Shown: positions 1 through 64,000 of the stretch, one piece after another | Layout: every line of letters starts with the position of its first letter | Numbering within the stretch: the stretch's first letter is position 1 | NCBI RefSeq assembly: GCF_902771595.1 | Contig: NZ_CACXXH010000001.1 | Length of the DNA: 64,000 bases | Source of the DNA: Fibrobacter succinogenes | GTDB taxonomy: Bacteria; Fibrobacterota; Fibrobacteria; Fibrobacterales; Fibrobacteraceae | Direction: 5' to 3' (one strand) | The notes under the pieces: generated by a model | The model's database searches: none | Seen by the model: the letters and a program-made list of their open reading frames with translations, nothing else | What the model was told of the DNA's origin: nothing | Translations under genes and position numbers: made by a program

Positions 1-213
1 TTCCACCTCCATACGTGGGCGCTCGTTACTCCGAGCGTCCCCATTGTCCGTTCCAAGAACCGTAATCGAGTTGATTGCAGGAACCCGCATCATTCCCGAA
101 AGCGAATCGGGCATCACGATTACCGCAGAGGGCGGTGCAGACGGATCGACCGTATTGGAGCACGCCCAAAACATCAAGGCGAACAAAGCTATTATGAAGG
201 TATACCGTCTCAT
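1..213 (-). CDS. 5' end (N-terminal 71 aa) of a third TIGR02171-like FGE-sulfatase-domain lipoprotein paralog; the gene runs off the window start
   Basis: Not in the ORF track because it is open-ended. The reverse-strand ATG at 211-213 lies 3 nt after the TAG (217-219) of the upstream gene. My hand translation is MRRYTFIIALFALMFWACSNTVDPSAPPSAVIVMPDSLSGMMRVPAINSITVLGTDNGDARSNERPRMEVE. It has a lipobox (FWAC) and aligns with PDSRSGMMSVSAFGVTTVLGTDVLESRANERPSMDV of the 217..2904 product. Confidence 0.6.
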   Translation of the reverse strand, partial: MRRYTFIIALFALMFWACSNTVDPSAPPSAVIVMPDSLSGMMRVPAINSITVLGTDNGDARSNERPRMEVE

Positions 214-216
214 TCT

Positions 217-2904
217 CTATTTCAATGTACTCAAAAAGGTATCAAGGCGAGTCGAGAACACTGCCGCACCAAGATAACTTAAATGCGAATTATCATAAGC
301 CATTTTACTCGAATAATCATGCAAGCCATCTTTATTTTCATCAAAAATAACGATATTCGAGTCTCGAAGAAATTCAAATATTTGATGTGCGACTACCCGA
401 CTCGGCCCCCACATGTCAAATGCTTCTTCTTGAGCAAATGCCGGATTCCGGGGCGTAATAGCAAGAACAAGCTGAATTCCTTTTTCCTCAGAGTCCTTTT
501 TCAACTGAATCAATTTTTGAAGATTCTCCTGCAACACCGAATTTTCAAACTGCAAGGTATTTAAATCAGAAATGCAATAGATTTCCCCCCAAGAAACAGA
601 CGGTAAAAGGAACATTCCTTCCATATAATCTTGGATAAACAAATCTCTAGGCAAGTCAACATCCTGGCTCAAATAAGAAATGCTCTTAAAATTGTCCTGA
701 TTCAAATGATTTTCATCATAGACCAAACCGGGAGAATACATCCTGATAAAGCCATAGTATTCTTCTTCAACTCGATAAAGGAATCCAGGAGAAAGTTCAA
801 CGACAATGGCTTTTAAATTAGATGCATAGGGAAACAGGTAACGTCGAATAATAGCATCAAACAAATGGAGATCCGATAACGTCACCCCCATATTCAAGGT
901 TTTGAACGTCTTTATGGAATCTTCAATAACAGCGTCCATCAGCATGGAGCTTCCAAACACGGCACACTCAATATCGTTATATCTTTTCCAAAAATTTTGC
1001 AATTTTATCGCCACCTCAACAGACGGTGCCGTCAAATGGTTTTCATCATTTCGTCTAAAATACATTCCAGCACTATCTAAATCCAGCTGGGAAACCGCAC
1101 CCAACACGCTAGCCGATTTTACCCAAAAACTCGGATGCCAAAGTTCATCGCCCCTAACCAAATCCACGAAATTACCATCCGAGATGTTGACGAGCGAAAT
1201 CTTTGTATGCCCCCCGTTTTCATTTACAAGTGACACTACCGCAATGTCGCCGGAGCCTGAAATCCATTCGCTATGATCAAAAGTCCATCTAGAAGGAGCC
1301 GCGACCGACTGCAAAAGCCGTCCCACACTATCTACAAGCAGCAAGCGTTCATGGGTTCCGTAACTTTCACCCACAAATTCGCGACCCGGCTGCCCTCCAA
1401 AATCAAGGAAAAGAGTCCGTTTGCTGTTATCCCTAGCAAGTGACGCATTGCAAGCCTGGGCGGAATCATACCAGACAGTATCGTGGCCCAAAACATTGGC
1501 GCGAAGGAGACGTGCACCCGTGACAGCCAAGTTCCCGTCATCGCTGATGCCACCGTGATAAGCCCCATCAAAAAGCTTTTGCGGAGTTCCAAACTTTCCA
1601 TTTTCAAATTTCACCTGCCAGGTAGAAGTTTCCTTGAAAGAGGATTCGTCCTTATTGTTGTCCGCACTCGTCACATACACAATCACAGTATCACCAGTTT
1701 CCAGCACACGCCAACGCGGAATGGCTGCCGCACGGACATCAAGCCGGACAAGGTTCGTCCCCGTCGTGTTCAAGTCGCGCACATAAACAGAAGACTCACC
1801 ACGAACCCCTTCAAGTCCCGTACAAAAAGCAACGTGTTTACCATCAGGAGAAATTTCCGGATGATAGACATCAATCGTATCCGCAATTTCAACAACCGAA
1901 GTGAAACCGTTAGAATAATCGATATAGGAAAGGTTTCCTGTCTGGTCGTTCCTGAAAGCCAATTTCGCCCGGAGTGTCCCAACAAAATCGCGCACCATAG
2001 CCGAACTGGCAGACGGAATCACCCTGCTCGATTTTACCAGCCCATTTGATCCCATCCATACGGCATTGGGGATAGAGCCATACGCCAACCGGAACCCCAC
2101 ATAATCGGCCCGCGTTGACGACGTTACCATATAAACATCTCCACGACCATATAAAGTGACTGATTCCGAAGCACTCCGGAAACAGCCTCCTTTTACGATG
2201 CGTTCTCCTAGGGCTCCACCATCGGGAGCACCCACATAATTAGAGACTACAGTATCAGCAAAAGCTCCGAGCCAATCATTCACCCATTCCATTGCATTCC
2301 CGATCAGGTCACAAAATCCCGATTTTGCGCTGTCCAAACTGCACACCTCATGCAACGTGTTTTCCGAATTTTCGCCAATCCACCCATTTTTCAGATTCCA
2401 ATCTTGACTCGCCGCAAGAACCCATTCCGCCTCTGTTGGCAACCGAAAAGCATCCACCTCCGGGTGAAAAATAATCCCTTCCAAATTCAAGCAATGTCCT
2501 TCGGCATCAAACGACGTCGAAGAATACGTGTAGGCCGTATCGAACTTTTCGGACTTGCTACGTTCATTCGCAAACAATACCGCATCGAAATACGTAATGT
2601 TTGTCACCGGAAGACTATCCTTTTCGCAAGCGACCTCCAACCCTGTCGCAGGGCGCATCAATTGGTTAAATTCACTGCAGGTCACCTCATGGCGTCCGAG
2701 CGAAAAATCATATTCAAATCGCACATCCATGCTCGGGCGTTCGTTCGCACGAGATTCCAAAACATCTGTCCCGAGAACAGTCGTCACACCAAATGCAGAC
2801 ACAGACATCATTCCCGAACGCGAATCGGGCTTCACGCTTATTGCGGGAGATGTCGGAGACTTGTCGCCCGAACCGTCGCACGCCACCAAAACAAATACGA
2901 GCAA
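217..2904 (-). CDS. Large lipoprotein with an FGE-sulfatase (SUMF1-like) domain, a TolB/PD40-like beta-propeller and a C-terminal SGNH-like domain (Fibrobacter paralogous family, TIGR02171-like)
   Basis: 895-aa ORF. FGE-type motifs are RLPTEAEW, GNAMEWVNDW, RIVKGGCF and YVGFRLAYG. The propeller-like stretch is VYHPEISPDGKHVAFC. The C-terminal block has FGSS ... DNSHLSYLG (a GDS-like Ser and a DxxH). It is colinear with 47880..50564, for example AAIPRWRVLETGDTVIVYV versus AAIPRWRVLDSGDTVIVYV. The track start at 2904 is TTG and leaves only 8 residues before the lipobox Cys, so the true start is uncertain. Confidence 0.8.
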   Translation of the reverse strand: MLVFVLVACDGSGDKSPTSPAISVKPDSRSGMMSVSAFGVTTVLGTDVLESRANERPSMDVRFEYDFSLGRHEVTCSEFNQLMRPATGLEVACEKDSLPVTNITYFDAVLFANERSKSEKFDTAYTYSSTSFDAEGHCLNLEGIIFHPEVDAFRLPTEAEWVLAASQDWNLKNGWIGENSENTLHEVCSLDSAKSGFCDLIGNAMEWVNDWLGAFADTVVSNYVGAPDGGALGERIVKGGCFRSASESVTLYGRGDVYMVTSSTRADYVGFRLAYGSIPNAVWMGSNGLVKSSRVIPSASSAMVRDFVGTLRAKLAFRNDQTGNLSYIDYSNGFTSVVEIADTIDVYHPEISPDGKHVAFCTGLEGVRGESSVYVRDLNTTGTNLVRLDVRAAAIPRWRVLETGDTVIVYVTSADNNKDESSFKETSTWQVKFENGKFGTPQKLFDGAYHGGISDDGNLAVTGARLLRANVLGHDTVWYDSAQACNASLARDNSKRTLFLDFGGQPGREFVGESYGTHERLLLVDSVGRLLQSVAAPSRWTFDHSEWISGSGDIAVVSLVNENGGHTKISLVNISDGNFVDLVRGDELWHPSFWVKSASVLGAVSQLDLDSAGMYFRRNDENHLTAPSVEVAIKLQNFWKRYNDIECAVFGSSMLMDAVIEDSIKTFKTLNMGVTLSDLHLFDAIIRRYLFPYASNLKAIVVELSPGFLYRVEEEYYGFIRMYSPGLVYDENHLNQDNFKSISYLSQDVDLPRDLFIQDYMEGMFLLPSVSWGEIYCISDLNTLQFENSVLQENLQKLIQLKKDSEEKGIQLVLAITPRNPAFAQEEAFDMWGPSRVVAHQIFEFLRDSNIVIFDENKDGLHDYSSKMAYDNSHLSYLGAAVFSTRLDTFLSTLK

Positions 2905-3262
2905 TAAAAAAACAAAGCTTAACTTTTTCTTTCCAAATTCCTCCTTTTCGTTCTAAAGTCCTCAAGACAGAAACCAACCATGCGGTCATCTGCGAAGCGC
3001 CCCAAAAAGCACAGATTGTCCCTATTCCCCCGCCGCTTCCACCACGACTCCGGAGTAAGCATCCGCCGAATTCGAAAACGAGGCGAAAAAACACAAATAC
3101 GCCAAAACCCCAAGCAGGGTCAAGGCAAATTTGCTGTCTTGCAGCGGCTTCATAACTATGAATCAATATAGCAACATCGCAGCAAAAACATCTTTTTTCA
3201 TAGCCGAATTTTGCTAAATTCTCGCTAACAGTGACAAAAAGCACATAAATACAGGAGCCGCC

Positions 3263-3454
3263 ATGCCAGCACAAGGTGATCACAATAAATGGATAGCCCT
3301 CGCCCTCTGCATTTTGCTCGGATACCTGGGCCTACACCGCTTCTACGAAGGCAAAATCTGGACCGGAATTCTCTGGCTCTGCACCGCAGGCCTTTGCGGC
3401 GTGGGCGTCGTCATCGATGCCATCCTCATCGTGATGAAACCCGAACACTATTAA
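3263..3454 (+). CDS. TM2 domain-containing small membrane protein
   Basis: 63-aa ORF with an ATG preceded by AGGAG. The sequence NKWIALALCILLGYLGLHRFYEGKIWTGILWLCTAG is typical of the TM2 domain. Confidence 0.8.
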   Translation: MPAQGDHNKWIALALCILLGYLGLHRFYEGKIWTGILWLCTAGLCGVGVVIDAILIVMKPEHY

Positions 3455-3487
3455 GGTGCCTTCGGCACAGTTCTGCGGCTTTCAGCC

Positions 3488-3515
3488 TAGTTACGAGTTC
3501 CGAGTTACTAGGTCC
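3488..3515 (+). repeat. Heptad-periodic tandem repeat, 4 units (TAGTTAC GAGTTCC GAGTTAC TAGGTCC)
   Basis: Read directly from the spacer between the TM2 gene and rdgB. (T/G)AG recurs every 7 nt. The array starts 34 nt after the TM2 stop and follows a small GTGCC-TTCG-GCAC hairpin. Confidence 0.7.
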
Positions 3516-3584
3516 AGAGTAAAACATCCCGCAACCTAAAATTCTAGTAACTAAAAAAGAATAACAATCCCGTAACACTAAATT

Positions 3585-4211
3585 ATGAAGCACCTTTTCG
3601 TTATCGCGACGGCCAGCGCCGGAAAAATCAGGGATTTCGCCCACATCCTCGGCACGGACCATTACGAATTCAAGACCCTCAAAGACATCGGATTCGACGA
3701 AGAAATCATCGAAGACGGGAAATCGTTTGCCGAAAACGCGATTATCAAATCGAACACGACCGCCATGTGGCTTGCCAAGCGCGGCATCGAGGCCACGGTA
3801 CTTGCCGACGACTCCGGCCTGGAAGTTTTCGCACTCGACGGAGCTCCCGGAATATACAGCGCCCGCTACAGCGGCGGCCACGGCAACGACGACGAGAACA
3901 ACACGCTGCTTTTGAAGAACCTCACCGGCATTGAAGACCGCAAGGCACGTTACTTCTGCGCACTCTCGTACCAAACGGTTTCGCCCGATGCCAGCGGCAA
4001 ATTCGTCGTAAGCGAGCCGCAGATTTTCGAAGGCGAATGCCGCGGACAAATCAATTTCGCTCCCGTGGGCGACATGGGCTTCGGTTACGACCCGCTGTTC
4101 GTTCCCGATGGCGAAACTCGCACCTTCGCGCAGATGGAGCTCGAAGAGAAGAAGGCCATCAGCCACCGCGGAAACGCCATCCGCGCCTTGAAAAAAGCGC
4201 TGGGGAAATAA
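3585..4211 (+). CDS. rdgB: Non-canonical purine NTP (dITP/XTP) pyrophosphatase, RdgB/HAM1 family
   Basis: 208 aa with motifs ATASAGKIRDF, DDSGLEVFALDGAPGIYSARY, GFGYDPLF and ISHRGNA. Confidence 0.9.
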   Translation: MKHLFVIATASAGKIRDFAHILGTDHYEFKTLKDIGFDEEIIEDGKSFAENAIIKSNTTAMWLAKRGIEATVLADDSGLEVFALDGAPGIYSARYSGGHGNDDENNTLLLKNLTGIEDRKARYFCALSYQTVSPDASGKFVVSEPQIFEGECRGQINFAPVGDMGFGYDPLFVPDGETRTFAQMELEEKKAISHRGNAIRALKKALGK

Positions 4212-4249
4212 GCCTAACGGCGAAACCGCGCCAACAACGGAACCGCGCC

Positions 4250-5248
4250 ATGCAAGTCCTGTTCGCCCCGCTGCAAGGTTACACCACAGGCATCTACCGC
4301 AAGGTCCATGCCGAAATCTTCGGCGGTGTCGACGCTTATTATGCACCGTTCCTGCGGATAGAAAACGGGCGTCCCCGCGAAAAGGACCTGCGCGACATTG
4401 ATGGTGGTTGCAATTTGAATGCCGGTAAACACGATTCGATTGCCGATAGTTGCAATTTGAATGCCGGTGCAAAAACCGTGCCGCAGATTATCGCGAACAG
4501 CGTCAACGAATTCAAGATTCTCACCGACGCCATTTTGCAAAAAGGGTTCACGGAAATTGACTTCAACATGGGATGCCCCTTCCCGATGCAAGTCAGCCGC
4601 CACCGCGGAGCCGGCCTGCTGAGCGACGTTCAGACGGTCAAGGCCATCATGGACGAAATCGCGAAACTCTCGGCAAAGGATTCCATAAAGTTTTCCGTCA
4701 AGATGCGGCTCGGGCAGAACACCCCCGACGAAGCGTTCGCGCTGTTGCCCATTTTGAACGACGCCCCGCTCGCCCACATCACGCTCCACCCGAGACTCGG
4801 CAAGCAACAATACAAAGGCGCCATCGACTTTACCGCTTTCAGGCGATTCTATGAAGAATGCCGCCACCCGCTCGTCTACAACGGCGACATCACGAGCGTG
4901 GGCCAGATTCGCAAAATGGAATCGGGCTACCCCAAGCTGGCTGGCATCATGATCGGGCGCGGATTGCTCACCCGTCCAAGCCTCGCCACCGAATACAAGG
5001 CCGCTACCGACATCGTCAGCGAAAAAGACTTGTTGGGCAAAATCCTCAAGATGCACGGCAGGCTCTACGAACACGCGCACAGCACTTACCAGGGCGACAG
5101 CCAGATTCTCTCGCACATCAAAATCTTCTGGGAATACCTGGAACCAAGCATCCCCAAGAAGCCCTTCAAGAAAATCAAGAAAGCAGGAAACCTGGACGAA
5201 TACGATGCGGCCGTCCAGTCGCTCGACATGGAGCAGGCCGATGGATAA
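4250..5248 (+). CDS. dus: tRNA-dihydrouridine synthase (Dus family)
   Basis: The track ORF starts at 4037 but overlaps rdgB. An internal ATG at 4250 gives MQVLFAPLQGYT..., a typical Dus N-terminus. The FMN/active-site region is EIDFNMGCPFPMQVSRHRGAGLL. Confidence 0.85.
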   Translation: MQVLFAPLQGYTTGIYRKVHAEIFGGVDAYYAPFLRIENGRPREKDLRDIDGGCNLNAGKHDSIADSCNLNAGAKTVPQIIANSVNEFKILTDAILQKGFTEIDFNMGCPFPMQVSRHRGAGLLSDVQTVKAIMDEIAKLSAKDSIKFSVKMRLGQNTPDEAFALLPILNDAPLAHITLHPRLGKQQYKGAIDFTAFRRFYEECRHPLVYNGDITSVGQIRKMESGYPKLAGIMIGRGLLTRPSLATEYKAATDIVSEKDLLGKILKMHGRLYEHAHSTYQGDSQILSHIKIFWEYLEPSIPKKPFKKIKKAGNLDEYDAAVQSLDMEQADG

Positions 5249-6170
5249 CGTGTACATCGAAATAACGGATGCCTGCAACTTACGCTGCAGTTTTTGCCCC
5301 AGCAGTGATTGCAAATACGAGGCCGGTTCGGGCACATCGCAGGGCACTCAGGTCACGGATGCATGCGCGCCTAATACGCGCGGGCCACGAGAATTCATGG
5401 CGTCTGCACTTTTCGAGAAGTGTATCGCCGGTGCGCAAGAGATTGGCGCGAAGAACGTTTTTTTCCATGTTCTCGGCGAACCGACGCTACACCCGGGATT
5501 TGCGCATTACCTCAAAAAGCTGGAGCAGACGCCGCTCAAGCTCACGCTGACCACGAACGGCACCACCATTGCGCGGACAGCGCACCATGTCTTGAACAGC
5601 CCCGCCGTGCGGCAAGTCAACTTCTCGACACACGCCTATGCGGAACTCCCGCCAAATGACGCCCGCGAGCATCTCGAAAACGTTCTCGATTTTTGCAGGA
5701 TTGCGCTGGCCGCGCGACCCGACATGTACATCAATTTGCGCTTGTGGAACATCGGGGATATGACCGCCGGTGACTGGAATTCCTACGCGATTTCACGCAT
5801 AAACGAAACGTTCGGCACGCAGGTCGCTCCCGGAAATTTCTGCAGCAGGCACAAGAGCTTCCCCGTTACCGGGAGGCTGTACATCCACGAGGACTCCCGC
5901 TTTGAATGGCCCGGAACCGGCACTCCAGAGAAAAAAGGCACGTGCCATGCCCTCGAAACGCATGCCGCCATATTGCACGACGGCCGGGTGGTCGCCTGTT
6001 GTCTCGATTACAGCGGGCAAATAACCCTCGGGAACATCGCCGACCAGAGCCTCGCCGAAATTCTCGGCTCGTGTGCCGCCCGCAATATACGCGAAGGGTT
6101 CGAAAAGCACGAACTCCGGCACCCGTTTTGCCAAAAATGCTCCTTCTGCAAGCGTTTTAAACATCCATAG
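5241..6170 (+). CDS. Radical SAM protein with a C-terminal SPASM/twitch-like Cys cluster
   Basis: The ATG at 5241 overlaps the dus stop (ATGGATAA). It has the CX3CX2C motif (DACNLRCSFCP). The C-terminal Cys-rich region is GTCHALETHAAILHDGRVVACCLDYSGQITLGN...HPFCQKCSFC. Confidence 0.8.
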   Translation: MDNVYIEITDACNLRCSFCPSSDCKYEAGSGTSQGTQVTDACAPNTRGPREFMASALFEKCIAGAQEIGAKNVFFHVLGEPTLHPGFAHYLKKLEQTPLKLTLTTNGTTIARTAHHVLNSPAVRQVNFSTHAYAELPPNDAREHLENVLDFCRIALAARPDMYINLRLWNIGDMTAGDWNSYAISRINETFGTQVAPGNFCSRHKSFPVTGRLYIHEDSRFEWPGTGTPEKKGTCHALETHAAILHDGRVVACCLDYSGQITLGNIADQSLAEILGSCAARNIREGFEKHELRHPFCQKCSFCKRFKHP

Positions 6171-6187
6171 CGGTCCACCGCAACTTC

Positions 6188-7012
6188 ATGCGAATTTTCT
6201 ATAATAAGCGCATGCAGCGCAAGCTTATCTCCGTACACGATTTCTCGGGCGTTTACGCCAAGCAGCCCTTTATGCTAGAGTTGCGGGAATCGGCTGCATC
6301 CAACCGCGACATTCATTGGCTGGACTGCACACAAATCGCGGGCACGGACTGCTACTGCGACGACGAAGCCGTAAATGCCATACGCGGGCTCATCGCCGAC
6401 GCAGGCATTACAAGCGCATGCGGAATCCACTTTATCGACGGCGGGAATTACCACTACATGAGCAAAATTTGGACGGACATGGTCCAGGAACCGTTTTCGC
6501 TTGTCGTTTTTGACCACCATCCCGACATGCAAGCCCCGAGATTCGGGGGTATATTGAGTTGCGGGGGCTGGGTGCTCGAAGTCCTGAAAAACAATCCGTT
6601 CGTGCAGAGCGTAACGCTTATCGGGGTCGCAGACCACCTCGTAGATGAAATTCGTACAGAGATTTCGCAAACGGATGAAGCGCATGTTTTAGATAAAGTA
6701 ACGTTTATCAAAGAAAGCGAACTACGCAAAACCGACACACCCCCGTCATTCTCGCATCCCTCCACGCTCTACATTTCCATCGACAAAGACGCTCTCGCGC
6801 CCGCCTACGCGGCCACGAACTGGGACCAGGGTTCCCTCAGCACAGAAATGTTGAAAAGCATTATCGCGGGTCTCGCCGCAAGCCACAGGATTCTCGGCAT
6901 AGACATTTGCGGGGAGCGCGCCCGCGACATCGAGGACTCTCGCGCCGACGCACTGAACAGCGAACTCAACCGCGAACTGGCGGAGTTTTTGGCTCCCTTC
7001 GCGGCATCCTAA
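6188..7012 (+). CDS. Divergent arginase/ureohydrolase-fold protein
   Basis: 274 aa, starting 17 nt after the radical SAM gene. Motif equivalents of the arginase family are FIDGGNYHY (cf. GGDHS), VVFDHHPDMQ (cf. DAHxD), ISIDKDALAP (cf. SxDxDxxDP) and LGIDICGE. They are divergent, so the function is uncertain. Confidence 0.6.
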   Translation: MRIFYNKRMQRKLISVHDFSGVYAKQPFMLELRESAASNRDIHWLDCTQIAGTDCYCDDEAVNAIRGLIADAGITSACGIHFIDGGNYHYMSKIWTDMVQEPFSLVVFDHHPDMQAPRFGGILSCGGWVLEVLKNNPFVQSVTLIGVADHLVDEIRTEISQTDEAHVLDKVTFIKESELRKTDTPPSFSHPSTLYISIDKDALAPAYAATNWDQGSLSTEMLKSIIAGLAASHRILGIDICGERARDIEDSRADALNSELNRELAEFLAPFAAS

Positions 7013-7015
7013 TTC

Positions 7016-7633
7016 TTACTTTACTTCCAGCCTTGTGAAAGTTTCGTAGTGGTCTGCGGTATAGTAGATTACGCAATCCGGCTGATAGACAAGTCGCTTG
7101 GTTCCACGGTTCTTGGCAGAATACTCCACATCAGCTTCGTGATAGGAGCCTTTAGGCAAAATCCCTTCGTTGTTTCCAAAAACATCGCCGCCGATCATCA
7201 CGCCAATCGTTGTCCACGGATTAAAATTCCACTTTTCGAATGCTTTGCCTGTTTCAGATTCGTACATCTGCTGTCCAACATTTTTCCCAACATAGTTTGC
7301 AGGCAACTTGTCAAACTTGCACAGGTAAGCCGCCACGGAATCCCTAGTCGTGTACTGTCCGGATTCTTCAACCGCATCGTAAACCAAAGTTCGTAGAATA
7401 CTATCCAGAACATGGTGAAGGCTGTCTATTACATCTTGTGAGGCACATGTGGGATTTCCGCATTCATCATCCGGACCATACGCCTCACACATAATGCTCA
7501 CACGCTCATCGAGACACGTATTTTCTGACGATGATGTCGCCGTACACGCCGCAAAAAAGCTAGCCACAGCACACGCAAGATAAACCTTAAACAAAGAATT
7601 TTTCAATCGCATAACGGTCCCTAAGAATTTCAT
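7016..7633 (-). CDS. Secreted/lipoprotein barnase-family (microbial N1/T1-type) ribonuclease
   Basis: The C-terminal 110 aa align by eye with barnase. AAYLCKFDKLPANYVGK matches ADYLQTYHKLPDNYITK. GGDVFGNNEGILPKGSYHEADVEY...RLVYQPDCVIYYTADHYETFTRLEV matches GGDIFSNREGKLP...WREADINY...RILYSSDWLIYKTTDHYQTFTKI. It has a signal peptide/lipobox (FFAAC). The start ATG overlaps the stop of the upstream ADH gene (ATGA). Confidence 0.8.
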   Translation of the reverse strand: MKFLGTVMRLKNSLFKVYLACAVASFFAACTATSSSENTCLDERVSIMCEAYGPDDECGNPTCASQDVIDSLHHVLDSILRTLVYDAVEESGQYTTRDSVAAYLCKFDKLPANYVGKNVGQQMYESETGKAFEKWNFNPWTTIGVMIGGDVFGNNEGILPKGSYHEADVEYSAKNRGTKRLVYQPDCVIYYTADHYETFTRLEVK

Positions 7634-8739
7634 TTCTCAACAATCAAAGATTTTTCGTAAATATAGTCAACGTCTTCAGGGCTAATTCCCCCAGGAACAA
7701 GATCGAGCTTTGAACGGTTTACCTTCATGGACGCAGCAAACTTGTCCCGCATCTCGCGCGTAACAGAACACGTTCCGATAAGGCTACGCAGCATGGCAGC
7801 GAATTCTCCGACACTCCCAAGCGACAAAAGCGACAAAATTTTCTGGACATCTTCAGGGACGAACTTGCCACAAACTTCGGTGTAGGCGGCAAGGAAATAG
7901 CCGACCGCAGGGCCATGCGGAGTTCCCAAATGCACCGTAAGGTCGTAGCTCATGCCATGCGGCACAGAAGTACTTGTCTGCGCAATGGACATGCCCGCAA
8001 TCGTCGACGTGAGCATGAGTTTTTCATACAAGCCCTCATCGATCTTTTTCTCGGAAAGGAGGGCATCCTTGCACTCGCCCCAAAGTCTGAGCCCATATTC
8101 CGGACACATGCGGTTGAACTCGTTCGATTTCACATTGAGGATACTCTCTACCATATGCGAAAGAGCATCGACGGCGGTATTGACAATCAGTTGCTTTTTC
8201 GCAAATGCGAGATACTTTCCGTCTACAAGCGCAAGCTCTGGGAAAATCACATGCGGAATACTTTTCTTGAGACCGATTTTGTGATTCGTGATAATGGCAA
8301 CCGGAGTCGCTTCGGAACCCGTTCCACATGTCGTCGGAACCGCCACGACAGGAGCATGGTCCAGCCGATGACTCGGCACCTTGTGAAGGTCATCCGCATC
8401 CACGTCCGGATTCAAGAGGAGCAGTGCAGTCGCTTTTGCGGCATCAATCGCGGAACCGCCTCCGATACCGATTATAAAATCCGCCTTGAAGTCCCTTGCA
8501 GCGAGCGTCGCCTTCCGTACCGTATCCGTCGACGGATTTTCTTCGACCTCGTTGAAAACCTGAAACACGACATTCCCCGCATTCAGGACTTCCGTCACAT
8601 TGTCCAAGGATCCGTTCATCACCGCGGAATGGCGCCCGGTCATAATGAACGCACGTTTTCCTACCGCCAGCATATTCTGGGCATGGTTCTTGACACAATT
8701 TTTTTCAACATAGATATCTGTAGGAACAAAAAAACGCAT
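7630..8739 (-). CDS. Iron-containing (group III) alcohol dehydrogenase
   Basis: Motifs GGGSAIDAAKA and His-rich metal-site regions (DALSHMVES, VPHGMSY). I chose the ATG at 8739 (MRFFVPTDIY); the track start at 8760 is TTG. Confidence 0.85.
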   Translation of the reverse strand: MRFFVPTDIYVEKNCVKNHAQNMLAVGKRAFIMTGRHSAVMNGSLDNVTEVLNAGNVVFQVFNEVEENPSTDTVRKATLAARDFKADFIIGIGGGSAIDAAKATALLLLNPDVDADDLHKVPSHRLDHAPVVAVPTTCGTGSEATPVAIITNHKIGLKKSIPHVIFPELALVDGKYLAFAKKQLIVNTAVDALSHMVESILNVKSNEFNRMCPEYGLRLWGECKDALLSEKKIDEGLYEKLMLTSTIAGMSIAQTSTSVPHGMSYDLTVHLGTPHGPAVGYFLAAYTEVCGKFVPEDVQKILSLLSLGSVGEFAAMLRSLIGTCSVTREMRDKFAASMKVNRSKLDLVPGGISPEDVDYIYEKSLIVEK

Positions 8740-8834
8740 AATGAACTCCTTGTAATTCAAAACTAATAAAAGCAGGCCAAGCGTTTGACAGCAAAAGAAC
8801 TATATTTTGCGAAAAACAGTAATAGGATATATCT

Positions 8835-9944
8835 ATGGACATTAACGAACTCGCACAAAAGCACATCTTGAACCAGCCGCTCTACGTGACCGGCAAGCCC
8901 ATCGCCTACACCGCCCGCGAATTCGGCCTCGACCCGAAAGACATTGACAAGCTCGCAAGCAACGAGAACCCGTTCGGCCCGAGCCCGAAGGGCATGGAAG
9001 AAGCACGCAAGGCCCTCGAAGAGGTGAACCTCTACCCGGATGGCGGCAGCTACGACCTCATCGGAAAAATTGCAGAGTTCCGCGGCGTAAAGCGCGAACA
9101 GATTGCCGTCGGTAACGGCAGTAACGAACTTCTGGACATGATTGCCCAGGTGTTCCTCGGCCCCGGCACCGAAGCCGTGATGGGCAAGCACAGCTTCGCC
9201 GTCTACAAGCTCGCCACCATGGCGATGAACGCGAAGATTATCGAAGTCGACATGCCGGCCCCGGCCTACAACTACGACCTCAAGGCCATGCGCGCCGCCG
9301 TGAACGAGAAGACCCGCATCGTGTTCCTCGCAAACCCGAACAATCCGACCGGCTCCGACCTCACCGCCAAGGAAATCATTGACTTCGCCGACAGCCTCCC
9401 GGAAACCTGCGTTCTCGTGATGGACGAAGCCTACACCGAATTTATCGAAGACACGCCGGAACTCGTTCCGAATTTCAACAGCCGCATCGCCGCGGGCAAG
9501 AACATCATCTGCTGCCGCACGTTCAGCAAGATCTACGGTCTCGCCGGCCTCCGCGTGGGCTACTGCATCACGCGCCCCGAAATCGTCGACCTCATCAACC
9601 GCGTGCGTGAACCGTTCAACGTGAACAGCATCGCCCAGGCCGCCGCCATCGGCGCCATCGACGACCAGGAATACGTGAACAAGGTCCGCGAGCTCAACAA
9701 GAAGGGCCTCGAACAGCTCAAGGCCGGCTTCAAGGAACTCGGCCTCCCCTACGTCGACAGCCACTCGAACTTCATCGCCGTGAGCGGTTTCAGCAACCCG
9801 ATGGACGCGTTCAAGTTCCTGCAGGCGAAGGGCACCATCATCCGTCCGCAGCCCGCGATGGGCGACGTGCTCCGCATTACCGTGGGCACTGAAGCGCAGA
9901 ACAAGAAATGCCTCGAAAACATCAAGGCATATCTCGGAAAATAA
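8835..9944 (+). CDS. hisC: Histidinol-phosphate aminotransferase
   Basis: 369 aa with LASNENPFGPSP and class-II aminotransferase architecture (TFSKIYGLAGLRVGY carries the PLP lysine). Confidence 0.9.
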   Translation: MDINELAQKHILNQPLYVTGKPIAYTAREFGLDPKDIDKLASNENPFGPSPKGMEEARKALEEVNLYPDGGSYDLIGKIAEFRGVKREQIAVGNGSNELLDMIAQVFLGPGTEAVMGKHSFAVYKLATMAMNAKIIEVDMPAPAYNYDLKAMRAAVNEKTRIVFLANPNNPTGSDLTAKEIIDFADSLPETCVLVMDEAYTEFIEDTPELVPNFNSRIAAGKNIICCRTFSKIYGLAGLRVGYCITRPEIVDLINRVREPFNVNSIAQAAAIGAIDDQEYVNKVRELNKKGLEQLKAGFKELGLPYVDSHSNFIAVSGFSNPMDAFKFLQAKGTIIRPQPAMGDVLRITVGTEAQNKKCLENIKAYLGK

Positions 9945-10711
9945 GCCGGGAAACTAACGGCGCGAAATCCGTGCAAGGCGAAAAGCCTCACGGTGTCGCC
10001 CGCGTCATTTCCAAGCGCGGCTTTTGCAGTCGTAGCGTCGCAGAAAACCTGGTCCGCGAGGGCCGGGTTTCTTTGCGTGGTAAAATCGTGCGCGACCCCG
10101 ACACCCCCGCCTATGAGAACGACGAAATCCTCGTAGATGGCACGCCCGTCACCGCAAGCGAGCTCGTCTACTTCGCGATGAACAAACCGCGCGGAGCCGT
10201 GACCACCGCAAGCGACGAGAAAGGCCGCACCACGGTCATGGATATCTTCCGCGAGCAGTACGGCAAGATGTTCCCCGGCAAGACGATGCCGCACATTGCG
10301 CCCGTGGGCCGCCTCGACGCCGCAAGCGAAGGCCTGCTGCTGTTCACGAACGACACCAAATGGGCCGACGTCGTTTTGTGCAGCGCGGACCACCTCAAAG
10401 TTTACCGGGTACAGGTCGCGGGCAAGCCCTCCACCGCCGAACTTGAGCAGATGGAAAAAGGCTTCAACGTGCCGCCCCGCGTCTTCGGCGAGAGCGAAGA
10501 ATTCATGCACGCCGATCGCGCCGCTCTCGTAAGCGAAGGCGAAAAGAACTGCTGGCTCGAAATCACGTTGTCCGAAGGCAAGAACCGAGAGATCCGCCGC
10601 ATGCTCGCCCACTTGGGCTACGAAGTCATGCGCCTAATCCGCATCCAGTTCGACAAATACGCCCTCGGCGACCTAAAACCCGGCGAAATCAGCCCCCTGA
10701 ATCTCCGCTAA
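9908..10711 (+). CDS. Pseudouridine synthase, RsuA/RluB family, with an S4 domain
   Basis: The S4 region is ARVISKRGFCSRSVAENLVREGRVSLRG and the catalytic motif is VGRLDAASEGLLLFTND. The ATG at 9908 overlaps the end of hisC by 37 nt. An in-frame GTG at 9971 is an alternative start. Confidence 0.8.
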   Translation: MPRKHQGISRKISRETNGAKSVQGEKPHGVARVISKRGFCSRSVAENLVREGRVSLRGKIVRDPDTPAYENDEILVDGTPVTASELVYFAMNKPRGAVTTASDEKGRTTVMDIFREQYGKMFPGKTMPHIAPVGRLDAASEGLLLFTNDTKWADVVLCSADHLKVYRVQVAGKPSTAELEQMEKGFNVPPRVFGESEEFMHADRAALVSEGEKNCWLEITLSEGKNREIRRMLAHLGYEVMRLIRIQFDKYALGDLKPGEISPLNLR

Positions 10712-10773
10712 AATTCCAGCAACACCCCTTTGAAAATTCTTTTATCCTATATTTTCTCATAGGAGAAACTTCT

Positions 10774-12402
10774 ATGAATACCATCAAGCGGATTTATTTT
10801 ACATCAGTCATTGTGTCCCTAGCGTTCTTCGCGGCCTGCGGAGATTCTGAATCAACCGATATTACTACACCCGATGACTCTTCAGAAACAGACATTACGG
10901 ATTCATCCAACATAGACAAGGACCGTTCTGCCACGGGCGACTCTTCCGCAACGAAGGATTCGTCCTCCGTAAAAGACACCTCTTCGGTCAAGAGTTCCTC
11001 TTCCACCAACGGCGCATCTTCATCTTGCTCTGGCAACAATCCGTCATCTTCCAGTTCAGGCAAGACCACAATCACATCAAGTTCCAGCATCAACGGCAAC
11101 GAAACAGCCTGGGGTTGCATCGTAAGCGTAGACACCACGGCCTGGCATCTCGTAAATAAAGACACCGTATATTGGCTTTACCCTATTTCCTGCGACGGAG
11201 TCCAGTTGGGCAGTCTCAATAACGAAGCCGACAAGAATCTTCCCATTGCAATCGGCGGTCAAAGTTGCACCTTGAACGACCACCTCGACGGCATTGTCGA
11301 TGTCACCTGCAACGACACCACCTATACATTAAATAAACCTAGCAACACGGGAGGCTTTTCTTTTGCGCCCGAGTTCTTTTCATGCAAAGACACGGATTTA
11401 TGGTGCCATAACCCACATATAGACGAAGCAGATCAGGGTCCCACAGGCCAGCTGACTTACAGAAAAAACGAAGGGGTTTTCTTCGGTAGCGCTGGCACTC
11501 ACGACCTGACAGACTGGGAAGGCATTTGCATCACCTATACATCAGATACCGTTGCAAATATTATTCTAGACCTTGGCGAAACAAAAAACCAAGAATTAAA
11601 TAACAACCTGCCACAAGCTACAATCATTAACAAAGCTATTCTTCCCACAGAATCGTGTTATTTTTGGAATTCATTCAAACAACCTCGCTGGGGTAGTCCC
11701 GCCATATCAGGGAAAGACGCCGCCAAAACCGTGGCCAGTTTCAAAATCAGCCAGCCATCAGAAGGTAATTTCAACCTCATCCGCGTAAGGACCGTTTCAG
11801 AAGGGTACAACGAAAAGCGTAATCGACCAGCCTGCGGTGACATGTGGTGTGGACCAGAATATTCAACTCAGGTTTCTACCGTCACAAGCTACGAAGACGA
11901 ATATGAAGTCGGAGATTGGCAGGGCACAACCGATAAAACCGACGGCGGTTCGTCAACTGTAACCTGGCCGTACAAACTTGGCAACGATTTCAATCCCAAT
12001 GCAGTTGATGACATTATTTATATGTACGAAAGCGTTGCAGGAAAATACACCTTAGGTAGCGGCATCGAAAATCCCTACGTAAAAATCGGGTTTGAAATTG
12101 ACAATATGGACACTCGCAATTACGACATTTCTAAATGGAACGGAATCTGTCTGTCCTACAAAGCCGATTATGACTTCGCCTTGGAACTAACCTCCTCCGA
12201 CAAAAGCGCAACAAATCCCAGGGTAAGCATACCCAAATCGTACAAGCCGATAACAATCGACTTGCCATGGACTGCGCTTACTCCATCAGATGCAAGTAAA
12301 GTTTCTTTCATCAACTTCGTGTTTAGCGGAGCTGCAGGAACTACAGGCTATTTCGCTTTCTATTCCGTAGGAAGGTTGGGAACCTGCACAAAGCAAAACT
12401 AG
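10774..12402 (+). CDS. Lipoprotein of unknown function with a Ser-rich linker
   Basis: 542 aa with a signal/lipobox (FFAAC), a long S/T/D-rich linker and a Cys-containing globular part. No family recognised. Confidence 0.7.
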   Translation: MNTIKRIYFTSVIVSLAFFAACGDSESTDITTPDDSSETDITDSSNIDKDRSATGDSSATKDSSSVKDTSSVKSSSSTNGASSSCSGNNPSSSSSGKTTITSSSSINGNETAWGCIVSVDTTAWHLVNKDTVYWLYPISCDGVQLGSLNNEADKNLPIAIGGQSCTLNDHLDGIVDVTCNDTTYTLNKPSNTGGFSFAPEFFSCKDTDLWCHNPHIDEADQGPTGQLTYRKNEGVFFGSAGTHDLTDWEGICITYTSDTVANIILDLGETKNQELNNNLPQATIINKAILPTESCYFWNSFKQPRWGSPAISGKDAAKTVASFKISQPSEGNFNLIRVRTVSEGYNEKRNRPACGDMWCGPEYSTQVSTVTSYEDEYEVGDWQGTTDKTDGGSSTVTWPYKLGNDFNPNAVDDIIYMYESVAGKYTLGSGIENPYVKIGFEIDNMDTRNYDISKWNGICLSYKADYDFALELTSSDKSATNPRVSIPKSYKPITIDLPWTALTPSDASKVSFINFVFSGAAGTTGYFAFYSVGRLGTCTKQN

Positions 12403-12409
12403 GACAGCG

Positions 12410-14092
12410 CTAGTTTAGGCATTCGAAACAAAGCGCCGCTACCAGCGGGGCGTTCCAATTGATGGCGACCTCGTTGCTCGCAAAAGAGACGCGCTCGTCG
12501 GTATAAGAGAATCCCGGCTGCGGTCCCGGATAATGCGGGAACCTGTGCAGGTCCTGCCTGTCGGCGTTGATTCCGCCGGCGACAAGCCCGGGAATAGGTT
12601 CCTCGATACCGTCGGAATGGCTTATGCGATGATGAATAAACTTCGGGGAACTCCAGGCGGAACCGGTCACGAAGCAGCAGTCCACAGGATTCTTGCCGAA
12701 AACGAAGTCCAGCATCTTTTTCGCGCAATCCACGTAAACAGAAGACGGGAACCATTCATTCACCAAGAACAACGTAAGCGCATGGTTTGCAATTTCGCCG
12801 TTCGAACCCCAGATGAATCTGCGGATGGAAAGCCCGTACGGGTCTTCCGACGCAAGCCGCACGATTTCATCGGCAACGACCTTCAGCGTATTGCGGGCGC
12901 GTACCTGCAAATCCGGGGCCACGGACTGCAAGGCTAGCGCAATCCACCCCAAGTTCTGCGTATCGCGCCAGTCCAGCCCGAACGAAGGCGGGCACTTTTC
13001 CATGTCCGAAAGCAGACGATTCCTGAAATGGTCGCAGCCTTCCCGGCCGCAGTCTACGCATACCTTGCCGCATACCTCGCGGAAAAGCATCGCGCGTACC
13101 CAGAAAAACTCGTCGTCATAGCGCTCGTCACCGTAGCCGCCGCTACCTTCGGTATTGTGCGGGTAGGTGACATCGGGATTCTCGATTGCCCAGCGGTAGG
13201 CGCGAATCGACGCCTCCAAGCACTGTTTTGCAAAACCGGGATAAGCCTTCGCAAACACGCGGTGCGCCTGCGCAAGCGCCCCCGCAAAATTGAGCGTCGA
13301 CGTGGTGGACTTGCCAAGAATCTGGCGCTTCTGAGCCTCGTCGGATTCCTTCGGCGTCACGAAGCCGTCCCAGCGAACAGGCGACACCTTGAAGAACACG
13401 CCACCATCCGTATCCTGCATGCGGAGGAAAAACTCCAGTTCAAAACGGATTTCTTCGAGCAGGTTCGCACGGAACGAGCCCGCATAAAACAATTCGGCAT
13501 TGCCAAAAGCCACGCGCCGGTCATCCGCGAATTCGGCAGCTAGCAGGAGGGTTGCGACCGAGACCCCGCCATTCACGATATACTTGCCGTAATCACCGGC
13601 ATCGTACCAGCCGCCATGGGCATTCCACGTGCCCTCGCGTTCCATGCTCGGGTGAAATTCTATGCAATCGTCCAGATGAGCCGCAGGCCTCGCCCATTTT
13701 CCCGCGCGGTCAGGAGTCAGCTCCACGCCGCTACGCTGGAAATAAAAAGACTTGAGCGTCGACGAAAGCTGTTCCAAGACAAGCCTGTCCGACACCTCAA
13801 AAAACTTGGATTCAACGAGGACATTTCCCTTCGTATCCACCACGGAAATGCGATAACGGCCCACGGTTTCAAGCGAAGTGAAACATCCTTCCCACACGAA
13901 CTCATCCGTATACGAGCAGGAGCCCTTCTCGGCCATAGCCGCGCCAAACACGCGTTCACCGTTTTCTGCAAAGACTTCGAACCACGGCAACATTCCCTTC
14001 AAGGGATTGTCCGTCGAATCGCACGTAAGCAAAAACACCTTCGGCCCCTTGGGGGCGTAGCCGACATGGTTGTAGCGGACCGAAAACTTCAT
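12410..14092 (-). CDS. Glycoside hydrolase family 9 (endoglucanase/cellodextrinase-like) with an N-terminal Ig-like domain and no signal peptide
   Basis: GH9 signatures are GGWYDAGDYGKY, HHRISHSD and SYTDERVSFASNEVAINWNAPL. The N-terminus MKFSVRYNHVGYAPKG lacks a signal sequence. Confidence 0.85.
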   Translation of the reverse strand: MKFSVRYNHVGYAPKGPKVFLLTCDSTDNPLKGMLPWFEVFAENGERVFGAAMAEKGSCSYTDEFVWEGCFTSLETVGRYRISVVDTKGNVLVESKFFEVSDRLVLEQLSSTLKSFYFQRSGVELTPDRAGKWARPAAHLDDCIEFHPSMEREGTWNAHGGWYDAGDYGKYIVNGGVSVATLLLAAEFADDRRVAFGNAELFYAGSFRANLLEEIRFELEFFLRMQDTDGGVFFKVSPVRWDGFVTPKESDEAQKRQILGKSTTSTLNFAGALAQAHRVFAKAYPGFAKQCLEASIRAYRWAIENPDVTYPHNTEGSGGYGDERYDDEFFWVRAMLFREVCGKVCVDCGREGCDHFRNRLLSDMEKCPPSFGLDWRDTQNLGWIALALQSVAPDLQVRARNTLKVVADEIVRLASEDPYGLSIRRFIWGSNGEIANHALTLFLVNEWFPSSVYVDCAKKMLDFVFGKNPVDCCFVTGSAWSSPKFIHHRISHSDGIEEPIPGLVAGGINADRQDLHRFPHYPGPQPGFSYTDERVSFASNEVAINWNAPLVAALCFECLN

Positions 14093-14166
14093 GCCTTAAT
14101 TTTAGATTTTTGCGCCTGTGAAAGTTCCCTATTTCGAGTACTTTCTGTACACAGGAATAACCAACG

Positions 14167-14856
14167 CTAGATCAAATCTCTCGTCAAAAGTTCGCCGTGA
14201 TCGAGGACCAAGCGGCGGAACGGGCTATTCAGGTAAAAGTCCGGGTTATGGGTCGCCATCACGACGGTCGTGCCGCGGGCATTGATTTCCTTGAAAATGC
14301 TGAAGACCTCTTCGGCGTTTTTCGGGTCGAGGTTACCAGTCGGTTCGTCGGCCAGGAGCACATAGGGATTGTGGACCATCGCGCGCGCAATCGCCACTCG
14401 CTGCTGCTCACCGCCCGAAAGCGTGTAAGGCATCGCAAAACGCTTCTGGCTGATCCCCACCAGGGCAAGCGCATCGAACACGGCCGCATTAATCTTGCTG
14501 CTCGGAGTTCCCACGATACGCAGCGCCAAGGCCACGTTCTCAAACACGTTCCTGTCCGGCAAAAGCTTGAAATCCTGGAAAATGATGCCCATCTTGCGGC
14601 GGAATGCTTGAATCTTGCCATCGGGAGTGCTCTTGCTGTCGTACACGCAGTCGCCGGTAAACTTCACCATCACCTGGCCGCCACGTTCCGCATCCGGGCG
14701 CTCGTCCATATAAATTAACTTCAGCACGGTCGACTTGCCCGCGCCGGAATGCCCCGTCAAGAAAACAAACTCACCCTTGTTTATACGGAAGGTGATGTTG
14801 TTCAGCGCCTTCCAGTTGTCCTCGTAGGACTTCGTCACGTGGGTGAAGTGAATCAT
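14167..14856 (-). CDS. ftsE: Cell-division ABC ATPase FtsE
   Basis: Near-colinear with E. coli FtsE by eye (MIHFTHVTKSY...FLTGHSGAGKSTVLKLIY...LSGGEQQRVAIARA...LLADEPTGNLD). Confidence 0.9.
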   Translation of the reverse strand: MIHFTHVTKSYEDNWKALNNITFRINKGEFVFLTGHSGAGKSTVLKLIYMDERPDAERGGQVMVKFTGDCVYDSKSTPDGKIQAFRRKMGIIFQDFKLLPDRNVFENVALALRIVGTPSSKINAAVFDALALVGISQKRFAMPYTLSGGEQQRVAIARAMVHNPYVLLADEPTGNLDPKNAEEVFSIFKEINARGTTVVMATHNPDFYLNSPFRRLVLDHGELLTRDLI

Positions 14857-14875
14857 GGCAAGCGCCTTCCCGAAA

Positions 14876-16162
14876 CTACTCCGTCATGCGGATTTCGATG
14901 TGGACCTCTTCGCGCCACTTCTTGAGGAGCGCGTTCAACTTTTCGTTCTCGAGGTGGTTCGCCGCCATGGCCTCGATCTTGCCGTAGTCCTCTTCGAGCG
15001 TAAACTCGCGGATCTGGCGGGAATCGTCCAGGCGGAACAGGTGGTACGAGCCGTCAATTTCGACAGGTTCAGAAACCTCGCCCACTTCAAGGTTCGCGAC
15101 AGGGTCAACATAAGCAGGTTCCATTTCGTTCTTCTGGAACCAGCCGAGCAAGCCGCCAGCAAAGTTGCTCGACTTGTCGATACTGAACTTCTTGGCAGCG
15201 GCGGCAAAATCATCCTTCGTCTTGATGGTGGCACGGAGCGAATCCGCAAGACGCAGCACGCGGGCAGAGTCCGCCGATGTCGGAATCGTGCGGAGCAAGA
15301 TATGGGCAGAGCGCACGCCGTCTTCCTTGCGGCCGATTACACGCACAATGTGCCAGCCGCGGTCCGTCTTTACCGGAGTAGACGCATACTGGCCGTTCTT
15401 CAACTGGTCGAGCGTCCTCTCGAAGGCCGGGTCCAGAAGGCCGCGCCTGAAGTAGCCGAGGTCACCGCCTTTCGCCGCCGAAGAATCCTGCGAATGGTTC
15501 TTGGCCAGCAGCTCAAACTTGACACCGAAATTGAGGCTGTCCACCAGGGCTTCCGCAACGCGCTTCACGGAATCCACAATGGCGGAATCCGGTTCAATCT
15601 TCAACTGGATGTGACTGAGCTGCACGCAGTTGTACTGGCGCGGAAGCGAGTCCTTGAATGCCTTGTAGAACGCGTCGACCTCTTTCTTGGTCGGGCTCAC
15701 CATACCCACGTGGCGCTGGCGGACACGCTGGACTTCCACATGGCTGCGAATCTGCTTCGCAAGCTGGTCACGGTACTGCGCCATGCTCACACCGAGCTGC
15801 GAGCGAATCGCCTTCTCGAGCGTCGCGAGGTTCACGTTCTGGCTCGCCGCAAGCTGGGTCAGGTGCGCCGTCACGCGCTGGTCGATTTCAGCATCGCTAA
15901 CCACAATGGAATCGCGGTCGATGCGGCTCAGGAGCACCTTCTCCTCGATAAGTTTGTCGAGCACGTACTGCTTCTGCTGCTCTTCGCTCATCGCGGAGCC
16001 TTCAGGAGTTTCCTGGAAATGGTAGAGATTGTTCAGGAATTCCGAACGCATGATGGGCTTGCCGTCGACAATCGCGGCAATGCCTTCCATCAGCACCGGC
16101 GCAGCAAACGCCGTGGAAATCAGGGAACCCAGAGCAAAAAACAACAATCCAAACTTCTTCAT
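14876..16162 (-). CDS. SurA-like periplasmic chaperone / peptidyl-prolyl isomerase with two parvulin domains
   Basis: It has a signal peptide and two PPIC-type domains (GGDLGYF...DRGWHIVRV and GGLLGWF...GSYHLFRL). Confidence 0.8.
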   Translation of the reverse strand: MKKFGLLFFALGSLISTAFAAPVLMEGIAAIVDGKPIMRSEFLNNLYHFQETPEGSAMSEEQQKQYVLDKLIEEKVLLSRIDRDSIVVSDAEIDQRVTAHLTQLAASQNVNLATLEKAIRSQLGVSMAQYRDQLAKQIRSHVEVQRVRQRHVGMVSPTKKEVDAFYKAFKDSLPRQYNCVQLSHIQLKIEPDSAIVDSVKRVAEALVDSLNFGVKFELLAKNHSQDSSAAKGGDLGYFRRGLLDPAFERTLDQLKNGQYASTPVKTDRGWHIVRVIGRKEDGVRSAHILLRTIPTSADSARVLRLADSLRATIKTKDDFAAAAKKFSIDKSSNFAGGLLGWFQKNEMEPAYVDPVANLEVGEVSEPVEIDGSYHLFRLDDSRQIREFTLEEDYGKIEAMAANHLENEKLNALLKKWREEVHIEIRMTE

Positions 16163-16980
16163 TGATTTTCCTTTTCAGTAAACACGGTCGACTTGGAGAA
16201 AATGGGACGTTTCATCTTCCATTCCTTCTTAAGCCGTTCCATAACCATATTCTTGTGTTCAAGCCAGACCAAGTTCGACACGTCCTCGGCAACTTCCTTA
16301 TACGGGCGCACTTCGGCGGAATCGAGCCTTTCCGTAACCACGGCAATCTTCATGGCACCGTTGCAATAGCGCGGAGAAGAAAGCTTCCCCACAGGGAACG
16401 TCACGAGATCTTGGATAATGCAAGAATCAGGCGAGACATCGACCGTATCGAACGGAATGATTTCGACTATGAGCGCATGTTCCGTCGGAATCTTGTTGAA
16501 AACGCGCGACTTCATCTCGCGGTAATAGGCATCCGCATTCGCCCAAGACTTGAACCGAAGCATCGCACCCGTAATGGTAGTCTTCCCGCGGAGGTAAGAA
16601 TCCCGATGCTCCTGATAGTAACGGAGCTTTTCGGCATCGCCCACCATCATGGTATCGGCGAACGTCTGCAGGTAGTAATCCACGACCATCTTGCGCACGG
16701 TAGTTTCGATTTGCTGCGACAGGACGGTATCGTTAGTTATTTTCGCATCCATGGCTTCCTGGTAAATGACTTCCTCTTCCATCCAGTGTTCCAGGAACGA
16801 GAGCTTGGAACGGTCATCCAGGGAATCCCACTGCGGTACAAGCTTATGCACCATCGACTGCGTGAGCTTGGTAGACCCGACCGAAACGATAACGGGGTCA
16901 TCACTGCCAAAAAAGGGAACGTTACACGCGACTAAGAAAAGGAGCGATAACGAGCACAAAATGCGAACTAAAGAATTCAT
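16159..16980 (-). CDS. SurA-N-like periplasmic chaperone/lipoprotein (no clear parvulin domain)
   Basis: The track ORF extends to 17238 and overlaps hrpA. The ATG at 16980 gives the signal/lipobox MNSLVRILCSLSLLFLVAC. The stop overlaps the downstream surA-like start (ATGA). Confidence 0.6.
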   Translation of the reverse strand: MNSLVRILCSLSLLFLVACNVPFFGSDDPVIVSVGSTKLTQSMVHKLVPQWDSLDDRSKLSFLEHWMEEEVIYQEAMDAKITNDTVLSQQIETTVRKMVVDYYLQTFADTMMVGDAEKLRYYQEHRDSYLRGKTTITGAMLRFKSWANADAYYREMKSRVFNKIPTEHALIVEIIPFDTVDVSPDSCIIQDLVTFPVGKLSSPRYCNGAMKIAVVTERLDSAEVRPYKEVAEDVSNLVWLEHKNMVMERLKKEWKMKRPIFSKSTVFTEKENQ

Positions 16981-17047
16981 CGCCCCATAATTTAGAAAAT
17001 TCGCGGCAATCAGCCCACAAAAAGTCCCCGAAAAAGGGCGGGAGCGC

Positions 17048-20000
17048 CTATCGCAGGCGGCCGAAGCGGCCCTTGAGCTTTGCCAAGGAATCTTCCTCGA
17101 CAACCTCTTCGGCATCGTCGCCCTTGCGCTTGAACTTGAGAATTTCGAAGTCCTCGAGCATAGCGGAAGCCTGCAAGTAGAGTTCCGGATATTCAGAATC
17201 GTCCTGCTGCATGCGCTCCATTTTCGAGAGGGCGTCACGGGCGTTTTTGAGCTCGTGATCCTTCATGAAGCGCGCCTTGAGGAAGGGGCGGAACTTTTCG
17301 CGGAGGTCGCGTACCGACAGTTCGGGGCGGGCGGGTTTGTCGCCGGGAACAAGAGGCTTTTGTTTATCGTCGGCCGCAAGATGCGCGCCGATGATTTCGG
17401 AAAGCACTGCGAGCCTTTCAAACAAAGTAGTATCCCTGTTCGGGCTGTAAAGCGAGAGAATTTGTGTCAGCTTGCTTTTGAAAGAAGATGCCGCCAGCAT
17501 ATCGCGGGCATGATCGGCCCCCTGGCGCATCGCCACGGAGAATTCCTTCAGCATGCTCCAGAACCTCACGAAGGATTCGGCCCCAAAAAGAGCGGATTCA
17601 TACGTGGCTCGCACCAGCGCCAGCCGGATTTCTTCGTCCTCACTGCGGGTGCTTGCGGCAAGGTTCCTGAAGTCGCGGATTTTTTTACCGCGGGAATATT
17701 CAAGACCGGAGAATCGCACGCAACGGTTCGCATCCAGTTTATCGGCGGTAAGCGATTTAAGGACCCACGACTTGAGCGCGGTCTTGAAACCGTCGGAATA
17801 CAGGCCGCCCGTTTCAAGCATGTTCAAGCGGTCGACAATGAGCGAGGAGTCGGCATCGGGCTGCGCGCGGTCTCCGGCATCGGACTGCGCAGCATTTCCG
17901 GTATTAGACTGCGCACGGTTTTCCGTATTAAACTGCGCGCGGCCTTCGACGCGTTTGCGGAAACATTGCCAGAAAGCGGATTCCTGCGGGGCCATCAGCG
18001 CGGAATCCCCGAGGCGCCAGCCAAAGCGCATATCCTCGAGCGAGAAATCGATACCGAAGGTCACTACCACAGGGCGCACCGCCAAGAACAGGCGGTAACT
18101 CCCCCATTCAGGGTTTAATTCGACACTAAACTTTTCCGGAAAGCCGGGCTTGAACACCTTCATGTGCAGGCGCAAGTGGTTTTCCTTTTCGGGAGTCACC
18201 GTCGGGATATCGCAATCGAGCTGTTTGAAGCCCGCAAAGACTTCATACAAAAGCAGAAGAGGTGCCTTGTGCGGATTTTCCTTGAGCTTGTCGCAGAAGG
18301 CGTCATCGATAAACGTGCGGCGGCCTTCCAATAGCTTTTTCGCCGTCTTGGGCATTTCGCGAATGACGGATTCTTCCATCCATTCACGCCACTGGTGAAT
18401 CGAAAGCGCGAGTGTCGCGGGCGTCGTATCGGGCAAAAGGTCGTACGGGAAATCGAGCGTAATGCCGTCGCAGTCGCGCATCGCATCGAAGACCAACTCG
18501 CCCATCACCATACGGCTAGCGCCATTCAAGCCTTCAAAGCGGAACTGTTCAATGGAACCACCGAGAGTCGGTTCAGGCGTCTTGGCGGCGTTTTTCTTCT
18601 TGTCGCCCTTAGCCAAGGCATCGAATGCACGGTTGCTAAATCCGGAATCCGTGTAGCTTACGCCCGTTTCGCTCTGGTCCAGCCAGAATTTTGCATCGAA
18701 TTTCAGGAACTGGTCGGTATGTTCGCGGACATAATCCTTGAGCGTCTTGATGGAATTGACGTTGTGCGCGATACGCGTGTAGTAATCGACCAGCGCATCT
18801 TCGCTCGGGGCGAGGCCAAACTGGCGCTTGCGAGCTTCCAGCGCATGCAAATCCTCGACAACGCGCTCGTTGTGCGTCATGAAAGAGAACGGACGCGCCA
18901 TCTGGCCAAGCACTACGGCCTCGCGCCAGAAAATCTCGGCACATTCCTCAGGATTCACGCGGGCATAATCCACGCGGTGGCCGCGGCTAATCACAAGCCC
19001 CCTGAAGCTCACTTCTTCCACCGCTTCCACAAAACCGCGTTCCTGGTTCCATGTGGGCGCAAACCAGCGACGCGTGCAGAAAGGTTCCGCCACCTGCAAA
19101 ATCCATTCGGGCTTGATTTCGGCGCCCTTGTTGAGGAATATGCGGCTCGTCTCGCGGACTTCGGCACTAAACATCCATTCCGCGCTCTTGCCGTAAAGGT
19201 CACTGCCCGGGAATACATGCGTCTCGCGACCGCTCACCAGGCGGTAACAGCCGTTCTCGATATCGCGGCGCGCAATGCCGCCCAAAAATCCAGAAAGGAG
19301 CGCAATGTGCAAGTTGTCGCGGTGGAAACTGTCCAGCGGGCAGACGCGATTTTCGAATTTCACGTCGAGGATGCGCCCGAACTGTTCGTACAAATCAATC
19401 CATTCACGGCACCGCAAAAAGTGCAGGCTGTTCTTGTCGCAGAACTTGCGCAACTTATTCCAGGTCTTGCCATCCCATTCGGCACAGAAAGCGTTCCACA
19501 TGCAGATGAACGTGATGAAATCGCTCTTGTGGCCTGCAAACTTGCGGTGCAGTTGCCTAATGCGGGTGCGTTCCGGCTCTTCGCTCGGCACCACACGCGG
19601 GTCCTGGATGCTCAGGGCAGAACAAACAATCAATGCGGGTTGCAACACGCCGGCATCGCGCGCCCGCAGGAGCACCGCCGAGAGGGCCACGTCCATCGGG
19701 AGGCGGGTCATTTCGCGCCCGAGCTTGGTCACATGCCCGCTGGAATTATCGGCGGTCAACGCGCCGAGTTCAAAAAGCGTCTTGTACGCGCCGCGGAACG
19801 CCGAATGCGGCGGCGATTGCAGGAACGGGAAGTTTTCGAGTTCCAGCCCGAGACTGCGCAACTGCAGGACAACGTTCGCGAGATTACTCCGCCGGATTTC
19901 CGGCTCCGTAAACTCGTCTCGCTTCTCGAAATCTTCAGGAGAATAGAGCCTGATACAGACACCGGGTTTCACGCGCCCCGCACGCCCTGTGCGCTGCCGG

Positions 20001-21043
20001 GCACTCGCCTTCGAAATGTCCTCGACAGGCAAGCCCTGGATTCGCGACTGCGCATTATACCGCGAAATGCGGGCCGTACCCGTATCGACCACGTAGGCAA
20101 TACCCGGAATCGTAAGGGAAGTTTCCGCAATGTTCGTCGCAAGCACCACGCGGGTCTTTTCGGTCCGCCTGAAAATGCGGCGCTGTTCGTCCGGGCTCAT
20201 GCGCCCGTACAGCGGGAGGATATCGAACGTCGCGGAATCCAGTTCGTGCGCCAACTCGCCCGCCAAATCCTGAATGTCGCGTTCCGTAGGCAAAAAGCAA
20301 AGCAAATGGTCGCGGTGGCGCGTTTCCAAATCGAGAATCGCATCACGCGCCTCGTCAAGCAAGCCGGAATCGCCCTTGCCGCTGGTGTCGAGCGCCGCCC
20401 GCGCCGCCAAGCCGCCGTCAAAGAAATACTCCACATCCACCGGGAACGTGCGGCCTTCGGCCTCCATCACGCAGCTGTTGTCGTAAAATTCCTCGAAGAG
20501 TTTCGCATCCAGCGTCGCCGACGCCACAATCAGCTTGAAATCCGGGCGTTCGTGCAGCACCGTCTTGAAAATGCCGAGCAAAATGTCAATGTTCAGCGAG
20601 CGTTCATGCGCTTCGTCAATCACGATGGCCGAATACTGGCGGAACAGCCTATCTCGACGGAATTCCTGCAACAGGATGCCATCCGTCATCACCTTGATGG
20701 GAGCGTCGCTCTGGCCCTGTTCCCAAAAACGGATTTTGGTGCTGACTAGCGTTTCGTCCTTCAGTTCTTCGCGCAGGCGGTCTGCAATCGAAATCGCCGC
20801 CAAACGCCGCGGTTCCGTCACACCGATTTTGAAAGGCCGCGCATTCTCGCCACCATCGACAGCGCCCGCATTCTTACCAGTGAACCACTCCAGCAAAAAC
20901 TTCGGCAACTGCGTCGACTTGCCAGAACCCGTGTCCGCCTTGACAATCACCACCTGGTGTTTTTCGAGCAGCTCAAAAAACTCTTCCCGATGTTCAACGA
21001 CAGGAAGCTCTGGGTAAGCAATTTTCAAGTTCTCGTAAGACAT
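17048..21043 (-). CDS. hrpA: ATP-dependent RNA helicase HrpA (DEAH-box)
   Basis: Motifs TGSGKSTQLPKFLLE, DEAHERS and QRTGRAGR, plus a long HA2/OB and C-terminal extension. I chose the ATG at 21043 (MSYENLKIAYPELPV); the track start reads through an AT-rich repeat. Confidence 0.9.
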   Translation of the reverse strand: MSYENLKIAYPELPVVEHREEFFELLEKHQVVIVKADTGSGKSTQLPKFLLEWFTGKNAGAVDGGENARPFKIGVTEPRRLAAISIADRLREELKDETLVSTKIRFWEQGQSDAPIKVMTDGILLQEFRRDRLFRQYSAIVIDEAHERSLNIDILLGIFKTVLHERPDFKLIVASATLDAKLFEEFYDNSCVMEAEGRTFPVDVEYFFDGGLAARAALDTSGKGDSGLLDEARDAILDLETRHRDHLLCFLPTERDIQDLAGELAHELDSATFDILPLYGRMSPDEQRRIFRRTEKTRVVLATNIAETSLTIPGIAYVVDTGTARISRYNAQSRIQGLPVEDISKASARQRTGRAGRVKPGVCIRLYSPEDFEKRDEFTEPEIRRSNLANVVLQLRSLGLELENFPFLQSPPHSAFRGAYKTLFELGALTADNSSGHVTKLGREMTRLPMDVALSAVLLRARDAGVLQPALIVCSALSIQDPRVVPSEEPERTRIRQLHRKFAGHKSDFITFICMWNAFCAEWDGKTWNKLRKFCDKNSLHFLRCREWIDLYEQFGRILDVKFENRVCPLDSFHRDNLHIALLSGFLGGIARRDIENGCYRLVSGRETHVFPGSDLYGKSAEWMFSAEVRETSRIFLNKGAEIKPEWILQVAEPFCTRRWFAPTWNQERGFVEAVEEVSFRGLVISRGHRVDYARVNPEECAEIFWREAVVLGQMARPFSFMTHNERVVEDLHALEARKRQFGLAPSEDALVDYYTRIAHNVNSIKTLKDYVREHTDQFLKFDAKFWLDQSETGVSYTDSGFSNRAFDALAKGDKKKNAAKTPEPTLGGSIEQFRFEGLNGASRMVMGELVFDAMRDCDGITLDFPYDLLPDTTPATLALSIHQWREWMEESVIREMPKTAKKLLEGRRTFIDDAFCDKLKENPHKAPLLLLYEVFAGFKQLDCDIPTVTPEKENHLRLHMKVFKPGFPEKFSVELNPEWGSYRLFLAVRPVVVTFGIDFSLEDMRFGWRLGDSALMAPQESAFWQCFRKRVEGRAQFNTENRAQSNTGNAAQSDAGDRAQPDADSSLIVDRLNMLETGGLYSDGFKTALKSWVLKSLTADKLDANRCVRFSGLEYSRGKKIRDFRNLAASTRSEDEEIRLALVRATYESALFGAESFVRFWSMLKEFSVAMRQGADHARDMLAASSFKSKLTQILSLYSPNRDTTLFERLAVLSEIIGAHLAADDKQKPLVPGDKPARPELSVRDLREKFRPFLKARFMKDHELKNARDALSKMERMQQDDSEYPELYLQASAMLEDFEILKFKRKGDDAEEVVEEDSLAKLKGRFGRLR

Positions 21044-21120
21044 TTGACAATGGATAATTGATAATGGATAATGGATAATAGATGATGTAAAATTATCAAT
21101 CATCAATTATCAATCATCAA
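21044..21120. repeat. 77-nt spacer made entirely of 11 in-phase heptads (TTGACAA TGGATAA TTGATAA TGGATAA TGGATAA TAGATGA TGTAAAA TTATCAA TCATCAA TTATCAA TCATCAA)
   Basis: Read directly. It includes a perfect 14-nt tandem duplication ATTATCAATCATCA x2 (21092-21119). The left (GATAA) and right (TTATC) halves are partly complementary, so an imperfect AU-rich hairpin is possible. Confidence 0.75.
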
Positions 21121-21261
21121 TCACTCTTTAATATGCCCGCACTTGTCGCAGGTGAGTTTATAGCTGTTGTCCGGGTCAACGACCATCACGCCGTCGCATT
21201 CCGGCACTTCGCACGGGAGTTCGCCCGGCATCACTTCACGGTAAGTCTTTTTTTCTTCCAT
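21121..21261 (-). CDS. Small zinc-ribbon protein (46 aa), not in the ORF track
   Basis: Hand translation: MEEKKTYREVMPGELPCEVPECDGVMVVDPDNSYKLTCDKCGHIKE*. It has CX4C ... CX2C. The codon usage (GC-rich third positions) resembles neighbouring genes. It sits between the FISUMP gene and hrpA on the same strand. Confidence 0.45.
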   Translation of the reverse strand: MEEKKTYREVMPGELPCEVPECDGVMVVDPDNSYKLTCDKCGHIKE

Positions 21262-21279
21262 TGGCACAATTATAGAAAA

Positions 21280-22572
21280 TCAATCCTTCACGCACCGCAC
21301 CGAAAGTGCAAATCGCTTCGATTGTTTGTCAAAAGCCACATACGAAGAACCAAGCCTTACCTGCACAGCAAGCGTATCATTTTCATCGGCAGCCCAATAG
21401 TAATCATAGACAGTCTCACCCCAACCATCGCTGCTATAAGAACGGTGCGCGACATCGTCAAATCCCAACGTATCAACTTCGCTGTCATTATGAAGAGATA
21501 CGAACATATCCACCAAGGTTCTCCACTCCGTAGAATCAGGCAAATGCCACCCTTCGGGGCAAGCCTCCTCCGCCTCCTTCCATAAGTAATACCAATTGGA
21601 CGAATCGCACACGCCAAGTAAATTCGTATGGCATATTACAGAATCCGACTTGTACCGCAAATTTTCTGCCAGCCACTCCTGGTCTTTCGTTATCAGCGTC
21701 CTGTAAACCTCGTCGTCCCGATTGTCCGTCATTTTTCCAAAAGAATACGGAGCTTCATACGAACTCGACGAAGACGATGCGACAACGGAGCTACTCGACG
21801 ACACCTTTTCAGCAGACTTCACACAGCGAAGGGAGTACGCATTTTCAAGATCGCGAGCGCTAAAATCAAACACATTTGATTTGTACGAAATATTGAATAT
21901 ATTGGCAAACCCAGCCAAGCTCGCATAATCCGTCCAAAAGTATGCGTCTACACCACCATTTATATACTTTCCTTTCACCCTCGCCCCAGCAGGCAATGCC
22001 GAAAAACCGATTTCGTCGGTATTGTTGTCATTTTCAAGCCACCCCGCAACCGACTTCAACTGGAACGGTTTCAGATTCTGGTTATACAACAAATGCTGAA
22101 CCTCATTCCAGCCGGGCACGACAAAGCCCTCCGGACAGATACCCTTCCTATCTGTCCCTAGGAATTTGTATGTCGAATCATAATCAACGGCAGCGAACCA
22201 TGAATAAAGCCTTCCGCCCTTCTTGCAGTTTTCAGGTTTATCCTCATAGCACCAGGATTTACCCTTCAGATTCGGAGTCTGCACGCTATCCGCATACTCC
22301 AAATTTTGTGCCATCCAGGTCATCCCGGCTATAGTAATAGTCCTGTAAACATGATTGTCTCGCTCATCCGTAATTTCGCCATATTCGATGTCTTGATTCT
22401 GGTATTCATCGGCATCGAGATCATTTGCGTACAAAAGCAAGCCTTCTTTTTCCCGTTCCTCCAAGACCGCATCGCTCACAACATAATCGTCTTCGGCACA
22501 AGCAGTCAATGCAAGGAGAACAAAAAGAACATGTATCGGCAAAAATTTTATTCTGGCCAACTTCATCATCAT
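21280..22572 (-). CDS. FISUMP-domain lipoprotein (2 domains)
   Basis: Lipobox LALTAC. There are two repeats of the Fibrobacter major paralogous domain pattern (D.R D..VYRT..I....WMA(Q/E)NL ... CP(E)GW.LP ... S(L/V)RCVK). The start overlaps the upstream gene's stop (ATGA). Confidence 0.85.
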   Translation of the reverse strand: MMMKLARIKFLPIHVLFVLLALTACAEDDYVVSDAVLEEREKEGLLLYANDLDADEYQNQDIEYGEITDERDNHVYRTITIAGMTWMAQNLEYADSVQTPNLKGKSWCYEDKPENCKKGGRLYSWFAAVDYDSTYKFLGTDRKGICPEGFVVPGWNEVQHLLYNQNLKPFQLKSVAGWLENDNNTDEIGFSALPAGARVKGKYINGGVDAYFWTDYASLAGFANIFNISYKSNVFDFSARDLENAYSLRCVKSAEKVSSSSSVVASSSSSSYEAPYSFGKMTDNRDDEVYRTLITKDQEWLAENLRYKSDSVICHTNLLGVCDSSNWYYLWKEAEEACPEGWHLPDSTEWRTLVDMFVSLHNDSEVDTLGFDDVAHRSYSSDGWGETVYDYYWAADENDTLAVQVRLGSSYVAFDKQSKRFALSVRCVKD

Positions 22573-25397
22573 TCATCCTTAAGGCAACGAATAGACGCAG
22601 CCACATCTTCATTCAATTCTTTGAATTCAATTCCCGAAGAAGAATCCGCATAGAATCCCGAAGCCACATGCTCAGCCCAGATGGAATAATCCCACGACCA
22701 GAAATGGGCAACACTCCCTTCCATATGAAGCGAGCCATCCGCACCATACCAATACCCCACCGGAACAGCATTCCAGCCATAAGCGTCGACGCCAGCATTG
22801 TCATCCCAGCCTTCAGATGACTTAAGCACATTCCAAGCGCCTTCCTTTCCACCGACAACGGCAAAAAGCTTTTTCCAATCGCGTATCGAAGGTATATGCC
22901 AGCCTTCGGGACATATGCCCCGAACCGGATCCTTAATATTGCAAGCCAACAAGCGCTCGCAACCCACGGTATTATCGCTATATTCACCCTTAGTATCTAC
23001 GGCTGTACTCCAGAAATAGAATCCCGCAGCGGGCGCATCCTCGTGAGCGAATTCAAGATTTTCAGCCATCCAAGTCTGCGTCCCTATTTGCACAGTCTTG
23101 TAGCTACGATCATCGCGTTCGTCCTTCAACGAACCGTAAGAACAGTAGTCCTTCTTCCCGGTCCGGCAAGGAGAAACAAGTTCCAGTTCCATTTTCTCAA
23201 TTTTAACAGCATCCGAAAGCAACGGAGAATCCATCACGCAACGAACAGAAAAACGCTGGCCCTTACCGAACGCACCGCCCTCGACATACGAGAACTCTTC
23301 CCCGCCAAAATAGACTCCACGGGCAGAACCGCTCGATATATCCGTTCCCGTCCAAAAGAAGGCGCCATTATTCTTGTTCGTGTAAAACGCATCACCGGGA
23401 TTACGCCCTGCCGGCAAAACGCAGAAACCATATTTATCCACCCCGTTTCCGTCCCATTTCCACTCCGACTTCGATTTAAGAGCAATGCTTGCCGACAAAG
23501 AATCTCCGACGGTTTCCACGAGATCATTCCATTCATCGGCAGTCGGGAGATGCCAACCCTTCGGACAAATCCCGCGGTGTTTCTCGATGGACTTGCAATA
23601 AAAATCGTCTATCGAAGAGAATACGCTCTTCGAGTCCATGGCGACATCCCAAGTATAGTACATCGCAAATGAATCGCATTTTCCCGTAGAATCCTTATAG
23701 CACGGATTGCGATTGGACTGCGCAGCATTCGATCCCGCAGCACTTTCATAATCAAGGTTCAGGTTCTCGGCCATCCAGGTCTGTTTCCCTATAGTCACAA
23801 TCTTGTAGTACTTGCCATCGCGCATATCCTTCAGATATCCATTTTCAGCGAACGAGGAATCGATACCATCGAAAGAAGGCTTCGCATATTCCGCCGTATC
23901 GGCGCTGCAATAGTGATAAACAGGCTTTTCCCCCAGAATGCAGCGAACGCTCGCAAGCCAAGACGAATGGACCCACATAAATTCGCTTTTGACACTCCCG
24001 TTTTTTAACCGCATCGTGTAGCGGGGACTGTCTTCTATCGACATCCAAAGATACGCTTCCTCGCCCCTATTAAAGAACGAATCGACTTCCGCACCCAAAG
24101 AACCCCGCCCCCCCGGTAAAACACCAAATCCGTAATAATCAATACCGTTTCCGTTATATAGCCCGGCATTCCACCTCTTGTTGCCACTCCAGGTATCCTG
24201 CCGCTTTTCGTAATTCACCCACAAGTCCTTCGATTTGAGCGTATAGCCCGATTTATCATCATTATTTGCTTTGCCAACCAGTTCAAGTAGCATTTCGTAA
24301 TCGACCTTCGAGGGCAAACGCCAGCCTGCAGGGCACGCATCTTTTTGCGCAAACGTACCCGTATACAGCATGCCATAAACCTTGCATAGCGAATCCGAAT
24401 GCGCATAGCATACCGACTCGGAGTCACTTGCAAAATACGCAAGATTTTCGGCCATCCAAGTCTGCGATCCTATTTTTACGGTCGCATATTTATGGCCATC
24501 GCGAGAATCCACGAACGACCCCTTTTCGACACTGGAGGGATCCATGAGCCCCGAAACATCCAAGGTATCTACCTCGATATCCAATACTTCCGCCTTGTTT
24601 TCGACGGAATCCTGCACGCAGCGAACAGAATAACCATATTGCTTCTGCTTGTCTTTGCTGGATTCATCATCCATGTCAAAAGAATGAATGACAACGGTAG
24701 CCTCGTTGGAAGAATACTCCGTCGAAGTCCAGAATACGCTTTCGAAACCAGCATTGTAAAAGTTCCCCCTCGCATAAAATCCGGTCGGCAACACGGTATA
24801 CCCAGACGCGTTATTACCTTCACCACCACTGCGCCAGCCCTTGTGCGCCTTGAAAGCCGATGCGGACTTGCCATGCATGATGCGCTGGAATTCGGAAAGC
24901 GACGGCAGGTGCCAACCATCAGGGCAAACGCCTTGCTGGAAAACAGAATGGAGGTATTGTGCCGACGTTGTGTATTTCCCATTATTATATACCGAAGCAA
25001 TATTCATGGCTGCAGCCCAAGAATAAAGTCTTCCACCCACATTGCAGAAATCCGGTTCGTCATTGTAGCACCAACTGCCATCCGCAATATTGGATACGAG
25101 CGAGCTGTCCGAAAAGTTGAGATTCTCCGCCATCCAGACGCTATTCCCGAGCTTCACCGTCTTGTAGACCTTTCCATCGCGCGGGTCCGTCATCTCGCCA
25201 TATTTTACCTTGGAGTTCATATATTCCGAGGCGCTTTCCGCCTGAGTATAGACATCGATATCATGAATGGACGGATCTTCATCGTTCCCCGGCTTGACAG
25301 GTTCTTCGTCGAAGCAGGCTGCGAAAAAGAGCGAAAGCAAAGCGAGGAATACGGGCTTTTTCAATGAGTTAATTTTTTCCTTCTTATTGCAATTCAT
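22569..25397 (-). CDS. FISUMP-domain lipoprotein (4 domains)
   Basis: Lipobox FFAAC. There are four units, each with WMAENL(N/A/E)(F/Y/L), CP.GW(H/R)(L/I)P(S/T) and S(V/I)RC(V/I/L). Confidence 0.85.
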   Translation of the reverse strand: MNCNKKEKINSLKKPVFLALLSLFFAACFDEEPVKPGNDEDPSIHDIDVYTQAESASEYMNSKVKYGEMTDPRDGKVYKTVKLGNSVWMAENLNFSDSSLVSNIADGSWCYNDEPDFCNVGGRLYSWAAAMNIASVYNNGKYTTSAQYLHSVFQQGVCPDGWHLPSLSEFQRIMHGKSASAFKAHKGWRSGGEGNNASGYTVLPTGFYARGNFYNAGFESVFWTSTEYSSNEATVVIHSFDMDDESSKDKQKQYGYSVRCVQDSVENKAEVLDIEVDTLDVSGLMDPSSVEKGSFVDSRDGHKYATVKIGSQTWMAENLAYFASDSESVCYAHSDSLCKVYGMLYTGTFAQKDACPAGWRLPSKVDYEMLLELVGKANNDDKSGYTLKSKDLWVNYEKRQDTWSGNKRWNAGLYNGNGIDYYGFGVLPGGRGSLGAEVDSFFNRGEEAYLWMSIEDSPRYTMRLKNGSVKSEFMWVHSSWLASVRCILGEKPVYHYCSADTAEYAKPSFDGIDSSFAENGYLKDMRDGKYYKIVTIGKQTWMAENLNLDYESAAGSNAAQSNRNPCYKDSTGKCDSFAMYYTWDVAMDSKSVFSSIDDFYCKSIEKHRGICPKGWHLPTADEWNDLVETVGDSLSASIALKSKSEWKWDGNGVDKYGFCVLPAGRNPGDAFYTNKNNGAFFWTGTDISSGSARGVYFGGEEFSYVEGGAFGKGQRFSVRCVMDSPLLSDAVKIEKMELELVSPCRTGKKDYCSYGSLKDERDDRSYKTVQIGTQTWMAENLEFAHEDAPAAGFYFWSTAVDTKGEYSDNTVGCERLLACNIKDPVRGICPEGWHIPSIRDWKKLFAVVGGKEGAWNVLKSSEGWDDNAGVDAYGWNAVPVGYWYGADGSLHMEGSVAHFWSWDYSIWAEHVASGFYADSSSGIEFKELNEDVAASIRCLKDE

Positions 25398-25416
25398 CGT
25401 TTTTCCCCTAAGAACG

Positions 25417-26250
25417 CTAAGTTTGCATCACGTATTTTTCTATGACCTCGGTAATTCCCGAATGGTTGTTGTCGTTTTGGGTCACATAATCAGCAACGTC
25501 CTTCGCCACCTGCGAGGCGTTCGCCATTGCGACACCGACACCAGCCGCCTCTATCATGGGGCAATCGTTTTCTTCGTCGCCCACGGCAATCGTATCGGCA
25601 ATAGACACCTTGTAATAATCCGCCATAAACCGCACCGCATCGCCCTTGTTGCTCTGCATATGCGAAAACTCGAGCATTTCAGGCTTGCTGAACACGTCGA
25701 ACAGCTTGCCCGCCGTAGTCTTGCGCATATCGGCGCGGAAATCCACGAGGCCCGAATGTTCGAAGGGCGTAATGATGTTCACCTTGATGGGCGGTTTAAC
25801 AACGACGTTTACAAACTCGCCGTAATACTCGCGGATATCCTTCACGACCACGTAATCCATCTTCATCAGCCGGCAATATGTCTTGAGCTGTTCCGTCTCG
25901 TATTCCGAAACAACCAGGTCGCCCGAGTAGGTATGCGCGTGCATTCCGCGGGCATGCGCCGCATCCATTATGGCCTTGACCTCATCGACGGGAATGTAGC
26001 GCGTAAGGATGGGTTTCTGTTCACCGCAATCGTAGATGAGCCCGCCGTTGAAACTTACAAGCAAAAAACCCGGTTCCAAAAAACCGTACTTCTCGGCAAT
26101 CTGCTTCACGCTGGTGAGCGGCCGACCCGTTGTCATCACGAACTTGTGTCCCGCATCAATCATCGTGCGAATAGAGCGCATATCGGTATCCGAGATGCGC
26201 TTGTCATCGGTCAGCAAAGTACCGTCCAAGTCCGTAAAGAATATCTTCAT
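25417..26250 (-). CDS. Cof-type HAD-IIB phosphatase
   Basis: MKIFFTDLDGTLL (DxD motif), TTGRP and GDEENDCPM. I chose the ATG at 26250; the track start at 26253 is GTG. Confidence 0.85.
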   Translation of the reverse strand: MKIFFTDLDGTLLTDDKRISDTDMRSIRTMIDAGHKFVMTTGRPLTSVKQIAEKYGFLEPGFLLVSFNGGLIYDCGEQKPILTRYIPVDEVKAIMDAAHARGMHAHTYSGDLVVSEYETEQLKTYCRLMKMDYVVVKDIREYYGEFVNVVVKPPIKVNIITPFEHSGLVDFRADMRKTTAGKLFDVFSKPEMLEFSHMQSNKGDAVRFMADYYKVSIADTIAVGDEENDCPMIEAAGVGVAMANASQVAKDVADYVTQNDNNHSGITEVIEKYVMQT

Positions 26251-26356
26251 CACTATACAATATAGTATTCAGACAAACGCAAATTAACAAAACATCTCAT
26301 TTTGCCGCTTTTCGGGCATTTTTAGAAGATAAGATGCAATTTTTACGGATACAAGT

Positions 26357-27142
26357 TTAATCTTTGACGCAGCGGACTTTATTTCTTTTATTTTTTTCAG
26401 TCCCAATATAGTTTGCATTTTCCATAGCCATCTGCAAAATCAAGCCGCCCGCATGTGTATCGGATTCATCCCAAGAACTCCAAAAAAGCACAGAATAGCC
26501 CAAACTCAAGGGAGAGCCACATGAAGAACTTGTATAACCGGCAGGATAAGCCGAAAATCCCAAAGCATCCGTTCCATCGTTACTTGCCATTCCCATGTAC
26601 TGCCAACCAGTCGTAGTCATAAGATCAAAGCCTTCGCCAGCAGATTCAATCAAGGTGTTGAAATCGTCCATACTAGGCAAATGCCAACCTTCAGGACATA
26701 TGCCCCGCACAAGGGACGTCAAATTGCAGAGAATGCTGTCGCCACAGGCTATGCCCTTTGCGCTTAGAGCGACGCTGTCAATCGCATCGGCCCACGTATA
26801 ATATTGACCTTGCCCGAGGACATCGACATAACTTCCTTCGGTGCAGGCGGATTCTTCCGTCGCAAAATTGAGGTTTTCGGCCATCCACCATTGATTTCCA
26901 ATTTTCACGGTCTTGTATGTCCGGCCATCGCGCTCGTCCGTCAGCGTTCCGTACTCGCAATCATCATGCAATTGCGTCTTGCAACGCGTTGCCAACGTAG
27001 TTGGGCCAGCCGAACTGCTGCTAAGCCTTTCGCTGGATACGGATTTTCCACCATCCGGACGTACCGCGAAATCGCTGCCGTCGTCGCCACAGGCGGCAAA
27101 CATCGCCGCACCAAAAAGAATGTAAAGCCAATGGGAACGCAT
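26357..27142 (-). CDS. FISUMP-domain lipoprotein (1 domain)
   Basis: Lipobox MFAAC, with DGRTYKTVKIGNQWWMAENLNF, CPEGWHLPS and VRCVKD. Confidence 0.85.
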   Translation of the reverse strand: MRSHWLYILFGAAMFAACGDDGSDFAVRPDGGKSVSSERLSSSSAGPTTLATRCKTQLHDDCEYGTLTDERDGRTYKTVKIGNQWWMAENLNFATEESACTEGSYVDVLGQGQYYTWADAIDSVALSAKGIACGDSILCNLTSLVRGICPEGWHLPSMDDFNTLIESAGEGFDLMTTTGWQYMGMASNDGTDALGFSAYPAGYTSSSCGSPLSLGYSVLFWSSWDESDTHAGGLILQMAMENANYIGTEKNKRNKVRCVKD

Positions 27143-27172
27143 CTTTTCTCCTATTATGCTTCAAATATAATA

Positions 27173-27198
27173 AAGCTCCCTGTTGATTCAGGGAGCTT
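27173..27198 (-). terminator. 10-bp stem hairpin (AAGCTCCCTG / CAGGGAGCTT), possible intrinsic terminator
   Basis: Perfect inverted repeat with a 6-nt loop, followed on the minus strand by TATTATATTT. It lies between the chimeric pseudogene and the 26357..27142 gene. Confidence 0.5.
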
Positions 27199-27220
27199 TT
27201 AAGGATTTTACAGCAATTGT

Positions 27221-27238
27221 CTACAGGCTCTACAGGCT
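27221..27238. repeat. 9-nt perfect tandem duplication CTACAGGCT x2
   Basis: Read directly. It abuts the TAG of the hppA-derived fragment. Confidence 0.7.
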
Positions 27239-27456
27239 AGAAGAACATGTCTCCGAAGCGGACGATGACGCCGGCGAACACGACACTCACCATGGTCATG
27301 AGCTTGATGAGGATGTTGAGCGAGGGGCCGGCCCGTGGTCATCACGAACTTGTGGCCCGCATCGATTATCGCACGGATAGAACGCATGTCGGTATCCGAA
27401 ATGCGCTTGTCATCAGTCAGGAGCGTACCGTCAAGGTCTGTGAACAGAATTTTCAT
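27237..27456 (-). pseudogene. Chimeric relic: the first 44 codons of a Cof-type HAD gene fused (frame-shifted) to the last 32 codons plus stop of an hppA gene
   Basis: 27325-27456 matches codons 1-44 of 25417..26250 (MKILFTDLDGTLLTDDKRISDTDMRSIRAIIDAGHKFVMTTGRP). 27237-27332 matches the hppA 3' end and encodes AGPSLNILIKLMTMVSVVFAGVIVRFGDMFF*, identical to hppA. The junction is at about 27318-27336, inside the shared GAGCG..GCCG microhomology. The 82-aa track ORF (27208..27456) reads the hppA part out of frame. Confidence 0.8.
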
Positions 27457-27555
27457 CTTTCCCTAATATAGCATTCAAATAGGGACAAAATAGCGGTATA
27501 ACGCAAAATACCGCCCAGCGGTCGATATCAGGCGATAAAGTGCAGAATTATGGAA

Positions 27556-29247
27556 TTAGTCCTTGACGCAGCGGACGGAGAATCCGAACGCTTTAGTATC
27601 GCCGCCATCAGTCGACAGATACGCAATATCATTGTTATTACCCACACTCATATTGTACACTTCTTGATTTTCCTCTGTGGAACTCCAAAAGCCTGCGACG
27701 GTCGCCTCATGATCATCGAAGCAAGGATCCCCCCAGGAACCAAACATGTATTCCCCAGGAAGCGCCGAGAAGCCGGACTCATTCGTACCAGTGCCTCCCA
27801 AGTACCAGCCAAATGCAGACTTGAGCGCCGAACCGGTCTTTGAATTCCCACCGACGGCAGTCAATAGAGTTTCAAATTCCGTTTTGCTCGGCAAGTGCCA
27901 TCCATCCGGGCAAACGCCCTGAATATTCCCCGACGGCAGGGAGCACGTTTTCCCATAGCCGCATTCCTCCTCAGTTTTGCCAACCGCATCCGCCCACCAA
28001 TAAAGACGGCCGTATTTCTCGCAAAATTTCGTAGAATCGATAAAGCAGTGGCTAGAGGCCGTTTCAAAATTGAGATTTTCCGCCATCCATACCTGGTCTC
28101 CAATTTTCACGGTCTTGTACGTTCGACCGTCGCGGGAATCTGTCAACTCGCCATATTCAACATTCGGGTTGAACGGACTCTCGCTAGACAGGGATGACTG
28201 TTTTTCACCCTGGAGACAACGGACAGAATAAGCATTTTGCTTGGACACTCGCCACCAAGACTCATACGTTTCACTATAGTACAAACGCATCACGTACGTT
28301 TCATCGTCGTTGAACTCCGACGCATTCCAAAAATCAACCACAACGCCCACACCGCCATATTTGCCATTGTCCATACCGCCAGCAGGTAATGCAGAAAAAC
28401 CAGAAATATTCGTATCATCATAAGTTTGCACATAGTCAAAATATGAACCGACTACAAGAAGAGGATTCCAAACGGCACTAGACTTAAGCGCAACACCAGC
28501 GTAAGCTTTGTTTGAAACAGCTGTAGTCAACAAGGTATCCCATTCGGCCCAGCGTGGCAAGTGCCACCCGCTCGGGCAAGCATCCACAGCAGCATACCAA
28601 GTGTAGAGCCGGCCAAACTTGGAGCAGCTACTTGCGGAATCTCCATAGCAATAACTATTTGCCGATTCGTAGTTCAGATTCTCCGCCATCCACACCTGAT
28701 TGCCAATTTTCACGGTCCTGTAGGTCTGGCCATCGCGGGAATCGGTCAGTTCACCATACGAAATTTTCGGGTTAAAAATACTTACACTACTGCTAGACTC
28801 ACTCGTCTCGCTTGAACTTGACACCGGTGTAACGCTGGAAGAAGAATTTGCAGAACTGCTGCTTGATTTTGCACTGCTGCTCGTCATGGCGGCCTCGGAG
28901 CCGCCATCTCCCTTACTGCTACTGGACACACTTGTCTCGCCATCGCTCGACTGCGGTGTGACGCTAGAGGAAGACCTGCTAGAGGAACTACTTTTCTCCT
29001 TAACCCATTTTTCATTCACGCACACATAGGTGGCAGAATTTTCCACCACATATGCCTCCATCCCCTCCCGTATGTCGTTACAATCGGGAAGTTCACCAAA
29101 AGTATTCACTTCCAAGGAGAGGGGGGATCCAAATATATTTTCTGTTAAGGGATCAGTTGCGTTTTTGTCGCCACAGGCAGAAAATGCGACAAGGGCAATT
29201 GTCGCCAAAAACGGCATCAGGATTTTGGACGGAAATTCCTTCGCCAT
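27556..29247 (-). CDS. FISUMP-domain lipoprotein (2 domains) with a Ser-rich linker
   Basis: I chose the ATG at 29247, preceded by AGGAGG (MAKEFPSKILMPFLATIALVAFSAC); the track start at 29286 is TTG. There are two units with WMAENLN(Y/F), CP(S/D)GWHLP and SVRC(L/V). Confidence 0.85.
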   Translation of the reverse strand: MAKEFPSKILMPFLATIALVAFSACGDKNATDPLTENIFGSPLSLEVNTFGELPDCNDIREGMEAYVVENSATYVCVNEKWVKEKSSSSSRSSSSVTPQSSDGETSVSSSSKGDGGSEAAMTSSSAKSSSSSANSSSSVTPVSSSSETSESSSSVSIFNPKISYGELTDSRDGQTYRTVKIGNQVWMAENLNYESANSYCYGDSASSCSKFGRLYTWYAAVDACPSGWHLPRWAEWDTLLTTAVSNKAYAGVALKSSAVWNPLLVVGSYFDYVQTYDDTNISGFSALPAGGMDNGKYGGVGVVVDFWNASEFNDDETYVMRLYYSETYESWWRVSKQNAYSVRCLQGEKQSSLSSESPFNPNVEYGELTDSRDGRTYKTVKIGDQVWMAENLNFETASSHCFIDSTKFCEKYGRLYWWADAVGKTEEECGYGKTCSLPSGNIQGVCPDGWHLPSKTEFETLLTAVGGNSKTGSALKSAFGWYLGGTGTNESGFSALPGEYMFGSWGDPCFDDHEATVAGFWSSTEENQEVYNMSVGNNNDIAYLSTDGGDTKAFGFSVRCVKD

Positions 29248-29329
29248 AGTGACCTCCTGTACATAAACTATACTTTTTGATTTCAAACGTCAACAGGCCG
29301 ATTACAGCTTTTACCCAGAAATCGGCCAG

Positions 29330-29371
29330 TAACTAATAACTAATAACCAATGACTATTGACTAATGACCAT
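29330..29371 (-). repeat. Heptad-periodic tandem repeat, 6 units. Plus strand: TAACTAA TAACTAA TAACCAA TGACTAT TGACTAA TGACCAT. Sense strand: ATGGTCA TTAGTCA ATAGTCA TTGGTTA TTAGTTA TTAGTTA
   Basis: Read directly. It starts at the last base of the hppA stop codon and fills the proximal part of the hppA-FISUMP spacer. Confidence 0.75.
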
Positions 29372-31740
29372 TAAAAAAACATATCGCCAAAGCGGACGAT
29401 GACGCCGGCAAACACGACGCTCACCATGGTCATGAGCTTGATGAGGATGTTGAGCGAAGGCCCGGCGGTATCCTTGAACGGGTCGCCCACGGTATCGCCC
29501 ACCACGGCAGCCTTGTGCGTATCGGAGCCCTTGCCACCGTAGTTGCCCTTCTCAATATACTTCTTCGCATTGTCCCAGGCACCGCCCGCGTTATTGAGCA
29601 TCGTCGCAAGCGCAAAGCCGCACGCAAGTCCGCCCGCCAACAGGCCGAACACGCCCGCAACACCCATGAACAGGCCCACCAGCACGGGCACCACCACAGC
29701 AAGCACCGAAGGCAAAATCATTTCGCGCTGGGCACCCGTCGTCGAGATTTCCACACAACGCGCATAATCGGGTTCACCCGTCCCTTCCATGATTCCGGGA
29801 ATCTCGCGGAACTGGCGACGCACTTCTTCCACCATCGCGCTGGCGGCTCGACCCACCGCCTTGATGGTGAGCGCGCAGAACACGAACGTCATCATCGCAC
29901 CGATGAACAGGCCCCCAAGCAACATGGGGTTCATCAAATTCAAGTTATAGATGTGCATGAAGTCCACATAGTTCACCTTGCTTGCGACCAACCCGAGCAG
30001 GTCCCCGCTCTCAGAAATCGCACGCGTACCGCCGTCCAAGAACTTCACGCCGGCAATACCCGAAAGCGCATTCGCAAGGTCGTTCGCACCGTTCGCGAAC
30101 GCCACTGAACCCACCTTCCACACGCCCTCCGCAGAGGATGCGAGGTGCCCGAGCCAAATCTTCACTTCTTCTACGTAAGATGCGAGAAGCGCCATCGCGG
30201 TAAGGGCGGCAGAACCGATCGCGAATCCCTTGCCCGTCGCAGCCGTGGTATTCCCGAGCATGTCGAGTTCATCGGTACGGGCGCGCACTTCGGGATCGAG
30301 ACCAGCCATTTCGGCGTTACCGCCCGCATTGTCCGCAATCGGCCCGAACGCATCGGTCGCGAGCGTGATGCCGAGCGTACTCAGCATGCCCACCGCGGCA
30401 AAGCCCACGCCGTAGAGGCCCATCGCCATGTCGCTAAATCCGCCAGCACACCCGAACGCAGAAATAATGCCGATAACAATCGTCACCACCGGAAGCCCCG
30501 TGGAGAACATGCCGACGGAAATGCCGTCGATAATCGTCGTCGCGGCCCCGAGCTTGGCCTGGCCCGCGATACCGCGCGTGGGCTTGTACGCATCGGAAGT
30601 ATAGTGCTCGGTAAACTGCCCGATAAGGATACCCGCAGCAAGGCCCGAAAGCACCGAGCCGAAAATGCCCATTGAAATGAAGTCAAACTTCACCAGCACG
30701 AGAAGCGCCACGAGGATAAGCACCGAAGACCCGAGCGTTCCCGTAAGGAGAGAACGCAGCAGAGACTTTGTGTCGGCGGTTTCTTTCGTACGTACAGCGA
30801 AGATGCCCGCGAGCGAAAGGAGTATTCCGATTGCAGCCACCACCATCGGGGCAATCACGAGCTTGATACCGCCCATCGGGAGGGCCGCCCCGAGAGCCGC
30901 CGTCGAGAGAATGGAACCGCAGTAAGATTCGTAAAGGTCGGCGCCCATCCCGGCGACGTCCCCCACGTTGTCACCGACGTTATCCGCAATGGTCGCCGGG
31001 TTGCGCGGGTCATCCTCGGGGATGCCCGCCTCGACCTTGCCCACAAGGTCGGCGCCGACATCGGCCGCCTTCGTGTAGATGCCTCCACCCACGCGGGCAA
31101 AGAGAGCCTGCAGGGAAGCGCCCATGCCGAAGGTAAGCATGGTCGTGGTGATTTCCACCATCTTCGCATGCGCCCATTCCGCATTGTTCACCATGTCGGC
31201 AGTCCACGCCCCGAGAGAGAGCTTGGATGCCACATCGGCGCCAAAGTTCCACACGTTGTTATCGTAAATGTAGTTGAGCAAGAAGAACCAAGCCGAAATA
31301 TCCAGGAGGCCAAAGCCCACCACCACAAGGCCCATCACGGCTCCGCTACGGAACGCGATGACAAGCCCGCGGTTCAAACTGCTGATGGCACCGTTCGCCG
31401 TGCGGGAACTCGCGTACGTCGCCGTCTTCATGCCCAAAAAGCCGCAAAGCCCGCTGAAGAAGCCGCCCGTAAGGAAGGCTACCGGCACGAACGGGTTCTG
31501 GATGCCCATGACGGCAAGCACCACGAATATAAGGAAAAGCACCGCAAAAACGATGGAAACTGTCTTGTATTGCCGCCGGAGGTAGGCAAACGCCCCTACG
31601 CGCACAAAATGCGCAATCGCCTTCATTTTCTCATTGCCGTCGGGCTGCCGCTTCATGAACCTGTAAAAGAAAAACGCCATGGCGAGCGCAAACAACGCTG
31701 CAACCGGGACCAGGAACCAATAAGCTGGAATAGTAAGCAT
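29371..31740 (-). CDS. hppA: Membrane-bound pyrophosphate-energised cation pump (H+/Na+-PPase)
   Basis: 789 aa and polytopic. Canonical PPase motifs are GGGIYTKAADVGADLVGKVE, DNVGDNVGD and DTVGDPFKDTAGPSLN. Confidence 0.92.
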   Translation of the reverse strand: MLTIPAYWFLVPVAALFALAMAFFFYRFMKRQPDGNEKMKAIAHFVRVGAFAYLRRQYKTVSIVFAVLFLIFVVLAVMGIQNPFVPVAFLTGGFFSGLCGFLGMKTATYASSRTANGAISSLNRGLVIAFRSGAVMGLVVVGFGLLDISAWFFLLNYIYDNNVWNFGADVASKLSLGAWTADMVNNAEWAHAKMVEITTTMLTFGMGASLQALFARVGGGIYTKAADVGADLVGKVEAGIPEDDPRNPATIADNVGDNVGDVAGMGADLYESYCGSILSTAALGAALPMGGIKLVIAPMVVAAIGILLSLAGIFAVRTKETADTKSLLRSLLTGTLGSSVLILVALLVLVKFDFISMGIFGSVLSGLAAGILIGQFTEHYTSDAYKPTRGIAGQAKLGAATTIIDGISVGMFSTGLPVVTIVIGIISAFGCAGGFSDMAMGLYGVGFAAVGMLSTLGITLATDAFGPIADNAGGNAEMAGLDPEVRARTDELDMLGNTTAATGKGFAIGSAALTAMALLASYVEEVKIWLGHLASSAEGVWKVGSVAFANGANDLANALSGIAGVKFLDGGTRAISESGDLLGLVASKVNYVDFMHIYNLNLMNPMLLGGLFIGAMMTFVFCALTIKAVGRAASAMVEEVRRQFREIPGIMEGTGEPDYARCVEISTTGAQREMILPSVLAVVVPVLVGLFMGVAGVFGLLAGGLACGFALATMLNNAGGAWDNAKKYIEKGNYGGKGSDTHKAAVVGDTVGDPFKDTAGPSLNILIKLMTMVSVVFAGVIVRFGDMFF

Positions 31741-31847
31741 TGAAACCTCTTTCTACTAAACCTTTGGCCGGCATCCGACGACCTTATAAAGAAATCTATA
31801 ACGAAAATCCTAGAAAGAACGCTAAATTTTGTTTAAATTTACACTCC

Positions 31848-32630
31848 ATGCTGGAAAACCTCAATTTCCATTTCGAATTCTACGACTGGCTGCTCGTTTT
31901 CATGGTCACGGCGCTCGGAGTCTTCAGCGCCTACACCAAGGACCCCCAGCTCAAGGCCGTCGCGGCGACCATCCCCATCCCCTGCGGATTCGCCTATATC
32001 GCCGTCGGACTCCCCATGGGCACCGCGAACGCCATCTCGGGTTTCATGTGCCTCCTTTACGTGCACATCGTACGCATTCTTCACTATAAGGTAAAGGTTC
32101 CCATAATCCCCTCCATCGCCCTCGGCCTTGCCTTCTTCGTCGCGCTCGGGACCTTCCTGATGCCCCGCATCCCGGACGGGGAAGCCTTCTTCATCGGGGC
32201 CTGCCTCTTCGACTTCACCGTGGGCGTCATCCTCTTCCAGAAGCAAAAATACAAGTCCGGAGTCCGCTACAAGACTCCCCTGCCCGTCTACATCAAGGCT
32301 CCCGCTATCGCGGGCGTCGTCGCGGGCCTCATGGTCATAAAGAGGCTCATGGGCGGGTTCTGCACGAGCTTCCCAATGATGAACTCCATCGTGAGCTACG
32401 AATCGCGCTTTTCGCTGGGTGACCAGTGCCGGCAACTTCCGCTGTTCCTCATAGCGGGCCCGTTCATGTTCGCCGAGATGCGCTACCTCGAGATATTCCT
32501 GCACCTGAACCACTGGATTGTGCTCCTGTGCGGCTACGTCCTGTTCGCCAGCATCTACTGGCCGCTGAACAAGGAGCTCAAACGCAGGAACGAGATGGCC
32601 GACGCGTCGTATTCAGACAAAAACAAGTAA
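31848..32630 (+). CDS. Polytopic membrane protein of unknown function
   Basis: I chose the ATG at 31848 (MLENLNFHFEFYDWLLVFMVTAL); the track start at 31740 abuts hppA. About 7-8 hydrophobic segments. No family recognised. Confidence 0.6.
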   Translation: MLENLNFHFEFYDWLLVFMVTALGVFSAYTKDPQLKAVAATIPIPCGFAYIAVGLPMGTANAISGFMCLLYVHIVRILHYKVKVPIIPSIALGLAFFVALGTFLMPRIPDGEAFFIGACLFDFTVGVILFQKQKYKSGVRYKTPLPVYIKAPAIAGVVAGLMVIKRLMGGFCTSFPMMNSIVSYESRFSLGDQCRQLPLFLIAGPFMFAEMRYLEIFLHLNHWIVLLCGYVLFASIYWPLNKELKRRNEMADASYSDKNK

Positions 32631-32655
32631 AAAACGCCACATAAAAGCGTTTTTT
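32631..32655 (+). terminator. Weak A-tract/GC/T-tract hairpin (AAAACGC ... GCGTTTT + TT)
   Basis: It lies immediately after the TAA of 31848..32630. The stem is 7 bp with only 3 GC pairs. Confidence 0.4.
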
Positions 32656-32742
32656 ACCCCCTTTTGCCAATTTTTTACTTGTAAATTCCGCTCCAAATAA
32701 TTAGATATTCAAGAGAACTATAGATGCACCACGAGGAGCCCT

Positions 32743-33834
32743 ATGAAAAAGATTGCACTTCTTCCGATATCACTGTTTGCAGCACTCTCCATCACCGCCT
32801 GCGGTGACAGCGAGTCCGGCAATCCCGTCACCCCCGAAGGCGGTAGCCAGCCAGCCCTTTCTTCGGAAGCACTCCCCGGTTCCTCGGATGCACTCCCGAC
32901 ATCTTCCGCGACTGTTCCTGGTTCCTCCGAAACGGTTCCGCCCGCATCTTCGGCAGCCGTCCCGGCTTCTTCCGCGACTGTCGAAGCTCCGGTTGAATTT
33001 ACCACGGATGCGGTAGCCATCCCCGACATGGGCTGTACCTCCGAGCCCCTCTCGTTCGGTTCGGGCGTCAAGGTAACCTGCAACGGGGAATTCGTGGGCA
33101 ACATCGTCGATGACAGCGATCCCTCCGCATTCGACCCGAATGCAGCCGCCTACACGAGCTTCATCGGCATCAAGAAGGTTTTCGCCGCAATCCAGCCCAC
33201 GGACAAGGCCGTGTTCATACTGCGTCACGGCGACCGCACCAAGTCTGAAGAAGGCGGCCTGCTGACCGGCCTCGGATACGAACAGGCTATCGCCGTAGGC
33301 AAGAAGATCGCAAGCACCGAGGAAGTCAAGTTCTGGCACTCCGAAATCGAACGCACGCTGCAGACCAGCATGGGTATAGCCCAGGGCCGCGGCCAGACCA
33401 CCATATCGCACGTGGCCCTCAAGGACCTGAACGGCGGATGGTTCGAAAAGGATTCAGAAAAAATCAATGAATACAACGCCACCGTCCCGACGACATACGA
33501 CGTAGTTTCCCGCTGGGCCTACAACGAATACACCGACCCGACCGTCACCTACAACGACGGGTTCTACGACCTGATGGAACGCGGAGCTCAGTTCATGAAC
33601 GAAGTCATCCTCGCCAAGGTCGTTCCGCAGAGCCGCATCAGCGTCGTCGTTTCGCACGACCAGATGCTCTACCCGCTCACGATTTTCGCGACAAACAGGA
33701 TGCTCGAAATGAAGCACCACGAAGACAAGAGCTGGCTGAACTTCCTCGCAGGTGTCGCCGTGATCGTCCATGCGGATGGTTCCGTCAAGTACGTGCCGAT
33801 TATGGGCCTCGACGAAGGCACCATGTCTAGCTAA
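32743..33834 (+). CDS. Lipoprotein with a histidine-phosphatase-superfamily domain
   Basis: Lipobox SITAC and an S/A/P repeat linker. The RHG motif is VFILRHGDRTKSE and the distal His is VVVSHDQMLYPL. Confidence 0.7.
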   Translation: MKKIALLPISLFAALSITACGDSESGNPVTPEGGSQPALSSEALPGSSDALPTSSATVPGSSETVPPASSAAVPASSATVEAPVEFTTDAVAIPDMGCTSEPLSFGSGVKVTCNGEFVGNIVDDSDPSAFDPNAAAYTSFIGIKKVFAAIQPTDKAVFILRHGDRTKSEEGGLLTGLGYEQAIAVGKKIASTEEVKFWHSEIERTLQTSMGIAQGRGQTTISHVALKDLNGGWFEKDSEKINEYNATVPTTYDVVSRWAYNEYTDPTVTYNDGFYDLMERGAQFMNEVILAKVVPQSRISVVVSHDQMLYPLTIFATNRMLEMKHHEDKSWLNFLAGVAVIVHADGSVKYVPIMGLDEGTMSS

Positions 33835-33842
33835 TTTAGGGC

Positions 33843-34523
33843 ATGGACAGCCTGAACCTAAAGATTATCGCCCGCATAAAAAGCGACTTCCCCGAAAAAT
33901 TCGGGATACCCCGCCAGAGCGGGCTTGTCCCTTCTTTGCGTTCCGTGATTCGCTTTGAACCGGAATTCAGGAACGCCGATGCACTGCGTGGGCTAGAAGG
34001 CTTCAGCCACCTGTGGCTCATCTGGATTTTTTCGGAAAACGTGCGAGGCACATGGCACCCGACTGTGCGCCCACCGCGCCTCGGAGGGAACACCAGACTC
34101 GGGGTTTTCGCCACAAGGAGCAGCTTCCGCCCGAACCCCATCGCAATGAGTTGCGTGAAAATTGAAGGCATCCGCCTAGATGCTCCCGACGGGCCTGAAA
34201 TTATCGTGAGCGGAGCCGACCTCATGGACGGCACCCCCATCGTCGACATCAAACCCTACCTGCCCTACGCCGACAGCGTCCCCGAAGCGAAGGGCGGATT
34301 TGCGGAAGCGCGCCGGTACGACTGCCTACAGGTGGAAATCTCCCCCGAAATTGCACGCCTGGTACCGGAAGGCAAGTTCGATGCCCTCGTCGAAATTTTG
34401 CGGCAGGACCCGCGCCCGCACTACCAGGACGACCCCGAAAGGATTTACGGGCTATCCTTCGCCAGCAAGAACATCAAGTTCAAGGTTGCGGGCAACACGC
34501 TCACCGTCATCGCCGTAGAATAA
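33843..34523 (+). CDS. trmO: tRNA (m6t6A37) methyltransferase TrmO/TsaA (YaeB family)
   Basis: Motifs IARIKSDFPEKFGIPRQSG, FSHLWLIWIFS, RPNPIAMSCVKI and DGTPIVDIKPYLPY. Confidence 0.85.
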   Translation: MDSLNLKIIARIKSDFPEKFGIPRQSGLVPSLRSVIRFEPEFRNADALRGLEGFSHLWLIWIFSENVRGTWHPTVRPPRLGGNTRLGVFATRSSFRPNPIAMSCVKIEGIRLDAPDGPEIIVSGADLMDGTPIVDIKPYLPYADSVPEAKGGFAEARRYDCLQVEISPEIARLVPEGKFDALVEILRQDPRPHYQDDPERIYGLSFASKNIKFKVAGNTLTVIAVE

Positions 34524-34529
34524 AAAATA

Positions 34530-34553
34530 CCCGGGGCAAACAACCACCCCGGG
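34530..34553 (-). terminator. GC-rich hairpin (CCCGGGG / CCCCGGG) followed on the minus strand by TATTTTTT
   Basis: It lies 28 nt downstream of the stop of the minus-strand esterase gene and abuts the trmO stop on the plus strand. Confidence 0.6.
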
Positions 34554-34581
34554 CACATTCTCATCCAGATATCATTCTGGC

Positions 34582-35841
34582 TTATTTAATTTGCACCTTC
34601 TGTACGGAACGGACGGAGCCGACCTGGACAGACAGCATGTAACTGCCCTGCGGGAGCATTGACGCATCGAAACCGAGCGTACCCATGGAATAGCTGTTAC
34701 CGAAGTCGAGCAGCATCTTGCCCTGCATGCTGAACACCTTCGCAGACACCGTATTGCCGTTCACCTTGACCGGAACGGTCACGCGACCCGAGTTCACGAC
34801 AGCCTTCCCGATAACGGAAGACGCCGCAGCGACCGCACCGATGGATTCGGTCGAAGAACTGGAACGGTGAACGTGATGATGGCTGGAACTGGAAGCGGTC
34901 ACGCTGCTGGAACTTTTCGGAGCAACTTCGCTCGAAGTGGGCCCAACGGCGGAACTGGATTCGGCTACGGAACTGGAACTGGTCGCTGTCGCCACGGGCT
35001 TAATCTTGTCACCCAAGACCTCGATCATCTTTTCGGCGTAGCGCTTACCGAAGTCGCGGTATTCCTGCGAGGTGAAGTGCACGTTCTGGCCATCGCCCAG
35101 AGCCTGGTTGAATCCTTCGGAAGACACCACGTAGAAGTTCTTGGACTGCTGCGGGAGCTTTGCGATGTTGTTGTTCGCGCCCTTGCTCACGCCGCTGCGC
35201 AGCACTTCACCCGCGAGGAACGGGATGTCGCTACCGAGACCCAGGTCCTTGATGATGTTGTCGTAGACCTTCTTGACCGCAGAAGGCCAATTGCCGTCAC
35301 CGGCGTCCGTTTCGCCCTGGTGGAAGATAATGCCCTTGATAACGCCGTCTTCCTGAGCCTTCTTGGCCATTTCAATCAAGCGACCGTAAGGGTTTCCGCC
35401 ATATTGATTAATGTAACCCGTCATCCAGCTCTGCGTTGCCGTGGCTGTACTGATATAGCTCTTGTAGTTATCCTTGTCGAACAGTTTGATGCTGCACCCC
35501 GCAACCGCAACCACAACGACACCCACCTTGATCTGGGAATCGGTCTTTTCGACCATCGTACGGCCAAAATAGTCCGTAGGGCCTAATTTAGCATTGTTAC
35601 AATGAGCCAGCGGAGGCGTAGCCTTGGCCCACTGCCCCTTCGTCTTGCCGGAACAGGAACCGTTGTCCGCCGACCAGAGTATCTGGAAACGCTCGTCAAC
35701 CGTCTTGTCCTGGTTTTCGATATTGCCCTGGCCTTCCATGTTGGACTGACCAAACGCGAGATAGATGTGGAAGTTAGGATCCGGTGCCGCATAAACGACC
35801 GATGCCGCACAGGCCGCCAGAATTATTTTTTTGATTGTCAT
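34582..35841 (-). CDS. Carbohydrate esterase family 6-like (SASA/DUF303 acetyl-xylan esterase type) with a Ser-rich linker and a T9SS-type C-terminal sorting domain
   Basis: I chose the ATG at 35841 (MTIKKIILAACAASVVYA). The SGNH block I is LAFGQSNMEGQG, followed by GIIFHQGETD. The C-terminal ~75 aa (KVFSMQGKMLL...LPQGSYMLSVQVGSVRSVQKVQIK) resemble a Por-secretion tail. Confidence 0.75.
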   Translation of the reverse strand: MTIKKIILAACAASVVYAAPDPNFHIYLAFGQSNMEGQGNIENQDKTVDERFQILWSADNGSCSGKTKGQWAKATPPLAHCNNAKLGPTDYFGRTMVEKTDSQIKVGVVVVAVAGCSIKLFDKDNYKSYISTATATQSWMTGYINQYGGNPYGRLIEMAKKAQEDGVIKGIIFHQGETDAGDGNWPSAVKKVYDNIIKDLGLGSDIPFLAGEVLRSGVSKGANNNIAKLPQQSKNFYVVSSEGFNQALGDGQNVHFTSQEYRDFGKRYAEKMIEVLGDKIKPVATATSSSSVAESSSAVGPTSSEVAPKSSSSVTASSSSHHHVHRSSSSTESIGAVAAASSVIGKAVVNSGRVTVPVKVNGNTVSAKVFSMQGKMLLDFGNSYSMGTLGFDASMLPQGSYMLSVQVGSVRSVQKVQIK

Positions 35842-36075
35842 TTTACACTCTCCATAAACAACAGCAGAACTAACCCAATTCTGCCTGCGTATTAATATAG
35901 ATAAAAAAAATTGGATGTCCGCCCCTACAGCCATTATCTGTTGTAGCATGGCGCAACACACAAAAGAAGCCTTTCTCGGTGCCTTTTTTTCGTTTTTTAC
36001 CGAATTTTCACACAATCCCATACCGCTAAAACGAACATTTATTTATATTCCCTATGTATTTATCGGAGGAATCCA

Positions 36076-36585
36076 ATGAAAAAGATTATCATGACGGCCA
36101 TCGCGGCCGCAAGCGTATGCCTTCTTTCCGCCTGTGGCGGTGACGACTCCAAGCCTTCTCGTGCTGACATGTGCGCCAAGGGCCTGAACGAAGATTGCCT
36201 CGTCGGCCTGTGGAACCTGCAGTCCATCCAGAGCAAGGACGGAAGCCAGATTTTCACGGACTTCGGCACCACCCCGAGCACGCTCGAATTTATGGACAAC
36301 GGACAGTTCCATTTCGTGTTCACGAACAACGGCAGTGTTTCCGAAATGGCCAGTGACGGCTGTGGCGGCACAGACAATTACGGGACATGGGAAATCACGG
36401 GCAGTGTCCTCAAGCTGAAGATTGGCCGTACCGACTGTCTGGAAACTGGCCGCAGCTACACGCTGACGCCGACCATCACCGAACGCAACCTGAACCTGAA
36501 CACGGTCGTCTTCCACGAAAACGACATGACCGACAATCTCACGAAGTCGATTTCTTCTGAATACTTCGTCCGCGTGGGCGAATAA
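36076..36585 (+). CDS. Small lipoprotein (lipocalin-like), function unknown
   Basis: Lipobox LLSAC. 169 aa, with CLVGLWNLQSIQ and GTWEITGSVLKL reminiscent of lipocalin-like domains. Confidence 0.65.
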   Translation: MKKIIMTAIAAASVCLLSACGGDDSKPSRADMCAKGLNEDCLVGLWNLQSIQSKDGSQIFTDFGTTPSTLEFMDNGQFHFVFTNNGSVSEMASDGCGGTDNYGTWEITGSVLKLKIGRTDCLETGRSYTLTPTITERNLNLNTVVFHENDMTDNLTKSISSEYFVRVGE

Positions 36586-36598
36586 GCGCAAGCCCGCT

Positions 36599-38578
36599 TC
36601 AACGCGAGGCGGGTTTCCAGCGTTTATCCTCGTACTCGTCGAGAATTTCCAGGGCACGATGCAACCGCATCTGCCCCTTTTTTGTTGCCGGAACAAACGT
36701 GCGGCAACGGTCGGCAAACACCGCGACGGTTTCTCCGGGGATACGACGCAGGCCAAGAGAAGCAAGCATTTTCTCGGCCGAATCCAATTTGCGCACGAGC
36801 TGCAAGACCGAAGCCCCGTAGTCAAAGCGCCTGCCACGACGACGCCATCTTTTCCAGACCAGGAACGACGCCAGCGCTACGACGACTAAAGCAAAAATCA
36901 CATTGAAGAGCGTACTCGAAAGAACGTTGCGGGTGACATCTTGCCAGGCGCTCAACGCGACCCTCCATTCCCCGTCCCTGAGGAGGTGGAACATCCGCGC
37001 CATGCGGGCGCGTAGCGCTTCCAGCTTCATCGTCATCCACGACGGGCTTTCCGTCTTCACCACAAAAAGAGGCGGCGTCGGGTCAAAAGGCATCCACCGG
37101 CCAAGGATACTGTAGAGTTCCACCCACGCATGCGAAGAATTACGGCGGAACAGCGCATAAGGGCGCCCAGGCATGACTTCCGGATGGGCAAAACCCGTCA
37201 CGTAGCGCGCCGGAATACCCGCATGCCGCAGCAGAAGTACAGACAAAGTAGCATAGTATTCACAATAACCCGAACGGGTGACCCAGAAGATGCGGAGCGG
37301 ATCGGAATGCGGGCCAAGTTTGCCTTCGGCGACAGCCCTAGATTCATCGATGTGCAAAGCATAGGCAAAATTGCGCAGGAAATACGAAGCGATGGCGTAG
37401 GAATAAACATACGGCTTCAAAGAATCCGGATAGGCGACAAGCGTATCAAGTCCCATCTCCGTCGCAACCGTATCGAGGAAGCCCGCAAGGGGCGTAAACA
37501 CCTGCAAGTAGGCGCTATCGGGCGTGTCGTCGTAATCCGCATTTTCTACACGAGCCGCGCCGGAATCCTTTGGCACATAGTAAAACCAATCGCCGCGTCG
37601 GATTTCGCCCTGCTTGAATATTTTCGACTTGAAATACACAACGGAATCCGCGTTCTTCGCGGCGATGGCAACGCTTCCATATGGCGCAAAAAGGAAACCG
37701 AAATTATCGAGCGTAGACTGCACCCACACGGGGCGGGAACTGTCGGCAGACGAAGCGGAATCATGCGTCTCAAAAACGGCATAATCCACCTTGTAGCGGG
37801 CAGGATAAAGCATGCTGTCGGAAAGCGCCGGCAGTTTCCAGATTCCGCCCGCATACTTTTCATAGACTGCAGCTCGCATATACGTCGGGGCAAGCGTATC
37901 CCACACGCGCAGGGCAACCTCGCGATTGTACTTGTTCACGTAATTCGATTCGAACGACCCGAGTTTCACCACAGGGTCGAAACCCATCAGGTGGCGCTTC
38001 GCAAAATAATCGGCAGCCTTTTCGCCGCGGTACTGCCCGTGCGAACGCCAGTACTTGAATCCGCCAAACGAAATCGCGGTGAAGCCTGCAAACAGGAGCA
38101 AAAACAGCGCATGTTTCCACAGTTTGCCTCCAGGCCTTCCGTAGGCATGGACCAGCAAAAGCAACGCCACGAAATTAGCCACGACACCCGCAGTACGGGC
38201 CTGGTAACAGCTAAGCAAGAGCACCGCCACGCCGTTGAAAAGGACGAACACGTCGTAACCGCCGTTCCCGAGGCTGCGTTTTTGCAGGTACGCAAGCGAC
38301 AGGAGGTAATAAGCGGGAATGTAAACAAGCCAAGGAGATATTCCGTACTCCACCTCGGGGCTGAGCACCCACCAGAAGGCGAAGGGAACGATAAGCCCGT
38401 AGGCGACCGACTTGCGGTACACGGGAACGCGTGACGCATCGTAGCGGAAAAGAAGTACCGCAAACGCAACGGCAAAGGCAAAGCCGAGCCAAGGCAAGTC
38501 AGAAGAGAATCCCAGATTCAAGGACGCCGCGCAGAGGAGGAGCGTCTTCGATATTTCGCGGAAGGAGAACTTTCTCAT
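36599..38578 (-). CDS. Transglutaminase-like membrane protein (DUF3488 plus a transglutaminase core)
   Basis: The ATG at 38578 overlaps the upstream stop (ATGA). It has an N-terminal multi-TM region. The core with catalytic Cys/His context is SGYCEYYATLSVLLLRHAGIPARYVTGF...SSHAWVE. Confidence 0.8.
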   Translation of the reverse strand: MRKFSFREISKTLLLCAASLNLGFSSDLPWLGFAFAVAFAVLLFRYDASRVPVYRKSVAYGLIVPFAFWWVLSPEVEYGISPWLVYIPAYYLLSLAYLQKRSLGNGGYDVFVLFNGVAVLLLSCYQARTAGVVANFVALLLLVHAYGRPGGKLWKHALFLLLFAGFTAISFGGFKYWRSHGQYRGEKAADYFAKRHLMGFDPVVKLGSFESNYVNKYNREVALRVWDTLAPTYMRAAVYEKYAGGIWKLPALSDSMLYPARYKVDYAVFETHDSASSADSSRPVWVQSTLDNFGFLFAPYGSVAIAAKNADSVVYFKSKIFKQGEIRRGDWFYYVPKDSGAARVENADYDDTPDSAYLQVFTPLAGFLDTVATEMGLDTLVAYPDSLKPYVYSYAIASYFLRNFAYALHIDESRAVAEGKLGPHSDPLRIFWVTRSGYCEYYATLSVLLLRHAGIPARYVTGFAHPEVMPGRPYALFRRNSSHAWVELYSILGRWMPFDPTPPLFVVKTESPSWMTMKLEALRARMARMFHLLRDGEWRVALSAWQDVTRNVLSSTLFNVIFALVVVALASFLVWKRWRRRGRRFDYGASVLQLVRKLDSAEKMLASLGLRRIPGETVAVFADRCRTFVPATKKGQMRLHRALEILDEYEDKRWKPASR

Positions 38579-39867
38579 AACGAGACCTCCCCCGCATCCA
38601 AGTTTTCGATGGGAACGAACAATGTATCGTCGTTGTGTTCGCGGGCAGAAGCGCACACCACGACCTGCTTGTGAACCAGCGAGTCCTTAACCGCAAAGAG
38701 CCCCACGCGAAGCACCGGCCCCATCGGGCGCGCCGCGGGCGACCAGAGTTCGGGTTCATCGCCGCGACCGCGGGACGCTTGTTTCCTGTCGCGAGAAACT
38801 TTTTTCGGACCGCCAAATGCTTTTTTCGGGTCGCGGGCTCGTTTTTCGCGAACACCTTCGCGGGCATAAATTTCGGCGCGAGGTATGCGGGCAAGAGTCT
38901 CGAGCAAGACGCCCGCGGCGTCCGTACCCGCAAGCGAAAATTCATCATCGCACACAAAGAGACGCCCGAGGATTCCCCGGTTCAGAAGCCACATCCCGAT
39001 GCCCGCCGCAAGCCGGATCATGGGTTCGAGCACGGACTTTTCGCGCAAGTTGCGCGCCCGGGTATCGAGCACGAGCACCACGCCCGCGCCGCGTTCGCCC
39101 TCGAACTCCTTGGTGAAGGGCCGCCCGTAACGCGCGAACGCCCTATAGTACAAGTCGCGCAGGGAATCGCCCTCGCGGTACTCGCGCACGCCCGCAAAAT
39201 CGAGCCCGCGCATAAAATTGCTCATCAAGAGCGGCACGAACGCAAGCCCGCTCTGGCCCGCCGTCAGGAACGGGAAGGCGGTGACGTTCTTCGGGCGCGG
39301 ATACACGAGAATTTCCGTCTCGCCCACCTTGAAAGGATTGCAGAGCATGCCCTTGATTTCGGGAACCGTGAGCGAAACCTTCGGGATGCGGTAGGCGCCC
39401 CGGAACCGCGTGCGGATGCAGGCCCGCAGTTCGCCCGTGCCACCCGCGGGAACCCCGCAGAGTTCCGGAGAGTTTTCGCCATCGAGCGACGGATCCATGC
39501 GGGAGCACGACGCCCACACGCAATCGATTGCGGTTCCGGCCTGGAGGCGCACCGAGACGTAGGCATTTTCCCCCTCGGTAGCGTTCTCGACATGTGAAAC
39601 GGAACCCGAGAGTTTTGTCTTTTTTGACGTGAGGAAGAGCGACGGGACCAGCGAAAGGATGAAGAGAAAAACGAAGCCCGAAAAAATCCAGGCAGCCCAG
39701 AAGCCGGCGAAGGCACCCGCGAATATGGAGAAGAGGAACAGAGCGGCGCAGGCGCGGCCCGGGTACGTGAAATATTCCCTCCACACGTAGTAGAGGCGCA
39801 TCAGCAGTCCCGCACGCTTGGGCGCACGGGGAATCGCACCCAGGAACCAGCTCAAGAATCGGCGCAT
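38575..39867 (-). CDS. DUF58 (vWA-like) protein
   Basis: I chose the ATG at 39867 (MRRFLSWFLG). The DUF58 signature is DFAGVREYREGDSLRDLYYRAFARYGRPFTKEFEGERGAGVVLVLD. Confidence 0.8.
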   Translation of the reverse strand: MRRFLSWFLGAIPRAPKRAGLLMRLYYVWREYFTYPGRACAALFLFSIFAGAFAGFWAAWIFSGFVFLFILSLVPSLFLTSKKTKLSGSVSHVENATEGENAYVSVRLQAGTAIDCVWASCSRMDPSLDGENSPELCGVPAGGTGELRACIRTRFRGAYRIPKVSLTVPEIKGMLCNPFKVGETEILVYPRPKNVTAFPFLTAGQSGLAFVPLLMSNFMRGLDFAGVREYREGDSLRDLYYRAFARYGRPFTKEFEGERGAGVVLVLDTRARNLREKSVLEPMIRLAAGIGMWLLNRGILGRLFVCDDEFSLAGTDAAGVLLETLARIPRAEIYAREGVREKRARDPKKAFGGPKKVSRDRKQASRGRGDEPELWSPAARPMGPVLRVGLFAVKDSLVHKQVVVCASAREHNDDTLFVPIENLDAGEVSL

Positions 39868-39881
39868 AGTTCCCCGCAATT

Positions 39882-40790
39882 CTATTTCGGGATGTCTACC
39901 TGACGGAGGATTCCGGCGAGGACATCACGGCTCGCGCCCCGTGCGGCGTCCTTCGGGAACACGCGGTGTTCCATGACCGGATAGAAGACCTTCTGGATAT
40001 CGTCCGGATTCACGAAGTCACGCCCTGCGACAAAAGCGCTCGCACGGGCCATCTTGACCAGGTTGAGGCCGGCGCGAGGGCTGGCCGCAAGCCTAACGCC
40101 CGCGTCGCTGCGGGTCGCCTGCACGAGCATGACCGCATAGCGTTCGAGCGCTTCGTCGATATGCACCTTCCGCACCGTCTCGCGGGCGGCGAGAACCTCC
40201 TGCACGCTCGTAACGGCGGAGAGCCTCTGGAGAGGCGTTCCCTCGCGGTGTCCGTGCAAAATCTGCATTTCCGTTTCCAGTGTCGGGTACCCGATGGAGA
40301 GCCGCACCATAAAGCGGTCCATCTGCGCCTCGGGCAGCGGGAAAACCCCGTGGAACTCCACCGGGTTTTCCGTCGCAAGCACAAAGAAGAGTTCGGGCAG
40401 CCTGTGGGCCTCGCCCTCGAGGCTCACCTGGCGTTCTTCCATCGCTTCCAGGAGCGCACTCTGCGTTCGGGGAGAAGCTCGGTTGATTTCGTCGGCCAAG
40501 AGCACCTGCGTGAAAACGGGACCCCTGCGAATCTCGAAATCTCCGGTATTCGCCCTGTACACGGCGCCCCCCGTAACGTCGGCCGGGAGCAGGTCGGGCG
40601 TGAACTGGATACGGGCAAAGTCCGCCCCTATGGCCACGGCGAGCGCCTTCGCGAGCGTCGTCTTCCCGGTACCGGGAACATCCTCTATGAGCACGTGACC
40701 ATCGGCGAGAAGCGCCATCACGAGCATTTCCACGCTGTCGTGCTTGCCGAGCAGCACGGAATCGAGAGCATCCATCAAGCGCTTTACCAT
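39882..40790 (-). CDS. MoxR-family AAA+ ATPase
   Basis: Walker A is DVPGTGKTTLAKALA and Walker B/sensor is LLADEINRASPRTQSALLEAMEE. Confidence 0.9.
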   Translation of the reverse strand: MVKRLMDALDSVLLGKHDSVEMLVMALLADGHVLIEDVPGTGKTTLAKALAVAIGADFARIQFTPDLLPADVTGGAVYRANTGDFEIRRGPVFTQVLLADEINRASPRTQSALLEAMEERQVSLEGEAHRLPELFFVLATENPVEFHGVFPLPEAQMDRFMVRLSIGYPTLETEMQILHGHREGTPLQRLSAVTSVQEVLAARETVRKVHIDEALERYAVMLVQATRSDAGVRLAASPRAGLNLVKMARASAFVAGRDFVNPDDIQKVFYPVMEHRVFPKDAARGASRDVLAGILRQVDIPK

Positions 40791-40818
40791 ATTTCCCGCC
40801 TGGTTAAAAGTTTAGGCC

Positions 40819-42366
40819 CTACACACCCTGGCTTTCGCGGTATTCGCCACCGAACGCCATCCCGCTCACCGAAAGAATCGGCGGGAACTGGATGCGCTTC
40901 GCGAGAGCGAGCCCGCGGAACCGCCTGTGCCATGCGCGCATATCCTCGAGCGCATCGGCCTTGGTCTTGAAAAGTTTCTTGAAGTACTTCGGGTCGGCTC
41001 CGATTTCCTTGCAGAGCGTTCCCTTCTCGAGCAATTCCTCGGTCTCGTCCAGGCCGTGGTTCCCGTCGACCCAGAAAGCGAAAAGCCTGTCGTGATACGG
41101 GTACTTGATCGGGTCGCCCTTGCCCTCGTCCACGTTCATCGCCTCGCTGAGTTCCGCACTCGCCGGCACGTCGATGGACGCCTTCGGGATAATTTCCTTC
41201 TTGCGGTTGATGTAGCCTGCCAGCTCGTACACCTGCGTCTTCCACAGGTCACCGAGAGCGCACATCACGCCGCAGGTATCGCCATAGAGCGTGCAGTAGC
41301 CGGCAGTGGCTTCGCTCTTGTTGCCGTTGCACGTGACGCCCGCGCCAAGCACCGAGGCAATCGAAAGCAGCACGGAAGAAGAACGGGTACGCGCCTGCAA
41401 GTTCTCGTAGGCAAGCCCTTCCACCTTGATTTTCTTGTCGCTGCGAACAAAGGAGCATTTTCCGAGGCTCTCGCAGACCGCGTTCAGCATATCCGAAATC
41501 GGGGCTACCATGTAGGGAGTCTTCAGGTTATTCGCCAAGTCGCGGGCCGCATTCTTCGTGGTGTCGGAATTAAACTTCGTCGGCATGTTCACGAGGTACA
41601 CGTTCTTCGCGCCAATCGCTTCCGCATACAACACCGCAGACACGGCGCTGTCGATACCGCCGCTCGCGCCGATGACCATGCGTTCGATATGGAACTTCTT
41701 CAGGTTCTCGCGGATCATGTACACGAGAGCGTCGTGCAGTACCGCAATCGGTTCGGCAGGCTTCACGGACTTCTCGCCCGAAACAAACTTCACGCGGCCC
41801 TTGGTAATATCCAGCAGCGCTTCGCATTCGCGGAACTGCGGCATGCGGTAAGCCACCTTGCCCGTCCTGTCGTACACGCGGCAGCCGCCATCGAGCGCAT
41901 AGATATTCTTGCCGGAATTTTCCGTCCCGACGGCACTCATGTAGACAATCGCCTTCTTGTTCTCCTTCACGAAATCCGTGCAGAACTCGTCGACAAAGCC
42001 TTCCTTTACGACAGAGAATTCCTGGTAATCCGAAACGACCTCGAAATCGTTGTCCCAGCCTTCCATGCAGCCGTCGACATAGTGGTTGTACATGCATTCA
42101 TCGAGCATGGCGCTCGTACCCACGAGGATTTCGATACCGTGCGAAAGCTTTTCAAGAACCTTTTCAGCATCGTTGCACTTGATCTGGAAGCCGATTTCGT
42201 CTTGCCTGGAACCGAGCTTGAAGAGATCGCCGGATATGGCGAACTCGGGGAACAGCACCGCCTCGGCACCCGCCTTCTTCGCGCGAGCGACCGCGGCCTT
42301 CATCTTCTTGATATTTTCTTCCGGCTTTCCCGGGACAACTTCCATCTGCACTAAATAGACTTTCAT
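40819..42366 (-). CDS. nadE: Glutamine-dependent NAD+ synthetase (CN-hydrolase plus NAD synthase domains)
   Basis: I chose the ATG at 42366 (MKVYLVQMEV). The PP-loop is MVIGASGGIDSAV and there is an N-terminal nitrilase-like domain. Confidence 0.85.
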   Translation of the reverse strand: MKVYLVQMEVVPGKPEENIKKMKAAVARAKKAGAEAVLFPEFAISGDLFKLGSRQDEIGFQIKCNDAEKVLEKLSHGIEILVGTSAMLDECMYNHYVDGCMEGWDNDFEVVSDYQEFSVVKEGFVDEFCTDFVKENKKAIVYMSAVGTENSGKNIYALDGGCRVYDRTGKVAYRMPQFRECEALLDITKGRVKFVSGEKSVKPAEPIAVLHDALVYMIRENLKKFHIERMVIGASGGIDSAVSAVLYAEAIGAKNVYLVNMPTKFNSDTTKNAARDLANNLKTPYMVAPISDMLNAVCESLGKCSFVRSDKKIKVEGLAYENLQARTRSSSVLLSIASVLGAGVTCNGNKSEATAGYCTLYGDTCGVMCALGDLWKTQVYELAGYINRKKEIIPKASIDVPASAELSEAMNVDEGKGDPIKYPYHDRLFAFWVDGNHGLDETEELLEKGTLCKEIGADPKYFKKLFKTKADALEDMRAWHRRFRGLALAKRIQFPPILSVSGMAFGGEYRESQGV

Positions 42367-42394
42367 AGGGCCTTCTTTTTTTCTAAAGAAATAT

Positions 42395-42431
42395 AAAAAA
42401 CGTTGCAGGAACAGACCCCGCAACGTTTTTT
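42395..42431 (-). terminator. Intrinsic terminator (AAAAAACGTTGC ... GCAACGTTTTTT)
   Basis: Perfect 12-nt arms (8-bp core plus an A/T extension). On the minus strand a T-tract follows the stem. It lies 26 nt downstream of the stop of 42457..43614. Confidence 0.7.
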
Positions 42432-42456
42432 TCAAATTCAGACATACGCCGCCATT

Positions 42457-43614
42457 TTACTCGTACATCGGCACTTCCCATTCCTTCGGAATGTTCGGTT
42501 CGTCGGTATCACCGTGCGCGTACTTGAATCCCTTCTTGGAATCGAAATCCGAGACAACGCCCATAACTGCGGCAGTGCAGTCCGTGTGCTCCAGGCAGCC
42601 AGTGACCTTGAGCATGAGGTTGTCCCCATACACGTCCCACATGCCCTTCTTTTGTGCTACGGTATTAACGCCCTTTTCTGCCTTGAGTAAAAACGATTTG
42701 TCATCCTTGAGGTCGAGCATCCAGTCGACTCCGTCAACAACCACGTCCCATTCCTGAGCCATGTCCTTCGCAGAAATCTTTTCGTATTCCAAATCAGACG
42801 ACTTGCACGAAAGCGACTTGCCCGTAGAGAACTCAATCCCGTATTCGGAGCTCACCGTTGCCGTGAACAAAGCCTGCAGGCGGCCGATGAAGAATAGCGG
42901 ACGCAGCAAAAGTTTGCCACGATGGATGTCGTAGTAGCCGGCAGACCAAGTATTATCCTTCTCGCCCTTGTTTTCCACAATGTAGCGGCCTTCATAGAAC
43001 GAGTAGATTTCCTTAGCGCCAGAATCCTGCTTGCATTCGAGTTTCTTTCCGGCAAGGTTCTCACCCTTCGATATGATGGTCGAAGACGTCTTGACTGAAG
43101 CTTCCTTCACGTCCTTGTACGTTTTGCCGTCAAGCGTGTACTGCAGCTGGTCTTCGTCGTTCACGATAAACCCGATAGAGCGGCCAGCATTCTGTTCGAC
43201 GAGGGCTTTCATGGAATCCACGACGCCCTTGGCATCGATCGCCGCGACAGTAGCCTGCGAGAAGTCGATTACGCCGTCCTTGAAATCGGAGGGGGCTGCA
43301 ATCCATGCGGTATCGGGAACCCAGATGGAGAACAGGCCGAGCTTCGTACCCGTAGCGAGGTACGCCTTGCCACCGAAGAAGCCGGAGAGTTCCATGTTAC
43401 GTTCGAGGTCATCGAGGGTGGCGACACGCGCACCCTTGGGAATATCCCTCTTCATGGACGAGGAGGATTCTTCCGCCTTCGAAGAAGAAGACTTTTCTGT
43501 GTTGTCGGCAGAAGACAGCAAATCGTCGGAAGCATCGGACGAATTGGTGTCGCCGCAGGCACCGAGAGTAAGCGCGAGAGCCGCGCAACCGGCAAGAATG
43601 AATGAACGTTTCAT
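42457..43614 (-). CDS. Lipoprotein of unknown function
   Basis: 385 aa with lipobox TLGAC and a Ser-rich linker. No family recognised. Confidence 0.65.
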   Translation of the reverse strand: MKRSFILAGCAALALTLGACGDTNSSDASDDLLSSADNTEKSSSSKAEESSSSMKRDIPKGARVATLDDLERNMELSGFFGGKAYLATGTKLGLFSIWVPDTAWIAAPSDFKDGVIDFSQATVAAIDAKGVVDSMKALVEQNAGRSIGFIVNDEDQLQYTLDGKTYKDVKEASVKTSSTIISKGENLAGKKLECKQDSGAKEIYSFYEGRYIVENKGEKDNTWSAGYYDIHRGKLLLRPLFFIGRLQALFTATVSSEYGIEFSTGKSLSCKSSDLEYEKISAKDMAQEWDVVVDGVDWMLDLKDDKSFLLKAEKGVNTVAQKKGMWDVYGDNLMLKVTGCLEHTDCTAAVMGVVSDFDSKKGFKYAHGDTDEPNIPKEWEVPMYE

Positions 43615-43684
43615 GCTAAATCCTTTTTTTTAAGGAATATAACTCCTTTCTCCGCAAAAAAACAACAAAATTGCAAAAAAAGGC

Positions 43685-44551
43685 CTATAAAGCGGCCTCA
43701 GGGTGATATTCAAGGTCTTTTTTCGCACTTTCTATGTCCGGAACGGCGTCATAGAGGAATCCGGCTAGCGCCTGTTCGGCAGATACGCGACGGCCGCCAA
43801 TACGGTTTTTGAACACCGCGAGCCTCTTCGCAAGCCACCAGGGAACGCTCAGCATCCAGTGCCGGAGGCCCGCCTGGCCAAGCACGCGACGCGCCATTTC
43901 GGCCATCGTCATCACCTCGGGCCCGGCAAGTGCATAGGTCTTGCCCACCGCCTCGCTCGCAAGCCCCGCGGCGGCAATGCCCTTCACCAGGTCCACGCTC
44001 CGTACCGGACGCTTCTTCGCGGTACCGCCGCCGGGCATCGGGTAAATCGGGAACCTGCATACGAAATCCGCGAACATGCGGAACTCCACGCCACCGCCGT
44101 CGCCTATCACGAGGGTCGGCCGCACGATGGTCCATTCAAGCCCGGATTCCTTCACCGCAGCCTCCCCCGCACGCTTGCTCGCGCCATAAGGGGTAAGCAC
44201 CGGGTAGGTGACCGAAATACTCGATACATAAAGGAGCCTGCGGATGCCCGCGTCCTGGCACGCCGAAACCACGTTCCGCGTGCCGCCCGCGTTTATCTTC
44301 TCGAAGGCCCGCGGGTCGTTAGAAAGGAGAATTGCCGCCAGGTGGAACACGCAGTCCACGCCCTCGAACGCGGGACGAATGGACTTGTAATCCGCGACAT
44401 TGCCATAAGCGACTTCCACTCCGGCCGGAAGCGACTGCACCAGTGAATCGCCCGGGAGCGAAAGAACGCGGACACACACACCGCGTTTCAAAAGTTCCCG
44501 GCAGAGCGCCCTCCCTACGACGCCTGCACCTCCCGTTACAAGCGCCTTCAT
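43685..44551 (-). CDS. NAD-dependent epimerase/dehydratase (extended SDR)
   Basis: The ATG at 44551 gives MKALVTGGAGVVGRALCRELLKRG (Rossmann GxxGxxG). The YxxxK region is YGASKRAGE. The start overlaps the dnaA stop by 1 nt (TGATG). The track start at 44821 is an over-extension. Confidence 0.8.
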   Translation of the reverse strand: MKALVTGGAGVVGRALCRELLKRGVCVRVLSLPGDSLVQSLPAGVEVAYGNVADYKSIRPAFEGVDCVFHLAAILLSNDPRAFEKINAGGTRNVVSACQDAGIRRLLYVSSISVTYPVLTPYGASKRAGEAAVKESGLEWTIVRPTLVIGDGGGVEFRMFADFVCRFPIYPMPGGGTAKKRPVRSVDLVKGIAAAGLASEAVGKTYALAGPEVMTMAEMARRVLGQAGLRHWMLSVPWWLAKRLAVFKNRIGGRRVSAEQALAGFLYDAVPDIESAKKDLEYHPEAAL

Positions 44552-46032
44552 CAGGTTTCCAGCATGTAACGGATGTCCCTGACGCGCCTCGCAAGGGCTA
44601 CATCCTTGTCCATCATGGCAACCAGGGAGCGAATGGCGGCGATCACCGTGGAGTAATCGCGGTTGAAAATCTTTCCCACTTCCTGTTCCGTCTCCGAGGT
44701 GAGTTCGCGGCAGAGGAACATGGCAATCTTGCGCGGGATGGAAGCGCCCTTGTCCTGGCGCTTCGAAGAAAGCACGACCGCATCGATATTGAAAGAGGCG
44801 GCAACCGTTTCGCTGATGCACTTGAGCGTGAGCGTCGCGCCGTCGTTCTGCGGGGAGACAAGTAGCTGCTTAATGCTGTGCAGGTTCAATTCCACACCAT
44901 TCAGGCTGTGCATTGCATCGAGCCAGTTGAGCACGCCTTCGATGAGGCGGAAGTTGGCGCGCGGAGGTATGGAAAGGAACCTGCAAATTTCTTCGCGGTC
45001 GTCGCTTGCGAACGGCAGGCGTTCGGATTTCATGCGGATGACGCCCATACGCGTATTCAAGTCGGGCTCGTCCATGCCGACCGCAACACAGTTTTCCAGA
45101 TGGTTCAGGAGCACCGAGGTCAGCTGCGGAACGGAGGCATCCCTGGAAGGCTTCTCGCCCGCGGCAAGCTTCTTGAACGAAGCCGGATGGCGGTCGCACG
45201 AAAGGATGACCTGCTTGCCGCTGTTGCGCAGGCTGTTGATCATCTTGGCGAGGATTTCCTGGCTGTAGACACCGCTCTTGAGCAGCTGGATATCGTCAAT
45301 CAGCAGCAAATCGCATTCCGAATAAAGCTGCCTGAACTTTTCCTTCAGCTCGTCGCGCTTCGCCCATTCCTTGGCGACAGAAGCCTCGACGATTGACATC
45401 GTATCGCGCAAGAAGTCATATGCCTGGCGGTATACGACACGCATTTCCGGATTCTTCGCGGTAAGCCTTGCGGCAACGGCCTGGAGCAAGTGAGTCTTGC
45501 CGAGGCCCGAAGCTCCATATACGAGGAGCGGGTTCATCGGAAGGTCACCCGGCTTTTCGACCACGGTGAGGCACGCCTTGAGCGCAAGGGAATTGCAGGA
45601 GCCTTCCACAAAGTTCTCAAACGTATAGCCCGCATACATCGGGGAGCCGAGTGCGGCCTTCTTCTTTACGCGCTTCACCTGGGCGGCCTGCTTTGCAGCC
45701 TGCTTCACCACGGCGGGCACGGGGTTCGGGAACTTCATCTCGGGAACAGGGGCGGACACGGCGCGCAGACGCACCTTGTAATCTTCAAAAGCGGACCCGA
45801 GAACTGTAGAAAAAGCCTTGCGCAGGAGATCGCCGTAATGGCTGTTGAGCCAAGTTTCACGGAACTTGTCAGGAACAGAAAGCCAGGCTATCCCGCCGGA
45901 CATGCCCTCGAACTCAATAGTTTCGAGGAACTGCATTCCAAAAGAGCTGAATTCACCCTGCGACAGCATATAGTCCTTTACGGACTGCCAGGGCGAAGTC
46001 GACAAATTCAATAAAGCAATCGTATTATCCAC
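44551..46032 (-). CDS. dnaA: Chromosomal replication initiator DnaA
   Basis: Walker A is GASGLGKTHLLQA, followed by LLIDDIQLL. The C-terminal DNA-binding domain is IAMFLCRELTSETEQEVGKIFNRDYSTVIAAI. The start is GTG. Confidence 0.9.
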   Translation of the reverse strand: MDNTIALLNLSTSPWQSVKDYMLSQGEFSSFGMQFLETIEFEGMSGGIAWLSVPDKFRETWLNSHYGDLLRKAFSTVLGSAFEDYKVRLRAVSAPVPEMKFPNPVPAVVKQAAKQAAQVKRVKKKAALGSPMYAGYTFENFVEGSCNSLALKACLTVVEKPGDLPMNPLLVYGASGLGKTHLLQAVAARLTAKNPEMRVVYRQAYDFLRDTMSIVEASVAKEWAKRDELKEKFRQLYSECDLLLIDDIQLLKSGVYSQEILAKMINSLRNSGKQVILSCDRHPASFKKLAAGEKPSRDASVPQLTSVLLNHLENCVAVGMDEPDLNTRMGVIRMKSERLPFASDDREEICRFLSIPPRANFRLIEGVLNWLDAMHSLNGVELNLHSIKQLLVSPQNDGATLTLKCISETVAASFNIDAVVLSSKRQDKGASIPRKIAMFLCRELTSETEQEVGKIFNRDYSTVIAAIRSLVAMMDKDVALARRVRDIRYMLET

Positions 46033-46033
46033 A
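46025..46033. promoter_or_regulatory. Perfect consensus DnaA box TTATCCACA that contains the dnaA GTG start codon on the other strand (T-GTG-GAT-AA)
   Basis: Read directly. The consensus TTATCCACA is established knowledge. Confidence 0.6.
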
Positions 46034-46419
46034 ATAAACCAAAAAGAGCAAGAGGGGGCTACTAAAGGTTGGGTTTAAAAATTAGATAAAGGGCCCCGGC
46101 AAAAAATCACCCCCGAAACCGGTTCTGAAAAAAATTTTTAAAAACAGCGCAAAAAAGGCTTTTTTCCAGAAAAAAATTTTTATTACCGAATCAATCCCCA
46201 TTTTTGGGGATTATAGTCACGTAAGAATCAAATAATCTTCCCAATAAAAAACACAACATATCAACAGAAAAATTTTAAACCATCCCTTGACAGAACAGAT
46301 AGTGAACAAAAAAGCATTATTTTAAACAAAAATGGCCTTTTTGCGTCAATTTGGGGCATTTTTTGTCAATAGAGTCTTGTAACTCGTTGATATTACGAAA
46401 GTTATGTAAGGTTTAAATA
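46033..46419. other. Candidate oriC / dnaA promoter region (AT-rich 387-bp spacer)
   Basis: It is the longest non-coding stretch in the window. It has long A/T tracts and two copies of GAAAAAAATTTTTA (46127-46140, 46169-46182). The palindrome AATCCCCA-TTTT-TGGGGATT is at 46193-46212. One perfect DnaA box sits at its edge, and a 1-mismatch box TGTGGATAC lies at 46474-46482. I saw only weak additional boxes. Confidence 0.45.
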
Positions 46420-47883
46420 TTATTTTCTCGCGAAAACAATAAAGTTTCCATCAACATAGGCCACAGCCCATTTTGTGGATACGCGGAGGCTCTCCAAAAG
46501 CCTGTCCCAGCGGGCATAAAAACGCAGCGGAAAGACCGCTCGGTCGATTCCCAGGGAATCCGCATCGGAGAGGAACAGCGCCGGATCTTCGGAGTAGCGC
46601 ATGTACCGCTCGAAGAATTCCGCCGTCTTCAGGATGAAGCGCCCATCTATATATGTAGAATCCGCGGGGTTCACGAACGCGAGATAGCCGCCGGCACGGT
46701 CATCGTTGAACAGCCGGCCCTGATGCGGGTGCTCCTTCATCCAGGCGGCGGCGGAAACGGGCACGCGCTGGTAGGCGACCCAGGAATCATAAGCGGAAAC
46801 GGAACGCCCCCAGAAGCCGAGGAGGAAAGCAAGGATTACTATAGAAATTATTTTGCAAATCTTAGAACTGAAAAAATGTGGGATGTGGAATGTGGAATGT
46901 GAAATGAAAGATGCGGGATGATATATAAAGGCGAAAAGGAATATCGGAAGGAACAATACGAAATTCCTTTCGGCCGCAAGCGCCATCACCGAGATTACAA
47001 ACAACGTAACAAACACTACAAAGTTTTCGCGGCTGCGGACCAGTTTAACGACCGCATTCGCCGCCCCGAAAACAGCGAGCGCAATCATCAGCGCGCTTGC
47101 AAGGACATTCTCGCCGGCAAGGAGAATGGTAAGCGGGCTACGGTTCTCGGCGATGCCGCTCGCGAACGCCGCCGCCGAGGGGGAAATACCGAGCAGCCGG
47201 TCCAGAAGCCCAAACGGGTACAGGAAAATCGACACGCCGTCCCTGTGTAAGAAGGGCATCGCGAACAGGAGCAGCACAAACAGCGAGGGGAAAGCCACAT
47301 CATATGCCTGCAAGTGCCCGGCCCGTTTCATGCGTTCCGCGACGACGGGCAGCACGCACAACGCTGCGAACAGCGGGCCCAGAATATAGAGCCCCTGGAT
47401 ACGGCACCACACCCACTGCAAGGCAAGTACCGCAAGCGCAAGCGCATAAACTTTCAGGTCGGCCCGGCGCTCAAGACGCGCAAGCAGCCACGGAAGTACA
47501 TTCCAATACACCCCGAGGAACAGGAGCGAAAAGAGCACGGGGCGCATTTCGAACTGGAAGCGGAATACGAACAGGAGTACGCCCGCAAGTGCGACCGGGA
47601 GCGGGTTGCGGAAAAAGTCGATACGCCTCCCCCGCATAAAAAGCGCAAACACGAGGCCCCATAACACCGCCTTGAAAATAACAAGCAGGGGCGCGCCCCC
47701 GATGCAATAGACCGCGTACACCACCTGCTGGAAGAACTCGTGGATATTCACCATGCCCGCGCGTGACGGGCTCCAGGTCACCACCCACTCCCGCGCACAG
47801 GCGAGATGCCACCATATGTCGGTATCCGTCAGGGGGAACAGCGCAAAAAGCAGCGCCAGGAGCGAGACCGCAATCCAGTTCAT
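46420..47883 (-). CDS. Polytopic membrane protein, possibly a GT-C-fold glycosyltransferase, with a C-terminal soluble domain
   Basis: 487 aa with about 10+ TM segments. There is an acidic motif in the first loop (PLTDTDIWWHLA). The start overlaps the stop of the upstream TIGR02171-like gene (ATGA). The functional call is inference only. Confidence 0.65.
   Translation of the reverse strand: MNWIAVSLLALLFALFPLTDTDIWWHLACAREWVVTWSPSRAGMVNIHEFFQQVVYAVYCIGGAPLLVIFKAVLWGLVFALFMRGRRIDFFRNPLPVALAGVLLFVFRFQFEMRPVLFSLLFLGVYWNVLPWLLARLERRADLKVYALALAVLALQWVWCRIQGLYILGPLFAALCVLPVVAERMKRAGHLQAYDVAFPSLFVLLLFAMPFLHRDGVSIFLYPFGLLDRLLGISPSAAAFASGIAENRSPLTILLAGENVLASALMIALAVFGAANAVVKLVRSRENFVVFVTLFVISVMALAAERNFVLFLPIFLFAFIYHPASFISHSTFHIPHFFSSKICKIISIVILAFLLGFWGRSVSAYDSWVAYQRVPVSAAAWMKEHPHQGRLFNDDRAGGYLAFVNPADSTYIDGRFILKTAEFFERYMRYSEDPALFLSDADSLGIDRAVFPLRFYARWDRLLESLRVSTKWAVAYVDGNFIVFARK
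46876..46924 (-). repeat. Intragenic heptad-periodic repeat, 7 units. Plus strand: ATGTGGG ATGTGGA ATGTGGA ATGTGAA ATGAAAG ATGCGGG ATGATAT
   Basis: Read directly. It lies inside the CDS 46420..47883 and encodes ...IYHPASFISHSTFHIPHFFSS... Confidence 0.7.
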
Positions 47884-50564
47884 TTAGAATCCAGCTTCAC
47901 AAGCAGCGAATCAAGCCTGAGCGAGAATATCCTCGCGCCGTAACTGTTGAGATGGTCATCATTTTCCGCCATCGACGTCGTGTAATCGTGCTTGCCCATC
48001 TTGTTTTCGTCCATCAAATGGAAATTATCGTACTTCTTTTCGAGAGCAGCAATCCGGCCAATCAGTTTCGGAGCCTCGCTACGCATAATCCCATAGCGAC
48101 CGAACGCACCCGTCTTCGCATAATTCGGATTCTGCGGGAAAATCACACCCACAACATCGATTCCATGTTCGGCGGCAACCTTCACTATCCCTTCCAAAAT
48201 GTCCAAGTTCCCTTCGAAGCGACCAACATAGGTATGATTCCAAGCACTGTCTTCCAAGATAGTAGGATTTTCCATCCAGCCTATTCCCGAAGACGAAAAG
48301 AGACCTCTATGGAACATTATCCTCTCATCGTCCTCGCTGCCCACGGCAGCTTCGGTATACTGCAATATTTTGGCCTCGCGGTCATCTTTCCAATAATTGT
48401 GGTTCTCGTCGTATACGAATCCCGGATAGAACTTGTAACGATCATAAAAGAAATTGTCCGCAATGGAATCCTTCCACCAGAAATCAATATCCAGGGAAAG
48501 GACCACATGACGCAAATTAACCACATTGCCAAGGACATAGCGTTCGAAAAGGGCTCGAGTAGTAGCCATGGAATTCGGAGTCTGGGCCAGATTCACCGCA
48601 AAGTAATGCTTCAAGGCAGCCGGATCCGCCGCCGACAACGGGCGCGAAGACCCGAGAATCACCACGTCAGCAGAATCACGATACCGCCACAGCAATTCAA
48701 GCTTATAACGGTAAAGGGACATTTCCATGCTACCGCCGGCAAACATGTAGGCGCCAGCGCTATCCCGCACCAGAGTGTCCTTACCCGCATCCGCAGGATC
48801 ATCGCCAATCCACAAATCCGGATACGTGATATCGTCACCCTCTACAAGATCCACAATCGACGAATCCTTCAAATTGACCGCGACAATTTTGCTATGCGCT
48901 CCGTTCTTGTCAACAAGCGTCGCAACAGCAACGTCCTTGCGTTTAGTCCATTCCGTATGGTCGAATGAATACGATGCCGGCGACGGCACGCCCTGTACAA
49001 GATTTCCGAGGCTATCAGCCACAAGGAGCATCTCGTGCGTACCATATTCTTCCCCCGCAAATTTTCGGCCAGTTTTTCCACCAAAATCCAGGAACAACGT
49101 ACGTTTGGTTCCATCCCGCGAAAGGCTCGCATTACATGCCTGTTCGCCACCATACCACACTTCATCCTTGGAGTTATCGAGAAGAGTCATGCCATCCTTG
49201 GCACGCTTCGCGCGCAGTTGCCTCGCACCGGTAACCGCCAGGCGCCAGTCTTCGCTGATTCCGCCGTGATAGGCGCCGTCAAAAAGTTTCGTCTTTTCCC
49301 TGAAAGATTTGTTCCAGAAAACCACATGCCAAGTCGAAGACGTTTGGAAAGCAGCATCCTTGTTGTTTCCGGCATAATCCACATAAACAATTACGGTATC
49401 GCCGCTATCAAGGACCCGCCAACGGGGAATCGCAGCATACGTCCCCCTAAAGATTTTCACAATCCCGCTGGAAAGATCCAGCGAACGGACGAATATGGTA
49501 GACCTGCCCGACACTCCTTCGGGGCGATTGCAAAAAGCCACGTACCTGCCATCGGGAGATATGGTCGGGTGGTACACCTCCATGGTATCGACAATTTCGT
49601 GCACCACCGGATCCCCGCTGACAAAATTGACAAACATGAGGTTCCCCGAAGCTTCGTTCCTAAAGACAAGTTTTCCCCTCATCGTCCCGAACATTGAGCG
49701 GAATTCATCCGAGGTAATCGAGACATCCACATTGTCATGGACTATATAGCCCCTATAATCTGTCATGGTCGGATTCGGAATGGAACCATACACAATGCGA
49801 AAACCGATATAATCGGTCCTCAAATCCGCAGTTACGGGATAGACATCGCTCCTGTCGTACACGTGGACATCCGCGGGATTATCCCTGAAAGAGCCCCCCT
49901 TGAGGACTCTGGTATTGAGGAACCCGCCACCGAATATCCCGACGTAATTTTCCAGGGTCGTTTCCCTGAAACCGCCGAGCCAGTCGTTCACCCATTCCTT
50001 GACTCCACCGAGAAAATCACAAGGCGCCTTCGGCTTTTCGCCACATGTCCTTTTCCAGCTGTTCTCCGCGACCAGCGTCCATTCCGCCTCGGTCGGGAGC
50101 CTAAACGCTTCGACGTCAAATCGCGTAGAAAAATCGAGCATCGAAACGCAATGTCCATCATCATCGATCACGGCCTTTGTGTAGGTATACACCGTGTCGA
50201 GTCCCTTCTTCTTGCTCAACGCGTTCGCATACAGAACCGCATCGAAAAAAGTCACGTTCGAAACAGGTTGATTCAGCAACAAGGAATCATAGTGAATTCC
50301 GCGAACCTTTCCGTATTCGCCAAAGGTGACTTCACGCTTGCCGATGTAGAAGTCATAAGAAAATTCCACACGCATGGTAGGCTTCACCGAAGGCAAAGCA
50401 GCAGAATCATTCGTCCCGAGAAATACACTCTTGTCCGATGCGTGAACAAGAACCATTCCGTTGTCGAGGGAAAAAGGCTCGTAGTTGTTGATAGAGTTGA
50501 CCGATTCCGAATTAGAGCATCCAGCAATCAAGGCAAGGACAATCAATAGAAAGATTCGCACCAT
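47880..50564 (-). CDS. Large lipoprotein with an FGE-sulfatase domain, a beta-propeller and an SGNH-like domain (TIGR02171-like paralog)
   Basis: 894 aa with lipobox IAGC. Motifs are FRLPTEAEW, GGVKEWVNDW, RVLKGGSF, YIGFRIVYG, VYHPTISPDGRYVAFC, ILGSS and ENDDHLNSYG. It is colinear with 217..2904. Confidence 0.8.
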   Translation of the reverse strand: MVRIFLLIVLALIAGCSNSESVNSINNYEPFSLDNGMVLVHASDKSVFLGTNDSAALPSVKPTMRVEFSYDFYIGKREVTFGEYGKVRGIHYDSLLLNQPVSNVTFFDAVLYANALSKKKGLDTVYTYTKAVIDDDGHCVSMLDFSTRFDVEAFRLPTEAEWTLVAENSWKRTCGEKPKAPCDFLGGVKEWVNDWLGGFRETTLENYVGIFGGGFLNTRVLKGGSFRDNPADVHVYDRSDVYPVTADLRTDYIGFRIVYGSIPNPTMTDYRGYIVHDNVDVSITSDEFRSMFGTMRGKLVFRNEASGNLMFVNFVSGDPVVHEIVDTMEVYHPTISPDGRYVAFCNRPEGVSGRSTIFVRSLDLSSGIVKIFRGTYAAIPRWRVLDSGDTVIVYVDYAGNNKDAAFQTSSTWHVVFWNKSFREKTKLFDGAYHGGISEDWRLAVTGARQLRAKRAKDGMTLLDNSKDEVWYGGEQACNASLSRDGTKRTLFLDFGGKTGRKFAGEEYGTHEMLLVADSLGNLVQGVPSPASYSFDHTEWTKRKDVAVATLVDKNGAHSKIVAVNLKDSSIVDLVEGDDITYPDLWIGDDPADAGKDTLVRDSAGAYMFAGGSMEMSLYRYKLELLWRYRDSADVVILGSSRPLSAADPAALKHYFAVNLAQTPNSMATTRALFERYVLGNVVNLRHVVLSLDIDFWWKDSIADNFFYDRYKFYPGFVYDENHNYWKDDREAKILQYTEAAVGSEDDERIMFHRGLFSSSGIGWMENPTILEDSAWNHTYVGRFEGNLDILEGIVKVAAEHGIDVVGVIFPQNPNYAKTGAFGRYGIMRSEAPKLIGRIAALEKKYDNFHLMDENKMGKHDYTTSMAENDDHLNSYGARIFSLRLDSLLVKLDSK

Positions 50565-50622
50565 TGAGGTAAATCTAAAAAATTTGAATGTCCCCCGCTA
50601 CCGGGCATTGCCAGCTAAGCCA

Positions 50623-51369
50623 TCACAAACGGTCGGGAAGCCGGCTTTTCGCGATTTCACGATTCACGCCAATTCCCGGATAAGCCGGGAAGAGGTCGTC
50701 GGCGAGCCTATACCAGCGAAGGGCGCGGCTCACATCGGAATCCAGGTATAGATTCCCGATATCGAACGCGGCAAGGCCGGCAAGTTCACGAGCGCCGAGC
50801 AGCTTGAATTCGAGACCGCTCCAATTACCGTCGCGGTATTTTTCGCGGTATTCGTCATCGGTATAAGAATAGCCACGCCTGTTGGGCTCCAAGTTCACGG
50901 GAGGCTTGCCAGCGGGTGCATACCGCAAAAAGACATGCCCGGGCAAGAGAATCGCCTGCAGCGGAATTTGCCGGGCTTCGGCTGCCAACATCGCAAGCCA
51001 CGCAAGCCCGAGGCAGCCGGAGCGGCGCGTTTCGAGAACGCGCAGCGGGAGTACCGCGTCGTGTGCCACTGCACCCTCTCCCGCCCCGGCAAATTCGATA
51101 TTCCAGAATTCCCACAGGAGCGACTTCAACGAGCCGAGGGTATCGTGCGTCACAGACAAACTGCTGTCATAAAAAGCGAGCCCCTCGCGCCATGCGGGTA
51201 TCGAATCGACACACCACGGGTCCCGTTCCTCGAAAGTACACGCCATTTCCGCATACGTTACGTCTTCGGGTCGCACCGTCCACAGGAGCAGCGCGAGCGA
51301 AGCCGAAAGCAACAACAGGAAAATCGGCCAGAAATACCGCGAGAACAGGGAATGGAGTCGGGCGAACAT
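50623..51369 (-). CDS. Membrane-anchored transglutaminase-like (SirB1/YchA-type) domain protein
   Basis: It has an N-terminal TM segment. SGCLGLAWLAMLAAEARQIPLQAILLPGHVFLRY resembles the Transglut_core2 motif, and a TPR-like tail follows. Confidence 0.6.
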   Translation of the reverse strand: MFARLHSLFSRYFWPIFLLLLSASLALLLWTVRPEDVTYAEMACTFEERDPWCVDSIPAWREGLAFYDSSLSVTHDTLGSLKSLLWEFWNIEFAGAGEGAVAHDAVLPLRVLETRRSGCLGLAWLAMLAAEARQIPLQAILLPGHVFLRYAPAGKPPVNLEPNRRGYSYTDDEYREKYRDGNWSGLEFKLLGARELAGLAAFDIGNLYLDSDVSRALRWYRLADDLFPAYPGIGVNREIAKSRLPDRL

Positions 51370-51385
51370 CCTATCTCGTCGAGTC

Positions 51386-53332
51386 TTATTTCAGGGCGTC
51401 CCATTCCATCGGGGATTGCCAGAAGTCACGGGCGGTCATCATGTAGATGACGAGCCTCTTGCTCTGCATATCCTTCTTCATCTTCATCATGCGGTGGTAA
51501 ACACCAGGGCCGCCGCCCCAGCTCGTAAGCACCTGCACGTCGAGCCCAGTCGCGAACGCGAGCAGGGAACCCGGCCCGCCGCTCTTCTGGTCGACCGATT
51601 CGAACACGCCCGTGAACGAATCGCCCATCAAGAGGATAGGCGCATTCTTGCCGCCCTTGTAGGGTTCAGCGCCCTTGAGAATCTTCATCACGGGCAACGT
51701 ATCCGCCGGATACTTCGATTTCTCCGCATCGGGCAGGTGCGCCACCAGGTCGCCTTCGCGCAGTGTCGTCGTTTCCTGCATGTTGAGAGAACCCGGCTTC
51801 GCTCCGGCATCGGCATACCAGGCATACTGCGTCACGCGGGATGCAAGCAGTTCCATGGCGGCAAGCATTCCGGGGAGAGCCCAGTGCGTATCATAGCGCT
51901 GGTAGCTAAAGCGCGGCGGTTCATCGCCAGCCTTGGCCGCCATGAGCGACGGGTAGATATCGAGCACGTCGAGGCCCGCGGCAAGCATCTCGCGGGTGAA
52001 TTCGCGACCCGCGGGATTCACGCAGAGGTCGGCGGGCGTTCCAGCCACAAGGCGTTCCGCGTAGATTTCTTCCTTCACGGGGACGGGTACCACGAGCAAC
52101 TGCACGCCGATAGAATCCAGGTAGTTCTTGAGTTCGAGCAGGCGCGGGAGCGGATTGTGCAGGCTATCCTGTCCCGTTATCTTGTCAGCAAGCAGGTAGT
52201 TCGCATTGCGGCGGAACCAGAGGAACGTTTCCGCAGAAGATGCTCCCGAAGTCGCCCAGGCGTTCTGTTCCTTCGGGAGTTTCGCGAGCGTCTGCGCGAG
52301 CGCCGTCTTAAACTTTTCCGTTTCCGCATTCACGGGACAGCTGCCTTCCAGCGAAGCGAGCGTCTGCAGCCTGAAAGAGGAATCCGTGTCGAGCACGCGA
52401 TTCACCGGCACCACCTCGCCCGCAGCCGCCAGGGAATCGGCGACAGCCTTCGCGCGAATCTGCTCTTCGGTCAGGCGGAACGCGGGCACTTCGAAAGCAA
52501 TCCACATGGCCTTCCCCATCGGGTTTCCGCGCATTACGGCAAACGGCTGGTTCTTGGAACCCACAGGCCAGAAATCGCCCGGCGTATGCTGTTCCAAATC
52601 GGTATTGAGCGTCGGGTACCAATAAGACGAAAGCGTGCGCGCCCAGTTCATGGCGTCATCCGCATTCATTTCCGCCGTCAGGTAATAATTGAGCACCTCG
52701 GCGGTCTCCCCATGCGATGCAAACTTCAGCTTTCCGTAGAACACGCTGCGTCCCGTCCAAGAAGCAGGCGTAACTTCGGCCCACCACTCCACGGAACCAT
52801 CGCTCATCGGCACGCCCCAGAGGCGGCTCACCGTCTGGAAAGCGCGGAACACATCGGGTTCATCCCACTTGACGGCCTCAACCGCATTGAGGACCTGCGA
52901 AAGCGAATCATTACCCGTCTGTGCGTAGAGAATCTTCGAAAGCGGTTCCCACGCCACGGGCGCCACGGCCTGAGCAATTGCGGGCACAGATTCGGAAACG
53001 GAATCGAGCATCGGGAACGGATAATCCGCAATCTTTGCACCCGCCATCTTGCCCGTGTAATTTTCGGGCTTTTCGTCCTTGCCGGCAAGGCGAATCGGGT
53101 TTGCGGAATAGGCCGCGAAATCGAGCGCGGCAAGAGTCGGCTTCGCGACAATGCGCACCTGATGGTCCGCATCGATGGTTTTGATTTCGAACGCAGTTGC
53201 TGCGGGATCCTGGCCAGGAACCGCCACGGCAGCGGATTGTGCGGGAGAATCGCCCTGATTTGCCGGCGCAGAAGCGCAAGCGCTCAGCCCGAAAGAAATC
53301 GCAACGGCACAAAGCCCATAGATAAACTTCAT
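51386..53332 (-). CDS. Lipoprotein with a C-terminal AlgX/AlgJ-like (DHHW-family) SGNH domain
   Basis: I chose the ATG at 53332 (MKFIYGLCAVAISFGLSAC); the track GTG at 53344 lies inside the terminator stem. Motifs are QRYDTHWALPG and LLMGDSFTGVF. Confidence 0.7.
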   Translation of the reverse strand: MKFIYGLCAVAISFGLSACASAPANQGDSPAQSAAVAVPGQDPAATAFEIKTIDADHQVRIVAKPTLAALDFAAYSANPIRLAGKDEKPENYTGKMAGAKIADYPFPMLDSVSESVPAIAQAVAPVAWEPLSKILYAQTGNDSLSQVLNAVEAVKWDEPDVFRAFQTVSRLWGVPMSDGSVEWWAEVTPASWTGRSVFYGKLKFASHGETAEVLNYYLTAEMNADDAMNWARTLSSYWYPTLNTDLEQHTPGDFWPVGSKNQPFAVMRGNPMGKAMWIAFEVPAFRLTEEQIRAKAVADSLAAAGEVVPVNRVLDTDSSFRLQTLASLEGSCPVNAETEKFKTALAQTLAKLPKEQNAWATSGASSAETFLWFRRNANYLLADKITGQDSLHNPLPRLLELKNYLDSIGVQLLVVPVPVKEEIYAERLVAGTPADLCVNPAGREFTREMLAAGLDVLDIYPSLMAAKAGDEPPRFSYQRYDTHWALPGMLAAMELLASRVTQYAWYADAGAKPGSLNMQETTTLREGDLVAHLPDAEKSKYPADTLPVMKILKGAEPYKGGKNAPILLMGDSFTGVFESVDQKSGGPGSLLAFATGLDVQVLTSWGGGPGVYHRMMKMKKDMQSKRLVIYMMTARDFWQSPMEWDALK

Positions 53333-53339
53333 AAAAAAA

Positions 53340-53365
53340 TCCACCAGAAAAATGTTTCTGGTGGA
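53340..53365 (-). terminator. Strong intrinsic terminator (TCCACCAGAAA / TTTCTGGTGGA, 11-bp stem, 4-nt loop, then T7 on the minus strand)
   Basis: Perfect inverted repeat. On the minus strand the T-tract runs directly into the ATG of 51386..53332. Confidence 0.7.
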
Positions 53366-53396
53366 AATATAACTTTAAATTCAGCGCGACAGGATT

Positions 53397-53849
53397 TTAA
53401 GATGCGTTCTGGGAATTGTCGTGATTCGAATCCCTTGTTTTTAGCGTTTCTATGCGGTGATTCAGCAATTCAGTCACCTGCGGGATCAGCGAATCCTTGA
53501 TGCGTTCGAGGTACAGGCACTGCAACTGAATCATGCGGTCGCGATGACGCCCGGCGTGCTCCTGAATCCAGTTGCTCACAGCCGCCTGCTTGTTTTCGAG
53601 TTGGCTGCGCAATGTCTGTTGTATAAACGTTCGCTGTACTTCCATATAACGATGCATATTAAAAGGAAGACGGTATGTGCGAATAAACTGCTTTAAAAGC
53701 TCCAGAAGCGATAGGTTTGCGTCTTTATGGGAATCAACGAACTTCTTCAAATCGTCCAAATGATCCCTGAAAAAAGGCACTATAGCCGCATCGTCAATCT
53801 GGTAAAGTTCAAGCTCGTCTTGCTTTTTTGTTGCTTCATCAACAGCCAT
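53397..53849 (-). CDS. Hypothetical cytoplasmic helical protein (150 aa)
   Basis: An ATG start and clean ORF, visibly more AT-rich than its neighbours. No family recognised. Confidence 0.55.
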   Translation of the reverse strand: MAVDEATKKQDELELYQIDDAAIVPFFRDHLDDLKKFVDSHKDANLSLLELLKQFIRTYRLPFNMHRYMEVQRTFIQQTLRSQLENKQAAVSNWIQEHAGRHRDRMIQLQCLYLERIKDSLIPQVTELLNHRIETLKTRDSNHDNSQNAS

Positions 53850-53858
53850 GCTACAAAT

Positions 53859-55193
53859 CTACGTATTTGCAGCATTTTTTGCAGTGATGTTTCTTACAAA
53901 GAAGCCAAATTCCATATTTTCTGTGTTTTTAAACACATCACCTTGCACAATGACTCGACCCTCTGTGCCGGGGTTCAATTTGTCTGCAGCCGCGCCACGA
54001 AAATCGAGAAGTCCAGACACCTCGCAAGGCACCATTCCCGAAGGCGTCATCAGTTCGAGAGAGTCATCCATCGTGAAGGGATTTTTCACGTTCACGCGGA
54101 AAGAATTCGATGCGGAATCGTAGTCTAGAATCTGCGCGGCGACGCACCCGCCCTGCGCTGCGACGTGCGTAGACTCGTAGTTCTGCGGCAAGGGGCCTTT
54201 GAGGAAGCCCGGCATAAACCCACGGCCATCTACAAAATCAATTGCACGACGAGACTCCTGTGGAACAAGTTCCGGCGAGCACTCCGCACCCGATTCAAGC
54301 GCATGCACTGTTGCATCAATCGTCATACGGTAGGCACGCACTACCTGACTGAGGTAGTACACCGAACGTGTGCGACCCTCTATCTTGAACGAATCCAAGC
54401 CGCCCTGTACAAGCGAAGGAACGACATCGAGCGCGCACAGATCGCGGCTGCTCATGAAGTACGTGCCCCAGGTATCTTCGTCCAGAGCGACTGGCGGAAG
54501 TTCGGGACGGTCAGTACGCTGGAGAGTAAATTCACCTTCGTGTTCGCGGTAGTCATCGGCCTGCGGGCCGGAATTCGCATAGAGCCTGTAAGGCATGCGG
54601 CAGCTGTTATCGCACGCGCCCTGGTTGGCGTCGCGGTGCGTGACCCAATTGCTCAACATACAACGTCCAGACATAGCCATACAAACGGCACCGTGAACGA
54701 ACACCTCCAGTTCCAGTCCGGGCAGTTTTTCTTTTATCTCCAAAATTTCAGACAAACGAAGTTCGCGACTCAATATGATGCGACGCACTCCCAGATCGTA
54801 CCAGAATTTTGCGGCAAGGTAATTCGTGGTATTAGCTTGTACAGAAAGGTGGATTTCCACATCGGGGCGCTCCTTCCTAAGCCAGCCCACGAAACCCGGG
54901 TCCGCGACAATCAGCGCATCGGGCTTGAGTTCAATCGCCTGCAGCAGAGCCTTCTGAAAAGCCTCCACCTTCACGTTGCGGGGAATCACGTTGCTCGTGA
55001 GATAAAACTTCTTCCCGAGGGAGCGCGCGTATGCGATACCTTCGGCGAGGTCGTCCAGGTTCTTGAACCCGTTTTCGCGCGAACGCAGGCTGAACGCGGG
55101 CTGCCCCGCATATACGGCGTCCGCACCGTAGGCGTACGCATACTTCATGCGGGTCAAGTCACCCGCCGGCGCTAAAAGTTCAGGCTTTTTCAT
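53859..55193 (-). CDS. Peptidase U32 family protein (PrtC/RlhA/TrhP-like)
   Basis: MKKPELLAPAGDLTRMKYAYAYGADAVYAG and the E-x-F-x-HGA-x-C-x-x-x-SGRC region (LEVFVHGAVCMAMSGRCMLSN). Confidence 0.88.
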   Translation of the reverse strand: MKKPELLAPAGDLTRMKYAYAYGADAVYAGQPAFSLRSRENGFKNLDDLAEGIAYARSLGKKFYLTSNVIPRNVKVEAFQKALLQAIELKPDALIVADPGFVGWLRKERPDVEIHLSVQANTTNYLAAKFWYDLGVRRIILSRELRLSEILEIKEKLPGLELEVFVHGAVCMAMSGRCMLSNWVTHRDANQGACDNSCRMPYRLYANSGPQADDYREHEGEFTLQRTDRPELPPVALDEDTWGTYFMSSRDLCALDVVPSLVQGGLDSFKIEGRTRSVYYLSQVVRAYRMTIDATVHALESGAECSPELVPQESRRAIDFVDGRGFMPGFLKGPLPQNYESTHVAAQGGCVAAQILDYDSASNSFRVNVKNPFTMDDSLELMTPSGMVPCEVSGLLDFRGAAADKLNPGTEGRVIVQGDVFKNTENMEFGFFVRNITAKNAANT

Positions 55194-55208
55194 TCTCTAT
55201 ATAAATTC

Positions 55209-55229
55209 TAGTAACTATTAACTAAGAAC
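55209..55229 (-). repeat. Heptad-periodic repeat, 3 units. Plus strand: TAGTAAC TATTAAC TAAGAAC. Sense strand: TTAGTTA ATAGTTA CTAGAAT
   Basis: Read directly. It lies in the 53-nt spacer between the Wzi-like gene and the U32 gene, after a GCGGC-GAA-GCCGC hairpin. AAATTCTAGTAACTA (55203-55217) is identical to 3539-3553. Confidence 0.65.
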
Positions 55230-55246
55230 TGCGGCGAAGCCGCTTC

Positions 55247-56875
55247 CTACCACTTGAATCCGGCGCGGAGATACGCCTTGCGGTCGTCAATGAAGGTAAT
55301 CTCGCCCATGAAGCTCACGTACTGTCCTTCGTAGCTAATCGAGGGAGTAAGCGAGTACTGCATCTTCGCTCCGTCAAGGAACTTCTTGGGAGTCTTCATG
55401 TGGTTACGGCGCGGAGTCGTGTCGTTCACGGCGCTACCGTAATCCGTTCCCTTCCAGAACCAGGTATTGCGAAGAGACGCAAAGATGTGTTTGTCCAGGC
55501 GCGCATACACGTTCCAGTCAATCGTCTGGCTGTTGGGGCCACCCTGGTTCCCGAGCGGGTAACCGAGATGCGCAATCTGCGCCGTGTTCTTCTCGAAATG
55601 CGAATACACGTAAGGTTCGACGCGGGCGTATTCAGCAAGCGTTCCCACTTCGAGCAGGTGTCCCTTCAAATAGAAGTTGTGACCCGCCTGGAAACCCGCC
55701 ATCCAAGCCCACTTGGCTTCGATGTTGTCGTTCTTTATGAGACTGATCGGAGATTCCATATCGTCGAGGAAAAATTCCGTATAAATTCTCGCCGTGTTGA
55801 ACAGGCGATAGTTGATGTCAAACGCGAGAGAACCGTTGTTGGTATTTTCGCTGTAGTTTCCCTTTTCCATGAACAGCGGAACAGTCGGCACAATAAGCCA
55901 AGGCTTCAGGTTATCGTAAAGCACCGTGAGCTCGCTGATGCCAAACGTTCCGTTCCCAATCGCAAGTTCATAGCGATGGCCGAACACGTTGCGTTCTTCC
56001 TTGTTGTCCATGCTCATGCTGTTGTTGACAATTCGCAAGTCGCCATAGAAGCTGAAAACGCGGAGCGGTCCGAACTGCAAGTCCACAGAAAGCATGTTGT
56101 ACGGAAGCGCGAACTGGTTCAAAGACAAGTTGTTGTAATAGCCCGGGCCCCAGTGGAGCACGTCGCGGGCAAGGTCAACGCGAATCCAGTCGTAGTTGAA
56201 CGCGAAATGCGTACGGTAGCGCGCATAGCTCGTATATTCCACGCCGGAATTATTTTCTTCTTTCTGCACTTCCAAAAATTCGTGGTCCCACGACCTCGAC
56301 TTTTTCGCGGAGTGTCCTTCGTCGTAAATGCGGGCGTCGAGCACGAACTCAAGCGAATCCGCATAGCCGCGCAGGTAGATACCGCCATCGATACCCGGCC
56401 ATATGGTATCGCCAAGATTATCGCTCCTGCGGTTGTCTATGTCGTTGATATATTCCCCGCCGCGGTAATCGATACCGCCGACGATACTCGTCGCAATCGC
56501 GAACTTCGGGAGTTGCCCCGCACGAAGGGCTTCGAGATTCTTGACGCAGGAAGTATCACCCTCATGGCACTGCAGCTCAAGCCCGTGCCCGGAAATAGCT
56601 CCTCCCCGCAGGTTGTCGTAATAGAGCAGCGCCTTTCCCTCGGTATTCACGAAGCGCTTGATAAACGTGGTATCGCGCCGCGGGTAGGTAAAGAACTGAC
56701 GCTCGTCGCCCACAGTCTGCCTGTGGTATTCGAAGAGCATCGGGGCAGTCTCGAGCGTGCGCAGGCCACGGGCGCGTTCGGTCCCGATAACCGGAGATGC
56801 GGCAAACGCCTGCAAGGGAATCAGCGACAGGAATGCCGCCGCGAAAAAAAGCGTACGTGATTTTTCAAGAATCAT
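55247..56875 (-). CDS. Outer-membrane beta-barrel protein, Wzi-like (capsule assembly family)
   Basis: It has a signal peptide. LHWGPGYYNNLSLNQFALPY resembles the Wzi WGPG motif, and the C-terminus ends in an aromatic residue (GFKW). I chose the ATG at 56875. Confidence 0.55.
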   Translation of the reverse strand: MILEKSRTLFFAAAFLSLIPLQAFAASPVIGTERARGLRTLETAPMLFEYHRQTVGDERQFFTYPRRDTTFIKRFVNTEGKALLYYDNLRGGAISGHGLELQCHEGDTSCVKNLEALRAGQLPKFAIATSIVGGIDYRGGEYINDIDNRRSDNLGDTIWPGIDGGIYLRGYADSLEFVLDARIYDEGHSAKKSRSWDHEFLEVQKEENNSGVEYTSYARYRTHFAFNYDWIRVDLARDVLHWGPGYYNNLSLNQFALPYNMLSVDLQFGPLRVFSFYGDLRIVNNSMSMDNKEERNVFGHRYELAIGNGTFGISELTVLYDNLKPWLIVPTVPLFMEKGNYSENTNNGSLAFDINYRLFNTARIYTEFFLDDMESPISLIKNDNIEAKWAWMAGFQAGHNFYLKGHLLEVGTLAEYARVEPYVYSHFEKNTAQIAHLGYPLGNQGGPNSQTIDWNVYARLDKHIFASLRNTWFWKGTDYGSAVNDTTPRRNHMKTPKKFLDGAKMQYSLTPSISYEGQYVSFMGEITFIDDRKAYLRAGFKW

Positions 56876-57077
56876 AACCACAATTTAGCTTTTTCATCCG
56901 TTGTCATTTTTTCAACAAGATTGTTTTCGGCCACTTTCGTCCCAAACGGAACCAAAGCCCCCGATTTCCCGAAAATTTTTTTTTAAAGATTCACAAAACA
57001 GCCCAAAAAAGCCATTCAATCTAAATATCTTTTTCACATAAGCCCCACGGGGTTTCATTTGGTCTAAGGATGTTATC

Positions 57078-58847
57078 ATGAAAACAAGAACTCAAAAGTG
57101 TTTGGCGTTTATCTCCGCATTCGCATTCGCACTCACCGCCTGTTCCGACGAACCATCGGGCGTGCAGGCAAGCGAAAACAGCGAGACAGATAAGCCGCTC
57201 CAAGAAGAATCCACAAAGAAGATGTGCCTCTCCGAAGAGTACACGGGCCACTACGCCGAAGACGGCGAAACAATCCTGTGTTTCGATGCGACAGGCGATC
57301 TCATTTTCTGGATAGATGCAGACGGAATTATCGGCCTACCGAATTCCAGTTCGGGAACATCTCCCAGCAATAATCCTGCAACGCAGTCTTCCGCCGGTAA
57401 CGGCACCGACACGGGCTCGTCACCTGCCGGCAGCTCCTCGTCGAGCATGGTTTCGCCGGCAAGCAGCGCCACCACAAGCGCAACAAACAAGGCTTCCGAC
57501 GGCAACGCTCCCGCCATCACGTACACGGCCTCCGGCGCGACCATCACAAAGAACAACGGCTGCGTCGAAGTGAACGGCGGCGAGGTCGTCATCACCTGCG
57601 CGGGCGAATACAACTTCAGCGGAACCTACACGGGCAGCGACGCGCAAATCCGCGTGTACTCCCCCAAGAGCGATAGCGGGGTCTACCTGAACCTGCGCGG
57701 GCTTGCGCTCACCAACAACGCAGACGCCCCCATCTACGTGCAGATGGCAAGCAAGGTTTTCGTCGTCGCAAAAAGCGGCACCGAAAACACCTTCACCGAC
57801 GCGAGCACCCGCACCAAGACGCATAGCTACGTGAACGCGAACGGCGAAACGAAAACCGACACCACGGGCGCCTGCATCTACGCGAAAGACGACCTCACCA
57901 TCAAAGGCGAAGGCACCCTCACCGTGAAGGGCAACTACAACAACGGCATCCATTCCAGCAACGACCTACGTTTCCGCGGCGAGACCATCGTGAACGTTTC
58001 CGCGAAAAACCACGGCCTCAAGGGCAAGGAACTTGTCGACATCGAAAAGGGCAACATCACCATCAACGCGACCAGCGGCGACGGCATCCACAGCGACATG
58101 AACGTAGTCCTGACCGGCGGCAACGTCAAGGTCAACGCGGGCGATGACGGCATCCACGCCGACTCCGCGCTCCACCTGGCCGGCTCCACCGTGAACGTCG
58201 AGAAGGCTGGCGAAGGCATGGAAGCGTTCTACATCTTCGCGGAAGGCGGCGTCACTGCGACCTACGGCACCGACGACGGCTGGAACGCCGCGGGCGGTTC
58301 TGCCGACGGTTCCACCAGCACGGGCGGCAACCAAGGCGGCTGGGGCATGGGCATGGGCGACATGCAGAGCAGTTCCAAGGGTTACATCGTCATCACCGGC
58401 GGCTACCACTACATCAGCGCCTCGGGCAACGACATCGACGTACTCGACGCAAACGGCACGGCGAAGCAGAGCGGCGGCGTAGTCATCCTAGAGATACCCA
58501 GCAGCAGCGGCGGCATGGGCGGTATGGGCGGAGGAAGACCCGGCAGCGGCAGCAGCAGCGGATGCTCCACCAACATGGCCGGCGGCCTCATCGACACCGA
58601 CAACGGGTTCACCATCACGGGCGGGGTGCTGCTCGGATTCGGGAACCAGACCGAGGAATACCCGAACTGCGGGAAGGTCTCGTACACGGCGGGCTCGGCC
58701 TACGGAAGCGCCGACGCGGCGTTCACCCCCAAGGGCTCGGGCAGCATGATCGTCTACGGCGGTTCCGTAACCTCCGTCGGGGAAGTGAACACGAGCGGTA
58801 TGCAGGTGCTGGAATTCCCCAACGGGCTCAAGTATTATTACAAATAA
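57078..58847 (+). CDS. Lipoprotein with a Cthe_2159-like (DUF4353) beta-helix carbohydrate-binding domain
   Basis: Lipobox LTAC. Repeated beta-helix rungs are NATSGDGIHSDMNVVLTGGNVKVNAGDDGIHADSALHLAGSTVNV, followed by a Gly-rich segment. Confidence 0.65.
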   Translation: MKTRTQKCLAFISAFAFALTACSDEPSGVQASENSETDKPLQEESTKKMCLSEEYTGHYAEDGETILCFDATGDLIFWIDADGIIGLPNSSSGTSPSNNPATQSSAGNGTDTGSSPAGSSSSSMVSPASSATTSATNKASDGNAPAITYTASGATITKNNGCVEVNGGEVVITCAGEYNFSGTYTGSDAQIRVYSPKSDSGVYLNLRGLALTNNADAPIYVQMASKVFVVAKSGTENTFTDASTRTKTHSYVNANGETKTDTTGACIYAKDDLTIKGEGTLTVKGNYNNGIHSSNDLRFRGETIVNVSAKNHGLKGKELVDIEKGNITINATSGDGIHSDMNVVLTGGNVKVNAGDDGIHADSALHLAGSTVNVEKAGEGMEAFYIFAEGGVTATYGTDDGWNAAGGSADGSTSTGGNQGGWGMGMGDMQSSSKGYIVITGGYHYISASGNDIDVLDANGTAKQSGGVVILEIPSSSGGMGGMGGGRPGSGSSSGCSTNMAGGLIDTDNGFTITGGVLLGFGNQTEEYPNCGKVSYTAGSAYGSADAAFTPKGSGSMIVYGGSVTSVGEVNTSGMQVLEFPNGLKYYYK

Positions 58848-58970
58848 ACGGGAAATAAGGCCAAAATCGCAAAAGTGAGCCCCGTCACACGGCAAAAATA
58901 TTTTTGCAAACAACCTTACCAATCCCGAAATTATTTGCTATTGTTGTAAGTACTCCAAACCAACCCCAAA

Positions 58971-59030
58971 AGCCAGGCAGCGAAAGTGTACACACTTGCA
59001 TTGCCTGGCTCCTTTTTTTTAGTTAGTGTG
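58971..59030 (+). terminator. Intrinsic terminator (AGCCAGGCA ... TGCCTGGCT followed by CCTTTTTTTT)
   Basis: 9-bp outer stem with an internal palindrome GTGTACAC in the loop and a T8 tract. It lies about 125 nt downstream of the 57078..58847 stop. Confidence 0.6.
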
Positions 59031-59129
59031 ATATTTCAACCAATAAACCGGTTATTTCTATATAAAGCAGTCCCACATACGTAAAAAAAAGGTAATTTAA
59101 TTGTGTATGGTACCCCGAACGAGGTTTCA

Positions 59130-62100
59130 ATGGTTTCTTTGCGCTCTTTTGTAACTATAGTCTGCTCGACCGCCCTGTTTGCCTACGCCCAGGTGGAGTT
59201 CCCCATGGGTTCCGAGGTCGTCAACGTGAAGGAAGACCCCTACAACGCCAAGGGCGACGGCAAAAACGATGATACCGAAGCTATCCAGAAAGCCCTGAGC
59301 GACCACCCGGACGGTGACTACATCATCTACCTCCCGCACGGCATCTACAAGATTACCTCGGCCCTCCAGTGGCCTTCCGCGAACAAGCCCGACAAGGATT
59401 ACCGGCGCACCATCCTCCAGGGCGAAAGCATGGGCGGAACCATCATCGCCCTCCAAGACGACGTCCCCGGATTCGAGAACCCGGATTTCCCGCAGGCGGT
59501 CATCTACACGGGTGACGGCCCGAACCCGAGACAGAGGAACTCCATCCGCGACCTCACGCTCCGCACCGGCAAGAAGAACCCCGGCGCCATCGGTATCCGC
59601 TTCAACGCCTCCGTGCAGGGCACCATCAACAACGTGAAGGTCACCTCGGGCGACAGCTCGGGCGTCATCGGCATCGACGTGGGCTTCACCGAGAACATCG
59701 GCCCGCTGCTCATCAAGAACGTGGAAGTCGACGGTTTCGACGTGGGTATCTACGCCGCGGGCAAATCGAACAGCATGACATTCGAGCACGTGACCCTCAG
59801 CGGGCAGAAGAAATTCGGCCTCGACAACGACGGCCAGATGCTCTCCATCCGCGCGATGCGCTACAAGGGCGGCGCCACCGCAGTCTACAACCACGGGCAA
59901 GACGCTTCGATGGTCCTCGTGGACGGCACCCTCGAATACGATCCGGGCAAAAAAGGCGCCAAGCCGATTACCGCAATCGTGAACGAAGGGCAATTCTTCG
60001 CGCGTTCCGTCGTGGTAAGCAAGTTCAAGTCCAAGATCAAGAGCACCAAGAAGGCCTACAACGAGTCGGTATCCAACACCGAAATTGTCGAGTTCGCCAC
60101 GCAGCAGAACCACCAGCTCTGCCACAGCCCCAAGAATTCCATGAAGCTCGCCGTCACCGAGACCCCGAACAATACCGAGCAGAAGTCCATGTACTGGACC
60201 TCCATCACCGGTGAATACGGCGGCAAGGCGAACGACGGCTCCGACGACTCCAAGGCAATCCAGGACGCCATCGACGACGGCGCCGAAACGATATTCTTCC
60301 CGCCGGGAGGCCGCTGGACCATCAACCGCGACATCTACTTGCGCAACCGTATCCACAGGCTCATCGGTACCGAAGGCAAAATCGACGGCAAGGGCAAGTT
60401 CATCATCGAGGACGGCGCATTCGTCGACCTCACCATCGAGCGTTTCTCCACGTTTGCTAGCGGCATCACGAACCGCTCCAAGCGCACCCTCATCCTCAAG
60501 AACATGTACCTCAAGTCGTACGAATCCGACGACTTCTCCACGGGCGACATCTTCATGGAAGACGTAGCCGTGGGCACAATACGGACGAACCAGCAGCGCC
60601 TGTGGGGTCGCCAAATCACCATGACCGGCGACACCAAGGGCCCGAAGATTTCCAATAACGGCGGTACCATCTGGATTCTCGGCCTCACCGCCAAAGACGG
60701 CAACACCGTCCTCCACAACTTCAACAAGGGCTCGGCCGAACTCCTGGGCGTGAACGTCATCGCGAGCGACAAGGCGAAGAACAACCCGATGTTCATCAAC
60801 GACAACTCGAACATCTCCATCATCGGCCTCAAGGAAACGCTCACCCGCGGCAACCCCTACTCCAAAGTAGTCGAGGAATCCCGCCAGGGTTCGAAGGTCT
60901 ACGCCCTCAAGAACACGGAACTCCCCCACAACGAGACCGGCGGATCCATGTTGGCGCTCTACACCGGCTATGCGCCCAAGCAGGGCCAGAACGAACCGCC
61001 CAAGGCCGCCATCACGAAGGAAAACATCCTGGTCCAGCCCAACAAGCTCCACCTTGTAGGAAACGTGGAAGACGACGGCCGCGGCGACGGCCTCTGCCGC
61101 GTCCCCGTAGTCTGGAAGAAGGGCGCGGGCCCTGGAAAGGTCACCTTCTCCGATTCCCTCGAATATGAAACTGACGTGACGTTCACCGCTAGCGGGCGCT
61201 ACAACGTGCTGTTCAAGGCGAACGACGGCTACACCGAAGGTACCGACACCGGCAAGGTCTATGTGTTCGATAAGCGCTACACCACGCTCGACCACAGCGG
61301 CGACAACATCCCGAGCGGCCGCGGCATGGACGCCTGGATTTCGCAGTTCGACAACTACACGCCGCACAGCACCGACGAGAACCTGCGCATCGCCCACGAC
61401 AAGAATGATGCCGGAAAGATTTACCTCAAGTTCGACCTGTCCGCGCTCCCGGGCCCGCTCTTCGATGCCGCCCTCAAGCTCGACTTCGATGCGGACTCCA
61501 TCAAGAAGCCCGTGCAGCTCAACATCTTCGGCCTGAAGGAATCCGCGAAAGACGCGACCTTCGGCGAAGACAAGCTGGGCATCGACTGGAAGAGCGACGA
61601 ACTCACGTGGGAAAACGCGCCGGCCAACCTCGACCAGCCCGGCGGCCAGTTCAACATCCGCAAGAACTCCGGCGGCGGCATCGACACCAAGTACGCCGAC
61701 TTCCTCGGGATTATCACCATCAACCCGAAGGCCCCGCTCGGCGCCTTCCTGCGCACCCCCACGCTCACTGAATTCTTCAAACGCAAGCACGCCTCAGGCC
61801 TCTACACGCTCATCCTCACCGCGGTCGAACCCGGCGAGACCTTCATCAAGTCCAGGAACGCGGGCAGGAACTCGGCGCCTGCGCTCTACGTCGGGTACTA
61901 CGACAACTCCCGTTCCGTGGGCGGCGAGGCGATGGACGGCGGCTACACGCTCTCGAAGGTGAACATCGACATCGTGAACCTGGACTGCAACTTCGACCTC
62001 ACCGTCGGCTACCCGCAGTTCGTGCAGATCGAAATCATAAACGAGTCGGGCAAGCGCATGCTCACGGTCGCCGCCCGCGAACTCGCCGGCGAAAAGAAGA

Positions 62101-62204
62101 CCAACTTCAAGTTCAAGGCGAAGGCGTTCCCCACTGGCAAGTACACTCTCAAGATCATCGGCGAGGCATTCACCGCCGAACAGAAATTCTTCATCCTCAA
62201 CTAA
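59130..62204 (+). CDS. Secreted protein with two pectate-lyase-fold (GH55-like) beta-helix domains, a possible DNRLRE-like domain and a T9SS-type C-terminal domain
   Basis: I chose the ATG at 59130 (MVSLRSFVTIVCSTALFAYA). There are two Pectate_lyase_3-type openers (YNAKGDGKNDDTEAIQKAL and GGKANDGSDDSKAIQDAI). The C-terminal ~80 aa (VQIEIINESGKRML...FPTGKYTLKIIGEAFTAEQKFFILN) resemble a Por-secretion tail. Confidence 0.7.
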   Translation: MVSLRSFVTIVCSTALFAYAQVEFPMGSEVVNVKEDPYNAKGDGKNDDTEAIQKALSDHPDGDYIIYLPHGIYKITSALQWPSANKPDKDYRRTILQGESMGGTIIALQDDVPGFENPDFPQAVIYTGDGPNPRQRNSIRDLTLRTGKKNPGAIGIRFNASVQGTINNVKVTSGDSSGVIGIDVGFTENIGPLLIKNVEVDGFDVGIYAAGKSNSMTFEHVTLSGQKKFGLDNDGQMLSIRAMRYKGGATAVYNHGQDASMVLVDGTLEYDPGKKGAKPITAIVNEGQFFARSVVVSKFKSKIKSTKKAYNESVSNTEIVEFATQQNHQLCHSPKNSMKLAVTETPNNTEQKSMYWTSITGEYGGKANDGSDDSKAIQDAIDDGAETIFFPPGGRWTINRDIYLRNRIHRLIGTEGKIDGKGKFIIEDGAFVDLTIERFSTFASGITNRSKRTLILKNMYLKSYESDDFSTGDIFMEDVAVGTIRTNQQRLWGRQITMTGDTKGPKISNNGGTIWILGLTAKDGNTVLHNFNKGSAELLGVNVIASDKAKNNPMFINDNSNISIIGLKETLTRGNPYSKVVEESRQGSKVYALKNTELPHNETGGSMLALYTGYAPKQGQNEPPKAAITKENILVQPNKLHLVGNVEDDGRGDGLCRVPVVWKKGAGPGKVTFSDSLEYETDVTFTASGRYNVLFKANDGYTEGTDTGKVYVFDKRYTTLDHSGDNIPSGRGMDAWISQFDNYTPHSTDENLRIAHDKNDAGKIYLKFDLSALPGPLFDAALKLDFDADSIKKPVQLNIFGLKESAKDATFGEDKLGIDWKSDELTWENAPANLDQPGGQFNIRKNSGGGIDTKYADFLGIITINPKAPLGAFLRTPTLTEFFKRKHASGLYTLILTAVEPGETFIKSRNAGRNSAPALYVGYYDNSRSVGGEAMDGGYTLSKVNIDIVNLDCNFDLTVGYPQFVQIEIINESGKRMLTVAARELAGEKKTNFKFKAKAFPTGKYTLKIIGEAFTAEQKFFILN

Positions 62205-62225
62205 CGCAATCTGACCGGTACGAAC

Positions 62226-63929
62226 ATGAACAAACTCCTTTCTGCATTACTCATTCCGGCAGCGCTCTTCGTAGCCTGTAGCGAACAGACTCACACGAAC
62301 ACCTCGTCCGTCACCGACGGCAACGAGAGCTTCGCAGAAGAGTCGTTCAGTTCCAGTTCCTCGCTCACCACGAGGCTCGACATCGATTACCGCGACACGC
62401 TCGTCTCGGGCGACACGATGAACTTCTACATGGAGTTCGCCTCCTGGGATACCATCACCGTCGAGAGGGACACGAGCGACGAGGATTCGAAGGATTCCAC
62501 CTACGTACAGAAAATCTGCCACGACGACATCCTCTGCCTCGACAGCGCCAACACAACCGTTTCGCTGTTCCTGGGCGACTTCCCCAAGGGCACGCGCATC
62601 TCCGTGCTCGCCGCGACTAGTGACATGGAGAACGACACCATCCGCATTCGCGGCGAAAAGAGCGGCAACCTCCGCACGCTCATGCCCGTGTACGATACCA
62701 AAAAGAAGGATTCCGTCTATAGCGACTACATGATTCCGGGCTCCGGCGCCGACATGATCCCCAACAGTTTCATTGCGTTCAACGACGACTTCTACTACCT
62801 CGAACTCGCCGCAAAATTCGACACCTCGGCGCACCTGCGCATCAAGGCTGACGTCGACACCGGCTTCTACAACTATACGGGCGATTCCGCGCAAGTAGAC
62901 ATCGACCTGCGCGACACCGTGCGCGGCATCCTCGTCATCGGCGAGGCCCCGAAGAAAATCGACGTGAAGTTCAAGGTGGAGACCGGGTTCAGCGTGAACC
63001 TCTCCGTGCAGGGCTACAGCATCAACAAGTTCGAAATTCTCGACCAGGACGAGCACGTCTACAGCCCCGACGCCGACACGCTCGACACCCTGCTCGTCAC
63101 CAACTCCAACACCGAATGGACGCTCTCGCTTTACCCGAGCAACGTCGTGAGCTTCGTTTCCGGGCCCTTCGCGACCTTCGAGGCCGCCACCCGCTTCCGC
63201 AGGCTGAACCAGGGCGAATACCTCGCCAAGCCCGACTCCATCATCTACCCCGGCGATACGCTCACCGTGGTGCGCCCCGCGAACGACTCCACCAAGTACT
63301 ACCTGCGGCAAGACCACTACGTGTGGCTCGCCGACCTCAAGAAGGGCGACTCCCTAGTCGTGTACCACGAGATGGCGGGCTACTGCAAGTACCAGGAATG
63401 CAAGGGCACCCCGCGCGCCTCCTACTGGCTCATAAACGACAAGGGCGACTCCGTGGGCACCATCAGCAGCCTCGAGCACAGCTACAAGGCCAAGAAGGAC
63501 GGCCCCGTCTACCTGCGCTACCTGCAGCTCAATTCCAAGGCCTTGACCGACTCGAACCTCACCCTCAGGACGTTCATCCAGAGGCCCGGGTCGCTCGACT
63601 CCCTCAAGTTCTACAACGAAGCCAAGGACGAGACCTACACCACCAAGCGCGTGAAGGCCGGCGACACCGTGAAGCTCTCGGAATTCGCCTTCCAGACCGT
63701 CCCCTACAAGACGAGTTCCAACGTCAAGTGGTTCGTCCCCTGCGAAGACCTGACCATCATCGGTACCGCTTCTTACCTGAGCCAGATCGAGAACTGCAAG
63801 GGCGAACAGGAGATATCCTCGTTCTACCTCATCGCGCAGGATGACGCCACCGACAAGGACGCGCGCCTCATCGCGCAGAGCATGGCCGACCCCCTCATGA
63901 GGGACACATTGACCATAAATGTGCGCTAA
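62226..63929 (+). CDS. Lipoprotein of unknown function
   Basis: 567 aa with lipobox FVAC, starting 21 nt after the preceding gene. No family recognised. Confidence 0.65.
   Translation: MNKLLSALLIPAALFVACSEQTHTNTSSVTDGNESFAEESFSSSSSLTTRLDIDYRDTLVSGDTMNFYMEFASWDTITVERDTSDEDSKDSTYVQKICHDDILCLDSANTTVSLFLGDFPKGTRISVLAATSDMENDTIRIRGEKSGNLRTLMPVYDTKKKDSVYSDYMIPGSGADMIPNSFIAFNDDFYYLELAAKFDTSAHLRIKADVDTGFYNYTGDSAQVDIDLRDTVRGILVIGEAPKKIDVKFKVETGFSVNLSVQGYSINKFEILDQDEHVYSPDADTLDTLLVTNSNTEWTLSLYPSNVVSFVSGPFATFEAATRFRRLNQGEYLAKPDSIIYPGDTLTVVRPANDSTKYYLRQDHYVWLADLKKGDSLVVYHEMAGYCKYQECKGTPRASYWLINDKGDSVGTISSLEHSYKAKKDGPVYLRYLQLNSKALTDSNLTLRTFIQRPGSLDSLKFYNEAKDETYTTKRVKAGDTVKLSEFAFQTVPYKTSSNVKWFVPCEDLTIIGTASYLSQIENCKGEQEISSFYLIAQDDATDKDARLIAQSMADPLMRDTLTINVR

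Positions 63930-64000: not shown

Follow-up and report, generated by a model that had tools for sequence, protein, structure and literature searches.

The 220-base fusion of a HAD gene start to an hppA gene end, located between two FISUMP lipoprotein genes in the analyzed 64,000-nt stretch of Fibrobacter succinogenes DNA (the window), is a real recombination scar. It is likely that one illegitimate join stacked two allelic units at this site, and that recombination through the arms of the scar has since swapped the adjacent cassettes and rewritten the arms themselves.

All features of the locus lie on the minus strand. In the direction of transcription, the first gene is an intact hppA (29371..31740) encoding a membrane H+-pyrophosphatase of 789 aa (Pfam H_PPase, E=1e-256), which shares 95% nucleotide identity with hppA of the related locus L001; the hppA 3′ end is repeated at the locus, and its functional copy is formed by the final 96 nt of this gene (29371-29466). 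The left cassette, designated alpha (27457..29370), is composed of a leader, the FISUMP2 gene and a 3′ region that includes approximately 107 nt of HAD upstream sequence. FISUMP2 (27556-29247) encodes 563 aa from the ATG, with two Fib_succ_major domains (PF09603) and a lipoprotein signal (...FSAC). A consensus scan identified a terminator-like hairpin (27492..27515) 3′ of FISUMP2 and upstream of the relic HAD start, and a hairpin of identical sequence is present upstream of the functional HAD of L001. The block TGAATGCTATATTA (27464..27477), a member of direct repeat family D5, is located upstream of the relic ATG and recurs upstream of the intact HAD (26258-26271). A block centred on CTATATT was found upstream of HAD in most of the compared relatives, L054 being without it.

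The scar itself is composed of two arms. HAD-N′ (27326..27456) contains HAD codons 1-43 and the first two bases of codon 44, including the catalytic motif DLDGT, and hppA-C′ (27237..27325) contains the final 29-31 hppA codons with a TAG stop. The junction was placed at 27322..27329 by three-way alignment of the relic, HAD and hppA, together with the variant found in L131. A strong terminator-like hairpin (27172..27199; 11-bp stem, T-rich tail) begins 37 nt past the relic stop; it is the terminator that arrived with the imported hppA 3′ end. The right cassette, zeta (26251..27236), carries a leader, the FISUMP1 gene and a spacer to HAD. FISUMP1 (26357-27142) encodes 261 aa with one Fib_succ_major domain (Pfam) and a lipobox (...FAAC); its product is only 40% identical to that of FISUMP2. 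Zeta was found in the window species only, and its first ~376 nt resemble the beta cassette described below at about 70%. The locus ends with an intact HAD gene (25417..26250), encoding a Cof-type Hydrolase_3 phosphatase of 277 aa (Pfam E=1e-53); of the two copies of the HAD 5′ end, the functional one is formed by the opening 132 nt of this gene (26119-26250). The identity profile of this gene is mosaic: an allele of unusual type occupies codons 2-12, and nt 37-137 match L001 without a difference. Comparison of the full 64 kb with itself by BLAST revealed no further non-FISUMP duplications. Precomputed Pfam annotation of the genes called no integrase or transposase over a distance of about 10 kb, and the cassettes were not found to be flanked by terminal inverted repeats.

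As proposed in the original prediction, alignments confirmed a recombination scar with tandem-duplication topology: HAD codons 1-44 abut hppA codons -31 to stop, which is the arrangement that the join point of an illegitimate recombination event requires. The hppA part runs +1 relative to the HAD frame and, as had been stated, the chimera encodes neither protein. The short match predicted at the join is also present, although its position had to be refined, either to the microhomology GGCC (27326-27329), common to both parents, or to an imperfect 8-nt microhomology, GGCC[G/C]CTC (27322-27329, 7/8), whose variable base is C in the window and G in L131. The claim that homology is confined to the arms and a short upstream block was borne out by BLASTN: besides the arm matches (E values of 9e-34 and 5e-37), homology of the two units in the window extends only to the ~21 nt preceding the HAD ATG and to the conserved FISUMP motif, and their intergenic DNA is unalignable.

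The differences between the arms and the intact genes were those expected of sequences evolved under purifying selection, in agreement with the original reading. The hppA arm (27237-27332, minus strand) translates to AGPSLNILIKLMTMVSVVFAGVIVRFGDMFF*, i.e. the same protein as the hppA end at 29371-29466, from which it differs by nine third-position synonymous changes and TAA>TAG (Nei-Gojobori sd=9, nd=0, dN=0, dS~0.61). Comparison of the HAD arm (27325-27456, minus strand) with 26119-26250 revealed 24 nucleotide differences in 21 of the 44 codons (20 at third, four at first and none at second codon positions), most of them synonymous, with three conservative amino-acid changes (L/F, A/T, I/M); dS was ~1.33, dN ~0.05 and omega ~0.04. 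The neutral expectation was rejected for both the hppA arm (P=1.6e-4) and the HAD arm (P=3.9e-5), even with the relic copy alone unconstrained.

The large distance in the HAD arm results mostly from the fact that the resident HAD 5′ end is an outlier allele, 20-26 nt from all other functional alleles except that of L001 (11 nt); the relic HAD arm is 9-15 nt from the other functional HAD alleles. Changes private to the relics amount to at most three synonymous and three nonsynonymous ones (I30, C25, V20), a number which, judged from the sequences, is compatible with the scar itself being unconstrained. Some of these changes also occur in the functional HAD of L042, and so may not be relic mutations.

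The junction is spanned colinearly by 13 independent ENA metagenome assemblies, obtained from different samples, at 98.4-99.95% identity. The region holds repeats and the lineage is known mainly from metagenomes, but, in view of these 13 assemblies and of the repeats being too short and too diverged (80-90%) to fool an assembler, it is extremely improbable that the scar arose as a chimera during assembly of the source genome. The comparators are without exception MAG or metagenome contigs, the key relic-bearing contigs L049 (1.3 kb), L131 (2.7 kb) and L132 (0.56 kb) are short, and complete arrays were seen only in the window species and L003. A scan of JGI metagenome contigs with a degenerate junction pattern gave no match, the collection evidently not including the short scar-bearing JGI contig L049, so that this negative outcome carries little weight. 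Contig L128, in which HAD codons 1-61 are fused to a thrS-like sequence, was set aside as possibly chimeric (coverage 1.4).

The hppA and HAD genes flank a common site in the window, L001-L003, L005, L032 and 13 metagenome loci, and this site holds one of six cassette types, or is empty. The same junction was identified in five array configurations from several rumen Fibrobacter lineages, with the following neighbours: alpha|zeta (window), alpha|beta (L131), beta|gamma (L049), beta|gamma-delta hybrid (L003) and beta|delta (L132). The flanking genes of these lineages differ by 7-13% and the scars differ from one another by 19-21 nt. Contrary to the original reading, the synonymous-only pattern does not demonstrate a junction that is recent or specific to this genome, since at least four other configurations carry the same junction across such flank divergence. 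The scar is absent from most of the sampled hppA-HAD loci (19 of about 24 types).

Each of alpha, beta, gamma and delta is found, in addition, as a single cassette lying between intact hppA and HAD genes (in L001/L057, L032/L053/L056/L126, L005/L058/L059 and L050, respectively). Empty sites are found in L002 and L061-L063, and the spacers of L002 and L061 have kept a FISUMP 3′ remnant. Cassettes are more alike than their flanks: alpha of the window and of L057 are 98.9% identical, compared to just 88.3% (hppA) and 87.2% (HAD) in the flanking genes, and delta of L003 and L050 are 99.5% identical against 93% flanks. Gamma of L049 is 99.3-99.7% identical to that of L005/L058, and alpha of the window is 97.6% identical to the sole cassette of L001. 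The high-identity tract starts inside the hppA 3′ end and stops at HAD codon 13. The left unit of the window (hppA, FISUMP2 and HAD-N′) is colinear with the single-cassette loci L001 and L057 (97.6-98.9%) and the right unit is foreign to both, as fits the earlier proposal that an allelic hppA-FISUMP-HAD unit was imported beside a resident one. The other route proposed, in which two complete loci collapsed by deletion, is neither required nor specifically supported by the data.

The locus bears the footprint of FISUMP gene stacking, as had been predicted, and two more junctions of the same topology were found. These join HAD codon 57 with hppA codon -13, and HAD codon 93 with a RelA_SpoT gene; the microhomology amounts to 0-1 nt in the type-2 join and 11/12 in the type-3 join. 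Illegitimate joins thus recur at the locus. A decayed scar was looked for between the two cassettes of L051 and none was found; the scar is thus not required for stacking.

Analysis of the arm alleles revealed that, at the sequence level, each scar arm agrees in its outer part with the functional allele to which the adjoining cassette is linked. The window relic has HAD codons 1-13 in common, without any difference, with the alpha-linked functional HAD of L001 and L057, only 2 nt separate the HAD arm of L132 from the functional allele that accompanies beta in L032, the final seven codons of the window hppA-C′ match the beta-linked functional alleles of L032 and L053, and a TGA stop and GGC AAT are common to the gamma-adjacent relics and the gamma-only L058. 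The inner part behaves differently: apart from one junction base in L131, all type-1 relics agree throughout hppA-arm codons 2-18, AGT16 included, although functional hppA alleles vary at eight of these core codons, which argues that the junction is identical by descent.

For each relic arm, some functional allele is a closer match than the other relics are, and nearly all scar variants also occur in functional alleles. Relics differ from one another mainly at third positions (16-17 of 19-21 differences; P~1e-5). Since the relics differ in this way and their arms lie near functional alleles, their coding-like appearance is best explained by repeated homologous exchange with functional alleles, and not by youth.

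Mosaic identity between genomes shows that exchange happens. In L042, whose contig is otherwise 99.8% identical, at least 64 nt of the functional HAD (codons 14-35, with T29A and M30I among the changes) are of the relic type; this tract may have passed from relic to gene or from gene to relic. In the HAD of L001, the sequence switches from the relic type to the intact type between codons 13 and 14, which is what a crossover between the two HAD 5′ repeats would leave. L001 and the window may be related by insertion or by deletion. Strain mixing during metagenome assembly could yield some mosaics, although the arms share no k-mers of sufficient length for this at the k used by assemblers.

The chimeric ORF of 82 aa (27208..27456), composed of HAD codons 1-44 followed by frameshifted hppA, is named 'HAD family hydrolase' in RefSeq (WP_173383071.1), and only its residues 4-47 match Pfam Hydrolase_3. 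In relatives the scar is conserved and its product is not: the chimeric products are 78, 82, 85 or 122 aa long, with unrelated tails. A functional small-protein gene was rejected on these grounds. Selection on the hppA-frame peptide or the chimeric ORF was likewise rejected, as lengths and tails differ and relic variants are shared with functional alleles. The block TGAATGCTATATTA resembles a TAnnTTTG-type promoter box, presumably of the kind seen in Bacteroidetes-type promoters. Since a sigma-70 promoter scan gave results not above shuffle expectation, statements concerning a promoter refer to this conserved TAnnTTTG-like block only. An Rfam scan of 25300-29600 yielded only a sub-threshold archaeal snoRNA match (25 bits, gathering threshold 49), taken as chance.

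These observations suggest a model in which, in a clade of rumen Fibrobacter, recombination would drive the exchange of cassettes at the hppA-HAD intergenic site, where lineages carry either nothing or one of several unrelated FISUMP lipoprotein cassettes. A single illegitimate join at GGCC would have fused HAD codon 44 to the final ~30 hppA codons, either as the join point of a tandem duplication or by homology-facilitated illegitimate recombination of incoming allelic DNA, thereby stacking two hppA-3′/cassette/HAD-5′ units in tandem and leaving both housekeeping genes undamaged. The resulting scar would be dead as a gene, but both arms repeat the end of a functional gene in direct orientation and could therefore serve as internal homology arms. 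A cassette would be replaced by a double crossover, one exchange taking place in a scar arm and the other in the complete gene at the opposite end of the cassette; the scar and a cassette could be inserted into, or deleted from, single-cassette genomes; and short tracts could pass between the scar and the functional gene. Each such exchange would rewrite a portion of an arm using sequence that evolved within a functional allele, so that nearly only synonymous differences would be expected although the scar itself is unselected. The anatomy of the locus, the common junction, the modularity of the cassettes, the linkage of arms to cassettes, the mosaic tracts and the relic-type stretch in a functional HAD are observed directly; we infer the single origin, the order of events and the route of recombination (transformation or other), the origin from the one shared junction and its 51-nt core. 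At 96 and 132 nt, the arms are short for recombination of the RecA type.

Several other explanations of the scar were considered. It is quite unlikely that this was a young, one-off and private event, in which two diverged loci, or a resident and an imported allelic locus, were joined too recently for decay: dN=0 in the hppA arm, the low omega of the HAD arm and the colinearity of the left unit with L001 and L057 would all fit, but the identical junction accompanies other cassettes in L003, L049, L131 and L132, in lineages with 7-13% flank divergence, and the distances between scars indicate that the junction has a history. Alternatively, the HAD44::hppA junction might form anew from local functional alleles at each stacking, all scars being young. 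The closeness of the arms to functional alleles (as between L132 and L032), a 7/8 microhomology that could favour the site and the recurrence of illegitimate joins (types 2 and 3) speak for such a hotspot; nonetheless it appears unlikely, because the two other independent joins lie at different sites, arguing against site determinism, and because the 51-nt hppA-side core with AGT16 is present in all type-1 scars, even beside gamma and delta, whose linked functional alleles carry AGC16, GTT18 or AAT6.

An old in situ tandem duplication of an hppA-3′/FISUMP/HAD-5′ unit, with the junction copy decaying neutrally, would account for the topology, but is highly improbable: the cassettes are unrelated paralogues (40% aa identity) with unalignable intergenic DNA and near-identical single-copy counterparts elsewhere, and the substitution pattern (omega of 0 and 0.04, with the P values given above) rejects neutral decay. 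Simple duplication with decay is refuted as a complete explanation, and a duplication could still have made the first junction. Finally, the scar could be kept by selection for a product or regulatory role, the candidates being the 44-aa HAD N-terminus, a 20-aa peptide of the C-terminal hppA helix (MTMVSVVFAGVIVRFGDMFF) and a promoter-plus-terminator decoy. Both original frames remain open and look coding in every copy, the stop codon stays a stop (TAG, TGA), and the HAD upstream region is intact, identical to that of the functional HAD of L001, with a terminator following the scar. However, the chimeric product is not conserved, nonsynonymous changes are present in the scars (I30, C25, A20V), the occurrence of nearly all scar variants in functional alleles points to import and not to selection in place, and the scar is missing from most related genomes, all of which makes maintenance by selection very unlikely.

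The preferred explanation, a single join followed by exchange through the arms, has counterparts in several known systems. Tandem-duplication join points and homology-facilitated illegitimate recombination (de Vries & Wackernagel 2002; Prudhomme et al. 2002; via PMC6382021) likewise fuse the 5′ part of a downstream gene to the 3′ part of an upstream gene and preserve both intact genes, and the GC-rich microhomology GGCC (4 nt, or 7 of 8) is within the 3-10 bp range quoted for such joins in PMC6382021. Unlike in a duplication, the two units are different alleles or paralogues rather than mutual copies, and the join point persisted and spread among lineages instead of collapsing.

In the pilS/pilE system of Neisseria, silent partial-gene cassettes exchange with the expressed gene by gene conversion. 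Similarly, the scar is a non-functional truncated copy that would stay coding-like via tract exchange, and the functional HAD of L042 bears a relic-type tract; in contrast to pilS/pilE, variation, and presumably selection, concerns the FISUMP cassettes that lie between the arms and not the arms. Chromosomal DNA exchange in Neisseria proceeds by natural transformation.

The locus also resembles an integron array in its ordered, independently terminated single-gene cassettes of strain-dependent content. It differs in that exchange would depend on homology to the ends of housekeeping genes; neither an intI integrase nor attC/attI-like inverted repeats were found at the locus. The chances are evenly balanced that the scar is more than debris, making FISUMP genes stackable and swappable without a recombinase, as an integron-like array run on homologous recombination. 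Every cassette would then have a pair of housekeeping-gene-derived direct repeats, and the scar would stay 'fresh' because each swap rewrites the arms from functional alleles. The FISUMP surface lipoproteins of Fibrobacter form a family of unusually large size, and scars of this kind would offer one route by which these paralogues diversify between strains. The locus may be read as a natural record, at the nucleotide level, of FISUMP exchange, of the stacking join and of the reuse of this join as a homology arm. It also shows that a pseudogene fragment with only synonymous changes need not be young, since recombination with functional alleles gives the same signature, and that the RefSeq label 'HAD family hydrolase' can sit on a chimera.

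The closest known kind is a site of the minimal mobile element (MME) type, described in Neisseria (Saunders & Snyder 2002; definition as quoted in PMC3898611). As in an MME, the site is located between two conserved genes, here hppA and HAD, and contains varied whole-gene cassettes, or none, depending on the strain; mobility genes are absent, exchange would proceed by homologous recombination in the conserved flanks, cassettes are more alike than flanks, and the high-identity cassette tracts end inside hppA and HAD. Unlike in an MME, two cassettes are stacked here via a chimeric scar made of the ends of both flanking genes, and this scar seems to provide a third arm of homology; moreover, the host phylum is Fibrobacterota and the cassettes all come from one paralogous lipoprotein family.

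In the window, two unrelated FISUMP lipoprotein-gene cassettes lie between hppA (29371-31740; Pfam H_PPase) and an intact HAD gene (25417-26250; Pfam Hydrolase_3), all on the minus strand, and are separated by a chimera of the two flanking genes. In the direction of transcription, hppA is followed by cassette alpha with a two-domain FISUMP gene (FISUMP2; 27556-29247; PF09603), a terminator-like hairpin (27492-27515) and, between this hairpin and the chimera, a conserved block of HAD upstream sequence. In the chimera, the first 44 HAD codons (27325-27456) run into the final 31 codons plus stop of hppA (27237-27332); it precedes a strong terminator-like hairpin (27172-27199) and cassette zeta with a one-domain FISUMP gene (26357-27142). 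The join is placed within GGCC (27326-27329), inside an imperfect 8-nt HAD/hppA match (GGCC[G/C]CTC). The hppA portion is shifted by +1 against the HAD frame, and the 82-aa ORF that spans the chimera (27208-27456, minus strand) is HAD-like in its first 44-47 residues only. RefSeq labels this ORF "HAD family hydrolase [Fibrobacter succinogenes]" (WP_173383071.1); as a truncated, frameshifted fragment, it should be annotated as a pseudogene or misc_feature. The FISUMP proteins are predicted lipoproteins, as judged from their lipoboxes and from the family description quoted in PMC11661182.

A 7-nt unit (GTTATTA) in the alpha leader, right after the hppA stop (~29325-29345, minus strand), is present in one more copy in the window than in the related loci L130 and L057. 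In the same-species contigs L043 (2472-4163) and L046 (3007-4698) a T>A change creates a stop at FISUMP2 codon 276 (window ~28420), dividing the gene into 275-aa and 272-aa genes of a single domain each; at the level of gene calls, L044 resembles this arrangement. The split amounts to pseudogenisation or to a fission of domains in this population. More FISUMP genes directly follow HAD (22569-25397, minus strand, and downstream), a 942-aa multi-domain one and then one of 429 aa in related contigs. Identity to the alpha-only locus L001 falls from 93-96% on the upstream side of the scar to only ~82% in the flank downstream of HAD; the divergent tract therefore runs well past HAD.

The original prediction, that the chimera is a recombination scar, was confirmed. 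Thirteen contigs, each from a different ENA metagenome assembly and recovered by exact protein matches, are colinear over the junction and 98.4-99.95% identical to the window. Formal codon comparison also upheld the noted excess of synonymous changes in both arms. The hppA arm differs from intact hppA by nine synonymous third-position changes and TAA>TAG (dN 0, dS ~0.61), and the HAD arm from intact HAD by 24 nt in 21 codons (dN ~0.05, dS ~1.33), of which 20 are at position 3, four at position 1 and none at position 2, with three replacements, all conservative. If only the relic had been free to change, the chance of so few nonsynonymous differences would be P=1.6e-4 (hppA arm) and 3.9e-5 (HAD arm). 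The large distance of the HAD arm results mainly from the unusual 5' end of the resident intact HAD, which is 20-26 nt from every functional allele except that of L001; for the relic arm this distance is 9-15 nt, and the functional alleles are mutually a median of 8 nt apart. Alignment between the two units is limited to the arms, the motif of the FISUMP family and ~21 nt preceding the ATG (E 9e-34 and 5e-37). The two FISUMP proteins share 40% identity, and self-comparison of the entire 64-kb window revealed no other non-FISUMP duplication.

With the HAD protein as query, species-representative genomes and metagenome contigs yielded 19 further loci with hppA and HAD as neighbours, all in the clade whose HAD is at least 88% identical to that of the window; all relatives compared are MAGs or metagenome contigs. 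The space between the genes is empty (48-157 nt) in L002 and L061-L063, or holds a sole cassette: alpha (1.9 kb; L001, L057), beta (1.7 kb; L032, L053, L056, L126), gamma (1.0 kb; L005, L058, L059), delta (1.0 kb; L050) or epsilon (1.75 kb; L060, L118). The "empty" spacers of L061 (7280-7327) and L002 (9844-10000) retain the terminal codons of a FISUMP gene (...TCCGTCCGTTACGTCCAGGAC...), in L002 together with the 107-nt alpha 3' region; these spacers are therefore secondary deletions, not virgin sites. Cassettes move between lineages: alpha is 98.9% identical between the window and L057, compared to 88.3% for hppA and 87.2% for HAD, and the high-identity tract extends from inside the hppA 3' end to HAD codon 13. 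HAD itself is mosaic relative to L001, with identical stretches of 100 and 200 nt amid ~88% identical sequence. No integrase or transposase was called within ~10 kb of the site, and no inverted repeats bounding the cassettes were found.

One relative, L051 (6622-10000; 3.4 kb), contains two FISUMP genes, a first of 519 aa and a second, beta-like (88%), of 534 aa, between hppA and HAD. The 85-nt spacer between them carries no trace of a HAD/hppA scar, so stacking is also possible in another way, or a scar was cleanly removed. In a sister group (L004, L006, L030, L033, L052, L064, L066; HAD 92-94% identical at the protein level) a RelA_SpoT-domain gene precedes HAD in place of hppA. The DNA upstream of HAD in L004 and L006 corresponds to window 7649-8740 in inverted orientation, indicating a rearrangement breakpoint near the HAD 5' boundary.

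The junction found in the window (type 1) is identical in five array configurations. The window has alpha on the left and zeta on the right; the others are L003 (MAG RUG14609; beta, and a gamma/delta hybrid 99.5% identical to L050 from nt 141), L049 (JGI contig; beta, and gamma 99.3-99.7% identical to L005/L058), L131 (ENA contig; alpha 99.3% identical to L001, and beta) and L132 (ENA contig; beta and delta). Three of the five are known from contigs of 0.56-2.7 kb. The window and L003 are homologous over the 237-nt scar alone, both flanks being unrelated. The original interpretation is partly supported: the scar and the stacking of allelic units were borne out, whereas recent formation was wrong, since other arrays share the junction.

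The scar arms combine a common core with variable outer parts. Codons 2-18 of the hppA arm, next to the junction and including AGT16, are uniform over all type-1 scars apart from the junction base of L131 (codon 3 CGC instead of CCC). Eight of these codons are variable among functional alleles, and the gamma- and delta-linked functional hppA alleles have AGC16, GTT18 or AAT6. This shared core favours a single origin for the type-1 junction. The outer parts track the adjacent cassette. HAD codons 1-13 of the window scar equal those of functional HAD in L001 and L057, the alpha-only loci, and up to codon 43 only 2 nt separate the L132 HAD arm from its functional counterpart in beta-only L032. 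Gamma-adjacent scars and gamma-only L058 have ...GGC AAT ATG TTC TTC TGA in common, the TGA stop being confined to gamma contexts. The last seven codons plus TAG of the window scar match those of L032 and L053, which are beta-type alleles; the zeta 5' region is the most beta-like. The scars do not form a clade, each arm being nearer to some functional allele than to other scars. For example, the L049 HAD arm is separated from functional alleles by 5 nt and from the window scar by 12, and the window hppA arm from L032 by 4 nt and from the L049 scar by 7.

Differences between scars are mainly third-position (16/19 and 17/21; P about 1e-5). Scar-private changes are very few, at most three synonymous (ACT14, CGT28, ACC40) and at most three nonsynonymous (I30, window type; C25, L003; A20V, L037/L038), a proportion that is unlikely at the omega of ~0.04 of the shared differences (P~0.016) and fits neutrality. 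The contig L042 was excluded from the functional-allele pool in this scoring; ACT14, CGT28 and I30 also occur in the relic-type tract of its functional HAD, so some scar-private changes may be functional variants. This intact HAD carries relic-type bases at codons 14-35 (giving T29A and M30I) in a contig otherwise 99.8% identical to the window, and scar variants L043 and L131 both have intact-type bases at codons 40-42, L131 additionally at codon 44, as far as the join. Scar and functional HAD have exchanged tracts, in one direction or the other in each case. The functional HAD of L001 is relic-type in codons 1-13 and window-intact-type from codon 14, as would be left by a crossover between two HAD-5' repeats, with scar and zeta either deleted from a window-like array or inserted into an L001-like genome.

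Other joins were identified at the HAD 5' boundary. In type 2 (L129, 1349-1573; L130, 282-506; ENA ERZ12202610 and ERZ12202543), HAD codon 57 is joined independently and without clear microhomology to the last 13 hppA codons. This join is flanked by a diverged alpha-like cassette and by alpha, and its hppA arm shows no difference from the window's functional hppA allele (100% identity). In type 3 (L127, 595-975; ENA ERZ27280636), HAD codons 1-93 are in frame with the last 31 codons of a RelA_SpoT-domain gene, joined at an 11-of-12 microhomology (TCAAGGCnATCA), and the contig ends 39 nt later; the context is that of genomes with this gene instead of hppA before HAD (L004/L006 type; L006 8961-10283). 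Illegitimate joins of this topology therefore arise repeatedly, at varied positions. HAD codons 1-61 fused to threonyl-tRNA-synthetase-like internal sequence (L128, 312-572; ENA ERZ2272784, coverage 1.4; judged by eye) and, in a more distant clade, HAD 1-56 fused to an apparent histidine-kinase C-terminus (protein P0007) were also observed; the contigs that carry them are very short and of low coverage, and assembly chimerism may account for both.

The most likely mechanism, which we consider probable, is one illegitimate join followed by homologous recombination through the persisting scar arms. A single join would have stacked two allelic units, either as the join point of a tandem duplication that diversified afterwards, or by homology-facilitated illegitimate recombination, in which incoming allelic DNA would be anchored in HAD with the join made at GGCC; the GGCC join falls inside the 3-10 bp range reported for such recombination in PMC6382021. 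The persisting arms would act as direct repeats of the hppA and HAD ends, through which either cassette could be replaced, scar plus cassette added or removed, and short tracts converted between scar and functional gene. Every such event would overwrite part of an arm with functional-allele sequence, which would explain why the scar looks purified despite having no product. The cassettes, arm patterns and joins described above are observed directly; that the junction arose once, in what order events took place and by which route DNA was exchanged are inferences.

Recurrent use of a hotspot is unlikely, as the hppA-side core is shared and, the other joins having used different positions, chance reuse of the type-1 position is improbable. 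Slightly less likely is a young private event, given that the junction is common to other arrays. Selection for a peptide or regulatory role is unlikely to a similar or marginally greater degree: the products are not conserved and the scar is absent from most relatives. An old duplication in neutral decay, contradicted by the substitution pattern and the unrelated cassettes, is very improbable, and an assembly artefact can be practically dismissed in view of the 13 independent assemblies.

Among known systems, an integron was ruled out, the site having neither integrase nor attC; a simple duplication was rejected because the cassettes are unrelated, and a neutrally decaying pseudogene because of the bulk substitution pattern of the scar. 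As quoted in PMC3898611, the definition of a minimal mobile element fits the hppA-HAD site. In contrast to such elements, the Fibrobacter site stacks cassettes in tandem via a chimeric scar of both flank-gene ends, and this scar is apparently reused as an internal homology arm.

Follow-up and report, generated by a model that had tools for sequence, protein, structure and literature searches.

Heptad arrays in intercistronic spacers of Fibrobacter succinogenes are probably part of a genus-wide family of heptamer-built elements

Introduction

Why do three spacers between co-directional genes of Fibrobacter succinogenes carry short tandem arrays of 7-nt units with the same core? The arrays lie in the window, a 64,000-nt stretch of contig NZ_CACXXH010000001.1 (assembly GCF_902771595.1), and follow hppA, a gene with a Wzi-like product, and a TM2 gene, respectively. 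The original prediction, made from the letters alone, read them as (U/G)AG triplets oriented with transcription and serving a multimeric RNA-binding or processing factor, with all-frame translational stops and replication slippage as alternatives. It also named three observations that would count against it: no genome-wide enrichment, no orientation bias, and absence from the orthologous spacers of close relatives.

Results

The three arrays and their surroundings

All three arrays are present as originally written, and they are far from chance expectation in both Markov simulations and a self-similarity scan. The array following hppA (29330..29371, minus strand) is a solo G/T-type heptad arm of six units (ATGGTCA, TTAGTCA, ATAGTCA, TTGGTTA, TTAGTTA, TTAGTTA) belonging to the TGGTCA/TAGTCA/TAGTTA subtype of the AGTT family, and its first base is the last A of the hppA stop codon, TAA. 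No complementary arm lies nearby, and the fold of the array is unexceptional (z = -0.8). At locus L050 of another species, a PF05635 gene is preceded by a near-identical arm (GTGGTCATTAGTCAGTAGTCAATAGTCATTAGTT). A hairpin, GGCCGATT...AATCGGCC (29294..29329, minus strand), separates the array from the start region of the next gene; it had no matches elsewhere in a similarity search in which the array part of the same query had dozens; this hairpin is unique and not a dispersed module.

The array following the Wzi-like gene (55203..55230, minus strand) is the truncated left half of an AGTT-family element, reading AGTTCTT, AGTTAAT, AGTTACT and then the junction AGAATTT; in the frame used originally (55203-55229) the same letters are TTAGTTA, ATAGTTA, CTAGAAT. 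Directly 5' of it, and 3 nt past the Wzi-like stop codon, is a GC hairpin module, GCGGC-TTC-GCCGC (55231..55243, minus strand). On the plus strand, the 15-mer AAATTCTAGTAACTA at 55203-55217 is identical to positions 3539-3553 in the TM2-Ham1 spacer, and with up to two mismatches it has 31 copies in the genome, against 3 for a control.

The TM2-Ham1 spacer, read on the plus strand, opens just 3' of the TM2 stop codon with two small GC hairpins, GTGCC-TTC-GGCAC and GGCT-TTC-AGCC, and a single AGTTCTG unit between them (3456..3487). A four-unit G/T-type arm follows (TAGTTAC, GAGTTCC, GAGTTAC, TAGGTCC; 3488..3515), which was originally framed as CTAGTTA, CGAGTTC, CGAGTTA, CTAGGTC at 3487-3515, and then the junction with a short A/C-type arm, again AAATTCTAGTAACTA (3539..3553). 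Because this last segment complements AGTTACTAG at 3503-3511, the spacer is best described as one small degenerate palindromic element. The focal sites are therefore not alike: the hppA site is a solo arm, the Wzi-like site a truncated half element, and the TM2 spacer a small degenerate whole element. The Pfam identities of hppA (PF03030) and TM2 (PF05154) hold, the Wzi-like protein has no Pfam match, and Rfam at gathering thresholds gives no match across the whole window.

The window also holds heptad sequences of other kinds. The spacer between two co-directional genes at 21044..21123 (minus strand) is filled entirely by a complete palindromic element, a member of the TGAT/ATCA heptad family, whose predicted fold (z = -2.8) has one unpaired base per 7 nt in the upper stem. 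Strain contigs break at this element. An AATGTGG-family array of 4.6 units (46875..46906) lies in frame inside a long open reading frame on the minus strand (46420-47883).

A period-7 excess shared by several unit families

The arrays belong to an excess that is specific to period 7. A motif-free self-similarity scan of the genome identified 45 intergenic arrays at period 7 and between zero and two at each of the remaining periods between 4 and 14; at a loose threshold it identified 188 arrays at period 7 (170 intergenic and 18 genic), with intergenic DNA making up only 13.6% of the genome, and no more than six at periods 8, 10, 11, and 13. TRF (score of at least 40) reported 93 arrays of period 7, none of period 8, 6 of period 10, and 15 of period 11. 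Exact AGTT and AACT cores recurring at period 7 in at least three units occur 28 and 34 times genome-wide, respectively, with approximately none in Markov simulations and zero to two at periods 6, 8, and 9. We relied on the exact-core and motif-free scans, as a motif scan that allowed each unit one mismatch to a 4-mer core had too high a background. The first of the three adverse observations, a lack of enrichment, was thus not made; the period-7 excess is real.

The N(T/G)AGTTA unit proposed originally is only one family among at least four, which comprise AGTT (67 arrays), ATGTG (54), TGAT (28), and TCGTCT (6). Sister units such as AATGTGG, TGATAAT, and TCTTTCG show that the arrays are not united by a (U/G)AG triplet, and two of the other families have no regularly spaced TAG. 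What the arrays do have in common with the known class of intergenic heptanucleotide repeats is the head-to-tail arrangement of 7-nt units and their excess over other non-triplet periods.

Placement at gene junctions without strand preference

Solo AGTT arrays in co-directional spacers are read in the sense direction at 16 sites and in the antisense direction at 19 (p = 0.74), and the uniform orientation of the three focal arrays was an accident of sampling. Spacers between co-directional genes have more arrays than expected and those between divergent genes fewer (p = 1e-5; 129, 17, and 18 arrays observed by spacer type against 100, 22, and 41 expected, the 129 being in co-directional spacers), although these intergenic and orientation counts carry some error, as the gene calls come from a home-made, start-trimming dicodon caller. 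The non-coding location, the preference for aligned open reading frames, and the depletion between divergent ones are again those of the heptanucleotide repeat class. The median array lies 22 nt past a stop codon and 45 nt ahead of the next start, 47 of the 129 arrays in co-directional spacers overlap or begin within 5 nt of the called end of the upstream gene, and at many loci the stop codon is itself the first triplet of the array.

We also considered what happens to transcripts at the hppA array. One metatranscriptome contig spans 29168-29365 contiguously with the downstream gene, these being assembled contigs in which DNA may be represented, and contigs break off within or at the array (29365 and 29374). 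Such ends reflect assembler behavior at repeats rather than RNA ends and have no bearing on termination or processing. The only terminator-like sites in a scan lay within the 3' coding end of hppA and further downstream, with none at the array. More generally, the hairpins adjoining arrays are followed by AGUU heptads and not by a U-tract, and we therefore rejected intrinsic terminators as an explanation. The genome has a gene for RNase III.

Complete elements are imperfect palindromes

Beyond the single array there is a larger unit. A complete element is an imperfect palindrome in which a G/T-type heptad arm is followed by an apex and a complementary A/C-type arm, and the full layout runs from a small GC hairpin at the outer edge, which is often present, through the G/T-type arm, the junction ACTAGAATTT, and the apex to the A/C-type arm. 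The place of the apex is taken either by a short palindrome (about ATCAAGAAGCTTCTTGAT) or by a PF05635 gene. The order of the arms is fixed: adjacent pairs of the same family are all G/T-type then A/C-type (14, 15, and 2 cases, with none in reverse), and, among detected partners, the partner lies downstream of G/T-type arms and upstream of A/C-type arms for 48 of 48 family-typed arms. Our score threshold for detecting partners (26) was too strict, and many arms scored as solo have a partner, if a weak one, on inspection, so that the paired fraction is a lower bound.

When about 60 AGTT arms are compared, the GC hairpins, the junction, and the apex palindrome recur. A GC hairpin (4 to 7 bp with a 3- to 5-nt loop) adjoins 13 of 62 AGTT arrays but only 11 of 304 control positions, and the original remark that two of the arrays follow a small GC hairpin and the sequence CAGTTCT had therefore picked out a genuine feature of the family. 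In the predicted folds the stems are long, and a single base in each heptad is commonly left unpaired. In being many, dispersed, imperfectly palindromic, and composed of shared modules, the elements resemble REP/BIME- or MITE-like sequences.

PF05635 genes are bracketed by complementary heptad arms

The most regular form of this architecture encloses a gene. At all 30 PF05635 loci fetched from the genus, the gene sits between complementary heptad arms; these include the only copy in this genome, which lies between AGTT arms (C30:23755-24220). The arms at the 30 loci are drawn from at least 12 unit families, and arms of the same locus complement each other better than arms of mismatched loci (median score, 29 versus 15). 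At one genomic site the arm unit differs among species, and both arms stay complementary. Bracketing of this kind was found around none of the 2,845 called genes in this genome, and the ATGTG and TGAT families, abundant here, surround none of the 30 PF05635 genes examined. Genomes with many AGTT arrays are more frequent among those with PF05635 (16 of 42) than among those lacking it (1 of 19; p = 0.012, uncorrected for phylogeny).

PF05635 is the 23S rRNA intervening-sequence (IVS) protein family and is Avd-like, with a weak bAvd match. Proteins of this family may bind nucleic acid. The family has been described as resembling the Avd protein of diversity-generating retroelements (DGR) (PMC10053308). 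A PF05635 reading frame enclosed by stem-forming complementary flanks is present at the cassette loci and not at the three focal arrays, and all cassettes examined lie between protein-coding genes rather than inside a 23S rRNA gene.

Turnover between strains and species

Most arrays are stable between strains that are approximately 99% identical. The TM2 arm (3488..3515) is unchanged in runs X6, X8, and X12, which are three independent rumen metagenomes, and the array at 46875..46906 is unchanged in four rumen strains. At the hppA array, one 7-nt unit is missing at 29330 in all three of these metagenomes, with near-identical flanks, and the Wzi-like array has a 2-nt deletion at 55211 in X12.

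Change between species is far greater. The hppA array is absent after hppA in all five congeneric species with a recovered hppA 3' end, although the region downstream of hppA is not syntenic in congeners, and this absence is weaker evidence than that from the two syntenic spacers. Those two, the orthologues of the TM2-Ham1 and WziL-U32 spacers, range from TAATG or TGATG overlaps to spacers filled by unrelated heptad families: the TM2-Ham1 junction is a TAATG overlap in three species and contains other heptad families elsewhere, and the WziL-U32 spacer contains the same hairpin and AGTT array in one species (G012) and is empty or different in others. Across 61 congeners the number of AGTT arrays per genome varies from 0 to 177, and unit families differ from species to species, with one congener having (TCAGTTA)n. 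Unit-number variation among strains and absence from orthologous sites in relatives are further traits of the heptanucleotide repeat class. Comparison of filled and empty orthologous sites revealed no obvious duplication beyond the stop codon, no clean excision of an element was found, and neither a RAYT or other transposase nor terminal inverted repeats came to light; the shared modules nonetheless suggest that the elements may be mobile.

Discussion

Origin of the arrays

The likely answer to our opening question is that all three arrays represent a single NNAGTTN family, as copies or fragments of it, within a genus-wide set of non-coding mosaic elements built from heptamers. This reading draws on the period-7 specificity, the multiple families, the palindromic architecture, the co-varying arms of PF05635 loci, the unit-sized strain indel, and the empty or refilled spacers of relatives. 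On this reading the elements are fast-changing palindromic fillers found throughout the genus, and the arrays are not a conserved site, oriented with transcription, at which an RNA-binding protein docks. We envisage that they settle at gene junctions, mostly co-directional and often flush with the stop codon or supplying it, and that they would change length by whole-unit slippage and turn over rapidly between species. A transcript (or DNA) that carries both arms would be expected to fold into a long stem, which, by analogy with 23S rRNA intervening-sequence stems and REP sequences, could serve as a structure for RNase III, for stability, or for insulation. The earlier idea of processing between cistrons survives only in this altered form, with paired arms making long stems that may be RNase III substrates. 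The hppA array, with no partner and an unexceptional fold, lies outside such a structural mechanism as it stands. Solo arms of its kind are most probably remnants, whether decaying or nascent, that lack any sequence-specific function, and are perhaps tolerated because a G/T/A-rich arm quickly terminates stray translation. Overall, heptad elements probably act only as structure or are tolerated junk.

Other explanations must account for the same observations. An oligomeric RNA-binding protein (TRAP-like, or S1, Csp, or CsrA) that reads (U/G)AG or AGUU every 7 nt and regulates translation or processing would explain the strict period and conserved core, as well as the position of arrays near stops and starts in transcribed co-directional spacers; an equal proposal has been published for TAACTGA repeats (PMC4679880), the TCAGTTA unit of one congener is the reverse complement of TAACTGA, and the elements are linked to the gene of an Avd-like protein (PMC10053308). 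We consider it very improbable even so, as strand bias is lacking, one period and one architecture recur in at least four unit families that are unrelated to each other, the arms are found as complementary pairs, and arrays are absent or replaced at orthologous spacers, with families varying by species; there is also no TRAP homologue, and the triplets are spaced by 4 nt instead of 2 to 3 nt. Two of the three adverse observations named at the outset, on orientation and on orthologous absence, were thus made, and they count against a TRAP-like array in the sense orientation.

An all-frame stop cassette or insulator, in which the G/T/A-rich arm uncouples cistrons or keeps ribosomes out of the spacer or stem, fares slightly better and is still unlikely. 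The crowding of arrays at upstream gene ends, the frequent use of the stop codon as the first triplet, the invariably 5' position of the stop-capable G/T-type arm on both strands, and the replacement of overlapping TAATG or TGATG junctions by elements all fit it. The claim that the heptad period places TAG or TAA in all three frames, however, is true of only one focal array, that at 55203; the hppA array has stops in two frames and the TM2 array in one. Moreover, the AATGTGG and TCTTTCG consensus units have no stop codon, the AATGTGG-type array is read through in frame in the 46420-47883 reading frame, congeners have lone A/C-type arms directly past stop codons, and the same junctions lack any spacer in many species. 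What may be retained is a role for stops as a tolerance filter, with the G/T/A-type arm coming first and often supplying the stop. Simple-sequence repeats arising by in-place replication slippage, with no element identity and no function, would account for the whole-unit indel at 29330 and the variable unit number across loci and species, and a 2007 report, as cited in PMC4692102, found heptameric repeats over-represented in many bacteria. Slippage does occur, as that indel directly demonstrates, but it is insufficient by itself: it leaves unexplained the exclusivity of period 7, the recurrence of the junction 15-mer, GC hairpins, and apex palindrome at dozens of loci, the fixed order of complementary inverted arms, and the association with PF05635 at 30 of 30 loci, and as the whole explanation we give it little credence.

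A more specific form of the heptamer-element reading, which we put forward tentatively and think rather less likely than not to be correct, is that the arrays are the terminal arms of a selfish or mobile PF05635 cassette family. Gene-less hairpins and solo arms, the three focal arrays among them, would then be MITE-like derivatives and debris, and the PF05635 protein or RNase III would act on the heptad helix. The idea was examined within the genus Fibrobacter only.

Implications

The puzzle of heptamer repeats is an old one, and neither mechanism nor function has ever been established. Fibrobacter adds a new phylum and an unusually orderly version, with complementary arms in fixed order, a small lexicon of hairpin modules, and bracketing of PF05635 genes by co-varying arms. 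What was a curiosity to be described thereby raises questions open to experiment, such as whether RNase III acts on the stem and whether the Avd-like protein binds heptad helices or propagates them. If the cassette reading were true and general, it would provide a mechanistic origin for the heptamer excess in cyanobacteria (STRR), Xanthomonas, Beggiatoaceae, Bacteroidetes, and Fibrobacter. There are practical consequences as well: the arrays break short-read assemblies at gene junctions, are open to misreading as regulatory sites, and mark junctions at which operon structure differs between species, with overlapping TAATG junctions in some and spacers of 130 to 245 nt in others.

Comparison with known systems

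Literature searches gave no match joining 'Fibrobacter' with 'heptanucleotide', and none among the matches listed combined 'intervening sequence protein' with heptamer terms; several known systems are nevertheless related in part. B. subtilis TRAP sites consist of 9 to 11 (G/U)AG triplets with 2- to 3-nt spacers. Regularly spaced UAG or GAG triplets in an mRNA leader or spacer are common to both, but the Fibrobacter arrays have three to six units with 4-nt spacers, no strand preference, and sister families without the triplet, and a PF02081 profile search of this genome gave no match, with the B. subtilis control matching. A TRAP-type array was accordingly rejected on triplet count and spacing, cognate protein, and sense orientation. 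The 23S rRNA intervening sequences with PF05635 (S23p/IVP) reading frames resemble the cassettes in having complementary flanks that enclose the gene and could form a long stem. They differ in that the Fibrobacter cassettes lie between protein-coding genes and have stems of tandem heptamers; RNase III, by which intervening sequences are excised, is at most a candidate for acting on them. REP/BIME sequences and MITEs of Proteobacteria are likewise short, dispersed, imperfect intergenic palindromes, mosaics of a few modules that occupy transcribed co-directional spacers and are lineage-specific and fast-evolving; their palindromes are unique sequences of 20 to 40 nt, whereas the Fibrobacter arms are periodic heptamer arrays.

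The closest relatives are other heptamers. Cyanobacterial STRR heptamers were reportedly described by Mazel et al. in 1990. Rehm et al. (2015; PMC4692102), who cite a report of heptanucleotide tandem repeats in a cyanobacterium (their ref. 39), described the G-rich heptamers GGGAATC in Xanthomonas and GGGGA(C/T)T in Nostoc. As in Fibrobacter, these are over-represented among long simple-sequence repeats, dispersed in non-coding DNA, favored between aligned reading frames near stops and starts and rare between divergent ones, transcribed, variable in unit number, and unexplained in function. Their G-tracts form G-quadruplexes, with four units preferred, whereas the organizing principle in Fibrobacter is arm complementarity, that is, a hairpin; AGTT-family units such as TAGTTAC, TGGTCA, and GAGTTCC have no GGG tract, and a G-quadruplex reading was rejected for that reason. 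TAACTGA direct repeats are intergenic heptamers of Beggiatoaceae, Cyanobacteria, and some Bacteroidetes, for which S1, Csp, or CsrA was proposed as the RNA-binding protein, and in the BOGUAY genome they all have the same unit type and mostly share an orientation, directly ahead of start codons, with a single 'indirect repeat' set (MacGregor 2015, PMC4679880). Fibrobacter, a different phylum, departs from this in that its units fall into several families with no bias of orientation, its arms often pair as inverted repeats into hairpins, and it has GC hairpin modules and the link to PF05635 genes. Both have mostly intergenic tandem 7-nt units near start and stop codons, a patchy phylogeny, variable copy number, and orthologous spacers in close relatives without repeats, and the units are nearly the same, the A/C-type arm here being (T/G)AACT(A/C)(G/A). 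The Fibrobacter arrays are a version of these known but unexplained intergenic heptamer repeats, alongside STRR, TAACTGA, and GGGAATC.

Heptad arrays are abundant and mostly intergenic

Re-reading of the sequence recovered the three focal arrays exactly as first written, lying 3' of hppA (29371 down to 29330, - strand, with no gap after the stop codon; ATGGTCA TTAGTCA ATAGTCA TTGGTTA TTAGTTA TTAGTTA), a Wzi-like gene (55203-55229, - strand) and a TM2 gene (3487-3515, + strand). Pfam searches match hppA to H+-PPase and the TM2 gene to TM2, and place a Fib_succ_major domain in the downstream neighbor of hppA; no Pfam family matches the Wzi-like protein. In the window, Tandem Repeats Finder (TRF) detects additional period-7 arrays, built of different units, at 21044-21123 and 46875-46906, and in the host assembly as a whole (3.46 Mb, 148 contigs) TRF reports 93 arrays of period 7 at scores of ≥40, with none of period 8, six of period 10, and 15 of period 11. 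A motif-free self-similarity scan requiring four units gave 45 intergenic and 6 genic period-7 arrays at ≥85% matches, with 0 to 2 intergenic arrays at each other period from 4 to 14; at ≥70% matches there are 170 intergenic and 18 genic arrays of period 7, and ≤6 at periods 8, 10, 11, and 13. Intergenic sequence makes up 13.6% of the genome. Exact AGTT and AACT arrays of at least three units number 28 and 34, respectively, at period 7, compared with about zero in first-order Markov simulations and 0 to 2 at periods 6, 8, and 9. A chance origin is excluded.

The arrays fall into several unit families, including AGTT (67 arrays, the family of the focal arrays), ATGTG (54), TGAT (28), and TCGTCT (6), together with others, and the common feature is therefore the 7-nt period and not the (U/G)AG triplet of the original prediction. 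Heptad arrays are also not limited to this genus, as a genome of another genus in the same order (G020, locus L012) has (TTAGGGA)x3 after a gene stop, about 200 nt past the stop of the longest open reading frame (ORF). We note that the array at 46875-46906 (AATGTGG family, 4.6 units), which is identical in four rumen strains, lies in frame within a hydrophobic 488-aa ORF (46420-47883, - strand), where it is translated as ...SHSTFHIPHFF...; the ORF, for which a Pfam search gave no match, may be a single gene into which an array was inserted, or may comprise two genes.

All three focal arrays are oriented with transcription, but this is an accident of three: among AGTT arrays without a detected partner in co-directional spacers, 16 are sense and 19 antisense (p = 0.74), and paired arms by necessity contribute to both orientations. 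Arrays are enriched in co-directional and depleted in divergent spacers: counts by spacer type are 129, 17, and 18, whereas spacer lengths predict 100, 22, and 41 (p = 1e-5). For 47 of the 129, the array starts ≤5 nt from the called end of the preceding gene or overlaps it.

Arrays are parts of modular palindromic elements

The arrays belong to a modular, palindromic, fast-evolving class of repeats. They often occur in close pairs, and in all same-family pairs (14 AGTT, 15 ATGTG, and 2 TGAT) a G/T-type arm such as (NNAGTTN)n is 5' and the complementary A/C-type arm 3', with none reversed. Under a strict alignment cutoff, a reverse-complement partner lies no more than 250 nt away for 49 arrays, compared to 7 in a composition-preserving control, and 48 of 48 family-typed partnered arms keep the G/T-type-first order. 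The folds are long stems, in which one base of each heptad is commonly unpaired, and the element at 21030-21135 has a fold z of -2.8. Alignment of all AGTT arms yields a modular element, often with a GC hairpin of 5 bp and a 3-nt loop at its outer edge (GCACCTGCGGTGC, GCGGCTACGCCGC, GCGCCTTCGGCGC, and others), followed by the (NNAGTTN)n arm, a junction (ACTAGAATTT), an apex (often ATCAAGAAGCTTCTTGAT), a second junction (TCTAGTAACT), and the (..AACT..)n arm. The small hairpin and CAGTTCT, remarked on at two of the focal arrays, are a genuine family trait, since a GC hairpin adjoins 13 of 62 arrays but only 11 of 304 control positions. Window positions 3539 and 55203 have exact copies of a junction 15-mer, AAATTCTAGTAACTA, which with ≤2 mismatches is present 31 times in the genome, compared with three for a control.

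Viewed against this layout, the sequence 3' of the Wzi-like gene (GCGGC-TTC-GCCGC, then AGTTCTT AGTTAAT AGTTACT AGAATTT) reads as a truncated element, with a left half of hairpin module, 3-unit arm, and junction but no apex. The TM2 spacer, with two small GC hairpins and TAGTTAC GAGTTCC GAGTTAC TAGGTCC, reads as a small whole element having a 5' arm of four units and a 3' arm of one or two. The hppA array reads as a solo 5'-type arm; a unique hairpin (GGCCGATT...AATCGGCC) lies 3' of it, and the fold of its spacer is not exceptional (z = -0.8).

A terminator-like hairpin (ATCGTCCGC TTTGGCGAT; 29374-29400, - strand) lies within the last hppA codons, and the ATGTTTTTTT stretch after it leads into the TAA stop, directly upstream of the array. 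The 3' end of hppA is present a second time at 27236-27456 (- strand), especially 27238-27332, as a 95-nt copy with 91% identity to 29372-29466. The differences inspected in the last codons are synonymous, and the copy is joined, in the same frame, to an N-terminal fragment of an apparent HAD-type hydrolase ORF. Similarity to the real hppA end ceases precisely with the stop codon, the point at which the array starts. Because the two ends bracket about 2.1 kb (array, hairpin, Fib_succ_major lipoprotein gene, and HAD-like fragment), this segment looks like an insertion or rearrangement with flanking direct repeats. Within the lipoprotein gene (27556-29247, - strand), short stretches at 28700-28976 match many sites in this genome and its congeners at 75-98% identity, probably reflecting a Ser-rich linker and conserved domain edges in a large paralogous lipoprotein family.

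Arrays turn over at gene junctions

Arrays slip by whole units. Bovine rumen metagenomes contain sequence near-identical to the window, which, together with the assembly, is in keeping with a rumen Fibrobacter. Three independent runs have contigs in which the hppA array is shorter by exactly one unit (7 nt at 29330), with 0 to 2 other differences over about 270-560 nt of flanking sequence. One run shows a 2-nt deletion within the Wzi-like array, and the remaining compared arrays are unchanged between rumen strains.

No array follows the stop codon in hppA orthologues (75-84% DNA identity) at the five loci with a recovered 3' end (L003, L005, L009, L010, and L011), but the downstream genes also differ there. 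In contrast, the spacers between TM2 and Ham1 and between the Wzi-like gene and U32 are syntenic across the genus, and we regard these sequence comparisons as decisive. Three species have a TAATG overlap at the TM2-Ham1 junction, six have 7-26 nt there, and in the remainder it holds other heptad families (e.g., TTAGTTA/TAGTCAA, GTGGTTA, GAGTTRT, AGGTTTT, and GACGAGA). The Wzi-like-U32 junction is an overlap (TGATG or similar) or 2-5 nt in seven loci of six species; congener G012 has the same GCGGCTTCGCCGC and AGTT array as the window, and further species have other heptad families, some as solo A/C-type arms. Such turnover means that single arrays are not conserved regulatory sites, and that gene junctions are hot spots of repeated filling. 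In G007 the latter junction, a TGATG overlap in other species, is a 245-nt mosaic (L099) of at least five heptad families (GACGARA, AGGTNAC, CCTAACY, ACTAACCACT, and CTTCCTA) and GC hairpins.

Across the genus, AGTT x4 arrays number from 0 to 177 per genome. The dominant heptad family is species-specific genus-wide: G037 has 177 AGTT arrays, G014 has none and 73 TTGA-period-7 arrays, and those of G012 are mostly AGTTATG/AGTTGTG, which is also the arm unit at its PF05635 gene (L040).

PF05635 genes lie between complementary arms

The sole gene of the PF05635 family (23S rRNA intervening-sequence proteins) in this genome (contig C30:23755-24220; L001:1440-1900) is in the spacer of two co-directional genes, enclosed by inverted AGTT-family arms; its reading frame continues into the 3' arm. 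Forty-two of 61 genomes of the genus have one to four PF05635 genes, and 30 of 30 fetched loci have a G-rich heptad array 5' and its complement 3', with at least 12 unit families represented, including AGTT, GACGAGA, and the TGGTCA/TAGTCA subtype found after hppA. When the 5' and 3' flanks are scored for complementarity, the median is 29 for flanks of one locus and 15 for those of mismatched loci. Among the 2845 called genes of this genome, none is bracketed by same-family inverted arms, and only six have arrays of any kind at both ends. PF05635 protein clusters track genomic site. At one site, with the same downstream gene (which we take to be lolC/E-like), the arm unit is GTGGTTA, GTAGGAA, or GACGAGA depending on species, yet the two arms match each other in every species compared; this array-level covariation argues that arm pairing is maintained around PF05635 genes. 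The C30 protein has a weak bAvd match, and PF05635 has been described as resembling the diversity-generating retroelement (DGR) accessory protein Avd (PMC10053308).

Possible roles and relationship to known repeats

The original prediction raised, as one hypothesis, an array bound by a TRAP-like multimeric protein, and binding by RNA-binding proteins has been a published speculation for TAACTGA repeats (PMC4679880). The present data on orientation contradict this, as do the existence of several unit families, the complementarity of the arms, and the turnover of arrays; the genome also has no TRAP gene. Pure slippage accounts for the length changes, but the sharing of modules, the inverted order, and the link to PF05635 do not follow from it. 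Intrinsic termination is not supported, because no U-tract follows the hairpins, and a G-quadruplex reading (Rehm 2015) is not applicable, as the units lack G-tracts.

A plausible role for the palindromic elements comes from copies with two arms: within operon transcripts, these would form long, imperfect stems. By analogy with 23S rRNA intervening-sequence stems and REP elements, such stems could be RNase III substrates or stability structures; RNase III is encoded in the genome. Solo arms, the hppA array among them, probably represent remnants or seeds. One metatranscriptome contig, in which DNA contamination is possible, covers most of the hppA array and continues into the downstream gene, which suggests read-through. 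With the G/T/A-rich arm always first, a ribosome on either strand would reach a stop-capable arm first, which may account for the tolerance of insertions that directly abut stop codons, although the point is not valid for all unit families; TAG/TAA in all three frames, predicted for the focal arrays generally, is present in one but not in the other two.

Intergenic heptanucleotide tandem repeats have been described as STRR in cyanobacteria (cited in PMC4692102), in Xanthomonas and Nostoc (PMC4692102), and in Beggiatoaceae, Cyanobacteria, and Bacteroidetes (PMC4679880). Our literature search found no paper on a link between PF05635 and heptad arms. The Fibrobacter arrays agree with the published heptamer repeats in location preferences and variability; what is new is the phylum, the complementary arms in fixed order with hairpin modules, and the constant association of PF05635 genes with such arms (30 loci examined), the units of which co-vary.
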